In this document: in pieces, positions 1 through 64,000 of the stretch
How positions within the stretch are numbered: the stretch's first letter is position 1
Layout of the letters: each line of letters starts with the position of its first letter
Assembly: GCA_944345365.1 (NCBI GenBank)
Contig: CALVMJ010000001.1
Coordinates: 3,760 to 67,759, forward strand
DNA from: an uncultured Clostridia bacterium
Lineage (GTDB): Bacteria > Bacillota > Clostridia > Christensenellales > UBA1242
Length of the DNA: 64,000 nt
Reading direction: 5' to 3'
The notes under the pieces: generated by a model
Told to the model about the DNA's origin: nothing
What the model saw: the letters and a program-made list of their open reading frames with translations, nothing else
Databases searched by the model: none
Position numbers and translations under genes: made by a program

Positions 1-1
1 C

Positions 2-106
2 GAAGAATTTGCTGGCAACCCCTTTTTAATTGAGGGGTATGTTGAATTAGAAAATGCTAGAAGGGAAAAAGAAGACCTTTTAAATAGAGCAAATAGAGAG
101 AAATAA
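2..106 (+). CDS. 3' end of an unidentified CDS (partial)
   Basis: Open frame EEFAGNPFLIEGYVELENARREKEDLLNRANREK* from the window edge to TAA 104-106, 1 nt before the recO ATG. Confidence 0.5.
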   Translation, partial: EEFAGNPFLIEGYVELENARREKEDLLNRANREK

Positions 107-107
107 A

Positions 108-821
108 ATGGCGACTACAAAAGTAAAAGGAATAATAATTGAGAATAAAGATTATAAAGAAAAGGATATTTTGGCAACCATTTACACGGTAGAGCTTGGA
201 AAAGTTAGGGCTTTATTTAAAGGGGTGAAAGGCGAAAAGGCAAAGATGAAAGCACATAAAAATATTTTCACCTTTGCAGAATTTGTTTTGGAAAATACAA
301 AAGGTAACAATATTGTTTCACAAGTAGATCTAATTGAAGGTTTTTACAATTTAAGTCAGGATTTGGACAAGTTTTATGAGGCCTGTTCTATAGTTGATAT
401 TGTGAAAAAACTTGGAAATGAGCAGTCAGACCCAGTGTTTTTTTTGGAATTTGTTAAAGCTTTGAAAAACTTAAATTATAGCGTTGTTCTAAAAAATATC
501 ACCTTAATAAAGTTTCTTATTAATGTTTTTAAAGGTGCAGGATATCCTATTAATTTTTCTGAATGTGCTTCTTGCAAGGCAAAAATCACAGGGAAAAAAT
601 ATTTTAATCTTGATTTTGGAGAAATTGTTTGTGGCAACTGTAGGAAAAACACTTCATTTGAAATCACTCCTTTAATTTTTTCTTGTTTGAAAATAATAAA
701 TCAAACTCCATACGAAAAACTTAAATCCATAAAAATTAATGATGAAGGTATAACGGATTCTCTAATTCTTCTTTCTGATAATTTTGAATGGAGGTTTGGC
801 TGTAAATTCTTTATAGCCTAA
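108..821 (+). CDS. recO: DNA repair protein RecO
   Basis: N-terminal OB-fold pattern (KGIII..DYKEKD....YT.ELGKV.A..KG) and CxxC..CxxC zinc finger (CASC...CGNC). Confidence 0.92.
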   Translation: MATTKVKGIIIENKDYKEKDILATIYTVELGKVRALFKGVKGEKAKMKAHKNIFTFAEFVLENTKGNNIVSQVDLIEGFYNLSQDLDKFYEACSIVDIVKKLGNEQSDPVFFLEFVKALKNLNYSVVLKNITLIKFLINVFKGAGYPINFSECASCKAKITGKKYFNLDFGEIVCGNCRKNTSFEITPLIFSCLKIINQTPYEKLKSIKINDEGITDSLILLSDNFEWRFGCKFFIA

Positions 822-921
822 AACTAATTTTTTGTAAAATCTTATCAATTAATAAAGAGGAAAGAGAAACAAAATTTAAAGTGCTAAGTATTGTGTTGTT
901 TGTTTATTATTAAATTAAGGA

Positions 922-950
922 TTGACAAATTTAATAAAATATGATAATAT
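922..950 (+). promoter_or_regulatory. sigma-A promoter of ankyrin gene
   Basis: TTGACA 922-927, 17 bp, TAATAT 945-950 with TG at 942-943. Confidence 0.6.
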
Positions 951-973
951 ACTTTTGCAAACGGAGGAATAAT

Positions 974-1459
974 ATGGAGAATATAATTAATCAATTTACA
1001 GATTTGTTAAAAAGTGGTATAGATAAAAAAGAGTTTGAAGAAATTTTAACGAGTTATTTTTCATCAACAGAAGACAAAAACTTGCTTATAGAAAAATCCT
1101 CAAAAGGAGAAACATTAATAGACCTAGCAATAAAGGAAAGAATGCAAAAATTTTTGCGTATAGTGGTAAGAAGATTTCCTGAACTTGCCAGATCTCAAGA
1201 CAAAAATGGTGATACAATTTTACATTATGCTACACACTATGGCCTTACAGATGTATTGATCGAAGCTTTATATAAGGAACCTAATCTTGCTGAAATTAAA
1301 AATAAAGCAGGGTTAACATTCATTGATCTTGCTTCATGCAAAGAACACCAATATGATTTTTCAAAGGTTTTTGATGTGGCAAAAGAACAAAAACAAAAAA
1401 GAGTAAAGGATCTTTTGAAAAAAAGAAAGGAAAGTCTTCTTTATTTAGGAATGAAATAA
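974..1459 (+). CDS. ankyrin-repeat protein
   Basis: Repeats KGETLIDLA, DKNGDTILHYA, NKAGLTFIDLA; GGAGG RBS at 963-967 favours ATG 974 over 941. Confidence 0.8.
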   Translation: MENIINQFTDLLKSGIDKKEFEEILTSYFSSTEDKNLLIEKSSKGETLIDLAIKERMQKFLRIVVRRFPELARSQDKNGDTILHYATHYGLTDVLIEALYKEPNLAEIKNKAGLTFIDLASCKEHQYDFSKVFDVAKEQKQKRVKDLLKKRKESLLYLGMK

Positions 1460-1473
1460 AGTAATACTTATTA

Positions 1474-1504
1474 AAAAAACGTCTTTAAAATTAAGGCGTT
1501 TTTT
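1474..1504 (+). terminator. intrinsic terminator
   Basis: AAAAAACGTCTT / AAGGCGTTTTTT stem with A and T tails. Confidence 0.75.
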
Positions 1505-1526
1505 CTTTATTTTTTTAAAAAAATAC

Positions 1527-1555
1527 TTGACATATATTTAATAAATGGGTATAAT
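1527..1555 (+). promoter_or_regulatory. sigma-A promoter of S10 operon
   Basis: Perfect TTGACA (1527-1532), 17 bp, TATAAT (1550-1555). Confidence 0.92.
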
Positions 1556-1560
1556 GATAA

Positions 1561-1783
1561 TGCTGTGATTATGGGTTGAAGTATGAGGTTACTTTGATTA
1601 CCGGCAATCAAAGAGAACTTATACGGACAAGTCTTCGGGAAAGATCGAAGGCGGCCGACATCTTCACATTTTTTTAAGTCTTACAGCATGACACACCCGG
1701 GTTAGTGTGCAAGGAACTAGGTTAGTGATAAAATTACTAAAAAAGCCGTGCATATAACGGGAAAATTAATAAATGTGGTCGGT
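1561..1783 (+). ncRNA. structured 5' leader of rpsJ (candidate ribosomal-protein leader, S10-Clostridia-like)
   Basis: Several stems: TGCTGTGA 1561-1568 / TTACAGCA 1681-1688; long hairpin 1581-1624; GTCTTCG/CGAAGGC 1631-1652; CACAC/GTGTG; TTAGTGAT/ATTACTAA; CCGT/ACGG. Family assignment is inference. Confidence 0.65.
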
Positions 1784-1809
1784 ATTGCTATACAGGAGGT
1801 TAATAATAA

Positions 1810-2118
1810 ATGGCAACACAAAAAATCAGAATTAAATTAAAGGCCTATGAACATTCACTTATTGATAACGCTTGCAAAAGAATTATTGATGCTGTTGAAA
1901 AGTTCGGTGCAAAAGTAGCTGGGCCAATTCCACTTCCAACAGACAGAGAAGTGATTACTGTTATTCGTTCTCCACATAAGAACAAAGATAGTAGAGAACA
2001 ATTTGAAAGCAAAACACACAAAAGGTTAATTGATATCTATAGCCCTTCAACTAAGGCTGTTGACGCTCTTATGAAGCTTGATCTTCCAGCCGGCGTAGAT
2101 ATTCAAATAAAGCTATAA
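1810..2118 (+). CDS. rpsJ: 30S ribosomal protein S10
   Basis: [31 protein letters not shown] motifs. Confidence 0.98.
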
Positions 2119-2136
2119 GGAGGAAAGACTGGGTTT

Positions 2137-2769
2137 ATGAAAAAAGCAATTATTGGAAAGAAAATTGGAATGACACAAGTCTTCTCATCAAATGGCTTAG
2201 TTGTTCCAGTAACAGTTATTGAGGCTGGTCCATGTAGCGTTGTTCAAGTTAAAACAACTGAAAAAGATGGATATGAAGCAGTTGTTGTTGGATTTGGTAG
2301 TCAAAAAGAACACAGAATTAACAAAGCTCAACTTGGGGCTTACAAAAAAGCAAATGTTGCACCAGCAAAAATATTGAGAGAACTTAAATTTGATAATACA
2401 TCAGATTATGAAGTTGGAAAAGTTATAAACTGTGATATATTCGCAGAGGGTGACAAGGTTGATGCTTGTGCCTTGACAAGAGGTAGAGGATTTACTGGTG
2501 TTATTCAAAGATGGAATCAACACAGATTAAAAATGACGCACGGTGTTGGACCTGTTCACAGAGAAGTTGGTTCAATGGGTGCTAACTCAACTCCATCAAG
2601 AGTGTTCAAAAACAAACATATGCCGGGACATTATGGTTGTGAGAGAGTTACAATTCAAAATTTAGAAATAGTTAAAGTCGATGCAGAAAGAAATATCTTA
2701 CTCGTTAAGGGTTGCGTTCCTGGTCCTAAGGGAGCAATAGTTACAATCCGTGAGACGAAGAAGGCTTAA
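2137..2769 (+). CDS. rplC: 50S ribosomal protein L3
   Basis: [21 protein letters not shown]; operon position. Confidence 0.98.
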
Positions 2770-2783
2770 AGGAGATAACTATT

Positions 2784-3410
2784 ATGGCAAAAGTTAAAGT
2801 TTATGATATGACTGCAAAAGAAGTTGGAGAATTAAATCTTTCAGACGAAATTTTCGCAGTTCCTTACAATGAACCCCTTATCCATGAAACTGTTGTTGCT
2901 TACAACGCTAATCAGAGACAGGGAACAAAAAGCACTCTTACAAGAAGTGAAGTAAGAGGTCACGCAAAAAAACCTTGGAGACAAAAGAAAACAGGTAGAG
3001 CTCGTCATGGTTCCACAAAAGGACCACAATGGACGGGTGGTGGAGTTGTTTTTGCTCCAAAGCCAAGAGATTTTTCAAAGAAGATGAACAAAACAGCTAA
3101 AAGGCTTGCTTTCCTTTCAGCTCTTAGCACAAAGATTGCAGAAGGAAAGGTTATTGTTCTTGACAAATTTGAGCTTGCAAGCGCAAAAACAAAAGAAGCA
3201 CAAGCATTTGTTAACGCTTTTAAATTTAACGGAAAAACTCTTGTAGTTAATGCCGAAAACGGAGCAGAAATTAAAAGAGCAACAGCAAATATTAAAGATT
3301 TAAGAATTGCAGAAGCAAACTTATTAAATGTTTATGAAATTGTTGCAAACAAAAATGTTGTTCTTACAAAATCTGCAATCAAATCAATAGAGGAGGCGTA
3401 CGCAGAATAA
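2784..3410 (+). CDS. rplD: 50S ribosomal protein L4
   Basis: RQGTKSTLTRSEVRG..KKPWRQKKTGRARHGS. Confidence 0.98.
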   Translation: MAKVKVYDMTAKEVGELNLSDEIFAVPYNEPLIHETVVAYNANQRQGTKSTLTRSEVRGHAKKPWRQKKTGRARHGSTKGPQWTGGGVVFAPKPRDFSKKMNKTAKRLAFLSALSTKIAEGKVIVLDKFELASAKTKEAQAFVNAFKFNGKTLVVNAENGAEIKRATANIKDLRIAEANLLNVYEIVANKNVVLTKSAIKSIEEAYAE

Positions 3411-3712
3411 TGGAAGCTTATGAAATTATTAGAAAACCTCTTTTAACAGAGAAGAGCTATGTTGGAATTGCAAACAAAGTTTATTCATTTGTGGTTGACA
3501 AGAGGGCAACAAAGACAGAAATCAAAAAAGCAGTAGAAAAAATATTTAATGTTCAAGTTGAAAAGGTTAACACATTAAATGTTAAAGGACAGACAAAAAC
3601 TCAAAACACAAAAGCTGGTAGAACGGTTGGTAAGACGAGTGACTATAAAAAGGCTATCGTTACATTGAAGGAATCTTCAAAGCCAATTGCATTCTTTGAG
3701 AGCTTGTCTTAA
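3410..3712 (+). CDS. rplW: 50S ribosomal protein L23
   Basis: IIRKPLLTEKS, ATKTEIKKAVE, YKKAIVTL. Confidence 0.97.
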   Translation: MEAYEIIRKPLLTEKSYVGIANKVYSFVVDKRATKTEIKKAVEKIFNVQVEKVNTLNVKGQTKTQNTKAGRTVGKTSDYKKAIVTLKESSKPIAFFESLS

Positions 3713-3727
3713 TAGGAGGAGTTAACA

Positions 3728-4555
3728 ATGGCTATTAAAACTAAAAATCCTACATCAGCAGGAACAAGATTCTATACATCAGCTACATTTGATGAGATTA
3801 CAAAAAAGACTCCTGAAAAATCTCTCCTCGCTGTTAAGAAAAAACACGCTGGAAGAAATTTTCAAGGAAGAATTACTGTTAGACATCAAGGTGGTGGCAA
3901 CAGACAAAAATATCGTATTATAGATTTCAAAAGAAACAAAGACAACATTCCTGCAAAAGTTGTTGGAATTGAATACGATCCAAATAGAACTGCATATATC
4001 GCTTTGCTTACTTATGCAGATGGAGAAAAGAGATATATTATTGCACCATTAGGACTTAAAGTTGGAGAAATTTTAATGAGTGGTTCTAATATTGAAATTA
4101 AAGTCGGAAATAATCTTCCGTTGTCCGATATCCCAGTTGGTTCAATGGTTCATAACATTGAGCTTCAACCTAAGAAAGGTGGACAAATTGCTCGTTCTGC
4201 CGGAGCTGAGGTTCAACTTATGGCAAAAGAAGGCAATTATGCAACATTAAAAATGCCAAGTGGAGAAATGAGAAAGGTTTTGCTTTCTTGTAGGGCTACT
4301 ATCGGAACTGTTGGAAATCTTGACCATGAATTAATTTCAATTGGTAAAGCTGGAAGAAAAAGACACATGGGTGTTAGACCTACCGTTCGTGGTGTTGCAA
4401 TGAACCCTAACGATCACCCACACGGAGGAGGAGAAGGTAAGTCGCCTGTTGGAATGAAATCACCTGTTACTCCATGGGGTAAACCTGCTCTTGGTCTTAA
4501 AACTAGAAAGAGAAAAAATCGCTCTAACCGCTTAATGGTTAAGAGAGTTAATTAG
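3728..4555 (+). CDS. rplB: 50S ribosomal protein L2
   Basis: [34 protein letters not shown]. Confidence 0.98.
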
Positions 4556-4564
4556 GAGTGAAAA

Positions 4565-4852
4565 ATGAGTAAGACATTGAAAAAACCTTATGTTCATCCA
4601 AGTTTAGTAAAAAAAGTTAACGAAATGATGGAATCAGGGACAAAAAAACCTATTAAAACATGGTCTAGATCATCAACTATATATCCAGATTTTATTGGAT
4701 TTACATTTGCCGTTCACAATGGCAAAAAACACATTCCTGTTTATGTGACAGCTGATATGGTTGGACATAAACTTGGAGAGTTCTCTCCAACAAGAACATA
4801 CAAAGGTCACGCAGCGAAGAAAGCTGGAAAAGCTGCGAAAGCCAAGAAGTAA
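4565..4852 (+). CDS. rpsS: 30S ribosomal protein S19
   Basis: [30 protein letters not shown]. Confidence 0.98.
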
Positions 4853-4862
4853 GAGGTGAGAT

Positions 4863-5249
4863 ATGGCTACAAGAATTAGACAAAAAGCAGAAAAATTAGC
4901 TCAGCAAAAAGACAATAGACCTTTTGCAAAGGCAAAATATATCAGAATGAGCCCTTCAAAGGTTAGAATTGTTCTTGATGTAATCAGAGGAAAGAAAGTG
5001 GCAGAGGCTGTTGCAATACTTGAAAATATGCCTGATTCAGCGGCAAGAGAGAGTGTTAAAGTTTTAAAATCTGCAATTGCAAACGCTGAAAACAACAAAG
5101 GGTTAAATAAAGACAATTTGTTTGTGGCAGAAGTTTATGCTACACAAGGGCCAATGTTAAAGAGAATTTCCCAAAGGGCTAAGGGAAGCGCAGATAGAAT
5201 TTTGAAAAAGACATCGCACATTACTATTGTGCTTGATGAAGTGAAGTAA
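4863..5249 (+). CDS. rplV: 50S ribosomal protein L22
   Basis: RMSPSKVRIVLDVIRG, LKSAIANAENN, KTSHITIV. Confidence 0.97.
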   Translation: MATRIRQKAEKLAQQKDNRPFAKAKYIRMSPSKVRIVLDVIRGKKVAEAVAILENMPDSAARESVKVLKSAIANAENNKGLNKDNLFVAEVYATQGPMLKRISQRAKGSADRILKKTSHITIVLDEVK

Positions 5250-5259
5250 GGAGGATAGC

Positions 5260-5928
5260 ATGGGACAGAAAGTTAGTCCAATTGGACTTAGACTTGGCAT
5301 CAACAAGGGATGGAACGCTACTTGGTATGCAAAGAAAGCAGATTTTGCCGACAATCTTGTTGAAGACCAAAAAGTAAAGAAATTCTTAAAAAAGAAATAT
5401 TATGCTTGTGCGATCTCTAAAATTACAATCGAGAGAACAGAATCAAAACTTGTTATTGATATTTTCACAGCAAAGCCTGGAATGATTATTGGACAAAAAG
5501 GTGCTGGAATAGAAAACATCAAAAAAGAAATCATCAAAATGATCAGACCTATAAAAAACCTTATAGTAAATGTTAAAGAAATAAAGAAACCGGACTTAGA
5601 CGCTCAACTTGTTGCAGAAGGAATTGCAAGTCAACTTGAAAAGCGTGTTCAATGGAGAAGAGCTTTAAAAATGGCTATTCAAAAGGTTATGAAAGCTGGT
5701 GCAAAGGGTTGTAAGGTGCAGTTAAATGGAGTTATTGACGGGGCTAACACTCTTCATAGATCCGAGCACTATATGGAAGGATCACTTCCTCTTCACACTC
5801 TTCGTGCTGACATTGACTATGGAACAACTGCTGCTTACACAAATTATGGTAAGCTAGGCGTTAAGTGCTGGATATATAAGGGAGAAATTCTTCCAAGCAA
5901 GTCATCTGACAAAGGAGGACAAGAATAA
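5260..5928 (+). CDS. rpsC: 30S ribosomal protein S3
   Basis: [36 protein letters not shown]. Confidence 0.97.
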
Positions 5929-6368
5929 TGTTAATGCCTAAGAGAGTTAAGAGAAGAAAGGTTTTCAGAGGCAGAATGAAAGGTAAGGCTCTTAGAGGAA
6001 ATACAGTTGCTTATGGACAATTCGGAATTGTTGCGACTGAGCCTTGCTGGATTAAATCTAACCAAATCGAAGCAGCGCGTATTGCTTTAACTAGATATAT
6101 CAGAAGAGGTGGTAAAGTTTGGATTAAGATTTTCCCTGACAAACCTGTTACAAAGAAGCCTGCAGAAACCCGTATGGGATCTGGAAAAGGTAATCCAGAA
6201 TTTTGGGTTGCAGTTGTAAAGCCAGGAAGAGTGCTTTTTGAAGTAGAAGGTGTTTCTGAAGAGGCTGCAAGAGAAGCGTTTAGACTTGCTGGACACAAGC
6301 TTCCTTGCAAAACAAAATTTATAAAGAAGAAAGACGAAAAAGAAGGTGGTGTGAAAGATGAAAACTAG
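5928..6368 (+). CDS. rplP: 50S ribosomal protein L16
   Basis: [23 protein letters not shown]. Confidence 0.98.
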
Positions 6369-6579
6369 TGAAATCAAAAGTCTTAACATCGATGAACTTA
6401 ATGCAAGAGTAAAAGAGCTTAATTCAGAGCTTTTTAACCTTAGATTCTCTCACGCTACTAGAAATCTTGCAAATCCACTTGCAATTAGAAATGTGAGAAG
6501 AGAAATTGCAAAAGTTAAGACAGTTTTAAGAGAAAAAGAAATTGCTCAAAAGGCTAATGGAGGAAACAATGGAAGATAG
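6358..6579 (+). CDS. rpmC: 50S ribosomal protein L29
   Basis: [27 protein letters not shown]. Confidence 0.96.
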
Positions 6580-6829
6580 AAATTCAAGACTTACTAGAAC
6601 TGGTGTTGTTGTAAGCGCTGGAAAAATGGATAAAACAGTTGTTGTTAACGTTGTTTCCAGAGTAAACCATAAAGTCTATAAAAAAGTCGTTCAAAAATCT
6701 AAAAAATTTAAAGCTCATGATGAAAACAACGAGTGTGGAATTGGTGACACAGTTTTAATTATGGAAACTCGTCCTATTTCAAAAGACAAATATTACAGAG
6801 TTGTTAAAATCATAGAAAAAGCTAAGTAA
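6569..6829 (+). CDS. rpsQ: 30S ribosomal protein S17
   Basis: [24 protein letters not shown]; start moved to ATG 6569 after GGAGG. Confidence 0.96.
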
Positions 6830-6843
6830 GGAGGGATGATAAA

Positions 6844-7212
6844 ATGATACAACCTCAAACAAGATTAAAAGTTGCAGACAACACTGGGGCAAAAGAAATT
6901 ATGTGTATTCGTGTTCTTGGTGGCTCTTTTAGAAGAAGTGGAAATATCGGAGATGTTATTGTTGCTTCCGTTAAAAAGGCTATTCCTGGTGGAACTGTGA
7001 AAAAGGGAGATGTTGTTAAGGCGGTTATAGTTCGTTCTTGCAAGGGACTTCGTCGTCAAGATGGCTCTCATATTCGCTTTGATGACAATGCAGCAGTTAT
7101 CATAGACAATCAAAAACAACCAAGGGGATCTCGTGTTTTCGGGCCAATCGCAAGAGAACTTAGAGATAAGGGGTATATGAAGATAATATCTCTTGCTCCA
7201 GAGGTTATTTAA
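6844..7212 (+). CDS. rplN: 50S ribosomal protein L14
   Basis: [26 protein letters not shown]. Confidence 0.98.
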
Positions 7213-7226
7213 AAGGAGAAGTGACA

Positions 7227-7628
7227 ATGAGTTTGAAAGTTAAGAAAGGTGATGATGTTGTAGTTATCGCTGGGAAGGACAAGAAAAAAACGGGAAAAGT
7301 GTTGGAAGTTTCTCCAAAAAGTGGGAAAGTTTTGGTTGAAAACATCAATATAGTTACAAAACACAATAAGCCTAGATCACAACAAGATAAAGGTGGAATT
7401 GTTAAAAAACCTGCTGCAATTGATGTTTCAAACGTAATGGTTATATGTCCTGTTTGCAAAAAAGCAACAAGAGTTGGACATATTGAAGTTAATGGAAAAA
7501 AGGTTAGAGCATGTAAAAAATGTAACGCTAGCCTAGACAAAGAATTTGTTAAAGCTACCAAGAAAGGTGCAAAGAAAGTGGCTAAGGCTACAACAGAAAA
7601 GTCGAAAACAGAAACAGCAGAAAACTGA
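7227..7628 (+). CDS. rplX: 50S ribosomal protein L24
   Basis: VKKGDDVVVIAGKDK KOW motif; CPVC..CKKC; Lys/Thr-rich C-tail. Confidence 0.95.
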   Translation: MSLKVKKGDDVVVIAGKDKKKTGKVLEVSPKSGKVLVENINIVTKHNKPRSQQDKGGIVKKPAAIDVSNVMVICPVCKKATRVGHIEVNGKKVRACKKCNASLDKEFVKATKKGAKKVAKATTEKSKTETAEN

Positions 7629-7636
7629 GGAGATGA

Positions 7637-8191
7637 ATGATGGCAAAAGAATTAAACAGAATTCATAAGTTATACAAAGAAGAAGTAGTTCCTGCTCTTG
7701 TTAAAGAATTTGGTTATAAAAATGTTAACGAAATTCCAAAACTTGTTAAGATAGTTCTTAATATGGGACTTGGAGATGTTAAAAGCAACTCAAAGAGTTT
7801 TAATATTGCATTAGATGAACTTACAGTTATTGCAGGTCAAAAGCCGGTTGCAACTGTTGCTAAGAAATCAATATCAAACTTTACCCTTCGTCAAGGGCAG
7901 AAGATCGGTGCAAAGGTTACTCTTCGTGGGGACAAGCTGTATGAATTCTTTGACAGATTAACAGCAATCGCTCTTCCAAGGGTTAGAGACTTCCACGGAG
8001 TTTCCGATAAGTCATTTGATGGCAGAGGAAATTATTCTATGGGCGTTAAGGAACAACTTATCTTCCCTGAAATCTCATACGATAAAGTAGAGAAAATAAG
8101 AGGATTTGATATTTGTTTTGTAACAACTGCAAAGACTGATAAAGAGGCAAAAGCGCTATTAAAAGCACTTGGAATGCCTTTTAATAGATAA
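7637..8191 (+). CDS. rplE: 50S ribosomal protein L5
   Basis: [30 protein letters not shown]. Confidence 0.98.
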
Positions 8192-8203
8192 GGAGAGTGA
8201 AAA

Positions 8204-8389
8204 ATGGCAAAAAAAGCACTTATTGAAAAACAACAAAAGAAACAAAAATATGCAACAAGAGAATACACTCGTTGCAAACTTTGTGGAAGACCTCACTCAG
8301 TTCTTAAAAAATATGGTATTTGCAGAGTTTGTTTTAGAGAACTTGCTAGCAAAGGTGAAATTCCTGGCGTTAAGAAGGCAAGTTGGTAA
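8204..8389 (+). CDS. rpsZ: 30S ribosomal protein S14 type Z
   Basis: 61 aa, [16 protein letters not shown] zinc-binding form. Confidence 0.96.
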
Positions 8390-8398
8390 GGAGGAAAT

Positions 8399-8794
8399 AT
8401 GTTAACTACAGATTCAATCGCAGATATGCTTACAAGAATTAGAAATGCTTTAAAGGTAAAGCACGAGAAAGTGAGCGTTCCTGCTTCAAAAGAGAAAATG
8501 GAAATTGCAAGAATTCTTTTAGAGGAAGGATATATTTCTTCTTATGAAATCGTGGAAGAGGGAAAATTTAAAAATATAATTATAGCTCTTAAATATGATG
8601 AGCAAGGAAGCGTTATTCAAGGACTCAAAAGAATATCTAAACCTGGACTTAGAATATATGCTCAAAAAGACAAAATTCCATATGTTATAAGCGGACTTGG
8701 AATCGCAATTCTATCTACAAACAAGGGTGTAATGACTGACAAAAAAGCTCGTGAACTCAATGTTGGTGGCGAAGTCCTTGCTTATGTGTGGTAA
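8399..8794 (+). CDS. rpsH: 30S ribosomal protein S8
   Basis: [32 protein letters not shown]. Confidence 0.98.
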
Positions 8795-8806
8795 GGAGGT
8801 AGAGAT

Positions 8807-9358
8807 ATGTCTAGAATTGGAAATAAGATTATAACTATACCTGCTGGAGTTACTGTTAATTATGCAAACAACGAAGTAACAGTTTCAGGCCCAAAAGGAA
8901 CATTAAAACAAAAAATTGAAAAGTGTATTAAATTTGATATTGTAGATGGTCAAATTAGCACAATTATAAGTAATCCTAATGATGCTACTGCTAATGCAAA
9001 GCAAGGTCTTTACAGAATGCTTGTTGCCAACATGGTAAAAGGTGTTCATGAAGGATTTACAAAAGATTTGCAGATAAGCGGAGTTGGTTACAAAGCAAGT
9101 GTTAGTGGTAAAAAGCTTGTTATGGATCTAGGATTTTCTCATGATGTTAATGTTGAAATCCCTGAGGATCTTGAAGTTAAGTGCCCAAGCAACACTGAAA
9201 TTTCGGTAAGCGGTATTGATAAACAAAGAGTTGGACAATTCGCTTCCAAAATAAGAGATCTTCGTCCAGTGGAACCATACCATGGTTATGGCGTTAGATA
9301 CAAGAATGAAGTTGTTATTAGAAAAGTCGGAAAAACTGCAGGAAAAGGCAAGAAGTAG
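8807..9358 (+). CDS. rplF: 50S ribosomal protein L6
   Basis: MSRIGNK, GVGYKA, RPVEPYHGYGVRY. Confidence 0.98.
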   Translation: MSRIGNKIITIPAGVTVNYANNEVTVSGPKGTLKQKIEKCIKFDIVDGQISTIISNPNDATANAKQGLYRMLVANMVKGVHEGFTKDLQISGVGYKASVSGKKLVMDLGFSHDVNVEIPEDLEVKCPSNTEISVSGIDKQRVGQFASKIRDLRPVEPYHGYGVRYKNEVVIRKVGKTAGKGKK

Positions 9359-9368
9359 GAGATAAAAG

Positions 9369-9737
9369 ATGATTAGCGTAAAAGATAAAAACGAAGAAAG
9401 AAAAGTTCGTCACACAAGAGTTAGAAAAAAGATTTCTGGAACAGCATCAAAACCTCGTCTCAATGTTTACAGAAGCTTGACACAAATATATGCACAAATT
9501 ATTGACGATGTGGCTGGAACAACTCTTGTTAGTGCTTCATCATTGGAAAAAGAGATTGCCGACAAGTGTGCAGGTAAAAGCAAAACAGAGCAAGCAAAAT
9601 TGGTTGGTGAGGCCATTGCAAAGAGGGCGTTAGACAAGAAAATAGAAGAAGTTGTATTTGACAGAGGCGGATATTTATATATAGGAAGAGTTCAAGCTCT
9701 TGCTGACAGTGCCAGAGAAGCTGGGCTTAAGTTTTAG
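9369..9737 (+). CDS. rplR: 50S ribosomal protein L18
   Basis: [17 protein letters not shown]. Confidence 0.98.
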
Positions 9738-9746
9738 GAGGACAAA

Positions 9747-10298
9747 GTGAGCGAAGAAGTTAAAAAAGATAAAAAGTTTGAAGGAAAACCAAAAGCAGAA
9801 AGAAAAGTTGCTCCAAGACGTGAAGAAGAAGGTTTTGATAAAAAACTTGTTTGTGTTAGAAGAGTAACAAAAGTTGTTAAGGGTGGTCGAACACTTCGTT
9901 TCTCTGCTCTTGTTGTTGTTGGTGATGGGAAAAATGGAGTTGGAATTGGTATTGGGAAATCAGCCGAAGTTCCATCTGCAATTGACAAGGCAACAGCTAC
10001 TGCAAGAAAGAACATAAACAAAATTAGAATAGTAGAGGGAACAATTCCTCATGAAATAATTGGAAAGTTTGGTTCAACAAAAGTTTTAATGCTTCCTGCT
10101 AAACCTGGTACTGGAGTTATCGCTGGTGGTGCTGCCCGTGCTGTTTTAGAGCTTGCTGGAATCAAGGACATCGTTACAAAGATTCATGGTTCGACAAACA
10201 AAATTAATTGCGTTAAAGCAACAATGAACGGACTTGTTGCTCTTAAAACTCGCGAGGAAATTGCTGCTCGTCGTGGCAAAGCTCCACAAGAGATTTAA
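9747..10298 (+). CDS. rpsE: 30S ribosomal protein S5
   Basis: GTG start; [30 protein letters not shown]. Confidence 0.97.
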
Positions 10299-10311
10299 GG
10301 AGGAAAAAATT

Positions 10312-10503
10312 ATGGCAGATAAAAAACAATTAAAAGTTACTTATGTAAGAAGTGTTATTGGATATAATAAGAAACAAGCAAAAGTGCTTGAAGCTTTGGG
10401 ATTTTCTAAGCTAGGTCAAACAAGACTTTTGCCTGATAACGCAAGCATAAGAGGAAGCTTATTTCACGTAAAACACCTCGTAAAAGTCGAAGAGGAAATC
10501 TAG
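10312..10503 (+). CDS. rpmD: 50S ribosomal protein L30
   Basis: LKVTYVRSVIG..Q...LEALG; start set at ATG 10312 after GGAGG. Confidence 0.95.
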   Translation: MADKKQLKVTYVRSVIGYNKKQAKVLEALGFSKLGQTRLLPDNASIRGSLFHVKHLVKVEEEI

Positions 10504-10512
10504 GAGGAAAGT

Positions 10513-10956
10513 ATGCAATTAAACAATCTTAAACCTGCACTAGGAGCAACTACAAAAAAGGTCAGAGTTGGCAGAGGTATTGGTAGTGGCATTGGAAAAA
10601 CTAGTGGAAAAGGTCATAAAGGACAAAATGCTCGTAGTGGCGGTGGAGTTAGACCTGGATTTGAGGGAGGAAATATTCCTCTTATAAGAAAAGTTGCAAT
10701 TCGTGGTTTTAACAACAAAAATCACAAAAAAGTTTACGCAACTGTTAATGTTGGAGATCTTGAAGGATTTGAACCAAACACTGTTATTACTGCAGAGCTA
10801 TTATATGAATATCGTGTAATAGGAAAAATGCAACCTTATGGGCTTAAAGTTCTTGGAGATGGAGAATTAACAAAGCCTTTAATAATCAAAGCAAACAAAG
10901 TAACAGCTTCTGCTAGGGAAAAAATTGAAAAAGCTGGTGGAAGAATAGAGGAGTAA
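10513..10956 (+). CDS. rplO: 50S ribosomal protein L15
   Basis: RVGRGIGSGIGKTSGKGHKGQNARSG. Confidence 0.98.
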   Translation: MQLNNLKPALGATTKKVRVGRGIGSGIGKTSGKGHKGQNARSGGGVRPGFEGGNIPLIRKVAIRGFNNKNHKKVYATVNVGDLEGFEPNTVITAELLYEYRVIGKMQPYGLKVLGDGELTKPLIIKANKVTASAREKIEKAGGRIEE

Positions 10957-10958
10957 AA

Positions 10959-12269
10959 ATGTTTAAGACCATTGCAAACGCTTTTAAGGTTAAAGATGTC
11001 AGAAAGAAGATTTTAATAACTCTTCTTCTTCTCTTTATATATAGAATTGGGTGCTGGCTTCCTGTTCCTGGGTTTGATATCGCTCAAATTGGGGCTGATA
11101 TCGAAGGGAATAGTTACAGCATTTTCAGTATTATGAATATGATAAGTGGGGGAGCACTGGCAAATTGTTCGGTGCTTGCACTTGGAGTGTCGCCTTATAT
11201 TACTGCGTCAATCGTGATTCAGTTATTGACGGTTGCAATACCTTCGCTTGAAAGACTGGCTAAGTCTGGCGAAGATGGTAAAAGAAAAATAACATTATAC
11301 ACAAGAATTGCTGCGCTTGTTCTAGCAATAGCACAAGCCGTTGGAATTGTTGTTTCTTATTCTGGGAGCCTTGACACAGAAAACGCTCTTTGGGCAGGAG
11401 CTCCACACTGGCTTATTGCCACAGGAATCGTTATTGTTCTTGTCGCTGGAGGAATCTTTACTGTTTGGCTTGGAGAAAAAATTACCGATCTTGGAATTGG
11501 AAATGGAATGAGTTTGCTTATATTTGTGGGTATATTATCCACAGGAGCAAACGGAATTTTGACTGCTTTACAGGCAGTTGGCAGTGATATCACACAGCTT
11601 TGGACTGTTTTAATATTCTTAGCTGTTATGATTGCAATATTTGCATTAATCGTGTTTGTTGATTGTGCCGAAAGGAGAGTTCCTGTTCAGTATGCAAAGC
11701 AAATTAAGGGAAGAAAAATGTATGGGGGACAAAGCACATACATTCCAATTAAAGTAAATGGCTCTAATGTTATGCCAATAATATTTGCAACTGCACTCAT
11801 AACATTCCCACAATTAATAATAAGCATGTTTTGGCCAGGATCTAGCGCAGAGCAATGGTACCAAAAATGGCTTGGGACAGGGTCGTGGATATATGTTGTT
11901 GTTTTGGCATTATTAATATTTGCATTTGCATTCTTCTATGCTCAGATTATGTTTAACACAGAAGATGTTTCAAAAAGAATTCAACAACAAGGTGGATTTA
12001 TTCCTGGGATCAGACCTGGAAAGCCAACTTCGGAATATTTAAAGAAAATCTCTCGAAGAATAACCTTATTTGGTGCCGTATTCCTTGCATTTATTGCTTT
12101 GATTCCAAGCTTGGCATTTAAAGCTGTTGGTGATTTTGCTTTGGGATCGGTTTTAATTAATGCATTTAGTGCAACAGGACTTATGATTATCGTGTCTGTT
12201 GCCCTTGAACTTGATAAACAACTTGAAGCTCAGATGATAATGAGAACCTATAAAGGATTTTTGGATTAA
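10959..12269 (+). CDS. secY: preprotein translocase SecY
   Basis: ALGVSPYITASIVIQLL, FIPGIRPGKPT, multiple TM helices. Confidence 0.98.
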   Translation: MFKTIANAFKVKDVRKKILITLLLLFIYRIGCWLPVPGFDIAQIGADIEGNSYSIFSIMNMISGGALANCSVLALGVSPYITASIVIQLLTVAIPSLERLAKSGEDGKRKITLYTRIAALVLAIAQAVGIVVSYSGSLDTENALWAGAPHWLIATGIVIVLVAGGIFTVWLGEKITDLGIGNGMSLLIFVGILSTGANGILTALQAVGSDITQLWTVLIFLAVMIAIFALIVFVDCAERRVPVQYAKQIKGRKMYGGQSTYIPIKVNGSNVMPIIFATALITFPQLIISMFWPGSSAEQWYQKWLGTGSWIYVVVLALLIFAFAFFYAQIMFNTEDVSKRIQQQGGFIPGIRPGKPTSEYLKKISRRITLFGAVFLAFIALIPSLAFKAVGDFALGSVLINAFSATGLMIIVSVALELDKQLEAQMIMRTYKGFLD

Positions 12270-12281
12270 TAGGAGATAGAA

Positions 12282-12914
12282 ATGAATTTAATTTTGCTTG
12301 GTGCACCGGGTGCAGGAAAGGGAACTCTTGCTAAAAAAATAGTAAAAGATTACCATATTCCACAAGTTTCGACAGGAGATATTTTAAGAGAAAATATAAA
12401 AAACGAAACTCCTGTCGGAAAATTAGCAAAAGAATTTATTGACAAGGGACAGCTTGTTCCTGATGAGGTTGTCATTGAACTGTTAAAAAACAGATTATCG
12501 CAAGATGACTGTAAGAAAGGTTTTATTCTCGATGGTTTTCCTAGAACGATTGCCCAAGGAAAATCATTAGAAAACATTGCCAATATAGATGGCGTTATAT
12601 TAATCGACCTACCCTTCAATATTATTGAAGAGAGGATAGTAACTAGACGAGTGTGTTCTTCTTGTGGCGAGATTTACAGCACTTCTAGTTATGATAAAAA
12701 TGATTGCAAGAAATGCGGGGCGCCACTTTACCAACGCGATGACGATAAGTTGGAAACCGTAAGGAATCGTCTGGAAGTTTATGATAGACAAACAGCACCA
12801 CTTATAAACTTCTACAGTGATAGGGTGTACAGACTTGACGGAAGTGGTTCGCCGGAAGATGTTTACGCCCGGGCAAAAACTTTTTTAGATGATTTGGAGG
12901 CAAAAAGTGAATAG
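12282..12914 (+). CDS. adk: adenylate kinase
   Basis: GAPGAGKGT P-loop, ILDGFPRT, Cys-type LID. Confidence 0.97.
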   Translation: MNLILLGAPGAGKGTLAKKIVKDYHIPQVSTGDILRENIKNETPVGKLAKEFIDKGQLVPDEVVIELLKNRLSQDDCKKGFILDGFPRTIAQGKSLENIANIDGVILIDLPFNIIEERIVTRRVCSSCGEIYSTSSYDKNDCKKCGAPLYQRDDDKLETVRNRLEVYDRQTAPLINFYSDRVYRLDGSGSPEDVYARAKTFLDDLEAKSE

Positions 12915-13650
12915 TATGACACCTGCTGAGATCGTTTTAATGAAAAAAGCAGGAGAAATAACTCGAGACGCCCTAAACTATGTCAAAACTTTAATAAAGC
13001 CGGGTGTTTCCACTCTTTATCTTGACAAATCTGTAGAAAAGTATATAATTGATCGTGGTGGGATTCCTTCATTCCTAAATTATGACGGTTTTCCAAACAG
13101 TATTTGTGCTTCGGTCAACGACATGGTCGTGCACGGAATACCCTCGGAAGAAATCATTTTAAAGGAAGGGGATATCATTAGTGTTGATGTCGGTGTAATT
13201 TACAAAGGTTACAATGGAGATGCAGCAAGAACTTTTCCTGTTGGGAAAATATCCTCAGAAAAGCAAAGATTGATTAATGTGACAGAAGAATGTTTTTTTG
13301 AGGGCATTAAAAACTTAAAAGTAGGCGAAAGACTTGGCAAATTATCACATGCAATTCAAAAACACGCCGAAAAAAATGGTTACTCTGTTGTTAGAGAGCT
13401 GGTTGGGCACGGGATTGGAAAAAAAATGCACGAGCCACCAAATGTTCCAAACTATGGAAAGGAAAGCGATGGACCTGTGGTTACTAAGAATTCCTGCATT
13501 GCTATTGAGCCTATGATAAACATGGGTAAAAAAGAAATCAGAATGCTTAGTGATGGCTGGGGAATTGTGACAAAAGACGGGTTGCCATCAGCACACTATG
13601 AAAACACTGTTCTTATAACCGAAAATGGTGTTGAAATTTTGACATTATAG
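12907..13650 (+). CDS. map: type I methionine aminopeptidase
   Basis: SVNDMVVHGIP, GHGIG..MHE.P, AIEPMIN, SAHYENT; GTG 12907 follows GGAGG 12896-12900. Confidence 0.95.
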   Translation: MNSMTPAEIVLMKKAGEITRDALNYVKTLIKPGVSTLYLDKSVEKYIIDRGGIPSFLNYDGFPNSICASVNDMVVHGIPSEEIILKEGDIISVDVGVIYKGYNGDAARTFPVGKISSEKQRLINVTEECFFEGIKNLKVGERLGKLSHAIQKHAEKNGYSVVRELVGHGIGKKMHEPPNVPNYGKESDGPVVTKNSCIAIEPMINMGKKEIRMLSDGWGIVTKDGLPSAHYENTVLITENGVEILTL

Positions 13651-13658
13651 GAGACTAT

Positions 13659-13904
13659 ATGGAAAAGGGATTTGTAGTGAAGGCGATAGCTGGCAAGGAA
13701 AAGAACCAAGTTTTTGTTGTAGTAGATGTAAATGATAAGTTCGTATTTATAGCCGACGGTAAAAGGCTTAGAGTTAACAAGCCAAAAAAGAAAAGTGTTA
13801 AACATATTCAAAAAGTTAGCACTAAAAAGTTTTCTGAAGATGAGCTTTTAGTGAAAGACGAAAAGGTTAATGCTTCTATAAGAAAATTTTTAAAAAATCT
13901 GTAA
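13659..13904 (+). CDS. KOW-motif / L14e-like RNA-binding protein
   Basis: [15 protein letters not shown]...PKKKSVKH; usual map-infA position. Confidence 0.85.
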
Positions 13905-13915
13905 AGGAGGATGAT

Positions 13916-14137
13916 ATGTCAAAAGAAGATGTTATTGAATTTGAAGGGGTTGTTGAGGAAGTTCTTCCAAACAGCACATTCAAAGTGCGTCTTGCAAATG
14001 GTCATGTCATAACTACTTATATCTCCGGAAAATTAAGAGTGCATTGCATCAGAATTATCGAAGGAGATAAAGTCAAAGTCGAAATGAGCCCTTATGATCT
14101 TACTAAGGGCAGAATAACCTGGAGAGAAAAGGGTTAA
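13916..14137 (+). CDS. infA: translation initiation factor IF-1
   Basis: [28 protein letters not shown]. Confidence 0.98.
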
Positions 14138-14151
14138 CAAGGAGATAAATC

Positions 14152-14268
14152 ATGAAAGTAAGAGCATCCGTAAAACCTATGTGTGATAAATGCAAGGTAA
14201 TTAAAAGAGACGGAAAAGTTATGGTTATTTGCCCTAAGAGTGCTAAACACAAACAAACTCAGGGTTAA
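14152..14268 (+). CDS. rpmJ: 50S ribosomal protein L36 (not in ORF track)
   Basis: Hand translation [38 protein letters not shown]. Confidence 0.97.
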
Positions 14269-14295
14269 AATTTCAATTAAATGGAGGAAAATTAA

Positions 14296-14673
14296 ATGGC
14301 AAGAATTGCTGGTGTAGACCTACCAAGAGAAAAAAGACTTGAAATAGGACTTACCTATATTTATGGAATTGGAAGAGCTGTTTCCAACAAAATTTGTGAA
14401 GCTACTAATATTAGCGCAGACATCAGAGTTAAAGATTTGACCGATGATCAAGTTGCTAAACTTCGTAATTACATCGAACACAATGTAATTGTTGAAGGAG
14501 ATTTAAGAAAAAAGGTAAGCTTAGATATCAAAAAGCTTAGTGAAATCGGATGTTATCGTGGAATTCGTCATCGTAAAGGTCTTCCTGTAAGAGGACAAAA
14601 CACGAGAAACAATGCAAGAACTAGAAAGGGACCAAAGAAGGTGGTTGCTGGAAGTTCTAAGAAAGGATCATAA
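14296..14673 (+). CDS. rpsM: 30S ribosomal protein S13
   Basis: [27 protein letters not shown]. Confidence 0.98.
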
Positions 14674-14684
14674 GGAGAAAGACC

Positions 14685-15089
14685 ATGGCAGTTAAAAATA
14701 CAAAGAAAACAGGAACAAAAACAAGAAAAAGAGTTTCTAAAAACATTTCTAATGGACAAGTTCATATTAAGACATCTTTTAATAACACAATTGTGACCTT
14801 CTCTGATTGTGATGGAAATGTTTTATCATGGTGTAGCTCTGGTAAATTAGGCCTTAAAGGTTCAAAAAAGAGCACTCCTTTTGCAGCTCAAACTTGCGTT
14901 GAAGAAGCTGCAAAAATTGCAAAAGAACATGGAATTTTAAATGTAGAAGTTTACGTTAAAGGACCTGGTAGTGGCAGAGAGGCTGCTATTAGATCTCTTG
15001 CTAACTGTGAGCTTAATGTAACACTTATCAAGGACGTATCTCCAATCGCTCATAACGGTTGCAGACCTCCTAAGGTAAGAAGAATATAA
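14685..15089 (+). CDS. rpsK: 30S ribosomal protein S11
   Basis: [25 protein letters not shown]. Confidence 0.98.
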
Positions 15090-15107
15090 GGTTAAAAGGA
15101 GAAAACA

Positions 15108-15734
15108 ATGGCAAGAACTATTGAACCAGACTGCCGTCAGTGCAGGCGTGAAGGTGTGAAACTTTACCTTAAAGGCGAAAGATGTACTTCTAAAAAATGT
15201 GCTATGGAAAGAAGGCCAGTTATTCCTGGACAACATGGTGCAACAAAGAGAAGAGTTACATTTACTGAATATGGAACACAGCTTCGTGAAAAACAAAAAA
15301 TTAAAAGAATTTACGGACTTCTTGAAAATCAAATGAGAAGTTACTACGAGGAAGCAGAACGCATGAAGGGTGTTACCGGTGCAAATATGCTTTCACTTAT
15401 TGAAAGAAGACTTGACAATGTTGTTTATCGTATGGGCATTGGAGCAAGCAGATCTCAAAGTCGTCAAATGGTAAACCATGGGCTTATTGCTGTTAATGGG
15501 AGAAAGCTTGATATTCCTTCCTATCTTGTTAAGGTTGGTGATGTTATCTCTATAAGAGAAAACAAACTTGATAAAGAACCAATTAAAGCTCTTAAAGGAA
15601 TGAAAATTGTTATGCCAAAATGGCTTGAATTTAATACCGAAAATCTTACAGGAAAGATACTTGCTCTTCCTGTTAGAGAAGATGTAGATGCTGATATTAA
15701 AGAACAACTTGTTATTGAGTTGTATTCAAGATAA
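15108..15734 (+). CDS. rpsD: 30S ribosomal protein S4
   Basis: QLREKQK, ERRLDNVVYRMG, IELYSR. Confidence 0.98.
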   Translation: MARTIEPDCRQCRREGVKLYLKGERCTSKKCAMERRPVIPGQHGATKRRVTFTEYGTQLREKQKIKRIYGLLENQMRSYYEEAERMKGVTGANMLSLIERRLDNVVYRMGIGASRSQSRQMVNHGLIAVNGRKLDIPSYLVKVGDVISIRENKLDKEPIKALKGMKIVMPKWLEFNTENLTGKILALPVREDVDADIKEQLVIELYSR

Positions 15735-15749
15735 CGGAGGGGAAAGATT

Positions 15750-16703
15750 ATGATGGAAATGGAAAAACCAAAAATTACTTGTGAGGAATCTGAAAACAAA
15801 TGTTTTGCAAGATTTATTGTTGAGCCTCTTGAAAAAGGGTATGGAATAACTCTTGGTAACTGCATGAGAAGAACTCTTCTTTCAGGATTACCTGGAACTG
15901 CTCCAATAGCAGTTAGAATTGCCGGTGTTCCACACGAATTTTCAAGCATCAGAGGGGTTGTTGAAGACGTTGTTGATATCGTTTTAAATTTAAAAGAACT
16001 TGCCCTTAAAAGCACAAACAAATCAAAGGATTTTGTTTCATATTTAAGAATAAGAAGAAACACTCCAGGAGAAGTTAAAGCAAAAGATCTAGAACACACA
16101 GATGAAATCGAAATCTTAAATCCAGAGCTTCATATTTGCACAATGGACGAAGGTGCTGTGCTTGATATGGATATTATGGTTGGAAATGGCAGGGGATATA
16201 TTTCTAATGTCGAGAACAAAGAAAAGTTTAATGATATAGATTTTATTGCTATGGATTCAATCTTTTCTCCTGTTAAAAAGGTTAATTTTAGTGTTGAGAG
16301 TGCCAGAGTTGGACAAGATGTCAACTTTGATAAGCTTGTTTTAGAAGTGGAAACAAACGGAACTGTTGACGCAAGTGAACTCGTTAGTCTTTCTGGAAAA
16401 ATCTTAGTGGAACATATCAATTTGTTTGTTGATTTGTGTGACCAAATTAGCAATTCTGAAATTTTAATCGCAAAAGAAGAGGATAAGCAAGTTAAATTGA
16501 TGGAGCTTCCTATCGAGGAAATGGATCTTTCTGTTCGTTCATACAACTGCTTGAAAAGAGCGGGGATAAATACAGTTGAAGATCTTGTTAAAAAATCAAG
16601 AGCTGATATGTTAAAGGTTAAGAACCTTGGCATTAAATCAATAGAAGAAGTTATTCAAAAAGTTGAAAGCTATGGCCTTTCACTTAGAAAAGATGAAGAA
16701 TAA
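15750..16703 (+). CDS. rpoA: RNA polymerase alpha subunit
   Basis: EPLEKGYGITLGN, LSVRSYNCLKRAGI. Confidence 0.98.
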   Translation: MMEMEKPKITCEESENKCFARFIVEPLEKGYGITLGNCMRRTLLSGLPGTAPIAVRIAGVPHEFSSIRGVVEDVVDIVLNLKELALKSTNKSKDFVSYLRIRRNTPGEVKAKDLEHTDEIEILNPELHICTMDEGAVLDMDIMVGNGRGYISNVENKEKFNDIDFIAMDSIFSPVKKVNFSVESARVGQDVNFDKLVLEVETNGTVDASELVSLSGKILVEHINLFVDLCDQISNSEILIAKEEDKQVKLMELPIEEMDLSVRSYNCLKRAGINTVEDLVKKSRADMLKVKNLGIKSIEEVIQKVESYGLSLRKDEE

Positions 16704-16720
16704 TTTAAAAGGAGAGAAAA

Positions 16721-17230
16721 ATGGCTAATGACAAATTAGGTAGGCCTTCTAAGGAAAGAAAGGCAATTTTAAGAAATCAAGTGAGCTATCTTTTCTGGAA
16801 CGGAAAAATTGAAACTACTGTTCAGAAAGCAAAATCAGTTAGAAGAATTGCTGAGAAACTTTTAACATGTGCAATTAACTCCTATGAAGACACAGTTAAG
16901 GTTGAAAAGGAGATAAAAGATTCTAAAGGTGTGAAAGTTAAAACAGAAGTTATCAATGACGGCCCAAAGAAATTGCAGGCAAGAAGAAAACTTATGTCAT
17001 ACCTTTATGATATTCAAGAACAAAGAGGTGAGAAAGAAAGCAAGGAATCTTTCTTGGCAAGGACAAGTGGAATTAATCACCCATTAATTGAAAAAGTTTT
17101 TAATGTATATGCACCTAAATATGCAGAAAGAGCAAAGAAACTTGGTCAAGGTGGAGGATACACAAGAATTCTTAAACTTGGAAAGAGAAGAGGTGATGCT
17201 GCTGAGATGGCAATTATTGAATTAATATAA
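16721..17230 (+). CDS. rplQ: 50S ribosomal protein L17 (long form)
   Basis: KIETT..KAK, GGYTRILK.G.RRGDAAEMAIIEL. Confidence 0.96.
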   Translation: MANDKLGRPSKERKAILRNQVSYLFWNGKIETTVQKAKSVRRIAEKLLTCAINSYEDTVKVEKEIKDSKGVKVKTEVINDGPKKLQARRKLMSYLYDIQEQRGEKESKESFLARTSGINHPLIEKVFNVYAPKYAERAKKLGQGGGYTRILKLGKRRGDAAEMAIIELI

Positions 17231-17257
17231 AAAATCCTATTTAATAGGATTTTTTTT
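17229..17257 (+). terminator. intrinsic terminator ending the ribosomal superoperon
   Basis: AAAAATCCTAT-TTA-ATAGGATTTTTTTT. Confidence 0.85.
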
Positions 17258-17452
17258 ATGAAGAATATATAATTTTTTTTGATAAATAAATAAAATTATT
17301 CTTTAAAATAAAATATTTAATTACAAATCAGTAAAAATTCAATAAAGAATTGATTTAAAAACTAGCAGGCAAGAGGTTTTTGTTTTGATTTTTAATTGAT
17401 TTTTTTTATTATATTTTTTCATTTGGTTAAGCCCAAATTATATATTAAAAGA

Positions 17453-18313
17453 TTATTTTAAATGTATTATTTCTTCGTTAAACTCATATCCTTCCTCTTT
17501 CGCTAAAATTTTGATTATATGTATTAACTTTAATACATCTTTTGATGTTGCATTTCCAAGGTTAACAATAAAACCAGCGTGTTTCTTTGAAATTTGTGCC
17601 TCTCCCAAAGTTAAGCCTTTAAGACCAAAATCGTCTATAATTTTTGCCGGCAAGAAGTTATTTCTTTTAAATACGCTTCCTGCTGATGGTAAGTCATAGG
17701 GCTGAGTTTGTCTTCTTTTTGTTAAAAAGGAAGACATTTTAGCCTTGATTTCATCTTTTTCGCCTTCTTTTAATTTTAGTTTTCCTGAAAGGATTATTTC
17801 ATCGGTTAAAAATGAATTTCGATACGAAAAATTTATTTTTTTTATTTTTTTTATTTTACCATTTTTTAAAACTGTTATTTCGCACAAAAAATCACCAACA
17901 CATTTCTCAAAAGCTCCGGCGTTCATTTTTACGCTTCCTCCAAAACTTGCAGGTATTCCATAGCTCCATTCAAATCCAGAAATACTATTATTTGCTAAAA
18001 ACTGATTTAATCTAAAAAGATTTACCCCTGCTTCAACACAGACAAAGGCGTTTTGACCTTGTTTTTCTAAAGAAATTTTATTAAGCTCTTTTAAACTTAT
18101 TATAACCCCATTATAACCTTTGTCATCGACTAATAAATTGCTTCCGTTTCCCAGGATAAAGTAGGGTAAATTTTTTGATTTTGCAAATTTGATAGACTCT
18201 AAAATTTGTTGAACATTTTTGGGAATGATAAAAAACTTTGCATTTCCCCCGATTTTAAAGGTGGTGTGTTTTTTCATATCTTCATTTTCTTGGATTTTTA
18301 GATTATATTTCAT
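17453..18313 (-). CDS. murB: UDP-N-acetylmuramate dehydrogenase
   Basis: HTTFKIGG, LGNGSNLL, GIPASFGG..KMNAGA, PSAGSVFK. Confidence 0.95.
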   Translation of the reverse strand: MKYNLKIQENEDMKKHTTFKIGGNAKFFIIPKNVQQILESIKFAKSKNLPYFILGNGSNLLVDDKGYNGVIISLKELNKISLEKQGQNAFVCVEAGVNLFRLNQFLANNSISGFEWSYGIPASFGGSVKMNAGAFEKCVGDFLCEITVLKNGKIKKIKKINFSYRNSFLTDEIILSGKLKLKEGEKDEIKAKMSSFLTKRRQTQPYDLPSAGSVFKRNNFLPAKIIDDFGLKGLTLGEAQISKKHAGFIVNLGNATSKDVLKLIHIIKILAKEEGYEFNEEIIHLK

Positions 18314-18416
18314 ATTTTCTTATATGAAAATTTATCTTAAACAGTGTTTGTTTTAAAAAAGATTAATTATTCTTTGCAATAAATGCTGTTTGTGTTAAAA
18401 TAAAAGCGAGGTGTTT

Positions 18417-18848
18417 ATGAAGCTTGTTGTTCAAAGAGTAAAAAGTGCTTGCTTAAAGGTTGAGGGAGAGGAGATTTCAAAGATAAAAGAAGGCCTTGTG
18501 GTATATGTCGGTTTTGCAAAGGACGAAAAGATTGAAAGCCTTGAATTTTTTGCAAAAAAAATTGTGAATTTAAGGATTTTTGAGGATAATAACAATAAAA
18601 TGAACTTGTCTGTGAAAGATATTTCTGGTGAGATTTTATTGGTATCACAGTTTACCCTTCTCGCAGATACTTCTCACGGGAATAGGCCAAGTTTTTTTGA
18701 AGCAGAATTGCCACAAAAAGCAAAGGAGTTATATGATAAATTTGCAGAGTTAATTTCAGCACAAGGGGTTAATGTGAGTATGGGCGTTTTTGGTGCGTGT
18801 ATGCAAATTTATCAACATAATGACGGACCTGTCACGATTGTTTTTTAA
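18417..18848 (+). CDS. dtd: D-aminoacyl-tRNA deacylase
   Basis: VVQRV, SQFTL, GNRPSF, NDGPVT. Confidence 0.95.
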   Translation: MKLVVQRVKSACLKVEGEEISKIKEGLVVYVGFAKDEKIESLEFFAKKIVNLRIFEDNNNKMNLSVKDISGEILLVSQFTLLADTSHGNRPSFFEAELPQKAKELYDKFAELISAQGVNVSMGVFGACMQIYQHNDGPVTIVF

Positions 18849-18854
18849 AAAATA

Positions 18855-18883
18855 TTGCAAAATATTTTTCAAATTGTTATACT
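18855..18883 (+). promoter_or_regulatory. sigma-A promoter of PHP-whiA-dnaE
   Basis: TTGCAA, 17 bp, TATACT with TG extension. Confidence 0.6.
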
Positions 18884-18904
18884 TAAATTATTAGGAGAGA
18901 TTGT

Positions 18905-19666
18905 ATGATTATTTTAGGAGATTATCACACTCACACAAAATATTCTAGAAATGGCCACGGAAAGGGAACAATTTTAGAAAATGCAAGCGTTGCAGCTAAT
19001 AAAGGATTAAAGCAAATCGCTATTACAGATCATGGCTTTAATCATTGGCTTTTTGGGGTTAGAAGAAAAGAATTGCCGGAAATCAGGGAAGAAATTCTAA
19101 ACGCAAAGGAAGTTTCTGGCGTGGATATTTTATTAGGTGTTGAAGCCAACCTTATCTCATTGAACGGTGATATTGATTTAAGAGAACAAGACTATGAAAG
19201 TTTGGATATTATTTTAATGGGGCATCATAATCTTATAAGGCATGAAACATTTAAGGATTGCATGAAGTTGGGTTTAGCTAACATATTGGGAGGAGCATTT
19301 TCTCCAAGCAAAGACAGGATTAATCGCAATACAACAGCTTTTTTAAAGGCTATTGACAAAAATCCCATCGATATAATAACTCATCTTAACTATGGTTGCC
19401 CTACTGATACACTGGCTGTTGCAAAAATGGCTAAGCAAAAGGGGGTTTTGGTTGAACTTAATGGAAAAAGGATAAATTTTAGCGATAAGGAACTTGAAAT
19501 TATGGCAAGTGAGGGTGTTAAATTTATTATTAATTCCGATGCGCATTCTCCAGAAAGAGTTGGAGAGGTGAACCGTGCTGTAAATAAAATTTTTCAGTTA
19601 AATATTCCTATATCTCTTGTCGTAAACCTTGATAAACTTCCAAAATTTAACAAAAAGAGGAATTAA
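18905..19666 (+). CDS. PHP-domain phosphoesterase
   Basis: DYHTHT, ITDHG, NSDAH metal ligands. Confidence 0.9.
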   Translation: MIILGDYHTHTKYSRNGHGKGTILENASVAANKGLKQIAITDHGFNHWLFGVRRKELPEIREEILNAKEVSGVDILLGVEANLISLNGDIDLREQDYESLDIILMGHHNLIRHETFKDCMKLGLANILGGAFSPSKDRINRNTTAFLKAIDKNPIDIITHLNYGCPTDTLAVAKMAKQKGVLVELNGKRINFSDKELEIMASEGVKFIINSDAHSPERVGEVNRAVNKIFQLNIPISLVVNLDKLPKFNKKRN

Positions 19667-20637
19667 TGAGTTTTTCAAAAGAAAGCAAGCTTGATATTTT
19701 AGGTAATGTTGTGCCAGAGAACGACTGTTGCATGCTTTCTTTTTTGTCGGGATTATTTCATTCGTGTGGAGAAATTGTTAAAAGCCAAGGTATTATTGTT
19801 GCTAGTTTTGTAACAGATATAAAAGAGCTTTTTGAATATTTAAACAAGATTACCCAAAGATTATATGGAGAAAAGCTTGATATTCAAATTAATGATGATT
19901 ATGTTATTAACAAAACTACATATTACAGAATCAACTTTCCAAAATCAATTTCGGGAGAGGTGCTTAAAGATATTGGTGTGCTAAATCTTTCGCAAGGGGG
20001 ATTTGAAATTAATTGGTCTAGTGATAAAAATGTTGTTATGCAAGATTGTTGCAAAAAGTGGTACATAACCGGCGCGTACATTGGCGCAAGCACTTCGAGT
20101 ATTAGACTCTCTGGCGAGGAAGAATGGAAAAAGACTACCTCGGGATATCACATAGAATTTACTTCTCACAGTCATGAATTTTTAACAGATCTAGCCAATA
20201 TTTTGGCAGAATTTGGCATTTTTTCTAAATTAGCCCAAAGAAAAAACATCTTTGTTCTTTATGTGAAAGAAGCTGAATTAATTAAAGACTTATTGGCTCT
20301 TGTTGGAGCAAACAACAGTGCGCTTGCTCTTTCTAATGAAATCATTACAAGAGAAAGAAGGAATCAAGTTAATCGTGAGGTTAACTGTATTAACGCAAAC
20401 ATTAATAAAACTGTCAGTGCAAGTATGCGTCAAGTTGAGGCGATCAACACAATTAATCAAATTATAGGTATTGATTCATTAGGGGAAGATTTGCAAGAAG
20501 TAGCGATGTTAAGGCTGGCAAACAAAGAGGAAAGTTTGGAAGAACTTTTACAACTATCTACAATAAAACTTACGAAAAGTGGATTAAATCATCGACTGAA
20601 AAAGCTTGAAAAAATTGCTAAAGAACTTAAATCATAA
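19666..20637 (+). CDS. whiA: DNA-binding protein WhiA
   Basis: GYHIEF, RNQVNREVNC..AN..KT, SGLNHRLKKL HTH. Confidence 0.92.
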   Translation: MSFSKESKLDILGNVVPENDCCMLSFLSGLFHSCGEIVKSQGIIVASFVTDIKELFEYLNKITQRLYGEKLDIQINDDYVINKTTYYRINFPKSISGEVLKDIGVLNLSQGGFEINWSSDKNVVMQDCCKKWYITGAYIGASTSSIRLSGEEEWKKTTSGYHIEFTSHSHEFLTDLANILAEFGIFSKLAQRKNIFVLYVKEAELIKDLLALVGANNSALALSNEIITRERRNQVNREVNCINANINKTVSASMRQVEAINTINQIIGIDSLGEDLQEVAMLRLANKEESLEELLQLSTIKLTKSGLNHRLKKLEKIAKELKS

Positions 20638-20647
20638 GGAGAAAAAA

Positions 20648-23600
20648 ATGAAAGAATTTGTTCACCTGCATGTACATACTGAATATAGTCTGCTTGATGG
20701 ATTGGCGAGGATTTCCAAATTAATAGACATTACAAAAGAAAGGGGCTGGAAGGCCGTTGCTATAACTGATCACGGAAATATGTATGGTGCGCTGAAAATG
20801 TATGAGAAGTGCATTGTAGAAGGTATAAAGCCCATTATTGGTTGCGAGTTTTATATTTGTGATGACAGATTTAATAGAACAAGTAGAGAAAGCATTGGCC
20901 ATCTTGTTTTGCTTGCCAAGAATAACAAAGGTTATTCCAACTTATTAAAACTCAATGCTATTGCCTATAAAGAGGGCTTTTATTATAAGCCAAGAATTGA
21001 CTACAAAGCACTAAAAGAACACAGTGAAGGTCTTATTTGTCTTTCTGCTTGTCTTGCTGGGCATATTCCTCAATATATTTTGCAAAGAAGATTTGATGAA
21101 GCAGAAAATCTTGCAAAATGGTTTAAGGATATTTTTAAAGATGATTTTTATCTTGAAATTCAAAATCACAATATTCCCGAAGAAAAAGAGGTTCTTATTC
21201 ATCTTGCCGAGATGTCCAAAAAGCTTGGCATAAAGTTGGTGGCGACTAACGATGTTCATTATTTAAACAAAGAAGATGCTCTTTTGCAAGATGTTTTGAT
21301 GTGTGTGCAGATGAGAAAAACTATTGATGACCCCGACAGAATGAAATTCTCTACTGACGAATTCTATTACAAGACCTATGAAGAAATGGAGGAAGCTTTT
21401 AAGGGGTTTGAAGAAGCTTTGGAAGTGACAAATGAAATTGCAAAAAAATGCGATATTGTCATCAAAACAAAATCACTGGGAGAAATTTTTGGAGTTGACG
21501 AAAAATATAAGCTCCCACAGGATAAGAACTATATACCTGTATATTTGCCAGATACAGGTGAAACGGCGTTTGACTTTTTAAAACGAATTGCTTATGAGGG
21601 TTTGCACAAGAATTATAAGGAAATAACACCCCAACTTACGGAAAGAATGGAAATGGAGCTTACAACAATCAAGGAACAAGGTTTTGTGGAATACTTTCTT
21701 ATTGTTTGGGACTATATAAACTACGCTCGTAATAATGATATTCCCGTTGGACCTGGAAGAGGATCTGGTGCAGGAAGTTTGGTCGCTTATTGCACGGGGA
21801 TTACCAAAGTTGACCCAATCAAATATCACCTTATCTTTGAGAGGTTTATCAACAAGGAAAGGGTTTCTATGCCCGATTTCGACGTTGATTTTTGTATGGA
21901 TAGGCGTGGAGAGGTTATCGACTATGCAAAACGAAGGTATGGAGATGACCATGTTTCAAATATTGTAACCTTTGGAACAATGGCAGCAAAAAATGCTATT
22001 AGAGATGTCGCAAGAGTTTTAAATGCAACCAATGATGTGATTCCTATCGTAAAGGAAATTCCGGGGAAAGTTCCAGATGGATTAAACCCTAAAAAGCCGG
22101 TTCTAAAATATTATTTTGGCACGACAGGTGATCCTGCGTTTGATAAATATATCATTCCAGATTTAAGAAAAGCTTATGAAGAGAATGAAACTATAAAAAA
22201 GATTGCAGATATGGCTATAAAGCTTGAAGGAGTGCCAAGAAACACATCTATGCACGCTGCCGGTGTTTTAATTGCACCACAGCCTGTTGATAATTTTGTT
22301 CCACTTGCAAAAAACGGCGAAGATGTTGTAACTCAGTATGATATGATAGAGCTTGAACACTTGGGACTTTTAAAAATGGACTTTTTGGGACTTAGAACCC
22401 TTACGGATATTTACAAGGCAGTAAAGTATGTCGAGCAAGAGCACGGTGTTCATATTGATTTCTATGACATGGAGTACGATGATCCAAAAGTTTTTGAGCT
22501 TATAAGTTCTGGAAAAACAGATGCCATTTTCCAACTTGAAAGTGGTGGAATGAAAAAGTTTATGAAAGACCTTGGGCCTACTTGTATGGACGACATTATT
22601 GCGGGAATTTCGATGTATCGTCCGGGGCCTATGGATTCGATTCCAAGATTTGTTGAAAGCAAAAAACACCCCGAAAAAATCTATTATGAAGATGCTTGTT
22701 TAGAGCCAATTTTAAATATGACATATGGTTGCATTGTTTACCAAGAGCAAGTTATGAGCATTGTTCAAGTGATGGGGGGATACAGCCTTGGTCAAGCCGA
22801 TAATATTCGCCGTATTATGGGAAAAAAACAAGTTAACAAGATTGCCGCAGAAAAGATTAAGTTTGTTGACGGTTGGGATGATCCAGAAGGGAAAAAATCT
22901 ATTCCTGGTGCAGTGAAGCTGGGACACGATAGAGCTGTTGCAGAAAAGATATTTGATGCAATGGCAGAGTTTGCAAAGTATGCCTTTAATAAATCTCATG
23001 CCGCTGCATACGCTTATGTTGGATATCAGACAGCTTATTTAAAATGCTATTACGAAGTTGAATTTTTAACAGCTGTTTTAAATAACAGAATAACCAATAT
23101 CGATGAAATTAAAAAATATACAACATTTGCAAAGAAGGAAGGAATTGAGATTTTACCCCCAAATATCAACAAAAGCATAACCGAATTCAAGGTTGAAAAT
23201 GGAAGTATAAGATTTGGGCTTGCAGGGCTTAGAAATGTTGGCTCGGCCGTTGTTGACAGCATTATAGAAGAAAGAAATAGAAATGGAGAGTTTAAAAGCT
23301 TTGAAGATTTTGTTTCAAGAGTAGATGGACAAGTGCTTAATAAGCGCTGTTTGGAAAGCTTGATAATGAGTGGAGCTTTTGATGTTTTCAATGTTTACAG
23401 ATCTCAACTGATGGAAATTTATCCAATTGCCGTTGACAGGGCAGTTAAGGAGGCAAAAAATCGAGATAGTGGACAAATTTCTATGTTTGGAGGAGATTTA
23501 ATTTCCGACCCTTCATTTGACAATTTAGAATATCCAAAAATAAAGGAATACAACAAAGAAACAATTTTAAAAAAGGAAAAAGAGTTTGTTGGAATTTATC

Positions 23601-24232
23601 TTTCAGGACACCCTCTTGAAAATTACTTAGAAAAGTATGATTCATTTACTCTCACTTCTGATATGCTTGGGGCTGAAGAAAGCGAGGAAGATGAAGATAG
23701 TATTTCTGATGAAAATGAAAACAAAGAAGACTTTGCGGAAGGGCAAGTGGTAATATGTGGAGGAATCATTGTTGAAAAGAAAAAACTCACCTCCAAAAAG
23801 TCAAATAAGGATATGGCTTTTATCAAGATAGAGGATATTTATGGGACTATTGAGGTGGCAATTATGCCAAACATTTATCCAAAATATAAGCATTTGCTTG
23901 AAGAGGATAAGCTTATAACAGTTAGAGGAAAAATTTCTTTAAGAAATGAAATTCCAAGTGTTGTGGCGGAGGAAATTATAGAGTGGGGAAAAAGTGAACA
24001 AGAAGAGCAAGTAAACTACAAAAAACTCTATATTAGATTCAATACCAAAAACTTTGATGAATTCCAAAAGATAAAAAAATCCCTTTCTTCCTATCCGGGT
24101 AAAAGCCCTGTGATAATAAAGTGCACTGATTGTGGGAAAGCATTCAGTTACAGCGAAACAGTTGAAATTAATAATTATCTTTTAAATGAACTTTATGGAA
24201 TTGTGGGTGAATCAAATGTTGTTGTGAAGTAA
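20648..24232 (+). CDS. dnaE: DNA polymerase III alpha subunit (DnaE)
   Basis: HLHVHTEYSLLDG PHP, GRGSGAGS, MPDFDVDF, YAFNKSHA; ATG 20648 after AGGAG. Confidence 0.97.
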   Translation: MKEFVHLHVHTEYSLLDGLARISKLIDITKERGWKAVAITDHGNMYGALKMYEKCIVEGIKPIIGCEFYICDDRFNRTSRESIGHLVLLAKNNKGYSNLLKLNAIAYKEGFYYKPRIDYKALKEHSEGLICLSACLAGHIPQYILQRRFDEAENLAKWFKDIFKDDFYLEIQNHNIPEEKEVLIHLAEMSKKLGIKLVATNDVHYLNKEDALLQDVLMCVQMRKTIDDPDRMKFSTDEFYYKTYEEMEEAFKGFEEALEVTNEIAKKCDIVIKTKSLGEIFGVDEKYKLPQDKNYIPVYLPDTGETAFDFLKRIAYEGLHKNYKEITPQLTERMEMELTTIKEQGFVEYFLIVWDYINYARNNDIPVGPGRGSGAGSLVAYCTGITKVDPIKYHLIFERFINKERVSMPDFDVDFCMDRRGEVIDYAKRRYGDDHVSNIVTFGTMAAKNAIRDVARVLNATNDVIPIVKEIPGKVPDGLNPKKPVLKYYFGTTGDPAFDKYIIPDLRKAYEENETIKKIADMAIKLEGVPRNTSMHAAGVLIAPQPVDNFVPLAKNGEDVVTQYDMIELEHLGLLKMDFLGLRTLTDIYKAVKYVEQEHGVHIDFYDMEYDDPKVFELISSGKTDAIFQLESGGMKKFMKDLGPTCMDDIIAGISMYRPGPMDSIPRFVESKKHPEKIYYEDACLEPILNMTYGCIVYQEQVMSIVQVMGGYSLGQADNIRRIMGKKQVNKIAAEKIKFVDGWDDPEGKKSIPGAVKLGHDRAVAEKIFDAMAEFAKYAFNKSHAAAYAYVGYQTAYLKCYYEVEFLTAVLNNRITNIDEIKKYTTFAKKEGIEILPPNINKSITEFKVENGSIRFGLAGLRNVGSAVVDSIIEERNRNGEFKSFEDFVSRVDGQVLNKRCLESLIMSGAFDVFNVYRSQLMEIYPIAVDRAVKEAKNRDSGQISMFGGDLISDPSFDNLEYPKIKEYNKETILKKEKEFVGIYLSGHPLENYLEKYDSFTLTSDMLGAEESEEDEDSISDENENKEDFAEGQVVICGGIIVEKKKLTSKKSNKDMAFIKIEDIYGTIEVAIMPNIYPKYKHLLEEDKLITVRGKISLRNEIPSVVAEEIIEWGKSEQEEQVNYKKLYIRFNTKNFDEFQKIKKSLSSYPGKSPVIIKCTDCGKAFSYSETVEINNYLLNELYGIVGESNVVVK

Positions 24233-24290
24233 CAAAAACAAAGACATAATTAAAAATCCGATAGTAATTTTTATCACACAAGGACTACCA

Positions 24291-24324
24291 AAGCCTCATG
24301 GGGTAACTCATGAGGTTTATTTTG
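24291..24324 (+). terminator. terminator-like hairpin after dnaE
   Basis: CCTCATGGG-GTAA-CTCATGAGG (GNRA loop) followed by T-rich tail. Confidence 0.65.
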
Positions 24325-24389
24325 TAATTGCTTGACTTTTTTTTAACATAATGTTAATCTTTTTTATATACATAATAAAGGAGAAAAAA

Positions 24390-25508
24390 ATGGGACTTTT
24401 TAGTTTTTTTAAAAGACAATTATTAGAAGTAATTGAGTGGAAGGATAGCTCAAAAGACACTATTGTATACAGATTTCCACTTACTGAAAGAGATGAAATC
24501 ATGAACAGCTCAACTTTGGTTGTTAGACCATCTCAGGTTGCAGTTTTTGTCCATAAGGGCCAAGTCGCAGATGTTTTTTCTGCTGGCACTTACAAGCTTT
24601 CAACAGAAAATATTCCATTTTTGACAAAATTATTATCCCTGCCAACTGGATTCAATTCAAGAATCAAAGCCGAAGTGTATTTCATAAACACAAAGCAATT
24701 TATTGGACAAAAGTGGGGAACTCAAAACCCTGTAATGATGAGAGATGCTGATTTTGGAAATGTTAGGATAAGGGCATTTGGAATTTACTCCTATAAAGTT
24801 GTTAATCCAAAATTATTTATGGAGGAAGTGTTTGGCTCTAACGAACTTTACCAGGTTAGCGATGCAAGTGATTATTTAAGACCTTACATAGTTCAGGGAA
24901 TTTCGGACGCAGTGGCAGAAAGTAAAATTAGTGCCCTTGATTTAGCATCAAATTATAAGGAGTTTTCAGAAGATGTGATAAATGCTTGTCAAGAACAATT
25001 CAAGTCTTTGGGGTTAAAGCTTTGTGGTGTAACCATTGAAAACATCTCGTTGCCAGAAGAAGTTGAAAAAGCCCTCGATGAAAGAACCAAGATTGGTGTT
25101 ATGGAAGACAAGATTGGCACATACACTCAGTATCAAGCTGCTAATGCTTTAAGAGATGCTGCAAAAAATGAAGGCGGAGGAAATCTTGCAGGGCTTGGAG
25201 TTGGACTTGGGGCAGGAACAGGCATAGGAAAACTTTTTTCGGAAAATTTAACAATGGAAAATAAACCTAAAGAGGAATATGCTGTTTGTTCAAAATGTGG
25301 AGCAAAACTAAGAAAAAATGCTAAATTTTGTCCAGAATGTGGACAAAGGCAGGGGGCAGTTTGCCCAAAATGTGGAGCGTCTGTTGGCAAAACTGCAAAA
25401 TTCTGTCCAGAGTGTGGGGAGTCATTGAAGAAGAAATGCAAAAATTGTGGTGCAGAATTAAAAAAGACATCTAAGTTTTGTCCAGAATGTGGAACTAAGG
25501 TTGAATAA
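24390..25508 (+). CDS. SPFH-domain protein with C-terminal zinc ribbons (YdjI-like)
   Basis: LEVIEW, VRPSQVAVF..G, KWGTQNP, RAFGIY; repeated CxxCG..FCPECG. Confidence 0.85.
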   Translation: MGLFSFFKRQLLEVIEWKDSSKDTIVYRFPLTERDEIMNSSTLVVRPSQVAVFVHKGQVADVFSAGTYKLSTENIPFLTKLLSLPTGFNSRIKAEVYFINTKQFIGQKWGTQNPVMMRDADFGNVRIRAFGIYSYKVVNPKLFMEEVFGSNELYQVSDASDYLRPYIVQGISDAVAESKISALDLASNYKEFSEDVINACQEQFKSLGLKLCGVTIENISLPEEVEKALDERTKIGVMEDKIGTYTQYQAANALRDAAKNEGGGNLAGLGVGLGAGTGIGKLFSENLTMENKPKEEYAVCSKCGAKLRKNAKFCPECGQRQGAVCPKCGASVGKTAKFCPECGESLKKKCKNCGAELKKTSKFCPECGTKVE

Positions 25509-26566
25509 TGGTAAGGAAGTTAAATGCGACAATTGAAAAATGTGAGGGGTGTGGAGGAAATCTGGTTTTTTGTCCCGATACTTTGGAATTGACTTGCGAA
25601 AAATGTGGTAAAGAACAAAAATTTAACAAACAAAAATTAACAACTAAAAGGAATTTAAATTTTGATTTTCAAGAAGATAATTATAATAAATGGGTAGAGT
25701 CCAACAAGGTGATTCAGTGTAAGAGTTGTGGAGCTAGGATTGTTTTAAATAAATTAGAATATGCTTCTAACTGCCCTTATTGTCAAAGTTCTTTTGTTTC
25801 ACTCAGTGAAGAGCTTCCAGGAATAACGCCAGATGGGATCATACCCTTCGAATTTGATGGGGATGAAGCCTTACATAAGTTTAAAGCACAGGTAAAAAAG
25901 AGATTTTACGTTCCCAGAGCTATAAAAAAATCTCTTCCAAGAAATAAAGTAAGTGGCGTTTATATTCCTTCGTTTTCCTTCGACCTAGATTCTAAATCAA
26001 GTTATAAAGGGGTGCTTATAAAAACTCAGACTTACTTTAAAGATGGGAAAAGTTACACAAGAGAATTTTCTTTTCCAATCTCAGGCAAAATTAATCTGCC
26101 GTTTAGGGATATAATGGTTGAGGCAAGTTCACAAATAACTCAAAAACAGCTTTCTCAAATCCTTCCTTTTAATAGTGAAAAAGCCTATAAGTTTGAAGAA
26201 GATTTTATAAGAGGGTATGTAGTGGAGCATTATAACGAGGATCTAAAAGCTTGTTTTGAGCAGGCCAAACAAATAGTTGATCCAAATATTCGAAGAGAAA
26301 TTTTAAAAAAATATGCATATTCAAGAGTTCAATATTTGGACATAGATACAAAGTTTTATAACGAAAAATTTATTTATAATGTTTCGCCAATATATATATT
26401 TGAATATAATTACAAAAAAAAGCAATATGTTACGCTTATGAATGGGCAAACAGGAAAATTAGGAAAAGACCTTCCTATTAGCAAAATTAAAGTTGCATTC
26501 ACGGTGCTAATTATTTTGCTTTTTATAGCTGGTGTAGTGGTTTTGTCGATACTATACAGCAATTAA
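25508..26566 (+). CDS. zinc-ribbon protein with C-terminal TM (YdjG-like)
   Basis: CEGCGG, CEKCG, CKSCGA..CPYC, IIPF, NGQTGK, terminal hydrophobic helix. Confidence 0.75.
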   Translation: MVRKLNATIEKCEGCGGNLVFCPDTLELTCEKCGKEQKFNKQKLTTKRNLNFDFQEDNYNKWVESNKVIQCKSCGARIVLNKLEYASNCPYCQSSFVSLSEELPGITPDGIIPFEFDGDEALHKFKAQVKKRFYVPRAIKKSLPRNKVSGVYIPSFSFDLDSKSSYKGVLIKTQTYFKDGKSYTREFSFPISGKINLPFRDIMVEASSQITQKQLSQILPFNSEKAYKFEEDFIRGYVVEHYNEDLKACFEQAKQIVDPNIRREILKKYAYSRVQYLDIDTKFYNEKFIYNVSPIYIFEYNYKKKQYVTLMNGQTGKLGKDLPISKIKVAFTVLIILLFIAGVVVLSILYSN

Positions 26567-26595
26567 AAGAATTTGAATATTTTAAGGAGGAAAAA

Positions 26596-27051
26596 ATGAA
26601 TAAAATAGAAAAGGGAAAAAAAGCATTAATATGGCTTGGGGTGGGGAGTTTTATTCTCACCATTATATTAATTGTTGTGGGAATCTTTGTAATAATAAAT
26701 GGAGCAAAAAGTTTGTCGAACGGGGTGAGCGTTAGAAACATTTTCGAAATTGTTGCAGGGTCTATATTATTGTTAATTTCATTTTTCTTTGCCTACATTG
26801 GAATTTACTTTTGCTGGGTTGGAAGTGCTATTAAAGCTACAAATGGAAGCATAAAAGATGACGATTTATGCAAGGGAACGGTTAATATGAAAAAATGCAA
26901 AAATTGTGGCAGTGAAGTTTGTTTGTCGGACAAAGTTTGTGGACAATGTGGAAATAAACTTGAAGAAAAAGTAGTTTGTGAAAAGTGTAAGAGCAAAATC
27001 GACTCCTCAAAAAAACATTGCACAAAATGTGGAGAATCTTTGAAAAAATAA
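26596..27051 (+). CDS. two-TM membrane protein with double zinc ribbon
   Basis: Two hydrophobic helices then CKNCG..CGQCG..CEKC..CTKCG. Confidence 0.75.
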   Translation: MNKIEKGKKALIWLGVGSFILTIILIVVGIFVIINGAKSLSNGVSVRNIFEIVAGSILLLISFFFAYIGIYFCWVGSAIKATNGSIKDDDLCKGTVNMKKCKNCGSEVCLSDKVCGQCGNKLEEKVVCEKCKSKIDSSKKHCTKCGESLKK

Positions 27052-27055
27052 ATAT

Positions 27056-27084
27056 AAAAAACTTAGCATATGCTAAGCTTTTTT
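27056..27084. terminator. bidirectional terminator
   Basis: A6-CTTAGCA-TA-TGCTAAG-C-T6 between convergent genes. Confidence 0.7.
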
Positions 27085-27649
27085 AATAATCACTTCTGAG
27101 TTCAAAAATTGCAACATTCTCATTATTTATTCCAACTGGGCAATCATAAACTGCAAATTCAACTACTAGATCATATAGCTCATATTTAGCTAAATATGAT
27201 ATTATTTTAGAAAAGCCGGGGATATCCCAAATCTTGTCATCATCTAAGGTTGTGTGAATATTATATTCTGGCTTTTCGTAGATGTTTCTGTGGTCTGCAT
27301 TTTTGTCTGTTCTTGCAGTAAGGTCAACAATATCTGTTTCAAATCCTTTTTTTACTTTAATGTCCCCAAGTAATATTATGTTTTCATCATATTCATTTGC
27401 AGAAACACAAAGAGTTATAAAGCCTTTATACTCGATAAGCTTTTGCAAGCATTCTTCATATGAAGTTACAAAGAAAAATTTCCCAGAAGTATTTTTAGCA
27501 TCTCTTAAACAATATTCTTTTGCCGGATTTTGTAAAAAGAACAACTTAATCCTTTCAAAATCATTAACACCAAAAACTTCCTCTTTAAAATGATTGAGTT
27601 TAAGCTCCTTGATTTTCTCAATACTTTCCTTTTTTGTTTTTACATACAT
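27083..27649 (-). CDS. hypothetical protein (188 aa)
   Basis: ORF with GAGGA RBS; no family recognised with certainty. Confidence 0.7.
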   Translation of the reverse strand: MYVKTKKESIEKIKELKLNHFKEEVFGVNDFERIKLFFLQNPAKEYCLRDAKNTSGKFFFVTSYEECLQKLIEYKGFITLCVSANEYDENIILLGDIKVKKGFETDIVDLTARTDKNADHRNIYEKPEYNIHTTLDDDKIWDIPGFSKIISYLAKYELYDLVVEFAVYDCPVGINNENVAIFELRSDY

Positions 27650-27773
27650 ATTATTTTCCTCAATAAAAATATATCATTTTTAATCAAAAAAAACAAATAA
27701 AAAGTATTGATTGGTTCTTTTTGTGGATTTAATTGTTTTTTTATTAAAAAAATAAAAATATTTATTAAAATTG

Positions 27774-27802
27774 TTGACAAAATGGGTGTGGTATGTTATC
27801 AT
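27774..27802 (+). promoter_or_regulatory. sigma-A promoter of tRNA operon
   Basis: TTGACA, 17 bp, TATCAT with TG extension. Confidence 0.8.
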
Positions 27803-27819
27803 AACAGCGTCGCAAATAT

Positions 27820-27893
27820 GCAGGTGTAGTTCAGTGGTAGAACCCCAGCCTTCCAAGCTGGTTGCGAGGGTCCGATTCCCTTCACCTGCTCCA
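27820..27893 (+). tRNA. tRNA-Gly(TCC)
   Basis: GCAGGTG/CACCTGC acceptor, CCAGC-CTTCCAA-GCTGG, encoded CCA. Confidence 0.93.
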
Positions 27894-27896
27894 TGG

Positions 27897-27973
<77 letters not shown>

Positions 27974-27990
27974 ACAAAAAAGACCTTTAT

Positions 27991-28067
27991 GGTGGTCGTA
28001 GTTCAGTTGGTAGAACGCCAGATTGTGGCTCTGGAGGTCAAGGGTTCGATCCCCTTCGATCACCCCA
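27991..28067 (+). tRNA. tRNA-His(GTG)
   Basis: G-1, GTGGTCG/CGATCAC, TT-GTG-GC loop, C73, CCA. Confidence 0.93.
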
Positions 28068-28097
28068 TATACTAATTTAAGTGCGTCACCTTAACAT

Positions 28098-28172
28098 TGG
28101 GGTGTCGCCAAGCGGTAAGGCCTTGGATTCTGACTCCAACATCCGCAGGTTCGAATCCTGCCACCCCAGCCA
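28098..28172 (+). tRNA. tRNA-Gln(CTG)
   Basis: TGGGGTG/CACCCCA, TTGGA-TTCTGAC-TCCAA, CCA. Confidence 0.93.
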
Positions 28173-28219
28173 GTTAATACTTAAAAACCAGTTTACATTG
28201 GCCTAACCGACAATCATAT

Positions 28220-28294
28220 TGGGGTGTCGCCAAGTGGTAAGGCACACGATTTTGATTCGTGCATCCGTAGGTTCAAATCCTGCCACCCCAGCCA
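28220..28294 (+). tRNA. tRNA-Gln(TTG)
   Basis: TGGGGTG/CACCCCA, CACGA-TTTTGAT-TCGTG, CCA. Confidence 0.93.
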
Positions 28295-28323
28295 CTTAGT
28301 TTATATTGCTATTTTTTTAATAT

Positions 28324-28399
28324 GGTTCACTAGCTCAGTTGGTAGAGCACTTGACTTTTAATCAAGGGGTCCCGGGTTCGAGCCCCGGGTGAGCCACCA
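28324..28399 (+). tRNA. tRNA-Lys(TTT)
   Basis: GGTTCAC/GTGAGCC, CTTGA-CTTTTAA-TCAAG, CCGGG-TTCGAGC-CCCGG, CCA. Confidence 0.94.
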
Positions 28400-28424
28400 A
28401 AAAACAGGTTTTACCTGTTTTTTT
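28400..28424 (+). terminator. terminator of tRNA operon
   Basis: AAAAACAGGT-TTT-ACCTGTTTTT. Confidence 0.8.
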
Positions 28425-28429
28425 GTTTT

Positions 28430-28615
28430 CCCGGGGCATTCTAATCTTCGATTAGAAAAATCACTTTGTGATTTCGAACCCGGTATCCCGGTCGGCCCAA
28501 AGCCTGCGAAGAAATGCTGGCAGGTTTGAGCCTCTTCCCGTAAACAAGTTTACCGAGGCTCTGCACCGAGCCTCGAAGTAATTACTAAATTGTTGGTGAA
28601 GAAATCTTAGTAATT
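28430..28615. repeat. GC-richer, hairpin-dense palindromic element of unknown function
   Basis: At least six stems: TTCTAAT/ATTAGAA, AAATCAC/GTGATTT, AGCCTGC/GCAGGTT, GTAAAC/GTTTAC, CGAGGCTC/GAGCCTCG, AATTACTAA/TTAGTAATT. Confidence 0.7.
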
Positions 28616-28713
28616 TTAAATTCAAGTGATTAAATTATATATAATGCTATTAAAAAATTGTTGTTATATATAAAGTTATAATAAGAAAAATATAATAATT
28701 TTTTCTTTTTGTA

Positions 28714-28742
28714 TTGACTTGTTAAAAATTTAGTGTTATACT
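28714..28742 (+). promoter_or_regulatory. sigma-A promoter
   Basis: TTGACT, 17 bp, TATACT with TG extension. Confidence 0.75.
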
Positions 28743-28765
28743 AAAACAGTATTAAAGGAGGAAAA

Positions 28766-29455
28766 ATGAAAAATATTAATTGGGGAACACCAGAAGAAGC
28801 AACACAAAAACTTTTTAGTTATGTAACCACAGGTGTGGAACTTGGAAAATTAAAACCGGTTGTTTGTGCAAAGTCTGCAATGGTAGATGCGAGGGATCCA
28901 AGGCCAGAAGAAATTGGCAAACCTCTTCAAGTTTGGACAAATGGTAAATTGGAGGCTAACAGCAACTATATTGTTAAAGAAGATGACAAAATTTTGACTA
29001 CACTCAATCAAGATGGCTCTGCTAAACTTGATGAATATGGTCATGCAAACGAATATTTAATGCCGGCAAAAAAGCTTGCGTCAAGATATCCAAAAAAGAT
29101 TAATGGACATTATGTGGCAGACAATACTCCAAGTGTTATGGTTAAGTTGTCAGATTCCATTATTCCAGAGGAAGGAATTACTGTTGTTCCTCCTGGTTGG
29201 TGGGGTTCTACTGGAACATTGCATAAAGGTGGAGCTATTATGCTTCCATTTGATCCAAATCGTTCCAAGGAAGGTCAGGTTTGGGCATGGAACAAAGAGG
29301 GTGCAAATAAATTAGACTGGTATCCTAATAATGAGCCTTGGACATATTCAGAATGCGATAAAAATGGAACTTTCAAAGATCCGACTTTAAGAAAATCGTT
29401 TGGACAAAATGGAGAATTTCAAGGAGATCCGTACTCTTCAAAGAGTAAAGAATAA
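28766..29455 (+). CDS. hypothetical protein (229 aa), possibly PGDYG-like
   Basis: Own promoter, AAGGAGG RBS and terminator; family resemblance is inference only. Confidence 0.75.
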   Translation: MKNINWGTPEEATQKLFSYVTTGVELGKLKPVVCAKSAMVDARDPRPEEIGKPLQVWTNGKLEANSNYIVKEDDKILTTLNQDGSAKLDEYGHANEYLMPAKKLASRYPKKINGHYVADNTPSVMVKLSDSIIPEEGITVVPPGWWGSTGTLHKGGAIMLPFDPNRSKEGQVWAWNKEGANKLDWYPNNEPWTYSECDKNGTFKDPTLRKSFGQNGEFQGDPYSSKSKE

Positions 29456-29468
29456 AAGTATTCAAAAC

Positions 29469-29499
29469 AAAAAAACAGCTCTTATGAGCTGTTTTTTTT
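29469..29499. terminator. bidirectional terminator
   Basis: AAAAAAACAGCTC-TTAT-GAGCTGTTTTTTT. Confidence 0.85.
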
Positions 29500-29521
29500 G
29501 GAGTTATGGTTAAAGAAACGG

Positions 29522-29683
29522 TTACATCTCTCTTGTGTAATAACTTCCAGAGTGTTGTGTTGCTGGGAATCTTTTTCCTTTTTCAAGGTAAAGGCTTCCT
29601 CCACAATTTTGATTTTTGTCATAGGCAGTGTAATTACCGCTTTCTGGCACTTGTTCACCTGGAGTCCATTTTTGTTTTTCCAT
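29522..29683 (-). CDS. YjzC-like small protein (53 aa, not in ORF track)
   Basis: Hand translation MEKQKWTPGEQVPESGNYTAYDKNQNCGGSLYLEKGKRFPATQHSGSYYTREM*; GGAGGT RBS (plus-strand ACCTCC 29689-29694). Confidence 0.75.
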   Translation of the reverse strand: MEKQKWTPGEQVPESGNYTAYDKNQNCGGSLYLEKGKRFPATQHSGSYYTREM

Positions 29684-29813
29684 ATTTTACCTCCCGATTC
29701 TATTGTGTGAAGAAATTTGAAATATATTCAAAAAAAATAAAATTAAAGTTAATTTTATTTGGTTTTTGAAAAGAGTTTTGCTAGAATATTAAAGTGTGAA
29801 AAAGGAGAAAACT

Positions 29814-32441
29814 ATGAAGCAATTTGTTTATCAATTTAAAGAAGTTCAAAAGCCGGACAAGAATTTGTTTGGTGGAAAAGGGGCTAACCTTGCAGAGATG
29901 ACCAAACTTGGAATGCCTGTTCCACAAGGATTTATTATCACAACAGAAGCTTGTACTCAATATTATAATGATGGAAGAAAAATTAATGATGATATTTTAG
30001 ACCAAATATCAAAGAAATTAAAAGAACTTGAAGCTATAACTGGAAAAAAGTTTGGAGATGTTAATAACCCATTACTAGTTTCCGTTCGATCTGGGGCAAG
30101 GGTATCTATGCCTGGAATGATGGACACAATTTTAAATTTGGGATTAAATGACGAAGCTGTTGAAGGCCTTGCAAGACTCACAAACAACCCAAGATTTGCC
30201 TATGACTCTTACAGAAGATTTATTCAGATGTTTTCTGATGTTGTTATGCAACAAGAAAAATCAAAATACGAAAGAATTTTAGATGAAGTTAAAGAGAAAA
30301 AAGGTGTAGAGTTTGATAAAGATCTTTCTGCTGAAGACTTAAAGGAAATAGTGAATTTATTTAAGGATCTTTACAAAAAATCTCAAGGCGAAGATTTCCC
30401 TCAAGATCCAAAGGTTCAACTTATCGAAGCAGTGAAAGCCGTTTTCCGTTCTTGGGACAACGAAAGAGCAAATGTTTACAGAAGAATGCACGACATTCCT
30501 TACGAGTGGGGAACTGCAGTTAATGTTCAGTCGATGGTTTTTGGTAATATGGGAGATGATTGCGGAACAGGTGTTGCTTTCAGCCGAAATCCTGCAACCG
30601 GAGAAAATGTTTTCTACGGAGAGTATTTAATGAATGCTCAGGGAGAAGATGTTGTTGCTGGTATCAGAACACCACTTCCAATTGCAACTCTTAAAGAGCA
30701 AAACCCAGATGTTTACAATCAATTTGTTGAAATTGCAAAAAAACTTGAAAAACACAATAAAGATATGCAGGATATGGAGTTTACTATTGAAAAAGGCAAG
30801 CTCTATATGCTTCAAACTAGAAATGGAAAAAGAACAGCTAAGGCAGCTCTTAAAATTGCCGTTGATCTTGTTAAGGAAGGTTTAATTACGGAAAAAGAAG
30901 CAATAATGATGATTGACCCAAAACAACTTGATGCCCTTCTTCACCCACAATTTGACGATAAGGCACTTAAAAATGCAAAAGCAATTGCCGAGGCTCTTCC
31001 AGCATCTCCTGGGGCTGCTTGTGGTAAAATTTGCTTTACTGCTGACAGAGCAAAAGAAATGGCTCAAGATGGCGACAAGGTTGTATTAGTAAGACTTGAA
31101 ACTTCTCCTGAAGATATCGAGGGAATGGCTGTTTCTCAAGGTGTTTTAACAGCTCGTGGAGGAATGACATCTCATGCTGCTGTCGTTGCAAGAGGAATGG
31201 GGACTGCTTGTGTAGCAGGTTGCTCGGCTTTAAAATTTGCCTCTGATGAAAAATCTTTCACTTTAAATGGAAAAGTGTATAAGGAAGGAGATTTGTTGTC
31301 ATTTGATGGATCAACTGGTAAAATTTATGATGGTTTAATTAAAACAGAACCAGCAAAAATTTCTGGTGAATTTGCTACAATAATGGAGTGGGCAGATAAA
31401 TACAGAGTTTTGCAGGTAAGAACTAACGCCGACAATCCAAAAGATGCAGAAAATGCTTTTGCTTTTGGAGCAGAGGGTATAGGACTTTGCAGGACAGAAC
31501 ATATGTTCTTTGAAGCAGACAGGATTCCTGCTGTTAGAGAAATGATTGTTTCCAGCACTGTTGAAGAGAGAAAAAGGGCGCTTGACAAGCTTCTTCCAAT
31601 GCAAAGAAAAGACTTTATTGGCCTTTACAAGGCAATGAAAGGCCGTCCTGTTACAATCAGATTCTTAGATCCACCTCTTCATGAGTTTGTTCCACACGAA
31701 GATCAGGAAATTAAGGATTTGGCAAAAGAAATGGGTCTTTCATTTGAAACATTAAAGAGAACCGTGGAAGATTTGCATGAATTTAACCCAATGATGGGAC
31801 ACCGTGGGCTTAGACTTGCTGTAACTTATCCAGAAATTGCCCAGATGCAAACAAGGGCAGTTATAGAAGCTGCAATTGCTGTTTCTAAGTCTGAAAATTA
31901 TAATATTATTCCTGAAATAATGATTCCTTTGACATGTGATATTAAAGAATTTAAATATGTTAGGGATATTGTTGCAAAAGAAGCAGAAGAAGTGCTTAAA
32001 GAGAATAATGTGAAGATGACCTATAAGATTGGAACTATGATTGAAATTCCTCGTGCAGCTGTAACTGCTGATCAGATTGCACAGTATGCTGAATTCTTCT
32101 CATTTGGAACAAACGATTTAACACAAATGACTTATGGATTCTCTCGTGACGACGCAGGAAAATTCTTAGATGTGTATTATGCTAAGAAAATTTTTGAAAG
32201 TGATCCATTTGCAAGACTCGACCAAAACGGAGTTGGCAGACTTGTTAAAATGGCAACTGACCTTGGAAAGTCAACTAGACCTGACATAAAGCTTGGAATT
32301 TGTGGAGAACACGGCGGAGATCCTTCATCAATTGAGTTCTGTCATAAAACAGGATTAAATTATGTTTCTTGCTCTCCATTCCGTGTGCCAATTGCAAGGC
32401 TTGCAGCAGCTCAAGCTAATATTAAGTTTCCAAGAAACTAA
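29814..32441 (+). CDS. ppdK: pyruvate, phosphate dikinase
   Basis: GGKGANLAEM, RGGMTSHAAVVARG, GIGLCRTEHMF, FSFGTNDLTQ. Confidence 0.98.
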   Translation: MKQFVYQFKEVQKPDKNLFGGKGANLAEMTKLGMPVPQGFIITTEACTQYYNDGRKINDDILDQISKKLKELEAITGKKFGDVNNPLLVSVRSGARVSMPGMMDTILNLGLNDEAVEGLARLTNNPRFAYDSYRRFIQMFSDVVMQQEKSKYERILDEVKEKKGVEFDKDLSAEDLKEIVNLFKDLYKKSQGEDFPQDPKVQLIEAVKAVFRSWDNERANVYRRMHDIPYEWGTAVNVQSMVFGNMGDDCGTGVAFSRNPATGENVFYGEYLMNAQGEDVVAGIRTPLPIATLKEQNPDVYNQFVEIAKKLEKHNKDMQDMEFTIEKGKLYMLQTRNGKRTAKAALKIAVDLVKEGLITEKEAIMMIDPKQLDALLHPQFDDKALKNAKAIAEALPASPGAACGKICFTADRAKEMAQDGDKVVLVRLETSPEDIEGMAVSQGVLTARGGMTSHAAVVARGMGTACVAGCSALKFASDEKSFTLNGKVYKEGDLLSFDGSTGKIYDGLIKTEPAKISGEFATIMEWADKYRVLQVRTNADNPKDAENAFAFGAEGIGLCRTEHMFFEADRIPAVREMIVSSTVEERKRALDKLLPMQRKDFIGLYKAMKGRPVTIRFLDPPLHEFVPHEDQEIKDLAKEMGLSFETLKRTVEDLHEFNPMMGHRGLRLAVTYPEIAQMQTRAVIEAAIAVSKSENYNIIPEIMIPLTCDIKEFKYVRDIVAKEAEEVLKENNVKMTYKIGTMIEIPRAAVTADQIAQYAEFFSFGTNDLTQMTYGFSRDDAGKFLDVYYAKKIFESDPFARLDQNGVGRLVKMATDLGKSTRPDIKLGICGEHGGDPSSIEFCHKTGLNYVSCSPFRVPIARLAAAQANIKFPRN

Positions 32442-32449
32442 CATATATT

Positions 32450-32474
32450 AAAAATCGCCAAAAGGCGATTTTTT
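32450..32474 (+). terminator. intrinsic terminator
   Basis: AAAAATCGCC-AAAA-GGCGATTTTT. Confidence 0.85.
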
Positions 32475-32627
32475 ATTTGCTTAAATCACTGATTTATTAA
32501 ATATCATTGATTTGAATGATTTGTTTTTAAATTCATTTATTTTGCTTTATTTATCTTTAATGTCCTTAATTTGCTTTACTTTTTTGTTAAAAAGTGCTAT
32601 TATCATGCCAAAGTGAGGTATATGATT

Positions 32628-32825
32628 ATGATGATTGAACCACCTATTGACAAACTTCTTAAAAAGACAAATGGAAATATATATATTCTTGCAAACTTAA
32701 TTGCAAAAAGAGCCAAGGAGATAGAAACTTTAAGAAGAGTGGAACTTAGTGAGAGCAATGATAAGTCAATAAGTATTGCTTGCCAAGAAATTTATGAAGG
32801 AAAAGTTGTTCCTAGCAATGTTTAA
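32628..32825 (+). CDS. rpoZ: RNA polymerase omega subunit
   Basis: MMIEPPIDKLL, Y.L..LIAKRAKEI, K.ISIA.QEI..GK; start could be 32622. Confidence 0.85.
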   Translation: MMIEPPIDKLLKKTNGNIYILANLIAKRAKEIETLRRVELSESNDKSISIACQEIYEGKVVPSNV

Positions 32826-32886
32826 TGCTAGGAAAATTTAAGATAATATGATATAATTCTACTATAAATTATAGTAGAATTTTTTT

Positions 32887-35064
32887 TTGGAGGAAGTTTT
32901 GTTTGCAAATGTAATAATTGACCAAGATTCAAAAGCTCTTGACAAAGTTTTTGAGTATAGAATTCCAAATGAATTGAAGATTGAAAAAGGTATGCGAGTT
33001 TTGGTTCCTTTTGGAACGAGAATTTTGCAAGGTTTTGTTGTTGATATAAATGAAAATTGTGAATACGATGCAAACAAGATAAAAAGAATAATTTCTGTTG
33101 TCGAGGATTTTGCTTGCATTAAACCTGAAATGCTTGATCTGATGAAATTTATGTGCAAGAAGTATCATTTAAGGTTAACCTCTGTTCTTAGACTTTTTAT
33201 ACCAAGTCAGATGAGAGAAGGGAAAGTCAAAGAAATATTTGAAAAAAAATGCAAAATAAAAGATGATGAAGCGAAGATAAGAGGCCAAAAACAACAAGCA
33301 ATATATAATTACTTAAAAGAAAACGGAGAAGAGGACTTTTCGTTATTAAAGGAAAAGTTTGGTTATTCTGCATTAAATTCATTGATACAAAAAGATATTG
33401 TTGCCATTGAAAAATATCAAGTAAAAAGAACTCCTTATACATCTAATGTTAAGGACAAGAAAGTTGTTTTAAACTTAATGCAACAAAGGGCAGTAGAAAG
33501 TATTAAAAATAGTGGCGTCTATCTTTTGCATGGTGTTACAGGTAGTGGAAAAACAGAAGTTTATATGAACCTTATCTCAAAGGTTTTAAAAGAGGGGAAA
33601 AATGCAATTATGCTTGTTCCTGAAATTTCTCTTACCCCCCAAGTTCTTGCTAGTTTTAAGGCAAGGTTTGGTGAAAGCATTGCGATACTTCACAGTGGGC
33701 TTTCAGTTGGCGAAAGATTTGATGAATGGAAGAGGATATTTTTGGGAGAGGCAAATGTTGTGATTGGCGCAAGATCAGCGATATTTGCGCCTATTGAAAA
33801 TTTGGGAATTATAATAATAGATGAAGAACACGAGCAAAGCTATAACTCCGAGTCTAATCCAAGATATGAGACTATTGAGGTTGCAAAATTTAGGTCAAAA
33901 TATAATGTTTGTCCTCTTGTTCTTGGCAGTGCAACGCCGAGTATAGACAGTTACCAAAAAGCAGTCAAAGGGGAGTATTCTCTTTTAGAGCTTCCTGTTA
34001 GGGCAAATGGCAGGGAACTTCCAAAAATTCAAATTATTGATATGATGATGGAGATTAGAACTGGAAACAGCGGGATTTTTTCCAAACAATTGATTGCAGA
34101 TTTATCAGATGTCGTAAACAGAAAAAAGCAAGCAATGATTTTTATAAACAGAAGGGGATATTCTTCCTTTATGATGTGTCGTGAGTGTGGATATGTTGCA
34201 AAGTGCAAAGATTGTGATGTTTCTCTTGTTTACCATAAGGAAGACAAAAAACTTAAATGTCATTATTGTGGAAAACAATACAAAGTTTTAGATGTTTGTC
34301 CTAATTGCAAAAGTGAAAGAATAAAAGAAGGTGCTGTTGGAACAGAGAGAGTTGTGGCTGAGCTAAATAAACTTTTTCCCGATGTTAAAGTTTTGAGAAT
34401 GGATAATGATACCACTTCAAAGAAGAATGCACATGCAAAAATTTTGGAAGAATTTAAAAAGTCAAAGCCGGGAATTTTGGTGGGAACGCAAATGATAGCA
34501 AAGGGGCATGATTTTGAAGATGTCGTGCTTGTTGGAATAGTGGACGCAGACCAAAGTCTTTACCAAAGTGATTACAGAAGCACGGAGAGATGTTTTCAGC
34601 TAATAACCCAAGTCAGTGGAAGGGCAGGAAGGAGCAAAGATGAGGGAAAAGTTGTTTTGCAAATTTATAGCCCAAGACATTATACTTATAAGTTTGTCGC
34701 AAATTATGATTATAAAGGCTTTTTTAAAAAGGAAATAAATTTAAGACAGACGGCAAATTTTCCACCTTTCACCAAAATTATAAGAATTCTTTTTTCACAT
34801 AGTGATGAAAATGTTGTGAAAGATGAGTTAAAAATGTGTTATAATAAATTATTAAAAGTAAGAGAAAAATATTTTGATGATATAATCTATATGGACGCTA
34901 TGAAAGCACCTTTAAAAAGAATTCAAAATAAATACAGATATCAGGTTATCGCAAGGTGTAAGCTTGAAAAAATTGAAGAAATTGAAGATGCAATTTATGC
35001 ATGTACAGAAGGGACACTTAAAAGTTCGGTGTTTTTCGAGGTTAATCCTCAAAATATGAGTTAG
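32887..35064 (+). CDS. priA: primosomal protein N'
   Basis: LHGVTGSGKTEVY, IIIDEEHE, two CxxC pairs, GTQMIAKGHDF. Confidence 0.96.
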   Translation: MEEVLFANVIIDQDSKALDKVFEYRIPNELKIEKGMRVLVPFGTRILQGFVVDINENCEYDANKIKRIISVVEDFACIKPEMLDLMKFMCKKYHLRLTSVLRLFIPSQMREGKVKEIFEKKCKIKDDEAKIRGQKQQAIYNYLKENGEEDFSLLKEKFGYSALNSLIQKDIVAIEKYQVKRTPYTSNVKDKKVVLNLMQQRAVESIKNSGVYLLHGVTGSGKTEVYMNLISKVLKEGKNAIMLVPEISLTPQVLASFKARFGESIAILHSGLSVGERFDEWKRIFLGEANVVIGARSAIFAPIENLGIIIIDEEHEQSYNSESNPRYETIEVAKFRSKYNVCPLVLGSATPSIDSYQKAVKGEYSLLELPVRANGRELPKIQIIDMMMEIRTGNSGIFSKQLIADLSDVVNRKKQAMIFINRRGYSSFMMCRECGYVAKCKDCDVSLVYHKEDKKLKCHYCGKQYKVLDVCPNCKSERIKEGAVGTERVVAELNKLFPDVKVLRMDNDTTSKKNAHAKILEEFKKSKPGILVGTQMIAKGHDFEDVVLVGIVDADQSLYQSDYRSTERCFQLITQVSGRAGRSKDEGKVVLQIYSPRHYTYKFVANYDYKGFFKKEINLRQTANFPPFTKIIRILFSHSDENVVKDELKMCYNKLLKVREKYFDDIIYMDAMKAPLKRIQNKYRYQVIARCKLEKIEEIEDAIYACTEGTLKSSVFFEVNPQNMS

Positions 35065-35087
35065 TTAAAAGTTAGGAGAAAAAAATT

Positions 35088-35561
35088 ATGGCAGTGAGAA
35101 AAGTTTTAAAATTAGGAGAAGAAATTTTAAGGAAAAAGTCAAAAAAAGTTGTTGATTTTGATGAAAATCTTTGGAGCCTTCTAGATGACATGAGAGAAAC
35201 AATGTATGAGAATGACGGAATGGGGCTTGCTGGCCCTCAAGTCGGGATTTTGAGAAGGATTATTGTTATGGATGTTAATAATAATTATTATGAACTTATA
35301 AATCCTGAGATAATATTTCAAGAAGGTGAGGATATTGATACCGAAGGATGTTTAAGTGTTGGTAAATTTAACGATAAGGTTAAAAGACCTTACAAAGTTA
35401 CTGTTAAAGCAGTTGACAGATATAATTATCCTATTGAAATAACAGGAGAAAAGTATTTTGCAAGATGTGTTTGTCACGAAATAGACCACTTAAATGGGGT
35501 TTTGTTTGTGGATAAAAGCGAAAATGGAAAAGAGTTTTTAAAAGAAAGAGGAGTAAAATGA
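35088..35561 (+). CDS. def: peptide deformylase
   Basis: GMGLAGPQVG, EGCLS, HEIDH. Confidence 0.96.
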   Translation: MAVRKVLKLGEEILRKKSKKVVDFDENLWSLLDDMRETMYENDGMGLAGPQVGILRRIIVMDVNNNYYELINPEIIFQEGEDIDTEGCLSVGKFNDKVKRPYKVTVKAVDRYNYPIEITGEKYFARCVCHEIDHLNGVLFVDKSENGKEFLKERGVK

Positions 35562-36469
35562 AAATTCTATTTTTAGGATCATCAGAGTTTTCTGTTGGTG
35601 TGTTGCAAAGGCTTTTGGAATCTAGACATAAGGTTGTTGCTGTTATATGTCAGCCGGACAGACCTTGTGGCAGAGGACATAAGCTGACCTCTCCAATAAT
35701 TAAAGAATTTGCTCAAACGAGAGGAATAAGTGTTTTACAATTTGAAAAAGTTAATCAAAATATAGATGAAATTTTTAGTCTTGATTTTGATGTTTTTGTA
35801 ACAGCATCTTTTGGACAAATTCTTTCAAGAGAATTTTTGTCAAAAAAACTTGGGCTAAATGTTCATCCTTCAAAATTGCCTAAATATAGAGGAGCAACTC
35901 CGTTGCAAACAGCTCTTTTAAACGGAGATACAAAGACAGCAGTTACAGTCCAAAAAATGGTTTATGAAGTTGACAGTGGCGATATTATATTGTCGCAAGA
36001 TTTGGCAATTGATGAGGAAGATGATTTTCTTTCATTAAGCGAAAAGAGTTCAAAAATAGGAGGGGAGCTACTGGTCAAGGCCTTAAACTTAATTGAGGAA
36101 GGAAAAGCCGTATTTTTGCCTCAAAACGATAATTTTGCCACCTACACTAAGATGATAAAAAAGGAAGATGGCTTTTTGGATTTTAATTGCTTAGCTTGTG
36201 AAATCGTTAATAAAGTTAGGGCGTTAGCCTATAATCCAGGGTGCTATTTCTATATTAATGAAGAAAGAATTAAGGTGGCAAAAGCAACAATATGCCAAGA
36301 TTTTGACGTGGATATAGGTGAAATTTTGATTAAGAATAAAGAGTTTTTAATCAAGGCAAAGAAGGGAGCTGTTTGTATTTTAAGATGTCAAGCCCAAGGT
36401 GGAAAGATGCTTGATGCAAAAGATTTTTTGAATGGCTATACATTCAAAAGCAATAGGGTAAATGAGTGA
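35558..36469 (+). CDS. fmt: methionyl-tRNA formyltransferase
   Basis: QPDRPCGRG, NVHPSKLPKYRGATP. Confidence 0.95.
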   Translation: MKILFLGSSEFSVGVLQRLLESRHKVVAVICQPDRPCGRGHKLTSPIIKEFAQTRGISVLQFEKVNQNIDEIFSLDFDVFVTASFGQILSREFLSKKLGLNVHPSKLPKYRGATPLQTALLNGDTKTAVTVQKMVYEVDSGDIILSQDLAIDEEDDFLSLSEKSSKIGGELLVKALNLIEEGKAVFLPQNDNFATYTKMIKKEDGFLDFNCLACEIVNKVRALAYNPGCYFYINEERIKVAKATICQDFDVDIGEILIKNKEFLIKAKKGAVCILRCQAQGGKMLDAKDFLNGYTFKSNRVNE

Positions 36470-37503
36470 TGCTTTTAGATTTTAGTAAAGAAGAGTTGAT
36501 TGATTACGTTGTTAAATTGGGATTTCCAAAATTTAGAGGAAGTCAGCTTTTTGACGCACTTATCCAAGGAAAAAGATTAGATGAGATTACTAATTTGCCA
36601 AAAAACTTTTTGGATAAAATAAAAGATGAATACCCAAATTTTTACATCGAGAAAAAATTAGAAAGTAAAGATGGAACAAAAAAATATGCATATAGGCTGA
36701 AAGACGGGCAAATAATAGAAGGTGTTTTTATGAAATATAAGTACGGAAACACTCTTTGCGTGTCTACTCAGGTTGGATGCAGAATGGGTTGCAAGTTTTG
36801 TGCTTCGGGACTTTTTGGCCTTACAAGAAATTTAACAGCTGGAGAAATTTTGGAGCAGGTAATAATAGCAAATAAAGACAACAGAAAAAGTTTAGATGAA
36901 AGAGCCATCACAAATGTTGTGTTGATGGGAAGTGGTGAACCTCTTGACAATTACGAAAATGTTACAAAATTTATTAAACTTCTAAATTCAGAAGATGGAC
37001 TTAATATAAGTCAAAGGAATATTTCAATTTCTACATGTGGCCTTGTTCCTTATATATATAAATTTGCAGACGATGGATTTACCGTAACCTTAACAATTTC
37101 TCTTCACGCCTCAAATGACGAAGTAAGAAAAAAGACAATGCCAATAGCAAACAAATATTCAATAAAAGAGATAATTGATGCTTGCAAGTATTATTTTAAA
37201 AAAACAGGAAGAAGGGTCGTTTTTGAATATACACTTGTTAAAGATGTAAACGATAAAGAAATCCACATAAAGGAGCTGAGTAATTTATTAAAAGGGTTCC
37301 CTTGTCATGTCAATATCATTCCATTAAACTTTGTCAAGGAAAGAGGGCTTCTTGCGAGTGGTGACAAGGCCACTTATAATTTTGCCGAAAGCCTTGTAAA
37401 AAATGGAGTTTCTGCAACTGTTAGAAGGACGCTTGGAAGTGATATAGGTGGAGCTTGTGGACAGCTTAGAAATTCGCTTATCAAAAACAATAATTCTAAC
37501 TAG
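36466..37503 (+). CDS. rlmN: 23S rRNA/tRNA m2A methyltransferase RlmN
   Basis: CVSTQVGCRMGCKFCAS, MGSGEP, DIGGACGQL. Confidence 0.95.
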   Translation: MMLLDFSKEELIDYVVKLGFPKFRGSQLFDALIQGKRLDEITNLPKNFLDKIKDEYPNFYIEKKLESKDGTKKYAYRLKDGQIIEGVFMKYKYGNTLCVSTQVGCRMGCKFCASGLFGLTRNLTAGEILEQVIIANKDNRKSLDERAITNVVLMGSGEPLDNYENVTKFIKLLNSEDGLNISQRNISISTCGLVPYIYKFADDGFTVTLTISLHASNDEVRKKTMPIANKYSIKEIIDACKYYFKKTGRRVVFEYTLVKDVNDKEIHIKELSNLLKGFPCHVNIIPLNFVKERGLLASGDKATYNFAESLVKNGVSATVRRTLGSDIGGACGQLRNSLIKNNNSN

Positions 37504-37543
37504 CAATTATTAATTTTAGGAATAAGCTAAAAAAGGAGAAATT

Positions 37544-39025
37544 ATGGTAACGCTTGTTATACTTGACGGCTTTGGAATAAGTAAAAACGAAAAGGGAAAT
37601 GCAATAAAATCGCAAGGCACTCCTTTTTTAGACAAGCTTAAAAAAAAGTATCCACATTCAACTCTTAAAGCAAGTGGAGAAGCCGTTGGTCTTCCAAAGG
37701 GTCAGATGGGAAACTCGGAAGTTGGGCATCTTACTATTGGCGCAGGAAGAGTTGTTCTTCAAGATTTATTAAAAATTAACAGGGATATAGAAAATGGAGA
37801 ATTTGGAAAAAACAAAAATCTGATAAGAGCATTAAAATATGCAAAAAATGGCAGACTTCATGTTTTAGGACTGCTTTCTGACGGAGGTGTTCATTCTCAT
37901 ATCAATCATTTGTATGCCATTTTAAAAGAGGCAGAAAAATATGAGATAAAAGAAGTTTTCATTCACGCAATTCTTGACGGAAGAGATGTTCCTGTTTCAA
38001 GTGCAATAAGTTATTTAGAAGAATTAAATTCACATCTGAAAGAAAATATGTTTATTTCTTCCGTTTGTGGGAGAGTCTTTGCAATGGACAGGGAAGAAAG
38101 ATATGATAGAATTAAAAAAGCATATGATATGTTAACGACAGATATAAAAAAAGATAAATCCTTTAAAGAAGTCGTTTCACAAAGTTATAAAAATGCCATA
38201 TATGATGAGTTTTTGGAACCTGTGTTATTAAAAAAGAACGGCAATATTCAAGATGGGGATAGTGTGATATTTTATAATTTTAGATCAGATAGAGCAAGAG
38301 AAATTACCTCTGCATTTACATCTAAAAATTTTGACAAATTTAAAACTAAGAAATTTAAAAACTTACTCTTTTCTCCAATGGAAGAATATTCGGATGAATT
38401 TAAAGAATTAAACACAATCTATCCACCGGAAATAATAAATCCAACTCTTGCAAGTATAATTTCAAAAAAAGGCTTAAAACAATTCCACATAGCAGAAACG
38501 ACAAAATATGCCCATGTCACATTTTTTATAAATGGAGGAAGGGAGAAAGCTTTTAAAGGGGAGGAAAGAAAGTTAATAGAAAGTATTGATACTCAAAATT
38601 TTGAATACTATCCTCAAATGAGAGCAAGTGAGATAACAGAAGAAACTTTCGAGGCAATAGCTTCGGAGAAATATGATTTTGTTCTTGTGAATTTATCTAA
38701 TTTGGATATGATAGGCCACACAGGAAATTTTAATGCAACAAAAGAGGCAGTAAAAATAGTCGACAAATGTGCTTATGCAATTGCGCTTGCGACTTTGATG
38801 GCAGGTGGAGATTGCATCATAACTGCCGATCACGGTAATGCAGAAAGTATGTTTGATAAGATGGGGAACAAAATTACATCACATACTAATAATCCTGTTC
38901 CTTTTATTTTGGTAACAAAAAGAGCAAAAAAGGTCAAAGAAGGAAGTTTGGCTAATGTTGCTCCAACGGTACTAAAATTGCTTGATTTAGAAATTCCTGA
39001 TAATATGGAAAGGCCTTTATTCTAA
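37544..39025 (+). CDS. gpmI: 2,3-BPG-independent phosphoglycerate mutase
   Basis: ILDGFG, MGNSEVGH, ETTKYAHVTFF, TADHGNAE. Confidence 0.96.
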   Translation: MVTLVILDGFGISKNEKGNAIKSQGTPFLDKLKKKYPHSTLKASGEAVGLPKGQMGNSEVGHLTIGAGRVVLQDLLKINRDIENGEFGKNKNLIRALKYAKNGRLHVLGLLSDGGVHSHINHLYAILKEAEKYEIKEVFIHAILDGRDVPVSSAISYLEELNSHLKENMFISSVCGRVFAMDREERYDRIKKAYDMLTTDIKKDKSFKEVVSQSYKNAIYDEFLEPVLLKKNGNIQDGDSVIFYNFRSDRAREITSAFTSKNFDKFKTKKFKNLLFSPMEEYSDEFKELNTIYPPEIINPTLASIISKKGLKQFHIAETTKYAHVTFFINGGREKAFKGEERKLIESIDTQNFEYYPQMRASEITEETFEAIASEKYDFVLVNLSNLDMIGHTGNFNATKEAVKIVDKCAYAIALATLMAGGDCIITADHGNAESMFDKMGNKITSHTNNPVPFILVTKRAKKVKEGSLANVAPTVLKLLDLEIPDNMERPLF

Positions 39026-39118
39026 TTTATTATTTTACCAAATAAAATAATTTACATTAACTAACTTCAAATCTATCTATAAATAGCTTAAAATTTATCC
39101 ATAAGATAAAAATTTTGT

Positions 39119-39346
39119 TTATGATAACACGACAACATTACCACACATAATGTCGAAGTAAGAAAATGTTTGCAAAGAACCATCAATAGTTATAGTGAAA
39201 ACGCTTGGATAAATATCTTTTATCTTTGCAGAAACTATATCTATTTTTTTTCTGCCACGATTTATGCTGAGTTTAACATCTTCACCCTTTAATTGCTTAA
39301 TTTTTTCTTTTATTGATTGTAAATCTAAATTTGTTCTTTTCATCAT
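39119..39346 (-). CDS. veg: Veg family protein
   Basis: NRGRKK....KIKDIYPSVFTI...SYFDI. Confidence 0.85.
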   Translation of the reverse strand: MMKRTNLDLQSIKEKIKQLKGEDVKLSINRGRKKIDIVSAKIKDIYPSVFTITIDGSLQTFSYFDIMCGNVVVLS

Positions 39347-39473
39347 TCCCTCCCTTTAAGAGATTGTTATTATCACAAGGATTATTGACAATCTAAAAAA
39401 TTTTAAACAGTTTTGTCATACTTGCAAAAAAATCTTAATAAAATATAGCGATATCGAGGTAAGAGGAGGATAT

Positions 39474-40994
39474 ATGGCTTTTGAATCAAATAATTTTTAC
39501 GCATCGAAGAAAGTTAAACTGCCGAGTAGTGAATTTAATGTGGAATGTAATATTTCGACAGAGGAAGAAATTTCCAAAATCTTTGTTGTTTCGGCAAATG
39601 TAAGCGTTGACACAAAAGAAGTTTTGCCGGGAAGTGTTGCATATATGGGCAATATTGAAACCTGTGTTGTTTATTTAACAAACAACGGAGAAATTGGCTC
39701 TGTTCACGCATCTTGCCCTTTTAATTCAAAAATTGAGAGCGAAGAAATACAGGCAGACCAAAAAGTTTTGTTGTTTGTTAAAATAAGTGGGTATAATGTG
39801 CAAGGCATTACAAACGGAAACATTTCCTTAAATTACACTTTATTACAATCGGGAGCTAGTTTGTCTAATCAAGAAATAAAAAGCGTTAGTGCAAGCGACG
39901 AGGACATTGCTGTTAAGGAAGAGGAGATTAAAGTTGTTAAATTTATTGGGCAGGCAGGAACAATTGCAAACACAAAAAGTCCTTTCCAAACCAAATCAAC
40001 TATTAAAAAACTATTATTGTGCGAAAGTCAAGCTTCTGTTAAAGATGTTGAGCCAGGTTTAAACTTTGTTACTGTTAGTGGTGAAGTTGTAAGTAGAGTT
40101 TTGTATTTAACAGAAGATGACAGGTTTGAATCAGAATATATTTTTGATTCTTTTAAAGAGGAAATCGAGCTTGATGGTGTGACAAAAGAAAGCCAGGTAG
40201 AGGCGTGTGCTTTTGTTAAGTATTCTGATGTTAAGGCCGTTGTTGATAATTTGGAAAGTGGGGCAAAAATTGAAGTAAGTGTTCCTGTTGAAATTTGCGC
40301 TATGGCATATCAAGAGGTTGAGGTGAAAGTTGTTTCTGACCTTTACAGCACAAAGAATGAACTTGAAGTCTCTACCGCATCTTTTAATATGACTAAAAAT
40401 CTTCCATTTGAAGTTGTTGACGGAAAGATAGACGGAACACTTGTGATTGAAGATGACAAGCCAAGAATTGACAAAGTGCTGTTTAACGGAGGAGACTTTG
40501 TTAATATTACCAATGTTTATGTTCGGGAAGGAATGTTAAATGTTGAGGGAATAGCGAAAACAAATGTTGTTTATTTAAACGACGAGGAAAGCTCTTTAAA
40601 TGCCGTCGAAATTGAAGTTCCGTTTGTTTTGTCCGAAAGAACAGAAATTTCGGAAAGTGCACAACTATATGCACTGGCAATTATCACAGATTCTGATGTG
40701 GCTGTGAAAAAAGGAAGAGAACTTTTCTATGATGCAAAAGTAAAGGTGTTAGTTTATGTTGATTGCGATGTTGTTTCGGCTGTTATAAGTGATGCTAAAC
40801 TTAGTGATGAGCTTGCTCAAAGAGATTATGCGATGGAAATTGTCTTTGCAAAAGAAGGGCAAACTTGCTGGGATATAGCCAAGGCAAACAAAGTCAAAGA
40901 AAGTATGGTGGCGATGCAAAATCCTAATGTAATTTTCCCTCTGTCACAAAACTGTGAAATAGTTTTGTTTTTCCAAAATTTTAACAAAATGTAA
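39474..40994 (+). CDS. SPOCS (DUF3794) repeat protein with C-terminal LysM (SipL-like coat morphogenetic protein)
   Basis: Three repeated V.G.....VLY..D-type domains; C-terminal EGQTCWDIAK..N LysM-like; beside veg and spoIIR. Confidence 0.75.
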   Translation: MAFESNNFYASKKVKLPSSEFNVECNISTEEEISKIFVVSANVSVDTKEVLPGSVAYMGNIETCVVYLTNNGEIGSVHASCPFNSKIESEEIQADQKVLLFVKISGYNVQGITNGNISLNYTLLQSGASLSNQEIKSVSASDEDIAVKEEEIKVVKFIGQAGTIANTKSPFQTKSTIKKLLLCESQASVKDVEPGLNFVTVSGEVVSRVLYLTEDDRFESEYIFDSFKEEIELDGVTKESQVEACAFVKYSDVKAVVDNLESGAKIEVSVPVEICAMAYQEVEVKVVSDLYSTKNELEVSTASFNMTKNLPFEVVDGKIDGTLVIEDDKPRIDKVLFNGGDFVNITNVYVREGMLNVEGIAKTNVVYLNDEESSLNAVEIEVPFVLSERTEISESAQLYALAIITDSDVAVKKGRELFYDAKVKVLVYVDCDVVSAVISDAKLSDELAQRDYAMEIVFAKEGQTCWDIAKANKVKESMVAMQNPNVIFPLSQNCEIVLFFQNFNKM

Positions 40995-41037
40995 CAAAAC
41001 ATATATTTATTAGCAAGCCAAAACTCCTCGGTTTATT

Positions 41038-41066
41038 GAATAAATAGGTTTTTTATAGGAAAAAAT
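41038..41066 (+). promoter_or_regulatory. sigma-F-like promoter of spoIIR
   Basis: GAATA, 15 bp, GGAAAAAAT; fits GYWTA-N15-GGnrAnAnT, and spoIIR is sigma-F-controlled in Bacillus subtilis. Confidence 0.6.
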
Positions 41067-41091
41067 CTCCATACAAAATGGAGGTTTTTTT

Positions 41092-41622
41092 ATGAAATAC
41101 ATCATATCATTTGTTTCATTTTTAGCGATAACTCTTATTTTTGTTTTTTCGGGGCTTAATAATTGCAAAAATGAAAATATGGAGTATCTTAGGATACATA
41201 TAAGGGCAAATTCAAATATGGAGGAAGATCAAAGAGTTAAATATATGGTCAAAGATGCAATTGTTGAGGCATTAATCCCCATTCTTTCGCAAGTTGACAC
41301 CATTGATGAAGCAAAAATTGCAATGAAAGAAAATTTTAATTATATAGAAAATGTTGCTAATAATGTTTTAAAGGCAGAAAAATTTGAATATAAGTCAAGT
41401 GCATATCTATCAAATGAGTTTTTTCCAGCGAGAACATACGAAAATTTAACTCTTGAAAGTGGATATTATGATGCTTTAATTCTAAATCTTGGGGAGGGAA
41501 GTGGAGATAACTGGTGGTGTGTTGTATATCCAGCATTTTGCTTCCTTGAAACAAAAAATTCGTCGAATTATGGTTATATTTCAAAAATTTGGGAAATAAT
41601 TAATAGTGTAACAAAAAATTAA
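41092..41622 (+). CDS. spoIIR: stage II sporulation protein R
   Basis: YLRIHIRANSN..DQ.VKY.V.D, FP.RTY....SG.YDAL..LGEGSGDNWWCVVYP. Confidence 0.93.
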   Translation: MKYIISFVSFLAITLIFVFSGLNNCKNENMEYLRIHIRANSNMEEDQRVKYMVKDAIVEALIPILSQVDTIDEAKIAMKENFNYIENVANNVLKAEKFEYKSSAYLSNEFFPARTYENLTLESGYYDALILNLGEGSGDNWWCVVYPAFCFLETKNSSNYGYISKIWEIINSVTKN

Positions 41623-41637
41623 AAAGGAAGGAGAAAT

Positions 41638-42318
41638 ATGAAAAAAGAAATTCTTGGTTCAATGCTTGCTCTCTTGATGCTTGGGGGAGGTGTTGGCAAA
41701 ATAAGTACATACAGCCAAAGCGAAAGTTTGGCAGATTCAAGCATTGTTTTAGCTGCGACAGTAAATGAAATAAAATCAGTTCAGCAAAGGTTAAAAGAAT
41801 GGGGGTACTATAAAGGGGCAATAGATGGAATATATGGCAGTGGGACAAGAAGCGCTGTTATATTGTTTCAAAAGAAAAATGGATTAACTCCTGATGGGAT
41901 TTTGGGACCTGCAACGGCAAGGGCGATTGGGATTTCAATCAGTAACAGCCAGACATCTTCACAAAGTGGCTCTGATTTATATCTTCTTGCAAAATGCGTT
42001 TATGCTGAAGCAAGAGGAGAAATATATCAAGGTCAAGTTGCCGTAGCTGCTGTTATTTTAAACAGAGTTAAAAGCCCAGATTTTCCAAACACAATTGCAG
42101 GTGTTATATATCAACCTTGGGCGTTCACGGCAGTTCATGACGGACAAATTAATTTGGAGCCGGATGCAACGGCTTACAGCGCTGCACAAGATGCATTAAA
42201 TGGCTGGGATCCTACATACGGTTGCCTTTACTATTACAATGCAAAAACAGCGACAAGTCAGTGGATTTTTGACAGAACAACTGTTGTCACAATAGGGCAA
42301 CATGTGTTTGCAATATAG
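41638..42318 (+). CDS. sleB: spore cortex lytic enzyme SleB
   Basis: PG-binding domain (QQRLKEWGYY..DGIYG), AEARGE, GQVAVAAVILNRV. Confidence 0.93.
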   Translation: MKKEILGSMLALLMLGGGVGKISTYSQSESLADSSIVLAATVNEIKSVQQRLKEWGYYKGAIDGIYGSGTRSAVILFQKKNGLTPDGILGPATARAIGISISNSQTSSQSGSDLYLLAKCVYAEARGEIYQGQVAVAAVILNRVKSPDFPNTIAGVIYQPWAFTAVHDGQINLEPDATAYSAAQDALNGWDPTYGCLYYYNAKTATSQWIFDRTTVVTIGQHVFAI

Positions 42319-42326
42319 GAGGTATT

Positions 42327-43709
42327 ATGAAAAAGAACGAAGTTAAAGTTACCGATCAACAAGTTAAAACAAAAAAGAAAAGAAGGCTTGGCTTGCCGAT
42401 TGCAATTGCATTATTGACTGTTACAACAGGTGGACTTGCAATTGCTTATGGAATGAGTCAAGCAACTGCAAGCACCTACGAAATTCAGCTTGAAAATGTT
42501 TATCAGAAAAATCTTTATGATTTGGTGGAAAGTGTCAATAACGCAGAAACAAAATTAAGCAAAATATTAGTTTCAACAGATTCTGATTTTCAAGGAAAAA
42601 CTTTGGTGGAAGTAGCACATAATGCCGACCTTGCCGAGCAAAGCCTCTCCGGTCTTCCAGTTTCGAGAAACAGTTTAAGTGAAAGCATGAGATTTATAAA
42701 TCAAGTTAGTGGTTACACTCAAACCTTATCCGAAAAACTTTCCAAAGGAGGAAAACTTACATCACAGGAATTGCAAACTCTATCCGACATAAAAGAGAGC
42801 ATAACATATATGCGTGATGAGATTGACAAATTCACACAAGACACCCATGGAGGATACTCAATCCTTCAAAAAAGTCTTGATTTTGAGGGAGAGCAAAATG
42901 CCTTTACCATAAGAATTTCAAAAATAAAAAATGAAAAACTAGATTATCCAACAATGATCTATGACGGACCTTTTTCTGACTCCGAAACAAATGTTGAAAT
43001 AAAAGGACTAAGTGGAAATGAAGTTTCAAAAGATGATGCATATAACGAGATTTCGAAGTGTTTTAACAACATTTCCACACTTACATATCTTGGTGAAATA
43101 AACAGCAAATTCCAAGTTTATAACTTTGAATTAAAAACCACAAACAATCAAACCCTTTATCCACAAGTCACAAAAATTGGAGGGAATATTTTAACAGTAA
43201 GTGGACAAAGCAATCCTTTACAAATGAGCACAATCAGTCTTGATGAAGGTGTAAGATTAGCGCTATCTTTTGCAAAAGAGAACGGAATTGAAAACCCTGA
43301 ATGTGTTTGGAAGGAAGCGCTTAAAAATGAAGGATATTACAACATCGCTCCAAAACAAAACGGAGTGATATTATACCCTGATTTAGTTAAGGTGAAAATA
43401 GACTTATCAACAGGAACGGTTATAGGTTATGACGCATCAACCTATTTCACTAATCACACAAACAGACTCTTGCCGAAGGCAAAAATATCCGTTTCCGACG
43501 CACAAAAAGTTTTGCCTCTTGATGAATATATCTTTGAAGATGGCAGGCTGGTTCTTGCACCACTTGACTATTCTCGTGAGGTGCTGTGCTACGAGTTTAT
43601 TGGACAAAAAAATGGAAGTGTTTATTATTTCTACATTAACGCATTAAATGGAAAAGAGGAAAACATCTTAAAAGTAATAAAAACAACAGATGGTTCAAAA
43701 TTAATGTAA
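42327..43709 (+). CDS. ypeB: germination protein YpeB
   Basis: LENVYQKNL, YPTMIYDGPFSD, PDLVKVKI, YINALNGKEE; directly after sleB. Confidence 0.9.
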   Translation: MKKNEVKVTDQQVKTKKKRRLGLPIAIALLTVTTGGLAIAYGMSQATASTYEIQLENVYQKNLYDLVESVNNAETKLSKILVSTDSDFQGKTLVEVAHNADLAEQSLSGLPVSRNSLSESMRFINQVSGYTQTLSEKLSKGGKLTSQELQTLSDIKESITYMRDEIDKFTQDTHGGYSILQKSLDFEGEQNAFTIRISKIKNEKLDYPTMIYDGPFSDSETNVEIKGLSGNEVSKDDAYNEISKCFNNISTLTYLGEINSKFQVYNFELKTTNNQTLYPQVTKIGGNILTVSGQSNPLQMSTISLDEGVRLALSFAKENGIENPECVWKEALKNEGYYNIAPKQNGVILYPDLVKVKIDLSTGTVIGYDASTYFTNHTNRLLPKAKISVSDAQKVLPLDEYIFEDGRLVLAPLDYSREVLCYEFIGQKNGSVYYFYINALNGKEENILKVIKTTDGSKLM

Positions 43710-43714
43710 AAATT

Positions 43715-43747
43715 AAAAGAGGGTTTAAAGGAATTAAGCCCTTTTTT
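43715..43747 (+). terminator. intrinsic terminator
   Basis: AAAAGAGGGTTTA..TAAGCCCTTTTTT. Confidence 0.6.
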
Positions 43748-43989
43748 AATACTTTATTAGTGATGAAATTAAACAAAATATTAGGTTTTAAATTTAATCC
43801 TCTTAATCTTTGTAATGAATATAAGGACATTATAATCTTAATAAAATTTAAAAAATCATAAAATAATCCCTTTTTATTTTGAAAAAAATAAAATATTTGC
43901 TAAAATATTGATGTAAATTAAAATTTCTTGGCGTGGCTATACTAATTTTGACGGAAAATGAGCAAAATAAAATAAAAAGGGGAAAGATT

Positions 43990-46900
43990 ATGAAATCGAA
44001 AATCAGTTCTTTTTTTGAGAAAAAGTCGGGTAAGCTTGCCTTGTCGGGGATAATTTTTGCCTTGGCTTTGGTCGTTGCGCTCACAACAGTTTTTGTGCTT
44101 AATGGCAAGAAACTGGAAAACAAAACCACCCCTCCAACAAACGCAGAAACAACCATTGTGCCAAATAACTCAGACAATTGGACAAACGCAGGGAATTATG
44201 ATACTGTGAATATCTCAACAGGCGCAGGCTTTACTGACGGAAATGGAACTGAAGCAGACCCTTACATAATTACAACTGCAAGACAACTTGCAGGGCTTTC
44301 TTACTTAGCAGGCAGAGGTGGAATAAGAGCATACAAATACTATAAACTTGGTGGGAATATCAATCTCCTGGACCACTACTGGACACCGATTGGAACAGAT
44401 AGCCCTTACTATTTCAACGGATCATTTGATGGAGATGGCTATGTTATTTCGGGAATGGTTGTTAGTGGTTCGTTTTCATATGCAGGTTTGTTTGGATATA
44501 TGAAAGGAGAAACCGGTGAAACCTTTAAAATATCAAACCTTGGAATTGAGAATAGTGAGATAAAGGTGACTTCTTCTGCCCGTGTTGGTGGCTTGGTGGG
44601 GTATTCTGCTTCTTCAATTTTAACAATCACAAACAGTTATAACACCGGTTCAGTTAGTGCGACTTCTTCTTTTTATGCCCGTGCTGGAGGCTTGGTGGGG
44701 GAGTCTTCTTCAACTTTAACAATCATAAATAGTTATAACACCGGTTCAGTTAGTGCGACTTCTTCTTCTAGTAGTGCCTGTGCTGGAGGCTTGGTGGGGG
44801 ATTCTTCTTCCTTGACGATAGAAAACAGTTATAACACCGGTTCAGTTAGTGCGACTTCTTCTTCTTTTGCCCGCGCTGGTGGCTTGGCGGGGAATTCTTC
44901 TTTTTATTTGACAATCAAAAATAGTTATAACACCGGTTCGGTTGATGCAAGTGGTTCAACAACATATAAAGGTGGACTGATTGGACAAACAAATTCAGGA
45001 GATACAAGAACAATAATCAAGAACTCCTACTTTGACGGCGATGTGTTTAGTGGAAGAATGATTGAAAATGTAGGTGCAACAATCACTGCAAGTGGGAAGG
45101 TTGCTGGGCTTTCGGGTTTGATGAAAGATACAGCAAATTATGGCTCGGAAAGTTTTGGAATATACACAGATGATAAGTCCGCAACGGGTAATGCCGTTTG
45201 GTCAAGCGAAAGCCCTTGGGACTTTGAAAATGTTTGGGGAGAAGATGTTTTTGGAACAAATAATGGATATCCAGTTTTAAGAAATGAAGAATATAACGAT
45301 TATTTTGCTGATCTCTACTGGAAATACAACGCCGCAACAAGCTATGCGGGTGGAGATGGAACGCAAAGTAGTCCATATTTAATTTCCTCAGCCCAGGAGC
45401 TTGCGCTTTTGTCAAACGATGTTAACTCTGGAAAATATTATGATCAATATATCTATGCAAAACTTACAGACAACATTGACCTTGCAGGCAAAATTTGGAC
45501 ACCTATTGGAAAATTTTTTAACAACTCTATTTATTCTTTTCATGGCTCATTTGATGGAAACGGATATGTTGTTAAAAACATGACGATAGAATTTAATGTG
45601 ATTGAAGATATGGAAGGGGTTGGAGTTTTTGGTTTTTTTGGAGACCAAATGTCCGGAGAAACTTCATATTTAAGTAATCTTGGTGTAGAAAATTATGAAA
45701 TACAAGTCAGTGACAAGGGCCAATCATTTGGTGGTATGGCTTGTATTGCCCCTTTGGTTGGGGTTGCCTCTTCCACAAATATTGCAAATTGCTATGCAAA
45801 CGGAAAGATTTTAAAAATAGAAAAAAATACAGGATTTTATATAGAATCTGGACTTATCGGTGCTGCTATGGGCTGTGAAATTAAGAATTGTTATGCAGTT
45901 AATGAATTTCTTGACGCATCTTGTTCTGCATATGGAGGAATTGTTGGAGCTGGTCCGATGGTAAATATACTAAACAGCTTTGCAGTGATTGATTTTTCTA
46001 CATTTAATTCATCATCTATGGCAGGACTTATTGGTTCTGATTTTGCAGATATGAATGGACCGGGACAAATTTCGGTTACAAACAGTTACTATGACGGAAA
46101 TCTTGGTGTTTCAAAAATGATTGCGAGTGCATCAGCTGAATCACAGGTCATAGCAACTGCAAGCGGAAAGGTTTCTGGACTTTCAGGAAAAATGAAAGAA
46201 AAGACAAACTATGGCGTGTCTAGTTTTGGAACATACACAGATGACAATTCTTTGACAGGAAATGCTGTTTGGACAAAGGCTTGGGATTTTCAAGAGACTT
46301 GGATGATTGAGCAAGGCTTTAACTTTGAATATCCAATTTTCCAAACAATGATGACTAAGATGTGGAAATATGATGATAATGTGTTGGCTATAACTGGATT
46401 TTCAAAGGGACTTGGAACAGCAGAATCTCCATATCAAATTTCCACAGCTGAGGGGCTTGCGTATCTTTCTATTCTTGCAAATCAAGGCAACACTAAGACT
46501 TATAAATATTACGAACTCACAGCCGACATCGACCTTTCTGGCAAATATTGGACACCTATTAGCAACAAACCTAATTCTTATTATTTTAGTGGATCATTCG
46601 ACGGGAATGGCTATGTGATAAATGGTATGACAATTGACATGAAGTCGTCGTCAGATGTTTGTGCAGGCTTGTTTGGTTGCATGGGAGGTGAAACCGGACA
46701 AACACTTAAAATATCAAACCTTGGAATTGAGAATAGTGAAATAAATGTAACGTCTTCTTCATCTACAGTCTTTGCTGGAGGTTTGGTGGGGCTATCTTAT
46801 TCTTCTTTAACAATAGAAAACAATTATAACATGGGCTCGATTAGAGCAACTTCTTCTTCTGCCTCTGTTTATGCTGGAGGTTTGGTGGGAGATGCTAGGA

Positions 46901-47670
46901 GCTCATTAACAATTACAAACAGCTATAATACTACTTCAGTTAATGAGATTTCTTTTGCGACTTCTTTTGCAGGAGGCTTGGTGGGGGAGGCTTCTTCTTC
47001 TCCATTGACAATCACAAACAGTTATAACACCGGTAATGTCAGTGCTGAGGCGACTGCTAATTTTTCTATTTTTAGTGCCAACGCAGGAGGCTTGGTGGGG
47101 GAGGCTTCTTCTTCAACTTTAACAATCACAAACAGTTATAACACTGGTTCAGTTAATGCGACTTCTTCTGGTGCTATTGAAACTTCTGCTCGTGCTGGAG
47201 GCTTAATGGGGTATTCTACTACTTCTTCAACTCTAACAATCACAAACAGCTTTAACTCTGGAAGGGTTTCAGGAAAGGGTTCTTCAAATTATGTAGGAGG
47301 AATTGTTGGCTATGTAATTGGCAGCGCCACAATAAACAACACATTTTGCACTGGGGACATTCAATCACCAACAGGAAGTGGAACATACGTTAAGCCTATT
47401 GTTGGAAGAGGAACAGCGACAATAACAAACAGTTATTATAAACTTGATATGCTAGACAGCAGTGGAGGAGTTGTTTCATCAGAAAAAGGATATTATAGCA
47501 AAGGAGCATCAGATACAGTTGCATTTGACGGAGATATTTGGTTCTATCACGCAGATCTTAATGAAGGTCTTCCGCTTTTAAGATCATTGTTCTGGGCAGA
47601 GGCATCAATTGCAAACCAAAGCGATGTTTTAAGTGTTCTTACAAACAAAGGCTTTAAGCTTGTAGCTTAA
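43990..47670 (+). CDS. large membrane-anchored GLUG-motif surface protein (three modules)
   Basis: N-terminal TM; three G.GT..PY.I...L / DL...WTPI / F.GSFDG.GY modules; GGLVG..SYNTG repeats; ATG 43990 preferred. Confidence 0.8.
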   Translation: MKSKISSFFEKKSGKLALSGIIFALALVVALTTVFVLNGKKLENKTTPPTNAETTIVPNNSDNWTNAGNYDTVNISTGAGFTDGNGTEADPYIITTARQLAGLSYLAGRGGIRAYKYYKLGGNINLLDHYWTPIGTDSPYYFNGSFDGDGYVISGMVVSGSFSYAGLFGYMKGETGETFKISNLGIENSEIKVTSSARVGGLVGYSASSILTITNSYNTGSVSATSSFYARAGGLVGESSSTLTIINSYNTGSVSATSSSSSACAGGLVGDSSSLTIENSYNTGSVSATSSSFARAGGLAGNSSFYLTIKNSYNTGSVDASGSTTYKGGLIGQTNSGDTRTIIKNSYFDGDVFSGRMIENVGATITASGKVAGLSGLMKDTANYGSESFGIYTDDKSATGNAVWSSESPWDFENVWGEDVFGTNNGYPVLRNEEYNDYFADLYWKYNAATSYAGGDGTQSSPYLISSAQELALLSNDVNSGKYYDQYIYAKLTDNIDLAGKIWTPIGKFFNNSIYSFHGSFDGNGYVVKNMTIEFNVIEDMEGVGVFGFFGDQMSGETSYLSNLGVENYEIQVSDKGQSFGGMACIAPLVGVASSTNIANCYANGKILKIEKNTGFYIESGLIGAAMGCEIKNCYAVNEFLDASCSAYGGIVGAGPMVNILNSFAVIDFSTFNSSSMAGLIGSDFADMNGPGQISVTNSYYDGNLGVSKMIASASAESQVIATASGKVSGLSGKMKEKTNYGVSSFGTYTDDNSLTGNAVWTKAWDFQETWMIEQGFNFEYPIFQTMMTKMWKYDDNVLAITGFSKGLGTAESPYQISTAEGLAYLSILANQGNTKTYKYYELTADIDLSGKYWTPISNKPNSYYFSGSFDGNGYVINGMTIDMKSSSDVCAGLFGCMGGETGQTLKISNLGIENSEINVTSSSSTVFAGGLVGLSYSSLTIENNYNMGSIRATSSSASVYAGGLVGDARSSLTITNSYNTTSVNEISFATSFAGGLVGEASSSPLTITNSYNTGNVSAEATANFSIFSANAGGLVGEASSSTLTITNSYNTGSVNATSSGAIETSARAGGLMGYSTTSSTLTITNSFNSGRVSGKGSSNYVGGIVGYVIGSATINNTFCTGDIQSPTGSGTYVKPIVGRGTATITNSYYKLDMLDSSGGVVSSEKGYYSKGASDTVAFDGDIWFYHADLNEGLPLLRSLFWAEASIANQSDVLSVLTNKGFKLVA
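44635..44950 (+). repeat. 96-bp intragenic tandem repeat (4 units)
   Basis: AGTTATAACACCGGTTC at 44635, 44731, 44827, 44923; first three units share 36 identical nt. Confidence 0.92.
46780..47280 (+). repeat. second, more degenerate cluster of the same repeat
   Basis: GCTGGAGG.TTGGTGGGG and AGTTATAACAC units with variable spacing. Confidence 0.8.
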
Positions 47671-47707
47671 ATTAGAATATTTGAAGCGTGCTATTTAAAA
47701 TAAAATC

Positions 47708-47738
47708 AAAAAAAGATTAGTGGCTCTAATCTTTTTTT
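47708..47738 (+). terminator. intrinsic terminator
   Basis: A7-GATTAG-TGGCT-CTAATC-T7. Confidence 0.85.
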
Positions 47739-47775
47739 GTTTATCATAAGATTAAGAGGCTGGAAAAACAAGGTA

Positions 47776-47804
47776 TTGACAAGTGCTTATTAAAATTATA
47801 TAAT
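47776..47804 (+). promoter_or_regulatory. consensus sigma-A promoter
   Basis: TTGACA (47776-47781), 17 bp, TATAAT (47799-47804). Confidence 0.88.
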
Positions 47805-47832
47805 TACATTGAGTTAAAAATTGAGGTAAAAA

Positions 47833-50817
47833 ATGAGAAAACTGTTGTTATATTTTGCTGTTGCAATTGTTGTTATATTTTGTGGAGTGTCGATATACTA
47901 TGTTGTCAGAAATGACGAGGTGATTTATTCCACTTCGCAGACGAAAAATATTTACATTAACATCGATGAAACAATGCAAATTCCTGTTGTTCACGAAAGA
48001 CCAAACAAGAACACAAAACTCACTGCCGTTTCTAACAGCGAATGTGTTTTAATCGATGAAGAGGCTTGGACTTTCACTGCAAATGAACCGGGAACAGCTA
48101 TGATTACTGTTACTTCTTCAAACAAGGATTTTGGACCGTTTGAAATTATTGTTTCGGTGGGAAATGGGTCGGTTGACTGTCCTTATTACATAAGAAACGA
48201 GCAAGATCTTAGAAACATTGGAAAAGGAAAGTGGGCGATGTCGGACAATTATCAACTTGTCAACGATATTTATTTAACGGAAGAATTTAGTCCTATCGGA
48301 ATTTTTGAGAATGACGAAAGCTTTGATGTTTTGCCTTTTTCGGGTAAACTTGACGGAACATTGGAAAGGTTTTCCATTAATAATCTAAAAATAACCGACA
48401 CATCTTCCGTTCAAGATTTGCCTGCTGGATTATTTGCAGTTATTGGGGAGCAGGGAAGTGTTGAAAACATTGAAATTGTTGATTCAAGTGTAAGAGTAAA
48501 CAGCAAGTTTGCAGGAATTATAGCGGGAAGAAATTATGGGCTTATTGGAAAGTGTGGGGTATTTGATAGTGTTATCGAAAACATAAACACAGAAAATGGT
48601 TACACTGGCATTGTTTGTGGGCTTAATCAATCAAAAACTTCTTATGCACAGGTTAGCCTTTGCACAACTGAGGCAGAAATAATTTCCTATTATGTTGGTG
48701 GGGGGCTTGTTGGATATAACCGTGGCGGAGTTATTTCAAACAACTTTGTTCACACTTATTCTGCTAAGATGCGTCCATCTGATAAAAATTTTAAAAACTC
48801 TCTTTTTGGAGGATTGGTTGGGTTTACGATGAATGGAACAGAAGGGATAAAATCATCGATAATCACAAACAATCTTGTCGTTATTGACAACATTATTGGA
48901 GGGGGTGCTTCTGTGGGAGGAGTTTTTGGAGAAACTCTTGCAGAAGATGCTCAATCAAGAGGATATTATTCAATGCTTATTTATAATTCAGCTCCACTTA
49001 TTGGTGCTGTTGGGAAAAACATTTACGATTTTGAATTATCGACCACGGAAAAAGCAAAGAACTATTCAAAAAATGCTTCTAAATCAGAAATTTATAATCC
49101 TCAAACATATATCGGAGTTATTGATTCGACTTGGGATTTAAAAAACATTTGGAGTGTTACAACTGACAGATCCATAAAGATTAATTATAATAATGATTCA
49201 ATTAACTATCAAGAGTTGCCATTCTCCGAAAATGTTTTCGAAATTTTTGACAGCAATTCTTTAAAAGAAGCAATTAAATATATGCAAAATTTCCCATCGG
49301 CAAGTGTTACCTATAAAATCATGGGTGAAAGTGAGGTAAAAGAAACCACTGATGAAAATGGAGAATTAATTGAGGAAATAATTGAAAAAACATATTCTTA
49401 TTCTGTAACTGATGATTGGGAGCCTATCGGCACAAAAGAAAATCCTTTCCAAGGGAAAATTGTGGCTGAGAAAGATGCGACAATAACAATAAAGGGACTT
49501 AATGTAAAAGACAAAGAATATGCCGGATTTTTTGGGATTGTTGGTGCAAATGCAGTGATTAGTAATCTTAACTTTAATAGAGTAGGTCTTTCTGGTGATG
49601 TTGTCGGAGCTGTTGCTGGACATAATAACGGAGGAGTTATTGAAAATTGCTTCGTTCAAGGAGGTACTTTAACCTCAACTAAGTATGCTGGTGGTATTGC
49701 AGGGTTTAACAATGGTGTTATTAAGAATTCTACAGCAGAAAGTTTAATAATAAATCTTGATGTTGAAAAAGAAAAAAATATCTACCTTGGTGGAATTGCC
49801 GGTAAGACAAAAGGCAATATTGAAAATAGTATTTCTTCATATAACAGCATCAATGTTAACATTGAAAGCAAAAATAACACAATATGCATTGGTGGTGTAA
49901 CTGGATTTGTTGAAGATGCCATTATATTATCCACAAAAGTGGAAGGGTTTAAGGCTGTTAGCTATAAGTATTTAAGCAGAACTTATGGCGGAGGCATTGT
50001 TGGATATGCAACTAAGTCAACTATAAGAAACTGCGGTGTTACTGAAAGCTCAAATATTGATCTTAATTCTAATATCGTTTCATCTGCTGGTGGAGGAATT
50101 GCTGGATTCTTGGGTGCTGGCAAAGTTTTGGAATCTTCCGTTGGCTCTATTGTTTTAGACTCGTTTAACTCTGCAGGTCTTGTGAGTTTTGTGAGCAGTG
50201 ATTCAGTTATTGAAGAATCTTATGTCGGGCTTAGTTCAATAATAGAGGGGAAATATGTGGGTGGATTGACTTGCAATTTATATGGAAAAATTGAAAATGC
50301 TTACACACTTGCTAATTTAAAAGGAAGTGAAATTGAAGCAGGTATGACAACATATCTTTGGCAAGGAGCCTCGATTTCCTATGTTTATACATATTGTGCT
50401 TATAGCGATGAAGCAAAAAAAGCCTATGCACAGACAAGTTCGCCTTTTGTAGTTGATTTGCCAAAGGATAAGTTTGGTAAAATCACAAACTCTATTGTAG
50501 TTATTTCTGATACTGAAGAGCTTCCAAACAATAAATTTTTTGATAACTTTGTCTGGAAGGTTTTGTCCAGAGATAATAAAGTGGAAGTTGAAATTCAAAT
50601 TAACTTCATAGGAAATAAAAATTGTAATTTTTGCAAAGAATTTGCGTTAATAGGAACGGCAGATAACCACGTTTTATTCAAGTCATTAGGATTTGATAAC
50701 AATATTTGGAAATTTGGCGATACTCAGCGTGAAAGTTCGCCGGTACTAAATGATACTTTTGACTCGGGCTTTGCAAGCATTCCAGTGAGCGACGACAGCA
50801 CAGAAGAAGTTGCATAA
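47833..50817 (+). CDS. second GLUG-motif surface protein with N-terminal Ig-like segment
   Basis: N-terminal TM; GNGS..PY.I.NEQDL; many G(G)IAG.N motifs; two modules. Confidence 0.78.
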   Translation: MRKLLLYFAVAIVVIFCGVSIYYVVRNDEVIYSTSQTKNIYINIDETMQIPVVHERPNKNTKLTAVSNSECVLIDEEAWTFTANEPGTAMITVTSSNKDFGPFEIIVSVGNGSVDCPYYIRNEQDLRNIGKGKWAMSDNYQLVNDIYLTEEFSPIGIFENDESFDVLPFSGKLDGTLERFSINNLKITDTSSVQDLPAGLFAVIGEQGSVENIEIVDSSVRVNSKFAGIIAGRNYGLIGKCGVFDSVIENINTENGYTGIVCGLNQSKTSYAQVSLCTTEAEIISYYVGGGLVGYNRGGVISNNFVHTYSAKMRPSDKNFKNSLFGGLVGFTMNGTEGIKSSIITNNLVVIDNIIGGGASVGGVFGETLAEDAQSRGYYSMLIYNSAPLIGAVGKNIYDFELSTTEKAKNYSKNASKSEIYNPQTYIGVIDSTWDLKNIWSVTTDRSIKINYNNDSINYQELPFSENVFEIFDSNSLKEAIKYMQNFPSASVTYKIMGESEVKETTDENGELIEEIIEKTYSYSVTDDWEPIGTKENPFQGKIVAEKDATITIKGLNVKDKEYAGFFGIVGANAVISNLNFNRVGLSGDVVGAVAGHNNGGVIENCFVQGGTLTSTKYAGGIAGFNNGVIKNSTAESLIINLDVEKEKNIYLGGIAGKTKGNIENSISSYNSINVNIESKNNTICIGGVTGFVEDAIILSTKVEGFKAVSYKYLSRTYGGGIVGYATKSTIRNCGVTESSNIDLNSNIVSSAGGGIAGFLGAGKVLESSVGSIVLDSFNSAGLVSFVSSDSVIEESYVGLSSIIEGKYVGGLTCNLYGKIENAYTLANLKGSEIEAGMTTYLWQGASISYVYTYCAYSDEAKKAYAQTSSPFVVDLPKDKFGKITNSIVVISDTEELPNNKFFDNFVWKVLSRDNKVEVEIQINFIGNKNCNFCKEFALIGTADNHVLFKSLGFDNNIWKFGDTQRESSPVLNDTFDSGFASIPVSDDSTEEVA

Positions 50818-50851
50818 AAAAATATATGAGCAGATGCTCATATATTTTTTT
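50816..50851. terminator. bidirectional terminator
   Basis: AAAAAAATATATGAGC-AGAT-GCTCATATATTTTTTT perfect stem. Confidence 0.9.
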
Positions 50852-50859
50852 ATTTAAGA

Positions 50860-51126
50860 TTATTCGCTTTTTAATGCTTCTTCGTATGCAGAAAGAATTA
50901 TCTTTTTAAGTTCGTCTCTAACCTCTGTCTTTATTGGGTGAACGATGTCTTTGTATTCTCCGTCAGGAGTTTTCCTGCTTGGCATTGAAATAAAGAGACC
51001 ATCTTTTCCTTCAATAATTTTGATGTCGTGAACAACTATGCTGTCTTCAATTGTGAGAGAAGCAACAGCTTTTAATTTAGCATCCTCTTTGCTTACTATT
51101 CTGATTCTTACATCTGTGATTTTCAA
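50860..51126 (-). CDS. spoVG: septation regulator SpoVG
   Basis: [34 protein letters not shown]; TTG start at 51126 after AAGGAAGG. Confidence 0.93.
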
Positions 51127-51273
51127 GTCTTTATACCTTCCTTTTATTATTTTGTTGTTTAACAACTATTAATATTTTAGTATTTTTTTTAAAAAAACAC
51201 AAATAAAATTAAGCTGAAAATAAAAAAAATATAAACATATCACCTTTTTTTACTGCAATTCATAAATAATTGT

Positions 51274-51984
51274 GTGGTTTATAACTATAACGGAGTAAAA
51301 ATTTATTACGAATTTATCGAGGGCGAAGGTATTGTCAATGTTTTTTTACATGGTTGGGGGAGAGAGTCTTCTGATTTCAATGAATTAAGGCATTTGGGTG
51401 GATATTTGCTGATTGATTTGCCACCTTTTGGGAAGAGTGAGAATATAAGAAATTGGAGTATTTTTACTTATGCAAACATGGTGATATGTCTTTGCAGGCA
51501 CTTGAATATAAAAAAATATAACCTTATTGGTCATTCTTTTGGGGGACGAATTTCGATAATCATCTCTGCAATGGAAAAGGATAAAGTGAATAAACTTGTG
51601 TTAATAGATAGTGCAGGCATGAAACCAAAGAGGAATCTTAATTATAAGTTAAAGTTAATTAAAATTAAAATACGCAAGAAACTTGGTTTAAGCATTGATA
51701 AGTATGCTTCTAGAGATTACAAAAATTTAAGTCCAGAAATGAAAAAGGTCTTTTCGTCAATAGTAAACACTCATCTAGAAGAAAGTGCAAGACTTATAGA
51801 TTGTAAAACACTAATTATATTTGGAGAAAAGGATAAGGAAACTCCCATTTATATGGCCAAAAAACTCAATAAGTTAATCAAAAATTCATCTCTCGTGATA
51901 TTAAAAAATTGTGCACATTTTTGTTTTTTGGAAAGAAAAATTCTTTTTGAAGAAATTTTAAATAACTTTATTAAGGAGGCATAA
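51274..51984 (+). CDS. alpha/beta hydrolase
   Basis: LHGWG, DLPPFG, GHSFGG nucleophile elbow, GEKD.ETP, AHF. Confidence 0.9.
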   Translation: MVYNYNGVKIYYEFIEGEGIVNVFLHGWGRESSDFNELRHLGGYLLIDLPPFGKSENIRNWSIFTYANMVICLCRHLNIKKYNLIGHSFGGRISIIISAMEKDKVNKLVLIDSAGMKPKRNLNYKLKLIKIKIRKKLGLSIDKYASRDYKNLSPEMKKVFSSIVNTHLEESARLIDCKTLIIFGEKDKETPIYMAKKLNKLIKNSSLVILKNCAHFCFLERKILFEEILNNFIKEA

Positions 51985-53403
51985 ATGTTTGTTTTGTATT
52001 CTGTTTTTTTGGCTGTTTTATTATTATTAATAAGTTACCCCTATATAAAATTTTATCAATTAAATGGATATGATATTAAACTTTTTCTCGAAAATATTTT
52101 CTATTGTCCGTTTAGGCTTGATGATAAAAATAGTCTGGTCTTTACTAAGCGTATTATAAGGTTTTTATGCGTTTACTTTTTAATTTTGACTTGCGTTTTT
52201 ATTCCTATCTTTCTTTATATAACCAATTTTTGGCTCATACTTTTAGATTTTGTTGTTGTGGCAATACTTTTGCCTATTTTCATAAGTTTAGCTCATTTGT
52301 TGGTTGCTCCTTTTGAGAAAGGTGTTAATAATTACTATATCTTCAAAACTAAAAAATTTCTTAAAGATTTTAAAGGAAAAAAGATTGCAATTGTTGGAAG
52401 CTACGGCAAAACTTCGGTTAAAAATATATTAAATGAGATATTAAAAGACTCCTATGAAACTGTTGCTTCTCCAAAGAATTATAATACGCCTATGGGGGTT
52501 TGCTTGACAACTAAGTTAATAAGCAAAAACACCGAGGTTGCTATTTTTGAGATGGGAGCTAGAAGAAAGGGAGAAATTAAGGAGCTTGTGGACATTGTAG
52601 ACCCAGACTGGGGAATTATGACTGCTGTTGGAGAACAACACATTGAAACATTTAACGATCTTTCAACCATAAAAGAAACCAAGTTCGAGCTTGTGAAAAA
52701 TATAAAATTAAATGGCAAGGTTGTTTTTAACTGTGCAAGCGACAACACATACGAGCTTTATAAAAAATGCGACAAAACAAAATTTTTGGCCTGTAAAAAA
52801 GGAGGAATCTCTTGGTTTGAAAACTTGGAATATTCAAGTGATGGTCTTTCATTTGACATGATTATTGATAGTAAAAAGGCTAGGGTTAAAACTAAACTCC
52901 TTGGAAAGCTTAACTGTCAAAACATTGTTCTTGCCTCGACTGTTGCTTATTTACTAGGTGTTGATTTTGAGACTATTTGCAAAAAAATTGAAACCTTAAA
53001 TCCTATAAAAAGCAGACTTGAAATAATTGAAAACAAAAATTTTGTGATTATTGACGATTCATATAATGCCAACATTGAGGGTGCTGAGAATGCGTTAGAA
53101 GTTTTGTCCTCCTTTCAAGGGGAAAAAATTGTTGTTACAAGTGGGCTTGTCGAGCTTGGATCATTACAATATGAAAAAAATTTTAATTTAGGCAAGCAAA
53201 TTGGATTTGTGGCTGATAAAGTTTTAATCATGAATGAAGTTAACAAAAAAGCAATTTTACAAGGGCTTAAACAAACTGGATTTAAGATGGATAATGTGTG
53301 GTTTGCATTGACAAGATTTGAGCAAAAGGAAGTCTTAAAAAAGATAACATCAAAAGGTTGTGTAGTTTTGTTTCAAAACGATTTGCCAGATAACTATAAA
53401 TAG
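51985..53403 (+). CDS. murF: MurF with N-terminal membrane segment
   Basis: AIVGSYGKTSVK, NYNT.MG, FEMGAR, IIDDSYNAN; three N-terminal hydrophobic helices. Confidence 0.85.
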   Translation: MFVLYSVFLAVLLLLISYPYIKFYQLNGYDIKLFLENIFYCPFRLDDKNSLVFTKRIIRFLCVYFLILTCVFIPIFLYITNFWLILLDFVVVAILLPIFISLAHLLVAPFEKGVNNYYIFKTKKFLKDFKGKKIAIVGSYGKTSVKNILNEILKDSYETVASPKNYNTPMGVCLTTKLISKNTEVAIFEMGARRKGEIKELVDIVDPDWGIMTAVGEQHIETFNDLSTIKETKFELVKNIKLNGKVVFNCASDNTYELYKKCDKTKFLACKKGGISWFENLEYSSDGLSFDMIIDSKKARVKTKLLGKLNCQNIVLASTVAYLLGVDFETICKKIETLNPIKSRLEIIENKNFVIIDDSYNANIEGAENALEVLSSFQGEKIVVTSGLVELGSLQYEKNFNLGKQIGFVADKVLIMNEVNKKAILQGLKQTGFKMDNVWFALTRFEQKEVLKKITSKGCVVLFQNDLPDNYK

Positions 53404-53411
53404 GAGGGATA

Positions 53412-54503
53412 ATGGAAGAGATCGCTGTCATTTTTGGTGGAAAAAGTGTAGAGCATGACATATCTGTTATTACAGGAATTCAAACGATTAAATTTTTAAA
53501 GGAAAATTATAAATGCCTTTCAATTTACATAGATGGAAATGGAACTTGGTGGACGGGAAAAAATTTGGATAATCCAAAGATATATCAGGATTTTTTTAAA
53601 AGAGCAAAATCTTTAAAGAAAATAACTCCAATTTTTGGTGGAGGTGCTTTTAAGGTTGGTTTAAAAAGAAAAAAAGTTTATTCATGCGTAGTTTGTTGTC
53701 ATGGATTAAACGGAGAAGACGGAAGTGTTGCAGGGGTTTTGGAACTTTGCAACTTGCCTTATACCTCTTGTGGAATTTTGTCTAGTAGTGTTTGTATGGA
53801 TAAGGCTTTTACAAAGGCAATTTTAGCAAACTCTAATTTAAAAACAACTAATTATAAAGTTGTTTTTGGGTGGGAGTTAGAAAAATCATCAAATATTTTA
53901 AGTTTAATTTTAGAGGACTTAAAATTCCCACTTATTGTTAAGCCTGCAAACTTGGGTAGCAGTGTTGGTATAAGCGTTTGTAACACAAAAGAGGAGTTAA
54001 TAAAGGCGACGGAAATAGCACTACACTTTGATAGTAAAGTTTTAATAGAAGAATTCTTAAAGGGTTGCGAAGAATTCAATTGTGCTTGCTTTTCCTATAA
54101 TGATAAAGTTTTTACATCTGATGTTTGTGTTGTTAATAAGGGGGAGATTTTTTCATTTGATGACAAATATATAAAACAGTCAGATTTTTCTAATGAAGAA
54201 ATTTCAAATTGCTTAAAACAAGAAATAAAGAATGCAACGCAAGATGTTTACAAAATGTTTGAGTGTTTTGGCGTTGTAAGGGTTGATTTTTTGTGGAAAG
54301 ATGGAGAACTTTTTGTCAATGAAATAAATACTATTCCAGGGGCGCTTTCATGCTACTTATTTCCAAATAGATTTAAAGAAGTCTTGGATATTATGATTGA
54401 GCAAAGCAGAAAAAGGTTGAAAGAAAAAGAAAAAATAAGCTATTCATTTAAAAGTGATGCATTAAAACTTTTTGAAAGCAGTGTAGAAGTTTTTAAAAAA
54501 TAG
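53412..54503 (+). CDS. ddl: D-alanine--D-alanine ligase
   Basis: FGGKSVEHDIS, HG.NGEDG, VKPANLGSSVGI, NEINTIPG; K-Y retained in omega loop (FDDKY). Confidence 0.93.
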   Translation: MEEIAVIFGGKSVEHDISVITGIQTIKFLKENYKCLSIYIDGNGTWWTGKNLDNPKIYQDFFKRAKSLKKITPIFGGGAFKVGLKRKKVYSCVVCCHGLNGEDGSVAGVLELCNLPYTSCGILSSSVCMDKAFTKAILANSNLKTTNYKVVFGWELEKSSNILSLILEDLKFPLIVKPANLGSSVGISVCNTKEELIKATEIALHFDSKVLIEEFLKGCEEFNCACFSYNDKVFTSDVCVVNKGEIFSFDDKYIKQSDFSNEEISNCLKQEIKNATQDVYKMFECFGVVRVDFLWKDGELFVNEINTIPGALSCYLFPNRFKEVLDIMIEQSRKRLKEKEKISYSFKSDALKLFESSVEVFKK

Positions 54504-54584
54504 TTTGTCATGTTTTGTCTGTTTTTGTTGGGCTGGTGACTCTTTTTACAAAAAGAACTATACTGCTTAAAACAAGGAGGAAAA

Positions 54585-56039
54585 ATGTTTTTAAGGGATT
54601 TGTTTGATGATGAAAGTTGTCTTACGCAAAATCAAAAGGAAATTGAAGTTAAAGATATTTCTATTGATTTAAATTCTGCTAAAAATGGGGATCTGTTTTT
54701 TGATTTAAAAGGCGATAAAAATCTTAATTCAATTTTAAAAACAGGGGTGAGTTTTGTTATAAGGCTTGGTAAAAAAAATAAGAACGATGGGAAAAAAGTT
54801 TTTTCTTGCCCTGATGTGCGAGAGAGGTTTGCAACATATTCAAAAAAACTAAATAATTGTGTTTGTGATAAGCTTAAAATAATTGGAATAACTGGAACAA
54901 ACGGAAAAACATCGACTGCAAGATTAATTTCTGATATTTTAAAAGAGAGCGGAAAAAATGTTGGAATAATTGGGACTATGGGTGGGGAATTTTGTGACAA
55001 CCTTGTTGAAACAGGTTTTACCACACCTGATCCACATATACTTCATAAATTACTAAGGCAGATGTATTCAAGTGGCATTGAATATGTGGTTATGGAGGTT
55101 TCTGCCCATGCTATTGCTTTGAAAAAGCTTGAAGGGGTCAAATTTGAAGTTTTGTGTTTAACAAACATAACCCAAGACCACCTGGATTTTTTTGGGGATA
55201 TTGAAACTTATGCCCAGACAAAAATATCTATCTTTACCGAAAAGTTTGCAAGGCAGGCTGTTTTATGCATCGATGATGATTATGCAAGAAAGCTTACGAA
55301 TGAGATAAAAATCCCTTTTGTTACTTATGGAGTTGAAAGTCCAAGTGATGTTTTTGCCATTGATATTTTAAAGTCCTTTTCTGGTAGTGATTTTATTTGC
55401 AACTCTATGGATGAAGTTTTTAGAATCTCGACAAAGCTTGTGGGAGATTATAATGTTTTAAATTGTTTATGCGCAATAAGCGTTTGTTCTGTTTTGGGAA
55501 TAAGTCCCTCAAAAATAGTCAAAGGTGTGGAAAATTCTCAGCCAGAGCTCGGGAGGTTTAACACGATTGTGTTTAATGGAGTTAATGTTGTAATTGATTA
55601 TGCACACACTCCTGACGGCCTTGAAAAGGTTTTGCAAAATGCAAAAGAGCTTTGTGATAAAAGACTTTTGCTTTTGTTTGGTTGTGGAGGGAATCGTGAT
55701 AGAGGCAAAAGGCCTTTGATGGGAAGTATTGCCTTAATATACGCCGATAAAGTTTTTTTAACATCTGATAATCCTAGATTTGAAGATCCCATCGAAATAA
55801 TAAAAGATATTGAAAGTGGAATGTTTAAGGGTAAATATGTAGTTATTCCAGATAGGGCGTTGGCAATACAAACAGCATTAAGTTGTTGTGAAAGAGGAGA
55901 TTGTCTAATTATTGCAGGTAAAGGGGGAGAAAAATATCAAGATATAAAAGGTGTTAAAATTCCATATAATGATTTTGACGAAGTCCACAACTATTTTAGA
56001 AAAAATTTGGCTTTGGTCGGTGAAAAAAGGAAGGCTTAA
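54585..56039 (+). CDS. murE: UDP-MurNAc-tripeptide synthetase (meso-DAP type)
   Basis: GITGTNGKT, TTPD, MEVSAH, DYAHTPD, DNPR motif. Confidence 0.95.
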   Translation: MFLRDLFDDESCLTQNQKEIEVKDISIDLNSAKNGDLFFDLKGDKNLNSILKTGVSFVIRLGKKNKNDGKKVFSCPDVRERFATYSKKLNNCVCDKLKIIGITGTNGKTSTARLISDILKESGKNVGIIGTMGGEFCDNLVETGFTTPDPHILHKLLRQMYSSGIEYVVMEVSAHAIALKKLEGVKFEVLCLTNITQDHLDFFGDIETYAQTKISIFTEKFARQAVLCIDDDYARKLTNEIKIPFVTYGVESPSDVFAIDILKSFSGSDFICNSMDEVFRISTKLVGDYNVLNCLCAISVCSVLGISPSKIVKGVENSQPELGRFNTIVFNGVNVVIDYAHTPDGLEKVLQNAKELCDKRLLLLFGCGGNRDRGKRPLMGSIALIYADKVFLTSDNPRFEDPIEIIKDIESGMFKGKYVVIPDRALAIQTALSCCERGDCLIIAGKGGEKYQDIKGVKIPYNDFDEVHNYFRKNLALVGEKRKA

Positions 56040-56041
56040 AG

Positions 56042-56995
56042 ATGGAAATATTTTATGTTTTAACATTTATCTTAGCACTAATTATTGGACTTATATTAGT
56101 CTATCCAACAATTTTTTTGTGCAAAAAACTTAAAGTTTCACAAACAACACTGCATTATGTTGAAAAACATTCTTCTAAATCGGGCACACCTACAATGGGT
56201 GGGGTAATTTTTATTGTTTCAGCTATTTTGAGTTGTTTTTGGTTTTTTAGAGGAGAAGTCTTAACTGCCTGGCTTTGCCTGCTTGTTATGGTGGGTTATG
56301 GAGTGCTTGGGTTTTTAGATGATTTTATAAAAGTTAGGTTTCATCAAAACGAAGGCCTAAGACCATATCAAAAGATAATTGGACAAGTTGGTATAGCAAT
56401 AATTATGGCACTATATGTCTTCTTTAAAGTTGGGACAAGCCTTGATTTTTTTGGTGTTACAATTAATCTTGGCTGGTTTATAATACCATTTGTTATGCTG
56501 GTTTATTTAGCTACCACAAACAGCGTCAACTTAACCGATGGGCTTGACGGACTTGCCGGAGGAGTGAGTTTAGTGTTTTTGGTATTTTTCGGTATTATTT
56601 TAACTATGACTACGGGGCAGGAAAATCTTGCGCTTTGCTGTTTTTCTATGGTTGGAGGATTGCTTGCATTTTTGTCAGCAAATGCCTTTCCTGCCAAAAT
56701 TTTTATGGGCGACACAGGCTCTCTTGCTTTGGGAGGTTTTATTGCAAGCGTTTGCTGTCTTTCTGGAAAAGCTCTATTATTGCCAATTATAGGGCTTATG
56801 TTTGTTCTATCAGCTCTTTCTGACATAATTCAAGTTCTTCACTACAAAAGGACCAAAAAGAGAATTTTTTTGATGGCTCCTTTACATCATCATTTTGAAC
56901 AAAAAGGTGTGAATGAAAATCGCATTGTCGTAATATATATAGTTATGACAACTATCCTTGGAACACTATGCTTGTGCTTGGAGTTAGTCTTTTAG
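56042..56995 (+). CDS. mraY: phospho-MurNAc-pentapeptide transferase
   Basis: KSGTPTMGG, NLTDGLDGL, FMGDTGS, MAPLHHHFE. Confidence 0.96.
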   Translation: MEIFYVLTFILALIIGLILVYPTIFLCKKLKVSQTTLHYVEKHSSKSGTPTMGGVIFIVSAILSCFWFFRGEVLTAWLCLLVMVGYGVLGFLDDFIKVRFHQNEGLRPYQKIIGQVGIAIIMALYVFFKVGTSLDFFGVTINLGWFIIPFVMLVYLATTNSVNLTDGLDGLAGGVSLVFLVFFGIILTMTTGQENLALCCFSMVGGLLAFLSANAFPAKIFMGDTGSLALGGFIASVCCLSGKALLLPIIGLMFVLSALSDIIQVLHYKRTKKRIFLMAPLHHHFEQKGVNENRIVVIYIVMTTILGTLCLCLELVF

Positions 56996-57003
56996 GAGTT
57001 TTT

Positions 57004-58305
57004 ATGCGATATTTTAAAGGCAAGAGAGTGCTGGTTTACGGAATGGGAATCAGTGGACAATCTGCCTGTAAGCTTCTTCACTCTTATGATGCTTGCGTAA
57101 GTATATACGACGAAGATAAACGCTTTTCAAATCTTTTTTGTTTTGAAAACAACCCAATGGGAAAGGAATATGATTTGGTGGTTGTATCACCGGGTGTAAA
57201 AGTAATTGGAAATAAAATAATTAAACATTTTATAGACCAGAAAGTTTCGGTAATTTCCGAAATTGATCTTGGCTATTCCTTTTTAGAGGGAAAACTTGTG
57301 GCTATAACCGGAACAAACGGCAAAACTACCGTCACTAGCCTTTTGGGAGATATTTTCAAAAAGGACGGAAAAGAAACTTTTGTTTGTGGGAACATTGGGC
57401 TACCTCTTTCTGCAATTGCTTCAAGCACGACAAAAAAAAGCTTTACAGTTTGCGAGGTGAGTAATTTTCAACTGGAACTATCCAAAGTTTTTAATCCCGA
57501 CATTGCCTGCATCTTAAACTTGCAAGAAGATCACATCGATCGCCACGGAAATTTTGCTGAGTATGTTAGAGTCAAAAACAAAATCAGCCAAAATTTTTCA
57601 AAGGCAAATCTTTTGGTATATAACTTAGACGATGACAACTGTGGCCTTGTAGATTTGACTAAAAACACAAGTACTTTTTCAAAACAAGAGCAAAAAAGAG
57701 GAAGCTATGTAAAAGACGGAGAAATTTTTTTCAACAAAACAAAAATTATGCCGGTTAGCGATGTCCCTTTAATTGGAGATAAAAATTTGGAGAATGTGCT
57801 TGCTTGTGTAAATATTGCTATGCACTGCAAGGTAAAAATTAACAATTTAAAAGATGCCATAAAGGACTTTATTCCACCAGCTCACAGACTTGAATTTGTT
57901 GGAAAGTTTAATGGTGTGGAATTTTTTAACGACTCAAAATCCACAAATGTTGCGTGTGTTGAAATGGCAATTGAAAGTTTAAAAAGAAAGAATCTCATTC
58001 TTTTGCTTGGAGGACAAAACAAGGATTGCAACTTTGCACATATGTTCACAAAAGGATATGACATTAAAGAAGTGATTTGTTTTGGAAGTGCTGGGCAGTC
58101 AATTTTTATCACGGCAAAATCCCATGGATATAATGTGAAAAAATTTGACAAAATGGAAGATGCAGTGATTAATGTAATAAAAGAGGCAAAGCAAGACGAT
58201 TGTGTTTTGCTTTCACCGGGGTGTGCAAGCTTCGATGAATTTACATCTTATGTTGCAAGAGGTCAACTCTTTAAGGAAATTGTTTGTGAAAGTTTTAAAG
58301 AATAA
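57004..58305 (+). CDS. murD: UDP-MurNAc-L-Ala--D-Glu ligase
   Basis: ITGTNGKTT, EVSNFQLE, NDSKSTN, LSPGCASFD; ATG 57004. Confidence 0.95.
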   Translation: MRYFKGKRVLVYGMGISGQSACKLLHSYDACVSIYDEDKRFSNLFCFENNPMGKEYDLVVVSPGVKVIGNKIIKHFIDQKVSVISEIDLGYSFLEGKLVAITGTNGKTTVTSLLGDIFKKDGKETFVCGNIGLPLSAIASSTTKKSFTVCEVSNFQLELSKVFNPDIACILNLQEDHIDRHGNFAEYVRVKNKISQNFSKANLLVYNLDDDNCGLVDLTKNTSTFSKQEQKRGSYVKDGEIFFNKTKIMPVSDVPLIGDKNLENVLACVNIAMHCKVKINNLKDAIKDFIPPAHRLEFVGKFNGVEFFNDSKSTNVACVEMAIESLKRKNLILLLGGQNKDCNFAHMFTKGYDIKEVICFGSAGQSIFITAKSHGYNVKKFDKMEDAVINVIKEAKQDDCVLLSPGCASFDEFTSYVARGQLFKEIVCESFKE

Positions 58306-59404
58306 AAAAATCAAATTTGAAAAATCTTCTTTTATTGTTTGTTTGCTTGTAATTTTGCTTGTGGCTTTTGGTTGCATTATGGTTTACAGTGCAAGTATGT
58401 ATTCTGCTCAATACCATTTTGGAAACTCAAAGTTCTTTCTTTATAAGCAAATCTTAGGAGCAGTACTTGGGCTTGCTCTTATGATTTTTTTTGCTTTTTT
58501 TGACTATCATTCATTAAAAAAGTTTAGGTGGATTGCTTTAATCGTAACAACAATTTTACTTGTCTTGGTTTTTATCCCAGGAATAGGAGTGGAAAGTTAT
58601 GGAGCAAAAAGATGGGTGAGTATTTTAGGTTTTTCAATTCAACCATCAGAAGTTGCCAAATTTACCTTGGTTTTGTTCTGTGCAAGTTACCTTTCCGACA
58701 ATCACGAAAAAATAAAAAACTTTAAAACATTGCTCCCAGTGGTGTTCGTAGCAGGAGCTCTTTGCCTTTTAGTTATTTTAGAGCCAAGTATGAGTGTGAC
58801 GATGTGTTTGCTTTTGATAACATTTTTTATGCTTGTTGCAGGAGGAATAACAAAAAAACACACCATAATGTTTTCTATTCCAGCCGTTTTGGCTGTTCCA
58901 GCATTAATAATCGCAGAGCCTTACCGTCTAAAACGACTTTTTGCCTTCATAAATCCTTGGGCTTCTCCTCAGGGGGAAGGATTTCAACTTATCCAGTCGC
59001 TATACTCACTTGGCAATGGGGGGTGGTTTGGAGTTGGCCTTTTTGCATCCAGACAAAAATATCTGTTTTTGCCTTTTGCTGAATCTGATTTCATATTTTC
59101 TATAATAGGAGAGGAATTAGGGTTTGTGGGCGTGACAATGGTCATCTTGGCATTTTTGACGCTAATATATTTTCTCATTAAAATTGCTTTAAACGCCAAA
59201 GACAGATTTGGTGCTTTGCTTGCAAGTGGAGTCGCCTTTGTAATTGGAGTTCAAACGCTTCTAAATATAGCCGTTGTTACCGGCTCAATTCCACCAACAG
59301 GGTTGCCACTTCCGTTTATTTCAAGTGGTGGCACTTCCGTTATGATGTTTATGGCGGGGATTGGGGTGTGTTTGAATGTTGCAAGACAGAGTAAGAATCA
59401 ATAA
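58286..59404 (+). CDS. ftsW: SEDS peptidoglycan polymerase FtsW/SpoVE
   Basis: GAKRW, IQPSE.AK, FLPFAESDFIF, TG.PLPFIS.GG; GTG 58286 after AAGGA is the probable start. Confidence 0.93.
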   Translation: MKVLKNKKIKFEKSSFIVCLLVILLVAFGCIMVYSASMYSAQYHFGNSKFFLYKQILGAVLGLALMIFFAFFDYHSLKKFRWIALIVTTILLVLVFIPGIGVESYGAKRWVSILGFSIQPSEVAKFTLVLFCASYLSDNHEKIKNFKTLLPVVFVAGALCLLVILEPSMSVTMCLLLITFFMLVAGGITKKHTIMFSIPAVLAVPALIIAEPYRLKRLFAFINPWASPQGEGFQLIQSLYSLGNGGWFGVGLFASRQKYLFLPFAESDFIFSIIGEELGFVGVTMVILAFLTLIYFLIKIALNAKDRFGALLASGVAFVIGVQTLLNIAVVTGSIPPTGLPLPFISSGGTSVMMFMAGIGVCLNVARQSKNQ

Positions 59405-59418
59405 ATTTAAAATTTTTG

Positions 59419-59447
59419 TTGATTTACAATTTTTATTTTGATATACT
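59419..59447 (+). promoter_or_regulatory. sigma-A promoter of first cargo gene
   Basis: TTGATT, 17 bp, TATACT with TG extension. Confidence 0.7.
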
Positions 59448-59468
59448 TTAATTACAAAGGAGAAAATT

Positions 59469-60014
59469 ATGAGAAATTATTTTATAATACATGGGACATT
59501 CGGTCACAATAAAGAAAATTGGTTCCCTTGGCTTGAGAATAAATTAATTAAGAAAGGAGAAGTTTTTAATTTAAATTATCCCACTCCTGAAAATCAATCA
59601 TTCGAAAGTTGGTCAAAAGTTTTAGATAAATATAAAGATAAAATCACAAGCGAAACAGTATTTATTTGTCATAGTATTGGTTGTATCTTCTTGATTAAAT
59701 ATTGCATTTTTAATAAGATAAAGATAGATAAAGCTATTTTTGTTAGTGGTTGTAATAACTATTATTTTGATCCTAAATTTGATGAAATAAACAAAGATAT
59801 GTATACTGATAGAATTTCGGAATTTAAAAATTATTGTGACAATGTTATTTGTTTTTATTCAAAAGATGATCCTTATATAAAATTTAATCAACTGCAAATA
59901 TTTGCTCATTCTGTTTATGCTATACATAAAATTTATGAACATGCAGGACATTTTAATGAAAAGGCGGGCTATAAAAAGTTTGAAGATATTTTACCTTATA
60001 TTTTTAGCAAATAA
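59469..60014 (+). CDS. RBBP9/YdeN-family alpha/beta hydrolase
   Basis: IIHG.FG....NWFPWL, CHSIGC, SKDDPY, AGHFN. Confidence 0.88.
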   Translation: MRNYFIIHGTFGHNKENWFPWLENKLIKKGEVFNLNYPTPENQSFESWSKVLDKYKDKITSETVFICHSIGCIFLIKYCIFNKIKIDKAIFVSGCNNYYFDPKFDEINKDMYTDRISEFKNYCDNVICFYSKDDPYIKFNQLQIFAHSVYAIHKIYEHAGHFNEKAGYKKFEDILPYIFSK

Positions 60015-60037
60015 AAAAGTATTTAGTGCATTAACTC

Positions 60038-60175
60038 GTGGTAACGGGTAGCATCCCGCCAACAGGTCTGCCACTTCCCTTTATTTCAAGTGATGGAACT
60101 TCCGTTATGATGTTTATGGCTGGGATTGGCGTGTGTTTGAATGTGCTTTGGCAGAGTAATAAGAATAATATTTAA
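60038..60175 (+). pseudogene. orphan copy of ftsW 3' end (in frame, no start codon)
   Basis: Reads VVTGSIPPTGLPLPFISSDGTSVMMFMAGIGVCLNVLWQSNKNNI*; 35 of 36 residues match FtsW VVTG...CLNV. Confidence 0.95.
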
Positions 60176-60279
60176 TAAAAGGTAAAAGTACACAAATTGT
60201 TTTTAAATTATATGCTTTTTCTTAATTGCTGTGATATATTAAAAAGCGATGGATATTATTAATTGGCGTTGGGGGATTT

Positions 60280-60924
60280 ATGAATAAACAAATGTTGGAA
60301 ATATTAAAAAATTGCAAATGTTTTATATTTGATTTTGACGGGACTTTGATAGATTCGGAGCCTTATCATATGAAGGCTCATAACATGGTGATGTCTTCCA
60401 TTTTGAAGAAAGAAATTCATTTAAATAACATTAGTTTTCAAAAATATTTAGGAAAAAACGACGAAGAGATTTATAATCTGTTTAAGGAAGAGAATGGTGT
60501 GGATTTTGATATAAAAGATGCTGTGCTCAAAAAACAAATTGTGGCCCGAGATTTGTTGCTAGATAATAAAGTTGAGATTTTTGATTATTTTTTTGAGGTT
60601 GAAAAGTTGAAGAACAAGCAAAAAAAATTTTATATATTATCCAATCAATGCAAAATGATATTAGAAGATGTTTTAAAATCTAAAAAAATTCTTAATAAAT
60701 TTCAAAGAATATTTTGCTTGCCAGAAATGAAAATATTGAAAAAATATTTTCTTGAAAATTTTTCAAAATATATTAAAGATGCTGACTTTTGTGATGTTGT
60801 ATTATTTGAGGACTCGGCATCGACCATTGATGTCGCTCATAAGTTAGGAATGAAAACAATAGGAATTGAAACAAAAATGAATGAGGATAAAATTAAAAAT
60901 TCAGACTATTTAATAAAGATTTGA
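60280..60924 (+). CDS. HAD-superfamily phosphatase (beta-PGM-like)
   Basis: FDFDGTLIDSE motif I, LSN motif II, FEDS motif IV. Confidence 0.88.
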   Translation: MNKQMLEILKNCKCFIFDFDGTLIDSEPYHMKAHNMVMSSILKKEIHLNNISFQKYLGKNDEEIYNLFKEENGVDFDIKDAVLKKQIVARDLLLDNKVEIFDYFFEVEKLKNKQKKFYILSNQCKMILEDVLKSKKILNKFQRIFCLPEMKILKKYFLENFSKYIKDADFCDVVLFEDSASTIDVAHKLGMKTIGIETKMNEDKIKNSDYLIKI

Positions 60925-60967
60925 AATTTATTGAGAGAAATTTTACTAAATTATAGTGTAATAATTT

Positions 60968-61074
60968 GCTGTAACCGTCTCTATTGCACAAAAGTTTGTT
61001 ACTTCCATTCTTATTAAGTGGCAGAACTTCCTTTATGATGTTTATGGCTGGGATTGGCGTGTGTTTGAATGTTG
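60968..61074 (+). pseudogene. second, decayed orphan copy of ftsW 3' end
   Basis: GCTGTAACCGTCTCTATT aligns to GTTGTTACCGGCTCAATT; ~2-nt deletion; 61033-61072 identical to 60105-60144. Confidence 0.9.
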
Positions 61075-61093
61075 TTAAGGGGAAATTAGGGTA

Positions 61094-61122
61094 TTGACTC
61101 TTGTAATTTTCTGTGTTATTAT
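61094..61122 (+). promoter_or_regulatory. sigma-A promoter of HD gene
   Basis: TTGACT, 17 bp, TATTAT with TG extension; GAGGAG RBS. Confidence 0.75.
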
Positions 61123-61143
61123 AAGAATCAAGAGGAGTAAAAA

Positions 61144-61794
61144 ATGAAAGAAAAAAATGTTATTGAGTTTTATGTGCTTTGCAATAAATTAAAAGATGTT
61201 GTTAGGACAGGTTGGAAAAATTGGGGAGTTAACCGATTTAGAGTTGAAAGCATAGCAGAGCATATTTATGGGGCGCAAATGCTTGCTATTGGTATGTGGT
61301 CAGAGTTTAAATATGATATTGATATAGCGAAAGTTTTGACCATGCTTGCTGTGCACGAAGTTGAAGAAATTGTTATAGGGGACTTGACACAATGGCAAAT
61401 AACTAAAGATGAAAAATTAATTAAAGGTAAAGAAGCCGTAAGGAAGGTTTTTTCTAAATTAGGGAATGCTAAGAAATTTGAAGATTTGATTGATGAATTT
61501 AATGCAAAACAAACGAAAGAAGCTAAATTTGCCTATTTCTGCGATAAATTAGAATGTGATCTACAAAGTAAGATCTATGATGAAGAAGGTTGTGTTGATT
61601 TAAACAATCAAGAAAACAATAATTCGGCTAAGGATAAAGATGTTAAAGAAATGTTAGAAAATGGTTATTCTTTTTCTAAGATGTGGCAAACTTTTGGACT
61701 TAAAAAGTATAATTATGATGATAATTTTGCAAATGTTTCAAAATATGCTATGGGAGTTGATATTTTAAGAGAATCCAAAGATAAACAAAAATAG
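61144..61794 (+). CDS. HD-domain hydrolase (YfbR/HDDC2-like 5'-deoxynucleotidase family)
   Basis: LKD.VRTGW, ESIAEH, HE..E...GD, DKLE. Confidence 0.82.
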   Translation: MKEKNVIEFYVLCNKLKDVVRTGWKNWGVNRFRVESIAEHIYGAQMLAIGMWSEFKYDIDIAKVLTMLAVHEVEEIVIGDLTQWQITKDEKLIKGKEAVRKVFSKLGNAKKFEDLIDEFNAKQTKEAKFAYFCDKLECDLQSKIYDEEGCVDLNNQENNNSAKDKDVKEMLENGYSFSKMWQTFGLKKYNYDDNFANVSKYAMGVDILRESKDKQK

Positions 61795-61872
61795 CTTTAA
61801 GATCAATTAAGAAATGTGATCAAAGCTATGTGCTTACAATACTAAAAATTGATAGTAGAATCTAATAAATAG

Positions 61873-61909
61873 AAGGCGCTAGAAGTTAGACTTTTTAGCG
61901 CTTTTTTTT
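61873..61909 (+). terminator. intrinsic terminator
   Basis: GCGCTAGAAG / CTTTTTAGCGC stem followed by T8. Confidence 0.7.
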
Positions 61910-61974
61910 GTGTCGAGATTTTGTTTTTTTGCATAAAATGTTAAAGTAGGGATTTGTTTTTATGCGGAGGAAAA

Positions 61975-63228
61975 ATGTCTAAGTTTGTGATTAACGGGGG
62001 TAATAAATTGGTCGGAGAAATTGATATTTCTTGTGCCAAAAACTCACTTTTAACTATTCTTGCAGGGTGTATTTTGTCAGAAGGAGAAATTGTCCTTCAT
62101 AAATATCCCAGCTATACCGACACGGAATGTATGTGCAACATCTTAAAGCATCTTGGAGCAAAAATTAAAAAGGAAGGAGAGGTTTTGGTCGTTGACTCCT
62201 CCTCTTTAAATTCTTTTGACATTCCAACCGAACTTGCTTGCCTTGTTCGATCTTCTATCTTTGCCCTTGGTGCAATCATAGGAAAGTTCAAAAAGGCAAA
62301 AGTGGCTTATCCCGGTGGGTGTGAAATTGGTGCAAGACCTATTGACATTCATCTTTCTGGGCTAAGGCAACTGGGAGTTAAAATTACTGAAAGACATGGA
62401 TACATATATTGTGATGGAAAAGATATGCACAGCGCCACGATTATGCTTGATTTTCCAAGTGTAGGAGCAACCGAAAACTTAATAATGGCAAGTGTGTTGA
62501 CTAAAGGTGAAACAGTTATTTATAACTGTGCAAAAGAGCCGGAGATTGTTGATTTGCAGGAGTTTTTAAATTTGTTAGGTGCAAAAATATCCGGAGCAGG
62601 CACTGAAAAAATTGTCATAAATGGAGTGGCTAAACTTGGAGGGGGAGAATTTACTCCAATAAGAGACAGAATTGTTGCGGGAACATACATGATTGCATGT
62701 GCAATGTGTGGTGGGGATATTTCTTTAAATGGGGCTAATCCCGAGCATCTTCAAAGCGTTATAACCAAATTAAATAAAACTGCTTGTCAAATTGAAGCTA
62801 GTTGTGATAAAATTAGGGTGAAATCTGATGGAAAGCCTTTAAGCTTGAAAAAAATTGAAACTTCTGTTTATCCAGGTATTCCAACCGACCTTCAAGCACA
62901 ACTTTTGGCACTTCAATGTGTGAGCAATGGTTCATGTATGATAATCGAAAACCTTTTTGAATCGAGATTTAAGCATGTGCCTGAATTAATTAAAATGGGA
63001 GCAGACATCCATCTTAGAGATAGAGTTGCCTTTGTCAGAGGTGTTCCAAAACTATTTGGAGCAGAGGTCTTTGGAATGGATTTGAGAGGTACGGCGAGTT
63101 TGATTCTTGCAGGACTTTGTGCCGAGGGATATAGCGTTGTCAATAACGCAAGGCATATTGACAGGGGGTATAATAGGATTGAAAGAGAACTTTCTAGTTT
63201 AGGGGCAGATATAAAAAGGGTGGATTGA
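61975..63228 (+). CDS. murA: UDP-GlcNAc 1-carboxyvinyltransferase
   Basis: AKNS, PGGCEIGARPIDIH, PSVGATEN, DLRG, HIDRGY; ATG 61975 after GGAGG. Confidence 0.95.
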   Translation: MSKFVINGGNKLVGEIDISCAKNSLLTILAGCILSEGEIVLHKYPSYTDTECMCNILKHLGAKIKKEGEVLVVDSSSLNSFDIPTELACLVRSSIFALGAIIGKFKKAKVAYPGGCEIGARPIDIHLSGLRQLGVKITERHGYIYCDGKDMHSATIMLDFPSVGATENLIMASVLTKGETVIYNCAKEPEIVDLQEFLNLLGAKISGAGTEKIVINGVAKLGGGEFTPIRDRIVAGTYMIACAMCGGDISLNGANPEHLQSVITKLNKTACQIEASCDKIRVKSDGKPLSLKKIETSVYPGIPTDLQAQLLALQCVSNGSCMIIENLFESRFKHVPELIKMGADIHLRDRVAFVRGVPKLFGAEVFGMDLRGTASLILAGLCAEGYSVVNNARHIDRGYNRIERELSSLGADIKRVD

Positions 63229-64000
63229 TGAAGAAAAAGCTTATAATATCAATTTCGGCTTTGCTAGGTGTTATTACTGTTGTTTTAACGCTTTGTTTTA
63301 CTGTGTTTACAGTGAAGGAAGTTGAAATTGATTTTAGGACAAGCCTAGAACAACCCTATAATGAAGAAGAGATTATTAAAGAGGCAAATATAGATTTTGG
63401 AAAATGCTTGCTTTTTATGTCAAAAACCGGGTATATAAAGAGAATTGAAGAAAAATTCCCTTATTTAGAGGTAATAAATATTGAAACTGTTTTTCCATCA
63501 AAACTCGTTATTCATTGCGCCGAAAGGCAAGAACTTTTCGCTTTTCAAAAAGACGATCAGATGGCTTTGTTAGATAAGGATTTTAAAGTTCTTAGTGTGG
63601 AGCAAGGAAATTTTGAAAGCGATAAGGAAAATCCTATTCTAATCAAGGGCTTGACTTTTGAAGGAGAAATTTATGAAGGGAAGTTTTTGGATATAACCGA
63701 GAACGGGCTTAAAAGATTTTATTCCTCAATGCTTGAAAACAACAAAACTCTTCCACAAGTTCTTGGTTTTTGCAAGGAGCTCTTTGTTTACAGTGAGTAT
63801 AATCCGCTTACTAATAGCAATGAAACAAATATTGTTATAACGACTTTCAAAAATCGAGAAATTAAAATTTTAAATATAGATGTAAATTTAAGTCGTAAGA
63901 TGCAAAGAATGTTTCAGGTTTTACCGATGCTCTATGACCTTTTGGTAATTAATGGGGATTACACAAGTGAAGAAGTGGACAGATGTGCAATTGTGATAGG
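63228..64000 (+). CDS. FtsQ/DivIB-like cell division protein (partial, runs off window)
   Basis: MKKKLIISISALLGV.. single TM then POTRA-like FTVKEVEI..IE.KFPY.EVINIE.VFPS.L.I...ER; ATG overlaps murA TGA. Confidence 0.75.
   Translation, partial: MKKKLIISISALLGVITVVLTLCFTVFTVKEVEIDFRTSLEQPYNEEEIIKEANIDFGKCLLFMSKTGYIKRIEEKFPYLEVINIETVFPSKLVIHCAERQELFAFQKDDQMALLDKDFKVLSVEQGNFESDKENPILIKGLTFEGEIYEGKFLDITENGLKRFYSSMLENNKTLPQVLGFCKELFVYSEYNPLTNSNETNIVITTFKNREIKILNIDVNLSRKMQRMFQVLPMLYDLLVINGDYTSEEVDRCAIVI

Follow-up and report, generated by a model that had tools for sequence, protein, structure and literature searches.

A gene-less, mirror-armed module behind tRNA-Lys in an uncultured Clostridia bacterium and its relatives at other tRNA genes

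Islands and prophages mobilised by tyrosine integrases carry a block of identity that runs from the T-loop of a tRNA gene to its 3' end and by which the tRNA is regenerated, and islands of the tycheposon type pile up partial tRNA repeats. The described objects closest to the units reported here are microCIMEs. CIMEs and microCIMEs are cis-mobilizable elements of Streptococcus salivarius left by ICEs and IMEs; the gene-less, att-flanked elements of 130-220 bp adjoin ICEs or IMEs, their most decayed copies lie farthest from the target gene, and the microCIMEs described are found at the protein genes rpmG, rpsI and fda (PMC7563491).

We analysed a window (the whole stretch of DNA, 64,000 nucleotides long) from an uncultured Clostridia bacterium, in which an earlier note had reported an inverted copy of the T-arm of a tRNA-Lys gene, split by two hairpins and located just behind that gene. 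This split copy is the left (mirror) arm of a 143-base module, and the family to which the module belongs is common in the genus.

The module behind tRNA-Lys

The tRNA-Lys(UUU) gene (28324-28399, plus strand; ARAGORN, 69.7 bits with the Rfam tRNA model) is the template for the arms of the unit and the last of six genes in a Gly-Arg-His-Gln-Gln-Lys tRNA operon identified with ARAGORN, for which a promoter scan places a promoter-like site at 27774-27802. Its T-arm (28372-28388) consists of CCGGG (28372-28376, 5' strand), the loop TTCGAGC (28377-28383) and CCCGG (28384-28388, 3' strand). An intrinsic terminator (28399-28429, plus strand; terminator scan and folds) follows, made of a hairpin at 28399-28423 and a T-run; the hairpin is A/T-flanked, has three G-C pairs only by the terminator scan, and forms the loop of a large palindrome of tRNA and mirror arm in the folds.

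All 18 nucleotides of the inverted match at 28430-28483 are present in order, as had been claimed. The first half, A' (CCCGGGGC, 28430-28437, plus strand), is the reverse complement of GCCCCGGG (tRNA-Lys positions 59-66) and covers the GC of the T-loop, the 3' strand of the T-stem and one further nucleotide. The second, B' (CGAACCCGG, 28475-28483, plus strand), is the reverse complement of the T-stem 5' strand plus TTCG (positions 49-57); counted with its edge letter, (T)CGAACCCGG at 28474/75-83 is the reverse complement of CCGGGTTCG(A). The copy is split at A58 by the insertion of two hairpins, and a single A/T at each edge of the insert is the sole ambiguous assignment in the match. Both hairpins are perfect and of 7 bp by sequence and folds, in agreement with the earlier note: hp1 (TTCTAAT-CTTCG-ATTAGAA, 28439-28457, plus strand) and hp2 (AAATCAC-TTT-GTGATTT, 28458-28474, plus strand). 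The ATT at both ends of the insert, also listed in the earlier note, is absent from other copies.

Three parts missing from the earlier note complete the unit on the plus strand. Beyond a 2-nt loop, the mirror arm is followed by B (TCCCGG, 28486-28491), a direct copy of tRNA-Lys through nucleotide 4 of the T-stem that is pairable with B' (CCGG/CCGG); a direct copy of this type is found in all type-1 units in the alignment. The type-1 core (28492-28566) comprises 75 nt and is conserved and structured, as judged from the Val and Ser copies, alignments and a covariance model. It reads, in order, TCGGCCC, a variable region with CCTGCGAAG, CTGGCAGGTTTG (28517-28528), a variable, covarying hairpin (28528-28561) and TGCAC, stands in for T-loop nucleotides 53-55 of a pseudo-T-arm, and can be closed by TCGG and CCGA. 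The last part, CGAGCC (28567-28572), is what is left of a direct repeat in which the tRNA sequence is repeated starting with T-loop C56; the repeat is cut to these six letters at the Lys locus and runs full-length, to CCA and terminator, in the Val and Ser units. The whole unit, 28430-28572, is gene-less, folded and modular.

The inverted T-arm is a correct observation and far from chance. Four out of 34 tRNAs are followed, within 250 nt downstream, by an exact inverted copy of the 9-mer that their own T-stem 5' strand forms with TTCG, compared with five of 1098 pairings of a tRNA with a foreign arm, and the corresponding counts for the 8-mer A' in the same genome-wide control are 5/34 and 7/1098. 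Since, moreover, the three loci of the genome with the conserved core each have the arms of a different tRNA, the match at tRNA-Lys cannot be put down to coincidence.

Copies at other tRNA genes and in other Clostridia

The type-1 core occurs four times in the genome (four pattern matches, versus none for a control pattern): behind Lys-ttt, behind Val-tac (87% identical to the Lys core) and, as two tandem copies, behind Ser-gga (75-83% identical). In each core-bearing unit A', B', B and the distal repeat are those of the neighbouring tRNA; the Val arms are TATAGGGC, two hairpins and CGAACCTAT, and the Ser arms CACAGGAT, hairpins and CGAACCTGC. Other tRNAs thus have inverted copies of their own T-arms, as the earlier note had proposed to check, and an unchanged element at non-tRNA sites, which it had named as the refuting case, was not seen: the conserved part lies solely behind tRNA genes, with arms that vary with the tRNA. 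The Val and Ser units terminate in a repeat of their own tRNA from CGA to CCA plus its terminator, which measures 48 nt in Val (CGAGCCC...CCA and terminator) and 21 nt and more in Ser. The term inverted att remnant, one of the options raised before, therefore describes the inverted copy but is incomplete, since full units also bear an ordinary direct repeat from the T-loop CGA. What follows the core at the Lys locus is just CGAGCC, the six nucleotides common to the Lys and Val T-loops, which suggests that this core was copied from a Val-type unit.

When 185,579 species genomes, together with metagenomes, were scanned for the core pattern and a covariance model (CM R1) was then applied, the type-1 core turned up in Clostridia only. 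The covariance model recovered it within the genus in G007 and G197 and, as a variant, in G017. A 97-nt core query had given no BLAST match among 60 relatives, a negative that is a matter of sensitivity because these three genomes are the ones in which the model then found cores. Elsewhere the core is present in about 15 MAGs or metagenome contigs of gut or rumen Clostridia, behind Ser(UGA), Ile(GAU) and Tyr(GUA); the arms match the local tRNA in all of these copies, and most copies finish with a direct repeat of the neighbouring tRNA's 3' end. In a class-wide sample, two of 399 genomes were positive, both of the same genus. Pattern matches in GC-rich phyla (Rhodobiaceae, Acidobacteriota and others) lay inside coding regions and were discarded as chance. 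The alignments hold about 35 invariant letters, including TCGGCCC, CCT.CG, CTGGCAGGTTTG and TGCACCGA. Here the Ser unit follows tRNA-Ser(GGA), in congeners tRNA-Ser(UGA). Because these two tRNAs have nothing in common but the T-arm and, in the 3' end, 20 of 21 nt, docking follows this segment.

A scan of all 36 tRNAs of the 0.9-Mb genome placed units or mirror copies at about 12 of them (Val, Lys-ttt, Ser-gga, Lys-ctt, Asn, Phe, Ile, Gly-gcc, both Glu, Trp and Leu-aag). The arm equivalent to A' fits the local tRNA in the Val, Ser, Lys-ctt, Gln, Ser-cga, Ile and Tyr units. Units span 73-330 nt, most of them without integrase or cargo; there are at least five types of core, and some units are coreless. 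Asn bears three tandem 117-nt units and Phe 2.3 tandem 73-nt units within the operon Asp-Phe-Thr-Tyr, and both kinds of unit are too small to circularise as duplex DNA. In arrays of two to three units the distal members are truncated or degenerate. The position of the distal end varies between arrays, and this variation is as compatible with deletion or illegitimate joining as with site-specific recombination.

The syntenic tRNA-Lys of congeners is polymorphic for the presence of a unit. The site is empty in L106 and L109; it carries the same architecture with unrelated hairpins and other cores in L105, L107 and L110, and the mirror arm by itself in L116 and L122. Contiguous inverted T-arms without hairpins stand behind the Gln tRNAs of L123 and L128. 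In a strain from another sample (L138) the unit is absent and 62 unrelated AT-rich bases take its place, the protein downstream being 100% identical; this is the sole differing case, the remaining assemblies of the locus being identical or broken inside the unit. Cargo occurs inside units as a 332-aa lipoprotein-like ORF (L038) and a small ORF (L059). Integrase or prophage ends adjoin units only at L046, L057, L091 and L098. In L046 an element with a tyrosine integrase and Xis lies directly behind the pseudo-tRNA end of the unit, which appears to have served as its attachment site. More generally, the tRNA-proximal regions are variable islands between strains of the genus.

Structure is conserved across the units where sequence is not. 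At the hp1 and hp2 positions the sequences of different units are unrelated and the pairing is kept, with a compensatory change of T-A to C-G in hp1 between L105 and L116. The core hairpin varies in length from 11 to 42 nt among copies, its second pair being TA, AT, CG or GC and its fourth CG, GC or AT. Stems of at least 7 bp number 37 in unit regions and 11 in shuffles, and fold z-scores of units range from -4.6 to -8.1. The complete Val unit is predicted to fold with A' paired to the distal copy, and this pairing encloses all the rest. One possible drawing of the type-1 core is a three-way junction with TCGG/CCGA as its closing helix, a model that is unproven because invariant strands cannot covary. 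The units do not qualify as IS200/IS605 PATE or REP/RAYT elements: the genome has no match to the Y1 HUH transposase (PF01797), and the hairpin sequences differ between units. A 98-nt GC-rich cloverleaf elsewhere in the genome is, by inspection, free of T-arm-derived arms and dissimilar to the unit, and the junctions of the ftsW cassettes show no similarity to the core by eye.

Literature searches returned no description of a tRNA-linked, mirror-armed family of this kind, and these modular elements with arms copied from a tRNA are apparently an undescribed family. Among the options raised in the earlier note, a tRNA-targeting palindromic mini-element comes closest, provided that it is widened to a repeated, gene-less, tRNA-linked module whose arms fit the local tRNA.

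Cassette, RNA element or scar

The reading that we favour, at a probability of roughly one in three (0.35), is that of an integrated, gene-less mini-cassette that recombines at the T-loop and 3' end of tRNA genes and whose single strand would restore the T-arm duplex in the form of a junction acted on in trans. A full unit is laid out on the tRNA strand as terminator, A', zero to two hairpins, B', a short loop, B, core, tRNA 3' end to CCA and terminator copy; the core is structured and exchangeable and lies between the T-loop halves TCG...CGA. Such a unit would recombine with the tRNA gene within the segment of identity from the T-loop to the 3' end; new units would arrive next to the tRNA, arrays would lengthen and distal copies would decay. 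On a single strand, A':A and B':B may rebuild the target duplex of the T-arm, the two hairpins emerging from one strand and the core from the other, both at the T-loop, to give a folded mimic of a recombination site comparable with integron attC or the attP hairpin of CTX phage. On this reading recombination would take place in the T-loop and the single-stranded fold would be the active form; the actor would be either a recombinase in trans or the host recombination or replication machinery.

Cassette-like recombination at this place is argued for by the repeats from T-loop to CCA, the arrays with decayed ends, the cargo ORFs and the integrase element of L046. Identity from the T-loop CGA to CCA and terminator is the classic att block of the T-loop type. 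The cores act as interchangeable modules with the T-loop letters TCG and CGA at their borders, given that the Lys locus holds a type-1 core here and other cores at the same place in congeners; cores have been exchanged between loci. Against the cassette reading, we saw neither an excised or circular form of a unit nor, among the assemblies compared, a clean pair of empty and occupied sites with identical flanks, L138 having its 62 unrelated bases. Simple Campbell-type integration, which places the foreign copy in the working tRNA, does not account for L105, where the distal pseudo-3' end differs from the local tRNA at five of 21 nt. Nor is pairing strictly maintained, as A' mismatches in some congeners are of the non-wobble type.

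It also counts against the cassette that the search for an enzyme brought none to light beside the units. An all-against-all comparison of 445 ORFs around 27 loci yielded no recurrent protein beside units, no recombinase was linked to the unit at the 27 loci, and no integrase adjoins the units of this genome. Its tyrosine recombinases are one full-length Xer-like protein and one integrase fragment, and a single large serine recombinase lies on a separate 7-kb contig. Matches to the IS110 DEDD recombinase (PF01548) number zero in the 98%-complete genome, control genomes being positive. The sole GIY-YIG match is within a 607-aa open frame that is most likely UvrC by its size; a gene for a small (~100 aa) GIY-YIG nuclease was not found in or near units, where no ORF recurs.

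It is possible, though we hold it with some reserve, that the units act as RNA. Read-through from the tRNA promoter would make them structured 3' trailers or small RNAs that tag read-through precursors for degradation or processing of the RNase III type, or that act as decoys for binders of tRNA 3' ends, and their spread as DNA would be secondary, via homologous recombination anchored on the tRNA. The Phe units must be transcribed in the tRNA sense because they stand between Phe and Thr inside their operon with no terminator, and at the Lys locus a terminator of three G-C pairs precedes a unit for which the promoter scan gave no separate promoter. The T-arm of the pre-tRNA upstream has its antisense in the mirror arm, and the predicted fold of the read-through transcript (-115 kcal/mol, z = -8.1) pairs the two in its MFE structure; hp1 and hp2 are predicted to branch off the helix of T-arm and A'B', in read-through RNA or single-stranded DNA, with the terminator in the loop. 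A' matches the real tRNA also where the distal copy has drifted (L107) or been lost (the Lys locus here). At the end of every full unit stand a 3' tail identical to that of the tRNA, with CCA, and then a copy of the tRNA's own terminator, and the roughly 35 invariant core nucleotides are arranged around helices as in a small three-way-junction RNA. Read on the tRNA-sense strand, every wobble that was noted by eye in a helix of another unit is G-U; the B'/B helix of L038 has two, and a G-to-A change between Phe units retains its pair in the hairpin CUCUU/GGGAG. An automated count of mismatches gave five G-T versus two A-C, mostly within terminators, and does not decide between the strands.

Several results sit badly with an RNA function. 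Rfam 15 returned only tRNAs and noise over 27500-29500 at E up to 10, nothing at gathering score within 28400-28640 and, besides tRNAs, nothing near gathering score over eight unit-bearing loci at E up to 0.1, so that no known family matches. With at least five core types and coreless units besides, a single RNA function is hard to fit, and for the Lys unit the predicted fold of the minus strand is no less stable than that of the plus strand (-79 versus -74 kcal/mol). Antisense opening of a T-arm that is already folded is kinetically unlikely, and the tandem arrays, the cargo ORFs and the origin of the tRNA-matched arms are left unexplained. The proposal of a tRNA mimic on the antisense strand, made in the earlier note, is without support: ARAGORN finds bona fide tRNAs only and Rfam nothing there, no convincing minus-strand promoter was found, and the by-eye wobbles favour the other strand.

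Rather unlikely, to our judgement, is that the units are inert scars, that is, microCIME-like relics in which the attP arms of vanished, integrase-bearing T-loop elements have been joined and later duplicated by unequal crossing-over, the hairpins being old terminators and the inverted copy an old integrase site of the core type. Their size, direct repeats and distal decay do agree with the gene-less att-flanked elements described in PMC7563491, integrase or prophage ends do occur at some loci (L046, L057, L091, L098), and the tRNA-proximal regions are variable islands in the genus. But one core with the arms of five tRNA species cannot be a single integrase-specific attP arm, and the hairpins and the core stem keep their pairing through compensatory changes. 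The unit has no blastn match among 50,697 phage and 72,556 plasmid records, and the core pattern is absent from IMG/VR viral contigs. It also speaks against scars that copies stand at about a third of the tRNAs of a streamlined genome and that mirror arms persist alone in several species. We know of no classical attL or attR scar with an inverted copy of its target.

Bolder than the mini-cassette reading, and quite speculative, would be a new class of protein-gene-less mobile cassette that is specific for tRNA T-loops, recognises its target by nucleic-acid pairing and has the core as its active part. The A' and B' arms would then be rewritten for each tRNA, and the three-way-junction core (TCGG...CTGGCAGGUUUG-hairpin-UGCACCGA) could be a small ribozyme or a handle for a host enzyme that cuts and joins at the T-loop. 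The same integrase-less machinery could perhaps also move the ftsW-tail cassettes of the window (59273-61794).

Least convincing is an origin as by-products of template switching, in which fold-back replication at the palindromes of terminator and T-arm, or else snap-back cDNA synthesis on the tRNA 3' end, would create the direct-inverted-direct copies and the TCG/CGA microhomology of T-loops would shuffle the cores, with neither dedicated machinery nor function; for although the tRNA 3' region and the post-terminator sequence do form one long imperfect palindrome on the terminator loop (in Val, ATGTGAA...TTCACAT and AGTT...GTTATAGGGC), the A'-B' order is that of a tRNA cDNA, the core borders are the universally conserved T-loop letters TCG and CGA, the six letters after the Lys core are those expected from copying of a Val unit, and the genome has a reverse transcriptase (itself a type III-A retron with PRTase), random switching would not repeatedly put two hairpins at the same T-loop position, and an architecture repeated across many tRNAs and species, like the conserved hairpin pairing and the invariant core nucleotides, argues for selection or a dedicated mechanism.

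Should the units be active, they would be the smallest known self-propagating cassettes and would illustrate a way for integrase-free DNA to dock at essential tRNA genes, with a bearing on gene acquisition and exchange in streamlined gut and rumen Clostridia, on assembly breaks at tRNA genes in these genomes and on a possible programmable principle of T-loop-directed insertion. If they are RNA elements instead, they would constitute a new tRNA-linked structured RNA that touches about one-third of the tRNA genes of a minimal genome. On either reading the units go unannotated at present and are mistakable for att scars or pseudo-tRNAs.

Comparison with known systems

Like the bridge RNA of IS110 elements, the units have two short guide-like segments that are separated by hairpins, complementary to the halves of the target and variable with it. 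Unlike the guides of a bridge RNA, A' and B' both complement the tRNA-sense strand rather than opposite strands of target and donor, the DEDD recombinase is missing from the genome, and the units are accompanied by direct repeats of 21-48 nt, of a kind that IS110 elements are not known to leave.

With islands that target tRNA genes the units share the block from T-loop to 3' end, the reiterated partial 3' ends and the variable tRNA-proximal regions. They differ in being tiny and mostly devoid of integrase and cargo, in having a mirror copy of the T-arm and in a pseudo-T-arm that is broken by a structured core.

The likeness to integron attC and to the attP(+) of CTX phage lies in imperfect inverted repeats whose single-strand fold mimics a double-stranded partner site, with central parts that are unpaired or branched and with a structure that is kept as sequence varies; the A'/A and B'/B repeats of the units are predicted to fold into such a junction, a likeness of structure only. 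As with integron cassettes, arrays form at one docking site and empty cassettes are possible. Unlike attC sites, the units have no R'/R'' boxes and no IntI, the one full-length recombinase of the tyrosine type in the genome being Xer-like; the T-loop GTTCGAG/A misfits the GTTRRRY of the RYYYAAC/GTTRRRY pair, and the arms are tRNA-specific. Docking is at the tRNA T-loop and not at attI or dif, the target itself is the source of the arms, and recombination of the units is a proposal.

MicroCIMEs remain the nearest match, in their small gene-less format, their direct repeats of the 3' end of the target, which flank the Val and Ser units too, and their tandem accretions with distal decay. The parent of a microCIME is known, whereas the searches turned up neither a parent ICE or IME nor a cognate integrase for the units, whose core and hairpins did not trace to the ends of an ICE, IME or prophage. 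The units are set apart from microCIMEs by covarying hairpins, by a conserved and structured core of which one type serves several tRNAs, and by the inverted copy of their target.

The type-1 core within a tRNA gene copy, cargo and tandem units

The type-1 core, a conserved structured segment of 75 nt that in the unit following tRNA-Lys sits in the T-loop of a pseudo-T-arm (window 28492-28566), recurs in a fusion with tRNA-Ile in a rumen Clostridia MAG (locus L034, 2250-2629). Here, the whole 5' part of a tRNA-Ile leads directly into the core, which lies in its T-loop; the 3' end that follows belongs to another tRNA-Ile, so the acceptor strands are unpaired. A second, broken copy lies upstream of the fusion. 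This locus provides evidence that the type-1 core can occupy an otherwise whole tRNA gene copy.

Units can also carry cargo. One unit holds an ORF for a lipoprotein-like protein of 332 residues (L038, 579-1577), for which a Pfam search returned no match, and another contains an ORF of about 160 codons (L059, 3600-4090). On contig C16 of the source MAG, outside the window, 2.3 units of 73 nt are arranged in tandem on the minus strand between tRNA-Phe and tRNA-Thr (15106-15316). These Phe units are internal to the tRNA operon, with no terminator present. GGTTCGATTCCACCTTAGGGCACCA forms the end of every unit, and the unit hairpin (CUCUU/GGGAG) contains G-U pairs on the tRNA strand.

Assembly breaks and strain divergence at tRNA units

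Short-read assemblies appear to be fragmented by tRNA-unit repeats. Five contigs of the MAG start at a tRNA, located no more than roughly 350 nt from the contig end (C4, C5, C8, C12, and C14), and on four of the five (C5, C8, C12, and C14) this tRNA is trailed by a unit or by a mirror copy, the inverted copy of the local T-arm. In three other assemblies of the same species (L137, L139, and L141), the breakpoints fall within the tRNA-Lys T-arm or the core. Downstream of the Lys unit, an ORF of 229 codons (window 28766-29455) encodes a protein without a match in a Pfam search. The intergenic region upstream of this ORF is strongly divergent among strains in which the encoded protein is identical.

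Retron, four-way junction and ftsW cassettes

A complete type III-A retron, with a 347-residue reverse transcriptase and a PRTase effector, resides outside the window on the 3-kb contig C28 and is probably a defence system without relation to the tRNA units. A perfect, GC-rich, cloverleaf-like four-way junction of 98 nt, likewise outside the window, is found between a lipoprotein gene and ligA (C1:112160-112260). It folds better on the plus strand (-75 versus -64 kcal/mol), and inspection revealed neither T-arm-derived arms nor likeness to tRNA units. Within the window, the ftsW cassettes (59273-61794), which lie behind ftsW, carry a single gene apiece, and after every one of them the ftsW tail is repeated. 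No likeness to the type-1 core was seen by eye at their junctions; the logic common to cassettes and tRNA units is that the 3' end of a gene is regenerated without an integrase.

What the first reader, a model, noticed from the sequence alone, without database searches (positions are those of the whole stretch)
59273..61794. Candidate new system: integrase-less gene-cassette array that inserts into, and regenerates, the 3' end of ftsW
Seen: the layout is ftsW (ends 59404), promoter, YdeN hydrolase, ftsW 3' copy (60038-60175), HAD phosphatase, decayed ftsW 3' copy (60968-61074), promoter, HD hydrolase, terminator, murA. Both orphan copies begin at the same ftsW position (VVTG codons, 59273), giving units of 765 bp and 930 bp. 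No integrase, transposase or phage gene is present. Established: many integrative elements carry the 3' part of their target gene so that integration restores the gene and displaces the old 3' end downstream. Known targets are mainly tRNA/tmRNA and some housekeeping genes, and the elements are usually kilobases long with their own recombinase. Inference: sub-kb single-gene circles were inserted repeatedly at one site in a SEDS gene by a trans-acting recombinase, newest first, in an integron-like polar array. I know no description of this at ftsW/spoVE but could not search.
Basis: partly seen in the sequence, partly recalled or inferred. Interest (0 to 1): 0.93.

Follow-up and report, generated by a model that had tools for sequence, protein, structure and literature searches.

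The report
Mobile gene cassettes rebuilding ftsW's end
Small-genome gut Clostridia collect single-gene cassettes in an integron-like row behind the essential cell-wall gene ftsW, and each cassette carries its own copy of the gene's last 45 codons so that insertion rebuilds ftsW; no integrase was found beside the arrays, and I found no description of such a system.

Summary
Two extra copies of the ftsW 3' end lie downstream of ftsW and separate single genes, and both start at the same codon.

It is not a one-off. The same layout recurs in at least 8 of 61 sampled species of the genus and in other small-genome Clostridia MAGs, with up to 10 displaced copies per array.

Each unit has a conserved backbone:
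- the ftsW tail;
- a TGTATACA double box with an extended -10 promoter;
- the cargo gene;
- often a conserved terminator hairpin;
- an almost invariant 23-nt arm, TATAATACAATAACTSRTGTTAA.

Units are about 0.9 kb. Cargo differs everywhere, with GNAT acetyltransferases most common.

One GNAT cassette is 97-99% identical in three species whose ftsW bodies are about 75% identical. Its edges fall exactly at the arm/tail junction.

Within the window's own species I found at least seven array states and six FtsW C-termini. These include before/after pairs in which the old ftsW end is displaced distally.

No recombinase lies in any array. The only recombinase found in almost every genome is a single XerS-like enzyme.

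Best reading: trans-mobilised, site-specifically inserted cassettes, later reshuffled by homologous recombination between tails. The recombinase and a circular intermediate are not shown.

The parts
58202..59404 (+). ftsW, the genome's only SEDS gene. Other assemblies call the gene from 58286 (372 aa).
   Evidence: Pfam PF01098, 2.2e-97. Most genomes of the genus have one tail match only. Gene calls.
59273..59281 (+). Junction or crossover region in ftsW (GTTGTTACC, codons V-V-T ~357-359). Sequence to its right is cassette-borne.
   Evidence: Orphan copies and the three-species cassette start here. Divergence from conspecific strain L086 jumps from ~2% to 13% (8 synonymous changes in 63 nt) exactly here.
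59273..59404 (+). Resident ftsW tail. Inferred to have been brought in by cassette 1.
   Evidence: Six different C-termini occur in the same species.
59419..59447 (+). Degenerate copy of the cassette promoter module (TTGATT-17-TATACT with TG), upstream of cargo 1.
   Evidence: It is homologous in position to the TGTATACA-box/TGnTATAAT module of canonical cassettes.
59469..60014 (+). Cargo 1: Ser_hydrolase (YdeN family), 181 aa.
   Evidence: PF06821, 3.2e-22. Depth is about zero in strains of runs X6-X8. In strain L088 it is replaced by a 42%-identical 185-aa allele.
60022..60044 (+). Cassette 1 right arm (P arm), TTTAGTGCATTAACTCGTGGTAA. This is a diverged form of TATAATACAATAACTSRTGTTAA.
   Evidence: It is the top hit of the arm PWM in the whole genome, 28.7 bits. 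Alignment.
60038..60175 (+). Displaced ftsW tail copy 1 (open 45-aa frame with a GTG start inside the arm).
60280..60924 (+). Cargo 2: HAD-family hydrolase, 214 aa.
   Evidence: PF13419, 3.1e-13. Absent from conspecific strains L086, L094 and L095.
60952..60974 (+). Cassette 2 right arm, decayed (TATAGTGTAATAATTTGCTGTAA).
   Evidence: Fourth-best PWM hit in the genome. Alignment.
60968..61097 (+). Displaced ftsW tail copy 2. Its 3' half and the downstream DNA are the original ftsW end (..NVVKGKLGY*), still in use as the ftsW end in strain L086.
   Evidence: P0001, P0007 and P0010 end in ..NVVKGKLEY.
61094..61122 (+). Promoter-like site upstream of the HD gene (TTGACT-17-TATTAT, TG).
61144..61794 (+). 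Cargo 3: HD_3 phosphohydrolase. It is variable too, but no tail remnant was found after it.
   Evidence: PF13023, 5.4e-26. Absent in L094 and L095. In a contig of run X4, 59386 is joined to 61876. In G066 it is a first-position cassette followed by an arm and a tail.
61871..61906 (+). Intrinsic terminator that closes the array before murA.
61975..63228 (+). murA, the conserved right flank of the hot spot.
   Evidence: PF00275, 2.4e-82. The 417-aa product is identical in other strains.

Best explanation
The ftsW-murA interval is a gene-capture site for a family of very small mobile cassettes (median 0.88 kb).

Each cassette consists of:
1. the last ~44 codons of ftsW, from the Thr codon of VVTGSIPPTG to the stop;
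2. a conserved promoter/operator module: two TGTATACA boxes, a T-run, TGnTATAAT and an RBS;
3. one cargo gene on the ftsW strand;
4. often a conserved GAGCAA..TTGCTC-T6 terminator;
5. a nearly invariant 23-nt right arm, TATAATACAATAACT(GA/CG)TGTTAA.

Shown:
- A cassette sits fused in frame to ftsW at the TGTTA|ACAGG junction, so its own tail becomes the working 3' end of the essential gene.
- The previous tail, now preceded by the cassette's arm, is pushed downstream.
- Repeated insertion gives a polar array, newest next to ftsW.
- Cassettes move between strains and between species.
- Homologous recombination between the 70-130-nt tail repeats deletes, swaps and mosaicises cassettes.

Inferred:
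- Insertion and excision at the junction are site-specific, go through a circular form, and are catalysed by a recombinase supplied in trans, because none is ever linked to the arrays.
- The candidate recombinases are the host's single XerS-like tyrosine recombinase, or an integrase on a helper element not captured in these MAGs.
For: Recurrence:
- Extra tails lie downstream of ftsW in at least 8 of 61 genus genomes.
- The arm motif occurs in 10 of 154 genus genomes, in 24 stretches of the GTDB species set and in 3 metagenome contigs. Nearly all are followed by a tail.
- Arrays reach 10 displaced copies.

Fixed boundary and conserved arm:
- Orphan copies start at ftsW residue ~358.
- The 23-nt arm is conserved across lineages whose ftsW is 46-76% identical to the window's.

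Mobility:
- L053:708-1507 is 98.9% identical to L055:6013-6811, and L046's copy is 96.7% identical to L055's. The ftsW body of L046 vs L055 is 75.5% identical.
- Identity begins at AC(A/G)GG and ends after ..GATGTTAA. The cassette is in first position in two species and internal in the third.

Regeneration and polarity:
- L095 equals L094 plus a 773-nt cassette, with the L094-type end displaced.
- The window equals L086 plus two cassettes, with the L086-type end retained as copy 2.
- Six FtsW C-termini occur on ≥98%-identical bodies.

Tails were coding:
- Variability by codon position is 0.16/0.09/0.47, with AGC/TCA serine switches.

Backbone:
- TGTATACA boxes are present in 51 of 90 post-tail regions, against 0.08 expected.
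- Exact double boxes occur only on the array contigs in 16 genomes.
- The terminator hairpin is present in 20 of 58 cassettes.

No recombinase in arrays. Several array genomes have only the Xer-like tyrosine recombinase and no serine recombinase.
Against: - No circular junction was seen. Only assembled contigs, not raw reads, were available.
- No recombinase co-occurs consistently with arrays.
- In the window's own species the gain/loss breakpoints lie inside the tail, not at the junction. L086 and a run X8 contig join the resident tail to copy 2 within the shared 74 nt (59342->61041), and tails are mosaics. That is the signature of homologous recombination.
- Some inter-species homology blocks end at the promoter module rather than at the junction.
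- When an internal cassette is compared with a first-position cassette, the left edge of similarity must fall at the tail start whatever the mechanism. Only the sharp right edge (L053 vs L055) truly discriminates.
- The similarity of the arm to the palindrome next to xer is weak (rank 16 of 1.83 million positions, -0.4 bits). That palindrome is absent upstream of xer in the genomes with the best arrays.
Confidence: 0.6

Rival explanations
1. Homology only. The tails, promoter modules and arms are portable homology. Cassettes spread by DNA uptake and RecA-dependent recombination between tail copies: circles form by tail x tail recombination and re-enter ftsW by a single crossover. The fixed boundary and the arm are inherited from one ancestral duplication. 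The arm is conserved because it serves expression: a TATAAT, an in-frame TAA and an ATG/GTG start for the 45-aa frame.
For: - Breakpoints between conspecific strains lie inside the tail, and tails are mosaic.
- Other breakpoints lie at the conserved promoter module.
- The arm holds TATAAT and an in-frame start codon (26 ATG, 17 GTG of 44), and 28 of 44 orphan frames are open for at least 40 codons.
- No dedicated recombinase was found.
Against: - Tails of different cassettes are only 65-85% alike, which makes them poor RecA substrates. Yet one cassette crossed between species whose flanks are 75-78% identical.
- Similarity between L053 and L055 stops within 0-2 nt of the arm/tail junction on the right side, with no co-transferred stretch of the next tail.
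- The 14 nt ACAATAACTSRTGT between the TATAAT and the tail are as conserved as the TATAAT itself and contain a TAAC..GTTA dyad. A promoter does not need that.
- The model offers no route for loading new cargo into the backbone.
Confidence: 0.25
2. Xer hijacking, a specific version of the best explanation. The cassettes are IMEX- or pdif-module-like elements whose arm/tail junction is a pseudo-dif site cut by the host's single XerS-like recombinase.
For: - The XerS-like enzyme (best NCBIfam hit XerS, 2e-49, below cut-off) is present in 60 of 61 genus genomes. It is the only tyrosine recombinase in array genomes G047, G159, G161 and G164, and G047, G159 and G160 also lack serine recombinases.
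- In the window's subclade a conserved palindrome sits just upstream of xer (..ATACTATATATTGTAT..). It shares the half-site AATACAATA with the arm, and it is the 16th-best arm-PWM hit of 1.83 million positions.
Against: - The PWM score is weak (-0.4 bits) and the comparison was made after the fact.
- No such palindrome lies next to xer in 11 array-bearing genomes, nor in G015, G052 or G047.
- The true dif site of these genomes is unknown.
- The MAGs are incomplete, so a missing recombinase is weak evidence.
Confidence: 0.25
3. Not mobile. Ancient tandem duplications of the ftsW end, inherited vertically, with cargo differences due to differential loss. Or an assembly chimera of strain haplotypes.
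For: Some MAGs hold two haplotypes of the locus: G024 contigs C45 and C39 are ~95% identical, one with and one without 1.1 kb of cargo. Short-read contigs break inside the repeats.
Against: - A cassette is 97-99% identical between species whose flanks are 75-78% identical.
- There are seven array states within one species at ≥98% ftsW identity.
- Long contigs from independent assemblies span the arrays.
Confidence: 0.03

Closest known systems
Integrons (IntI, attI, attC cassette arrays)
   Same: Polar arrays of mostly single-gene cassettes of 0.5-1 kb, all on one strand, each ending in a conserved recombination-site-like element. The newest cassette lies next to the fixed site. Cargo is rich in GNATs and unknown proteins. 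Cassettes are shared between species.
   Different: No integron integrase lies beside the arrays, and none reached a family cut-off in the one recombinase I scanned. The repeated element is a coding copy of an essential host gene's 3' end plus a 23-nt arm, not an attC hairpin. The insertion site is inside a gene that the cassette must rebuild. Each cassette has its own promoter/operator module, not a shared Pc promoter. The hosts are Clostridia.
Integrative elements that regenerate the 3' end of their target gene and accrete in tandem: genomic islands at tRNA/tmRNA genes (Islander, PMC4383910), tycheposons (bioRxiv 10.1101/2020.12.28.424599), SGI1 at trmE (PMC2297512). ICESt1/3 at fda, SCC at rlmH and integrase-less CIMEs are cited from my own knowledge.
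   Same: The element carries the target's 3' end, so integration restores the gene and leaves a displaced fragment as a direct repeat. Successive integrations push older elements further in, as the tycheposon paper describes. CIMEs, like these cassettes, keep the att sites but have no integrase.
   Different: Those elements are kilobases long and carry, or derive from elements that carry, their own integrase. Here the units are ~0.9 kb with one gene, arrays reach 10 or more units, no cognate integrase-bearing element was found in viral, phage or plasmid collections, and the target is ftsW.
Xer-dependent elements: IMEX, and pdif modules of Acinetobacter (PMC12907356)
   Same: Small modules without a recombinase, bounded by short conserved sites and moved by a housekeeping recombinase in trans.
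   Different: pdif modules are bounded by 28-bp dif-like sites in alternating orientation and sit mostly on plasmids. Here the sites are direct repeats inside a chromosomal gene, and dif-likeness is only a weak lead.

Membership tests
Integron | intI tyrosine recombinase gene adjacent to the insertion site | tested here: not met
   No PF00589 or PF00239 domain in any array ORF scanned. The genome's hits are on other contigs. For the one Tyr recombinase scanned, the integron-integrase models score far below cut-off (68 vs 265 bits).
Integron | attC sites: imperfect palindromes recognised as folded single strands at the 3' end of each cassette | tested here: not met
   The repeat is a 130-nt coding copy of ftsW with third-position variation plus a 23-nt arm. 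No attC covariance model was run, so this rests on sequence anatomy.
Integron | Array of promoterless single-ORF cassettes expressed from one Pc promoter | tested here: not met
   Single-ORF, co-oriented cassettes of median 879 nt: met. However, most cassettes carry their own TGnTATAAT promoter-like module with TGTATACA boxes.
Target-regenerating integrative element (GI/ICE/IME) | The element carries the target gene's 3' end; a displaced target fragment marks the far end | tested here: met
Target-regenerating integrative element (GI/ICE/IME) | Element-encoded integrase next to attP | tested here: not met
   The arm+tail query finds no hit in phages, plasmids or viral contigs.
CIME (cis-mobilisable element) | att sites on both sides, no integrase or transfer genes | tested here: met
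   Arm+tail junctions bound every cassette and no recombinase is present.
CIME (cis-mobilisable element) | Derived from, and mobilised by, a cognate ICE/IME using the same att site | tested here: inconclusive
   No larger element with the same arm was found in 154 genus genomes, the GTDB species set, or the viral, phage and plasmid collections. MAGs often miss such elements.
IMEX / pdif module | Bounding sites are dif-like Xer binding sites | tested here: inconclusive
   The arm shares a half-site with the palindrome next to xer in the window's subclade and ranks 16th of 1.83 million positions. The palindrome is absent next to xer in other array genomes. The real dif site is unknown.
SCC-type element | Ccr large serine recombinase; target is the rlmH 3' end | tested here: not met
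   The target is ftsW. Array genomes G015, G047, G156, G159 and G160 have no serine recombinase.

The most novel reading that the evidence does not exclude
A second, independently evolved kind of integron. It would be a gene-capture platform anchored in an essential gene, whose cassettes carry the gene's 3' end as their recombination site. The cassettes would be individually promoter-driven and jointly controlled through TGTATACA operators. They would be moved by the host's only housekeeping (XerS-like) recombinase, so the platform needs no integrase of its own. This would make it a main route of gene gain in ~1-Mb gut Clostridia.
Probability: 0.25. Interest if true: 0.93.

Novelty: new variant of a known kind. 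Interest (0 to 1): 0.86.

Why it matters
Until now, integrons have been the one well-studied example of a dedicated array that captures single genes. This locus shows the same outcome built from different parts, in a phylum where integrons are essentially unknown. The hosts have genomes of under 1.3 Mb, and little is known about how such genomes gain genes.

Three consequences follow:
- The system ties accessory-gene turnover to an essential cell-wall polymerase. It makes that protein's C-terminus hypervariable within a species, with six variants found.
- It gives a compact, sequence-defined backbone (arm, tail, operator) that can be searched for in metagenomes and tested at the bench.
- If the host Xer enzyme is the engine, this would be a chromosomal cassette platform that runs without a recombinase of its own.

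Cargo includes acetyltransferases and APH-type phosphotransferases. The arrays may therefore matter for traits of gut commensals in livestock.

Tried and rejected
- **Known RNA family.** Rfam found nothing in the window interval or in four arrays.
- **Helper phage, plasmid or virus carrying the arm+tail.** No match in viral contigs, phages or plasmids.
- **Metagenome scan.** It gave only 5 stretches. Three are ordinary arrays and two are chance matches without a tail.
- **Recombinase inside long arrays.** Pfam scans of about 60 array ORFs found none.
- **Co-occurrence of arrays with serine or non-Xer tyrosine recombinases.** No consistent pattern.
- **dif-like site next to xer in array-rich genomes.** Not found.
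- **TGTATACA double boxes elsewhere in the genome** (a regulator's or recombinase's own promoter). None outside the array contigs in 16 genomes. A first attempt used a gap one base too short and found nothing.
- **Exact-protein look-ups with the longest-ORF starts of ftsW and murA.** These failed because the gene calls start later.
- **tRNA-like reading of GGCTCAATTCC.** Rejected, because it is the GSIP coding sequence.
- **Circle junctions.** Only Logan contigs were on hand, and they drop rare forms.


Full report
**1.

In the window, ftsW (58202-59404) is followed by three genes and then murA:
- a Ser_hydrolase/YdeN gene (59469-60014);
- a HAD hydrolase gene (60280-60924);
- an HD_3 phosphohydrolase gene (61144-61794).

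Between the first and second cargo genes, and between the second and third, lie copies of the ftsW 3' end. A 79-nt core is present three times, at 59301, 60066 and 60994. Identities are 91%, 100% and 85%, and the spacing is 765 and 928 nt. The first two copies match over 139 nt. The 45-aa frame at 60038-60175 hits the last 40 positions of the FtsW Pfam model.

These are the only copies in the 914-kb, 98%-complete genome. Independent assemblies carry the same arrangement.

**2. It is a recurrent system, not an accident of this genome**

- A search of 61 genomes of the genus with the 44-aa tail found one hit inside ftsW in every genome. At least eight genomes also had extra short-frame copies just downstream.
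- The ftsW-murA interval ranges from 133 nt to more than 6 kb, with different genes in nearly every species. The orphan copies almost always begin at ftsW residue ~358.
- Immediately upstream of the orphan copies is a sequence that is not ftsW and is nearly invariant across species: TATAATACAATAACT(GA/CG)TGTTAA.
- That motif occurs in 10 of 154 genus genomes at up to 2 mismatches, in 24 stretches of the GTDB species set, and in 3 metagenome contigs. The GTDB records are Clostridia MAGs from animal guts, labelled Ca. Caccovivens, Ca. Onthoplasma and the like. The motif is nearly always followed by a tail.
- Arrays hold up to 10 displaced copies over 12 kb (G154).
- Only 3 of 401 genomes sampled across the order match the motif. 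Only 21 of those 401 come from the window's own family, so the system looks largely confined to this family and close relatives.
- Unit length has a median of 879 nt, and 74% of units are under 1.1 kb.

**3. Anatomy of a cassette**

From left to right:
1. The tail, FtsW residues ~359 to the end.
2. A conserved module, (A/G)TGTATACA-N14-TGTATACA, a T-run, TGnTATAAT, an RBS and the ATG. It is present in 51 of 90 post-tail regions, against 0.08 expected by chance. Exact double boxes occur only on the array contigs of 16 genomes.
3. One cargo gene on the ftsW strand.
4. In 20 of 58 cassettes, the same terminator-like hairpin, GAGCAA-loop-TTGCTC-T6.
5. The 23-nt arm.

Cargo is dominated by GNAT acetyltransferases. 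It also includes APH-type phosphotransferases, NUDIX, HD, HAD and serine hydrolases, a PnuC-type transporter, BspA-type LRR proteins, a SUKH protein, mTERF, DUF2262, DUF4116 and many proteins with no family. It never includes a recombinase or transposase.

The window's own cassettes have the same backbone in a diverged state. Arm 1 is the best arm-PWM hit in the genome, and arm 2 is the fourth best.

**4. The cassettes move, and they rebuild ftsW**

*Between species.* One GNAT cassette occurs in three species.
- L053:708-1507 is 98.9% identical to L055:6013-6811.
- The copy in L046 is 96.7% identical to that in L055, although their ftsW bodies are 75.5% identical and the upstream DNA 78.5%.
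- In L055 and L046 the cassette is fused to ftsW. In L053 it is internal and is preceded by another cassette's arm.
- In the three-way alignment, identity starts at AC(A/G)GG, the Thr-Gly codons. It ends right after ..ACTGATGTTAA.

*Within the window's species.* FtsW bodies at least 98% identical carry six different C-termini. The array exists in at least seven states:

| Source | Genes between ftsW and murA |
|---|---|
| Window | SerHyd, HAD, HD |
| L088 | a 42%-identical SerHyd, HAD, HD |
| L086 | HD only |
| L091 | two mTERF genes, a GATase, an HD fragment, HD |
| L094 | one 185-aa gene |
| L095 | L094 plus a 773-nt SerHyd cassette in first position |
| L096 | a foreign-type tail followed by a SUKH gene |
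| Contig of run X4 | none (59386 joined to 61876) |

- In L095 the displaced copy ends with exactly the L094 ftsW end.
- In the window, copy 2 ends with the L086 ftsW end (..NVVKGKL(E/G)Y*) and its downstream DNA.
- Compared with L086, the window's resident tail shows 8 synonymous differences in 63 nt, starting right after GTTGTTAC. The gene body differs by ~2%.

So the working 3' end of ftsW is cassette-borne, the old end is displaced distally, and new cassettes enter next to ftsW.

**5. The tails have been coding sequence**

Among 44 non-redundant orphan tails, variability by codon position is 0.16/0.09/0.47. The tails include TCA/AGC serine switches and conservative replacements such as S to C/L/M and I to V. 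This fits tails that serve as the FtsW C-terminus whenever their cassette sits in first position.

The arm also places an in-frame TAA and then an ATG or GTG in front of each orphan tail. Of the 44 orphan frames, 28 are open for at least 40 codons. Whether these 45-aa frames are expressed is unknown.

**6. Mechanism: what is shown and what is inferred**

Several points favour site-specific recombination at the arm/tail junction:
- The boundary is fixed.
- The non-coding arm is strongly conserved across deep divergence, and it contains a TAAC..GTTA dyad.
- The right edge of the L053/L055 block is sharp.
- The cassette backbone is conserved.
- Tails 65-85% alike are poor substrates for RecA.

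Homologous recombination also acts on the arrays:
- L086, and a contig of run X8, join the resident tail to copy 2 inside the shared 74 nt.
- Tails are mosaics of each other.
- Some shared blocks end at the promoter module.

My reading has two layers. Site-specific entry and spread come first. Reshuffling, replacement and loss by homology follow. In the window's species the arms are decaying, so homology may now dominate there.

**7. The recombinase is not identified**

- The window genome has one intact tyrosine recombinase. Its best NCBIfam hit is XerS, below cut-off. Orthologues occur in 60 of 61 genus genomes.
- It also has a tyrosine-recombinase fragment and one large serine recombinase.
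- Array genomes G047, G159, G161 and G164 have only the Xer-like tyrosine recombinase. G015, G047, G156, G159 and G160 have no serine recombinase.
- In the window's subclade a conserved palindrome lies just upstream of xer. It shares AATACAATA with the arm and is the 16th-best arm-PWM match of 1.83 million positions. The match is weak, and the palindrome is missing next to xer in other array genomes.
- No phage, plasmid or viral contig carries the arm+tail.
- A helper element that MAG binning missed remains possible.

**8. Comparison with what is known**

Full-text searches found no paper that links ftsW to cassette arrays, att sites or insertion hot spots.
- The system works like an integron: a polar array of small single-gene cassettes with a conserved 3' element. 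It fails the integron's defining features, because it has no intI, no attC and no single Pc promoter.
- It works like target-regenerating integrative elements and their integrase-less derivatives: islands at tRNA genes (PMC4383910), tycheposons with successive integrations pushing older elements inward, and CIMEs. Those units are much larger and trace back to integrase-bearing elements.
- It resembles pdif modules (PMC12907356) in relying on a recombinase in trans, but dif-likeness is unproven.

**9. Verdict**

I file it as a new variant of a known kind: site-specific, target-regenerating cassettes arranged as an integron-like array. Its architecture is unusual and self-consistent, and I found no description of it. 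The main gaps are the recombinase, the circular intermediate and the origin of new cassettes.

Noticed in passing
L013 (minus strand) units at 2118 and 3117; L029 units at 2756, 3611, 5482 and 6368; also L011, L042, L047, L049-L051 and L098: Many displaced tails carry a conserved, structured insert of ~110-115 nt between the LPLP and GSTS codons: GCGTCAAAAC..GCTCGGTTTTTCCTTTTCCCC-hairpin-GGGG.CCCCAGAA. RNAalifold predicted 13 pairs, and 5 of them (all in the 3' hairpin) keep pairing through changes on both sides. There is no Rfam match. The insert starts at slightly different tail positions in different copies. Its function is unknown.
   Followed up: partly
L010 orphans at 2812 and 6012; L012:3602; L051 tail near 1519: A second, shorter hairpin insert (TTTACGCAAGAAAACAGCAGTTTTCTTATG and variants) interrupts other displaced tails further 3'.
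   Followed up: no
L091:10627-11277: In one conspecific strain an HD C-terminal fragment, the terminator and the first 19 codons of murA are fused to the 3' part of a tail (..AACGGGGGTAATAAATTG|GGGTGTGTTTAAATGTT..), ahead of the intact HD-terminator-murA. This is a duplication made by an illegitimate junction between murA and mid-tail. It may be a glimpse of how neighbouring DNA gets packaged behind a tail.
   Followed up: no
G000 contig C2:~120700-120760, just upstream of the XerS-like gene; same place in G022, G011, G006, G007, G038, G030 and G051 (L067, L071, L072, L075, L078, L079, L081): A conserved composite palindrome, TTATTATG-N4-5-ACATAATAC(T/A)ATAT(A/T)T(T/A)GTAT, lies directly upstream of the single Xer-like recombinase gene. 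This is the position where XerS systems keep their dif site. It is a candidate dif site for this clade and is absent at that place in more distant relatives.
   Followed up: partly
P0008 and P0011; L096:2485-3645: Two strains of the window's species carry an FtsW C-terminus of the type seen in other species (..FISAGSTSLLVFMSAIGVVLNIDRQSRKSKI). Two further substitutions lie 10-14 residues upstream of VVTG, so in this case the foreign segment may begin before the usual junction.
   Followed up: no
G024 contigs C45 and C39 (L016, L015): One MAG holds two ~95%-identical versions of the locus. In one, ftsW and murA are 133 nt apart. The other starts at the tail and has 1.1 kb of cargo before murA. 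This suggests co-binned strains that differ at the hot spot.
   Followed up: partly
window 56042-63998 and relatives: The dcw cluster here runs mraY-murD-ftsW-(array)-murA-divIB/ftsQ-ftsA-ftsZ with no murG between ftsW and murA. Most genomes of the genus give a single hit to the SEDS tail, so this appears to be their only SEDS protein.
   Followed up: no

Follow-up and report, generated by a model that had tools for sequence, protein, structure and literature searches.

The systems closest to the ftsW cassette arrays reported here are integrons (IntI/attI/attC arrays, and CALINs), the SCC elements of staphylococci, tycheposons and other tRNA-targeting islands, IMEX together with the dif modules of Acinetobacter, and the minimal mobile elements of Neisseria. 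In their logic the ftsW cassettes are closest to integrons and also close to SCC elements and tycheposons, yet each of these, and IMEX as well, is defined by features that the ftsW cassettes lack. To our knowledge, integrons are essentially unknown in Clostridia or Firmicutes-type bacteria, and we found no description in the literature of ftsW cassette arrays or of the short motif, hereafter the arm, that ends each cassette.

As in integrons, the cassettes are short, mostly hold a single co-oriented ORF and no recombinase, alternate with a recombination-type repeat unit of about 150 bp, occupy one fixed chromosomal acceptor, and bring in diverse cargo (GNATs, hydrolases, and others). attC sites are imperfect palindromes that fold as single strands (R''-L''...L'-R'), whereas no attC-like fold was found in arm plus tail of the ftsW repeat (the consensus of 16 units gives −1.6 kcal/mol and 8 pairs, with no compensatory change); the repeat consists instead of the spare 3' end of an essential gene, hereafter the tail, and an arm of 24-28 nt. 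Furthermore, no intI was found adjacent to an array or in the genome, the cassettes carry promoter-like sites of their own, and the host belongs to the Clostridia.

SCC elements insert into the 3' end of a conserved gene (rlmH/orfX) and regenerate it, they accrete in tandem, and members without a recombinase, including tandem ccr-less pseudo-SCC, are mobilised in trans. The ftsW cassettes also display 3'-end insertion with regeneration and flanking direct repeats. However, SCC relies on Ccr large serine recombinases and on repeats of about 15-18 bp, whereas in ftsW about 126 nt are regenerated, each unit of about 0.8 kb holds a single gene, several near-complete array-bearing genomes are devoid of any serine recombinase, and none adjoins an array. 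Tycheposons (bioRxiv 10.1101/2020.12.28.424599) resemble the ftsW arrays in residing in streamlined genomes, in holding tandem cargo between partial 3' copies of the target, and in having decayed older copies further downstream, but they have their own tyrosine recombinases and mostly tRNA targets, whereas the ftsW cassettes target a SEDS motif within a protein-coding gene, and none was found to bring an integrase with it.

IMEX and the dif modules (PMC6449649, PMC5357621) likewise have no recombinase of their own, form tandem arrays of small modules and may use the housekeeping Xer of the host. They integrate at dif or at dif-mimicking pdif sites, whereas the ftsW site is far from the GC-skew switch and unlike the candidate dif beside the xerS-like gene. 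In the minimal mobile elements (PMC3787668), alternative small cargos without mobility genes are exchanged by homologous recombination between two conserved genes. Such elements have no conserved end motif and no flank duplication, whereas a conserved arm stands at 63 of 63 junctions in the ftsW arrays; one replacement of the homologous-recombination type is nevertheless seen among them.

The array in question lies in the window, i.e., the whole stretch of 64,000 nucleotides that was analysed, within the dcw cluster of a 0.91-Mb, 98%-complete MAG of 33% GC from chicken gut. The genome carrying the window is labelled G000; other G labels denote related genomes and L labels denote loci. The gene order is murD, ftsW, cargo 1, a tail copy, cargo 2, a decayed tail, cargo 3, a terminator, murA, and ftsQ, and the features are as follows.

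58286..59404, + strand: resident ftsW, 372 aa, FTSW_RODA_SPOVE (ORF list; gene call and Pfam match in identical contigs)
59273..59284, + strand: attL-type site GTT GTT / ACC GGC (VVTG), with the putative join between 59278 and 59279
59279..60043, + strand: cassette 1, 765 bp, with the functional ftsW tail, a promoter-like site, cargo 1 and arm 1
59419-59447: promoter-like site of cassette 1 (promoter scan)
59469-60014, + strand: cargo 1, PF06821 Ser_hydrolase (Pfam)
60020..60043, + strand: arm 1, TATT TAGTGCATTAACTC GTGGTA, diverged from the family signature TTTATAGTGCAATAACT-NN-TGTTA
60044..60973, + strand: cassette 2, 930 bp, with displaced tail 1, cargo 2 and arm 2
60044-60175, + strand: displaced tail 1, frame intact
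60280-60924, + strand: cargo 2, HAD_2 hydrolase (Pfam)
60950..60973, + strand: arm 2, AATTA TAGTGTAATAATTT GCTGTA; its counterpart in G097 is TTTATAGTGTAACAACTTGTTGTG
60974..61097, + strand: displaced tail 2, an ftsW 3' copy, decayed and frameshifted
61144..61794, + strand: cargo 3, HD_3 / YfbR-like hydrolase, with a promoter-like site at 61094-61122
61871..61916, + strand: intrinsic terminator, closing the array before murA (61976-63228)

The last 126 nt of the resident ftsW (59279-59404) are thus supplied by cassette 1. Homologues of cargo 3 in G046 are first-position cassettes followed by arm and tail. With nhmmer, no arm or tail remnant was detectable after cargo 3 (61795-61975); this oldest junction was apparently lost, or the terminator region has overwritten it.

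Two 14-nt motifs pointed out in the preliminary description are present as it had them, TAGTGCATTAACTC at 60024-60037 and TAGTGTAATAATTT at 60954-60967. The two share 10 of 14 bases, with C/T at three of the four mismatches, and have the same offset, each ending 1 nt before an ftsW-homologous copy (first bases 60038 and 60968), whereas the resident ftsW reads TTCTAAATATAGCC at the equivalent place, which is unrelated to the motif. By itself the pair is weak evidence and suggestive only (P about 0.004-0.007): the binomial probability under local composition is 0.007, and the empirical one, from random AT-rich 14-mer pairs of the G000 genome, is 0.0036. The decisive evidence comes from a 16-nt weight matrix built from 59 arms of other genomes, with G000 left out. 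On this matrix arm 1 of G000 scores 12.2 bits, equalled by only 8 of 1,827,710 genome positions, and arm 2 scores 5.2 bits, a value reached by 115 of 1.83 million genome positions, which gives P of about 4e-6 and 6e-5, respectively; the resident ftsW sequence scores −44 bits. Thus, comparable matches are not common in the AT-rich DNA of this genome, a point on which the original proposal could have failed. Furthermore, an nhmmer profile of arm plus tail detected exactly the three units of the array in the whole G000 genome and nothing else.

The second such point also came out in its favour: the motif is present at the equivalent junctions in dozens of other genomes. Across 34 records of related gut Clostridia, 63 distinct arm-type junctions were collected. 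Each of them immediately precedes an ftsW tail fragment, and their consensus is (AAA)TTTATA[A/G]T[A/G]CAATAACT-NN-TGTTA-A[C/G]NGG. The CAATAACT and TGTTA positions are 87-100% invariant across the junctions, the NN is mostly GA or CG, and upstream of about −6 there is no conservation save a frequent terminator hairpin. The 14-base motif corresponds to the left two-thirds of an arm of roughly 24-28 nt. Two arm subtypes, ATAATAC and ATAGTGC, can be distinguished, and both G000 motifs are diverged members of the latter. Written as a string, the arm motif of the ftsW arrays is TAGTGCAATAACT. When 185,579 species genomes were scanned for an exact 22-mer, 29 stretches matched, and an ftsW tail follows in 24 of them; the carriers come from animal guts and bear names including Candidatus Caccovivens, Candidatus Onthoplasma and 'Clostridia bacterium'. 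The 22-nt signature is thus a specific probe (24/29 true sites), usable for cataloguing cassettes and for seeking the missing enzyme.

With the G000 tail as query, about 20 of 149 species of the genus proved to have displaced ftsW tails downstream of the gene itself, and in G000 and these species the displaced fragments start at the identical codon, the first Val of VVTG. Two alleles of cargo 1 share only ~38% amino acid identity, yet both keep the non-coding arm (TATTTAGTGC[A/G][T/A]TAACT), which argues for selection on the arm. The suggestion that the motif is an element-side arm is supported, the motif being a conserved end of the inserted units that is missing from the resident ftsW.

The limits of the unit can be placed by means of a cassette with GNAT-like cargo (795/798 nt) that occurs in two contexts, directly after the ftsW body (L110) and after the arm of another cassette (L120). 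Over the 30 nt preceding the unit the two loci are 33% identical. Identity rises to 90% in the tail, which includes a rare GCI version of the GSI codons, and to 98.7% through cargo, terminator and arm to ..TGTTA, and it falls to 65% immediately after. These steps indicate that ACNGG, at the Thr codon, is the start of the unit and ..CAATAACT-NN-TGTTA its end. In VVTG, the join would accordingly fall after the second Val codon and before that of Thr (V19 and T20), 6 nt to the right of the boundary first proposed; the conserved arm extends 6 nt further (..AACT-NN-TGTTA). Although mapped from this one clean cassette pair, the position is supported by base statistics at resident sites and arms. All 42 of 42 resident sites read GTNGTN followed by AC, whereas arm junctions have TGTTA followed by AC (29), AG (28), AT (5) or AA (1), so the six bases ..TGTTA are part of the element and never enter the working gene. 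This resolves why most displaced tails seem to begin ATG TTA A.., which is never found in a working ftsW.

In the window, the joins fall at 59278/59279, 60043/60044 and 60973/60974. With the join so placed, the mobile unit is a spare ftsW tail, a promoter, one gene, a terminator and an arm; more fully, a cassette comprises ACNGG... with the spare last ~42 ftsW codons, its own promoter/RBS, one cargo gene, often a terminator, and the arm. Arrays hold 1-9 units at a median spacing of 807 bp (IQR 643-943), and of 79 intervals, 78 have their largest ORF in the same orientation as ftsW.

Several details of the site as first sketched have to be revised. The three putative 7-bp overlaps (GCCGTTG, CTCGTGG, TTTGCTG) lie on the non-shared side of the mapped join, which is why they differ, and no special explanation such as drift is needed. 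The dyad TAAC-TCGTT-GTTA predicted for a circle does exist; it carries no evidential weight, however, because a 4-bp dyad spans the joint in 30% of random genome joins. Across the mapped join itself there is no dyad, and the only one found, TAAC-TNNT-GTTA, is wholly inside the arm. A simple tyrosine-recombinase site of the Cre/Flp/Xer type would have two inverted arms around a 6-8 bp overlap; the join has no such arms beside it and no conserved fold. No feature points to a tyrosine recombinase, the enzyme class originally invoked, and the junction is unlike the best candidate dif of the XerS-like enzyme of the host.

The direction of growth of the array is visible from related genomes. In G097 and G081, ftsW is followed by an orthologue of cargo 2 (92-95% aa identity; 92.5% in G097) and then by arm and tail. 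Cassette 2 of G000 is orthologous to the first cassette of G097. The resident tail of G097, whose end equals that of copy 1, is the orthologue of G000 copy 1, and orthology continues into the DNA that follows each of them. In both genomes, the ftsW body runs into the orthologous tail without the 765-bp block of cassette 1. Thus, G000 has that arrangement plus cassette 1, inserted exactly at VVTG. Cargo-1 and cargo-3 homologues in other species also occupy the first position, each followed by arm and tail. By this comparison the newest cassette adjoins ftsW, and older tails decay further downstream. The anatomy of the arrays, the constant position of the junctions, the conservation of the arm, the polarity of insertion and the sharp unit boundaries can all be read directly from these genomes. 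Chicken-gut contigs of the same species indicate strains with fewer or different cassettes, and hence turnover within the species.

No recombinase ORF lies in or beside any array examined, and the PF00589 matches in G000 and 19 array-bearing genomes are all on other contigs or far from the arrays. G000 encodes one intact tyrosine recombinase (XerS-like, below the curated cut-off) and one tyrosine-recombinase fragment. The XerS-like gene is a single-copy core gene in 149 of 154 species, and G091 (100% complete) and G176 have arrays with the XerS-like enzyme only and no serine recombinase; PF00239 (serine recombinase) had no match in the array-bearing G091, G097, G015, G106, G176 and G178. A large serine recombinase on contig C19 of G000 was considered and rejected, as it is on an unrelated 7-kb mobile fragment and its family is missing from several array-bearing genomes. 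Arm plus tail had no match in 50,697 phage and 72,556 plasmid records, the motif had none in IMG/VR, so these collections revealed no helper element; metagenomes yielded arm plus tail in only 4 short contigs. In public runs, searched as assembled Logan contigs, which drop rare forms, no circle or excision joint at the arm was seen.

GC skew is uniformly positive across the window; it switches on a different contig, next to the xerS-like gene, and the distance of the array and ftsW from the switch argues against dif-type integration. At the switch, about 40 nt after the single xerS-like gene, stands a candidate dif, the 10+8+10 palindrome AATTGTGAAG-GAGAATTG-CTTCACATTA (C2:121860-121910, outside the window), which is unique in G000. 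This candidate is conserved beside xer, on either side, in at least 10 of 30 genus members. The arm junction does not seem to mimic this dif, which is itself only predicted: the candidate has no similarity to any array sequence, and a matrix of it had no match in any array. The likeness of the half-site TGTTAAG at the junction to TGTGAAG in the predicted-dif consensus was noted by eye, is unscored, and is judged to be at chance level.

Another palindrome, AACACAATATATTGTATT, about 85 nt upstream of the xerS-like gene and alike to the junction at 17 of 25 positions by eye, was first taken for dif. NrdR operators are 16-bp palindromes (ACACwAtATaTwGTGT), usually in two boxes 31-32 bp apart. Palindromes of the AACACAATATATTGTATT type are NrdR boxes rather than dif, because they are paired 31 nt apart upstream of nrdD, are tandem at xer elsewhere, and nrdR is present. 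Such NrdR-type boxes stand upstream of the xerS-like gene (C2:120719-120740) and of nrdDG (C6:50060-50112), both outside the window, and at the xerS-like gene they are in tandem, 31 nt apart, in several related genomes. In this genus, the NrdR regulon seems to include the dimer-resolution recombinase.

Since the motif lies within a signature that ends every cassette, it is most likely the recombination site of a hitherto undescribed gene-capture system of uncultured gut Clostridia, one without an integrase of its own. We consider it about 60% probable that the arm serves integrase-less single-gene cassettes of ~0.8 kb as a site of site-specific recombination by an enzyme acting in trans; about a third of this goes to the XerS-like enzyme and the remainder to an unknown or transient helper. 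A cassette that had circularised would carry an arm-tail site, and for cassette 1 the predicted circle joint has the end of arm 1, ..CATTAACTCGTGGTA, joined to ACCGGCTCAATTCC. Such a circle would recombine with ftsW between the second Val and Thr codons of the conserved VVTG(S)IPPTG, whereupon the incoming tail would become the working end of FtsW and the old tail would be pushed downstream with the arm now before it. Repeated insertion, or insertion at an existing arm-tail site, would build stacks, giving arrays of up to 9. The recombinase would act in trans, and the single housekeeping XerS-like enzyme is the only candidate common to all array-bearing genomes checked. Homologous exchange between the 130-bp tails also swaps and reshuffles cassettes. 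From these comparative data we infer the circular intermediate, catalysis by a site-specific enzyme, and the identity of that enzyme.

If a site-specific enzyme does use the arm, the arrays would be a gene-capture platform in Firmicutes-type bacteria with genomes of only about 0.9 Mb, without a dedicated integrase adjacent, and the C-terminus of an essential division protein would be routinely swapped by mobile DNA. With the arm and the mapped join, spare ftsW ends become a testable recombination site of defined sequence, polarity and unit structure. A more far-reaching interpretation, which we regard as tentative and rather doubtful, is that gut Clostridia possess a second, independent kind of integron, in which the most conserved coding motif of the SEDS protein FtsW is the permanent acceptor, the arm with the spare FtsW C-terminus is the analogue of attC, and capture is carried out either by the single housekeeping XerS-like enzyme, working at a place other than dif, or by a class of enzyme that is not so far associated with site-specific integration. 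In that case every capture would rewrite the C-terminus of the essential cell-division protein FtsW.

Against a recombinase site stands, as an unlikely but still weighty alternative, homologous recombination alone in the style of minimal mobile elements, in which DNA taken up is exchanged via the ftsW body and the 130-bp tails and the arm is an insulator, an expression signal or an extra stretch of perfectly matched homology. Such exchange evidently takes place. In L138 (3339-3960) and L135, from other samples of the same species, the flanks are 98.5% identical to the window and cargo 1 is replaced by the allele with ~38% amino acid identity; the divergence extends from about 59257 to about 60110, and its break-points inside the tails are a signature of homologous, not site-specific, recombination. 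Displaced tails often resemble the resident tail of their own genome (e.g., G050 and G062), which fits gene conversion, an open frame is kept in 35 of 47 displaced tails, and a dedicated recombinase was not found. Thus, the tails also serve as portable homology, in a process distinct from the initial joining of gene to arm. Homologous recombination, however, shuffles cassettes that already exist; it cannot account for dozens of unrelated genes ending in the same 24-28-nt arm at the same ftsW codon, and it leaves unexplained both the abrupt drop from 98.7% to 65% identity exactly after TGTTA and the near-invariant CAATAACT..TGTTA beside unconserved DNA.

The arm could also be a transcription signal for driving or regulating the cassette after it, made up of a −10 box (TATAAT/TATAGT) and an overlapping operator of the NrdR type. 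The arm does start with TATAAT or TATAGT, NrdR is encoded in the genome, one NrdR-type box agrees with the CG-class junction consensus at 18 of 25 positions in a by-eye comparison, and with a matrix of the NrdR-type box upstream of xerS the junctions make up 13 of 40 matches of at least 9 bits in 270 kb. Their scores are 11.5-14.3 bits and they are single, however, versus 16-24 bits for true boxes, and 11.5 bits is ordinary in this genome, where 93 sites reach at least 9 bits and more than 25 reach at least 11.9 bits. The commonest arm class (..AACTGATGTTAA) is without the conserved G of the NrdR half-site, the second subtype (ATAGTGC) is without the ACAC half-site, no −35 box or TG extension is conserved, and a promoter has no need of the invariant CAATAACT..TGTTA. 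Moreover, the promoter-like sites of G000 come after each tail and not at the arms. We therefore consider a transcription signal quite improbable. Least credible of all is a chance likeness between two AT-rich intergenic stretches of the window, for which the modest P value of the pair alone would leave room; the 22-mer scan, the matrix, and the junction set, in which the motif always takes the same offset, already refute it. Use of the arm as a site-specific recombination site remains the preferred reading.

A few further observations concern the arrays of other samples and genomes. In other gut samples of the same species, positions 59282-59384 of the window are joined to the cargo-3 leader at 61076-61105 (run X20), position 59386 is joined to 61876 (run X4), and 60075-60192 is preceded by a different 1130-nt unit upstream of copy 1 (run X5). 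Two ftsW-tail units are found at 6427-7205 of L056 (contig C12 of G020), a contig without ftsW, where the first unit is 5'-truncated and fused to unrelated DNA without an arm; these may represent a secondary site, a rearrangement or a second strain. An Rfam search of the arrays, including a 110-nt insert in the tails, gave no match. This MITE-like element of ~110 nt lies inside many displaced ftsW tails, e.g., at about 17570-17690 of L057 (reverse strand; the G042 array), and also in L124, L116, L117, L106, L111 and L115, at varied positions and in both orientations. It starts with (G)CGTCAAAAC[A/T]CTCGCTT, ends with GCTCGGTTTTTCCTTxCCCC-hairpin-GGGGxCCCCAGAA, and forms two hairpins (fold z = −2.4).

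Follow-up and report, generated by a model that had tools for sequence, protein, structure and literature searches.

Copies of the ftsW 3′ end between single-gene cassettes in gut Clostridia: candidate displaced tails in an array without an integrase

The ftsW–murA interval and its two ftsW copies

The window (the whole 64,000-nucleotide stretch of DNA that was analyzed) belongs to a metagenome-assembled genome of 914 kb that is 98% complete and whose reads derive from chicken gut metagenomes; a genome of the same genus bears the label Ca. Caccovivens. The window contains a compact dcw cluster in the order ddl, murE, mraY, murD, ftsW, three small genes, murA, and ftsQ. The small genes encode a Ser_hydrolase, a HAD hydrolase, and an HD_3 hydrolase, and have a G+C content of 22–28% versus 35–40% in the flanks. 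Within the genus the ftsW–murA gap is a hotspot, extending from ~56 nt up to more than 5 kb. Public assemblies encoding the exact FtsW, MurD, Ser-hydrolase, HAD, and HD proteins have an identical arrangement, and an informative sister strain (L112) is also available. The features of the interval are as follows.

58286–59404 (+): ftsW, a SEDS glycosyltransferase of 372 aa with a GTG start (Pfam PF01098, E = 2e-97); the 372-aa gene is also annotated in public assemblies of the same strain
59273–59404 (+): working ftsW tail (the T segment; last 43 codons plus stop), the segment repeated downstream; between-strain divergence 3.8%, versus 1.24% for core genes
59419–59447 (+): promoter-like site of cassette 1, TTGATT-17-TATACT with TG; consensus match only, homologous to the promoter before the Ser-hydrolase cassette of genome G005
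59469–60014 (+): cassette 1 cargo, Ser_hydrolase (YdeN-like), 181 aa (PF06821, E = 3e-22); 46% nucleotide divergence from a 185-aa allele at the same place in the sister strain
60020–60046 (+): junction motif of repeat unit R1, variant TATTTAGTGCATTAACTCGTGGTAACG, with one mismatch to the clade-wide motif AAYAACTSRTGKTAASRGG
60038–60175 (+): ftsW copy 1, with a 45-codon frame that is intact; the head as far as 60104 moves with cassette 1, and the remainder (core and tail) with cassette 2
60231–60259 (+): promoter-like site of cassette 2; consensus match only
60280–60924 (+): cassette 2 cargo, HAD-family hydrolase, 214 aa (PF13419, E = 3e-13)
60950–60976 (+): junction motif of repeat unit R2, decayed (ATTATAGTGTAATAATTTGCTGTAACC)
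60970–61097 (+): ftsW copy 2, frame broken by indels; ftsW similarity extends to 61074
61094–61122 (+): promoter-like site of cassette 3, TTGACT-17-TATTAT with TG; consensus match only
61144–61794 (+): cassette 3 cargo, HD-domain (YfbR-like) hydrolase, 216 aa (PF13023, E = 5e-26)
61834–61870 (+): possible remnant of a third repeat unit, a degenerate motif plus the last ~17 nt of the ftsW tail (AGTAGAATCTAATAAAT); weak, with a shuffle p of 0.02 for the tail-end match and a non-significant motif part (p = 0.17)
61871–61906 (+): intrinsic terminator before murA, the sole terminator noted and probably the ancestral ftsW terminator
61975–63228 (+): murA, the conserved right flank of the hotspot (PF00275, E = 2e-82)

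Every cassette in the window has a promoter-like site directly past the preceding tail, recognized by consensus match only. A homologue of the cassette 3 HD protein (68.5% identical) is itself a cassette in genome G090, where it is followed by the motif and an ftsW copy. An Rfam scan of the window region and of seven array loci returned nothing relevant. A candidate empty-site allele, represented by one read-derived contig joining 59386 to 61876, was set aside as the letters between are undetermined.

Both copies start at the same ftsW position (about 59273–59275) and lie far above chance similarity (E = 2.5e-32 and 2.1e-20 against the organism's own genome), and a search of that 914-kb genome found no ftsW-tail copy besides these two. 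Over 36 codons, copy 1 (60038–60145) differs from ftsW (59273–59380) at 17 of 108 nt. These differences fall in 15 codons, 14 of them changed synonymously (16 nt, including TCA to AGC for Ser) and one by replacement (GGT to GAT, G to D), which exactly reproduces the count given in the original prediction. Copies 1 and 2 are identical over exactly 40 nt (60105–60144 and 61033–61072), the identity ending at both edges, and within this shared block only two sites distinguish them from ftsW, 59356 (G to T) and 59365 (G to C), each a synonymous change. Copy 2 (similarity 60970–61074) has lost 2 nt at one point, contains other small indels, and carries numerous replacements, which leaves its frame broken. 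The shared block with its two synonymous differences had been described correctly, as had the replacements and the ~2-nt deletion of copy 2, to which the further indels are now added. The nearest species are ~31% divergent in the ftsW body, and the tails in the window are not assignable as native or foreign.

Comparison with the sister strain divides the interval into segments of different history. Core genes of the two strains are 1.24% divergent. The Ser-hydrolase coding sequence diverges by 46% and the motif plus head of copy 1 by 27%, the core and tail of copy 1 by 2.8%, and the block from the HAD gene through copy 2 to the HD gene by only 0.31% (p = 7e-5 versus core). Divergence in the motif and first ~65 nt of copy 1 follows that of the Ser-hydrolase gene upstream, whereas divergence in its core and tail follows that of the HAD/HD block downstream. 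This split marks copy 1 as chimeric, its two parts meeting at ~60104, where the 40-nt block shared with copy 2 starts, and the earlier view of copy 1 as a single former allele has to be given up. The copy 1 head of the sister strain is close to the species' own ftsW head; that of the window is foreign-looking (GGTAGC...) and also occurs in a repeat unit of genome G124. For this strain pair the breakpoints lie at 59469 and about 60104. Three histories (core, Ser-hydrolase block, and HAD–HD block) adjoin, as evidence for recent cassette mobility inside the species.

The working tail carries five SNPs in 132 nt between the strains, against the 1.24% of core genes (p = 0.026). This weakly indicates that the working C-terminus in the window is the most recent import, as had been proposed, and hints that it may have travelled with the first cassette. 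It had also been suggested that decay increases with distance from ftsW and records insertion order. The window conforms to this (copy 1 intact, copy 2 broken, the third almost gone), but two relatives do not: in G005 the more decayed copy is the proximal one, and in G124 an intact copy is flanked by disrupted, insert-bearing copies.

Cassette arrays and their junction motif

The copies in the window are not a local oddity. In approximately 11 of 101 species of the genus, and in Onthoplasma-like relatives, ftsW is followed by one to seven single-ORF cassettes; extra ftsW tails lie 3′ of ftsW in 8 of 61 genus genomes. The cassettes are all on the ftsW strand, mostly contain a single ORF, and directly follow ftsW, with five in G124 and six to seven at loci L120 and L136. 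Their cargo is diverse. The 47 proteins include seven GNAT acetyltransferases, HD, HAD, and Ser hydrolases, a fucosidase, PnuC, a deaminase, Ham1, and a Barstar-like protein, the last being the sole immunity-type match in the set.

Each cassette end in the array genomes consists of a conserved ~27-nt motif, unrelated to ftsW, fused to an ftsW tail. The motif, about TTTATAATACAATAACT(GA/CG)TGTTAA(G/C)(A/G), precedes every extra tail and adjoins the ftsW homology at the codons for T-G-S-I-P-P. The pattern AAYAACTSRTGKTAASRGG is present in 11 of 101 genus genomes, essentially in arrays only, versus a single match for the reversed control pattern; motif-like matches outside arrays (G013, contig C8; G010, contig C31) lie inside genes and were rejected as chance matches. 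A longer motif pattern identified 23 loci among 185,579 species genomes, with labels that are nearly all Clostridia, Ca. Onthoplasma, or Ca. Caccovivens. Scanning 2.9 million viral contigs gave no match, and a metagenome scan gave five short contigs only.

The motif is conserved over positions −27 to −3 in the 52 units profiled, which come from several genera; its conservation shows no codon periodicity, and the fusion is always at the same ftsW position. Its variation consists mostly of two haplotypes and their recombinants, with a fine mosaic at positions −10, −9, −2, and −1. A position profile reveals neither a counterpart of the motif nor a motif-like left half-site in ftsW itself. The consensus of motif plus tail head has no stable fold (−2.9 kcal/mol, versus −2.8 ± 1.6 for shuffled sequences).

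Coding history of the copies and replacement of working tails

The tail copies bear the signature of a protein-coding sequence. Codon periodicity begins at position 0 in the 52 units, exactly as in 24 real ftsW genes. Twelve units of different genomes encode an identical 33-aa peptide despite differing at 13–28 of 108 nt. Among 53 units, 28 retain an intact FtsW-like frame, and these have a pS of 0.65 and a pN/pS of 0.235, compared with 0.68 and 0.232 for 58 real ftsW tails; synonymous sites of the intact copies are near saturation. The match in pN/pS, together with the codon periodicity, implies that the tail parts evolved as FtsW C-termini. These comparisons support the view that the copies probably served as working FtsW C-termini for almost their entire history, whether in this lineage or in a different one, and the description of the copies as former functional alleles is to that extent upheld by the dN/dS analysis it called for.

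The same signature could be produced if the copies were expressed as ~43-aa membrane peptides (the last FtsW helix) kept under their own selection, with the motif supplying a TATAAT-like −10 box and an ATG or GTG. About 88% of units do have such a start codon, located at −9 to −7 and preceded closely by an in-frame stop, and copy 1 is one of the 28 intact frames, an ORF of 45 codons. However, no Shine–Dalgarno sequence accompanies these starts, and the remaining 25 of the 53 units are broken by stops, indels, or inserts, including families with a ~100-nt insert that are still spreading between cassettes and species. The equality of pN/pS with that of real tails is moreover explained by displaced working ends without any expression. 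Maintenance as peptides is considered very unlikely.

Whether insertion affects the working gene can be read from the ftsW body and tail separately. An ftsW-body tree was built and the tail types were mapped onto it. The genus tail is type A (..PFISSGGTSV.. FMAGIG.CLNV), and that of the Onthoplasma-like outgroup is type B (..PFISAGSTSLLVFMSAIGVVLNV). Of the 12 array-bearing genomes within the type-A clade, seven have a working tail that is chimeric or of type B, compared with none of 47 array-less genomes (Fisher p = 2.3e-6), and the seven represent approximately five independent events. Chimeric working tails are found in G090 and G071. G101 has a type-B working tail whose nearest relative is an Onthoplasma-like ftsW (11 of 99 nt differing), and its displaced copy is type A and native: it differs at 11 of 108 nt from the working tail of the sister species G007, with an identical peptide. 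The breakpoint in the G101 working gene is placed only to between about −30 and 0, because sister species are already ~40% divergent at third codon positions. These data support the conclusion that insertion swaps the FtsW C-terminus and parks the previous one downstream, with G101 as direct confirmation. The proposed C-terminus swap is thus supported, and the predicted incongruence of body and tail is found across the clade.

The same results bear on the simplest origin for the copies, a local tandem duplication, through slippage or unequal crossing-over, of the 3′ end of the resident ftsW, followed by decay in place and involving no import. The G022 copy, only 5 of 99 nt from that genome's own ftsW tail, would suit this, as would the copy 1 head of the sister strain with its likeness to the species' own. 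However, the copies are separated by unrelated cargo of lower G+C content, they share a non-ftsW motif across genera, and the 16:1 excess of synonymous differences in copy 1 is not expected of neutral decay. The type-B tails in type-A hosts and the displaced native tail of G101 contradict a nesting of the copies as simple local duplicates, and refute simple local duplication for the clade; as an account of the copies in general it is regarded as extremely improbable.

Recombination mechanism and comparison with known systems

The favored interpretation, to which a probability of about 0.55 is attached, is that the ftsW copies are displaced tails in an integrase-less array on the ftsW 3′ end, assembled by essentially homologous recombination. 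Three parts would make up the incoming DNA: a segment resembling the tail, an ORF with its own promoter, and a repeat unit in which the junction motif is joined to an ftsW tail. This DNA would recombine within the final ~130 nt of ftsW, which are highly conserved. The working gene would retain its own body and acquire a whole or partial new tail, while the previous tail would be pushed behind the cargo gene, where it would be free to decay. The tail repeat would in effect be a portable homology arm. A linear tail–ORF–motif–tail fragment could enter a naive ftsW via two crossovers inside one conserved segment, most likely in the 20–38-nt near-invariant tail head, and a crossover there would account for the predominance of tails that are entirely A or entirely B. 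Later exchange between repeats would generate chimeric copies and single-cassette swaps. For the enzyme and entry route we infer mainly RecA-type recombination between tail repeats and, probably, transformation; a competence protein of the ComEC type is encoded in the genome (PF03772, E = 1e-54).

Direct observation covers the array and its recurrence, the coding signature carried by the copies, the replacement of tails in relatives, and the variability of breakpoints. Among cassettes common to different arrays, some breakpoints coincide with the tail end or with the end of T, and others lie near +30 or near −10. No homologue of a tyrosine or serine recombinase was detected in 105 ftsW-downstream or array loci (648 kb), and PF00589 matches in 16 genomes are all on other contigs or far off. 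Variable breakpoints and the lack of a nearby recombinase favor homologous recombination. Against this, homologous recombination alone leaves unexplained how unrelated ORFs came to lie between repeat units, and why a near-invariant, non-coding motif of ~27 nt occupies the same junction across genera. The displaced copies in G101, G022, and G071 are native-looking from the first few bases, which would need a crossover ~10–20 nt from the edge of homology and likewise counts against it.

These difficulties would be met by a site-specific, integron-like system, in which circles (tail, promoter, ORF, and motif) are exchanged by a trans-encoded recombinase where motif and tail meet (from about −17 to 0, counted from the GGN-TCN codons), with the equivalent place in ftsW or with any repeat unit; homologous exchange between repeats would later blur the boundaries. 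The aperiodic conservation of the motif with its constant fusion position, its two-haplotype mosaic, and the regular array anatomy of single ORFs in one orientation throughout are all consistent with such a system. So are the native-like first bases of displaced copies and a sharp boundary inside the motif in a cassette common to loci L105 and L122. The sole candidate enzyme is a single XerS-like tyrosine recombinase, encoded in G000 at C2:120804–121838. Array-bearing G101, which is 100% complete, has this enzyme only (168 bits on NF003462, below the 267-bit cut-off) and no serine recombinase. The left half of the motif (TAATACAATA) occurs three times in the genome. The only one of these copies that is intergenic is part of a palindromic element, ACAATATATTGT, immediately before the xerS-like gene; arms similar to the left half precede that gene in G000, G022, and G101, with a second arm that has no match. 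For streptococci, genetic linkage of difSL to xerS has been described (PMC2731167), and the binding of XerS is much stronger at one arm than at the other (PMC2965235).

Several observations speak against site-specific exchange. Breakpoints are not fixed, chimeric working tails occur, nothing resembling the left half-site of the motif is present in ftsW, the motif does not form a stable hairpin, and no circular form was seen. Variation within the motif also fits a young, hitch-hiking junction. The Xer similarity came to light post hoc, and several array genomes (G015 and G124) show it unclearly or not at all upstream of xer. The possible Xer link is a post-hoc lead rather than a result. A dif-like 28-mer on contig C16 that resembles the right arm of the motif was dropped, being present in only 4 of 101 genus genomes and thus not conserved. 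On balance, a site-specific system is possible but doubtful.

In its most far-reaching form, the locus would be a true gene-capture platform, independent of integrons, in small-genome gut Clostridia of the Ca. Caccovivens/Onthoplasma group. The motif plus portable ftsW tail would be the site. Insertion and excision of single-ORF cassettes at the 3′ end of this essential gene would fall to a recombinase from another locus, in the simplest case the sole XerS-like chromosome-dimer resolvase, and selection for a working FtsW would act as a check on every insertion. This extended proposal is speculative and is held to be unlikely, slightly more so than site-specific exchange as such.

If displacement of tails is the correct reading, foreign genes have an essential cell-wall gene as their landing pad across a large group of uncultured gut bacteria whose genomes are ~1 Mb in size, and the last 33–43 residues of FtsW are swapped between genera as a by-product. 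Each displaced tail would be a datable sample of the ftsW of a donor or former host, a rare natural record of horizontal transfer, and the incongruence of body and tail lets the claim be tested genome by genome. It is interesting to speculate whether such arrays depend on a dedicated or borrowed recombinase, or whether a portable homology arm is sufficient to produce integron-like arrays.

A full-text literature search for ftsW with cassettes or integrons returned nothing relevant, and no known family fits, given that the arrays show no IntI, attC fold, toxin–immunity cargo, master element, or complete Xer sites. The closest parallel in logic is provided by Rhs, CdiA, and T6SS effector loci, where incoming DNA recombines near the 3′ end of a resident gene and supplies a new C-terminus, old 3′ fragments and cargo accumulate downstream, and homologous or homology-facilitated recombination is invoked without a dedicated recombinase (Jackson et al. 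2009, PMC2935791; Kirchberger et al. 2017, PMC5361080). The ftsW 3′ end is likewise replaced and the old end retained downstream, as seen in G101 and in the 7/12 versus 0/47 distribution of tails. However, the Rhs/CDI/T6SS loci exchange a variable toxin C-terminus along with immunity cargo, whereas in the ftsW arrays the C-terminus is conserved and functionally neutral, the gene encodes an essential housekeeping enzyme, and the cargo consists of unrelated small enzymes. A conserved non-coding motif at every junction is a further difference.

In their anatomy, the arrays are similar to integrons and CALINs, comprising co-oriented, ORF-sized cassettes with a repeated site between them and one anchor, and a cargo rich in GNAT acetyltransferases and small enzymes. 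Unlike integrons, they have no intI or tyrosine recombinase homologue in the 105 loci surveyed, the cassettes appear to carry their own promoters (by consensus match only), and in place of a folded attC the repeat is a 130–200-nt gene-end copy plus the 27-nt motif, which lacks a stable fold.

Stacking at a gene 3′ end is known for SCC at rlmH (orfX) in staphylococci and for ICE/CIME accretion at fda in Streptococcus thermophilus, where the gene is regenerated, units stack, and some lack a recombinase. As in those elements, direct repeats of the target gene 3′ end flank each unit of the ftsW arrays. The SCC and CIME repeats, however, are about 15–30 bp and are associated with recombinase-bearing master elements (ccr, int), in contrast to a 43-codon repeat and single-gene units at ftsW, and no master element with a cognate recombinase was found in the 648 kb around ftsW and the arrays.

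Small modules without a recombinase of their own are also represented by the dif modules of Acinetobacter plasmids and by IMEX, which are thought to be moved by the host chromosome-dimer recombinase (PMC6449649, PMC7399989). The dif modules have complete 28-bp XerC/XerD sites in alternating orientation, and IMEX lie at dif; in the ftsW arrays only one arm is similar to a candidate Xer site and the anchor is ftsW. The minimal mobile elements of Neisseria, said to have been described by Saunders and Snyder in 2002, reportedly hold variable cargo between conserved genes and are exchanged by transformation and homologous recombination without a mobility gene. Unlike the ftsW arrays, they involve no gene-end duplication and form no arrays. 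The anatomy of the ftsW system recalls integrons/CALINs and SCC/CIME, and its recombinase-less aspect recalls dif modules; its logic would be that of C-terminal displacement, extended from toxin loci to housekeeping genes.

Insertions within the repeat-unit tail copies

In one sub-family of the repeat units, each a junction motif of about 27 nt fused to a copy of the ftsW tail, the ftsW-like segment is interrupted by an insert of approximately 100 nt. The insert begins with CGTCAAAAC and contains an internal hairpin (CCCCGCAAAT...ATTTGCGGGG). It is found at the following loci downstream of ftsW or within cassette arrays.

Units carrying the approximately 100-nt insert
L065 (genome G015), 1094-1359 and 2093-2359: two units
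L057 (genome G020), 1707-1975: one unit
L103 (genome G124), at 3281, 4135, 6007, and 6893: four units
L117, L125, and L126: further loci with such units

Different species have the insert in common, and its start varies slightly between units (+20, +26, and +31). A search of Rfam returned no match for it. The insert could represent a small element, mobile or structured, with the tail copies as its target. A second, distinct insert, GTTTACGCAAGAAAACAGCAGTTTTC, is present in both tail copies of L084 (G076; 2692-2878 and 5909-6033), where the insertion site is identical, between the TS and FM codons.

Unit placement and strain divergence

A repeat unit of L118, from a 'Catabacter' MAG, lies approximately 90 nt 3' of ftsW (2774-2896) with no intervening ORF, and is an 'empty' cassette position. 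In G020, two repeat units with cassettes (L098/L135, 6443-7202) are located on a contig without ftsW, C12, the ftsW of this genome being on C43; either arrays occupy a second site in this genome, or the assembly is broken here.

The block of the window comprising the HAD gene, the frame-broken tail copy 2, and the HD gene (60176-61794) diverges by 0.31% in one strain pair, compared with 1.24% in core genes, which suggests that it was recently transferred or swept within the species.

Other features of the genome and the dcw cluster

Two features lie outside the window in the same genome. A palindromic element, GAAAACACAATATATTGTATTAAAAT (C2:120700-120745), is positioned between serS and the XerS-like gene (C2:120804-121838), the only tyrosine recombinase gene of this genome, and lies upstream of the latter. 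Related sequences occur at the equivalent place in G022, G030, G101, and G007, and the palindrome is a candidate dif-like site. The gene at C14:410-2545 codes for a ComEC-type competence protein (PF03772, E 1e-54); the metallo-beta-lactamase HxHxDH motif is not recognizable in this protein.

Within the window, a tandem repeat at 44570-44943 (96-nt period, 3.9 copies, 83% matches) probably corresponds to a 32-residue repeat within a protein-coding gene. The dcw cluster (53412-63998) is non-canonical: mraZ, rsmH, ftsL, and PBP genes were not seen in it, and murA, immediately 3' of ftsW, holds the slot usually occupied by murG/murB.
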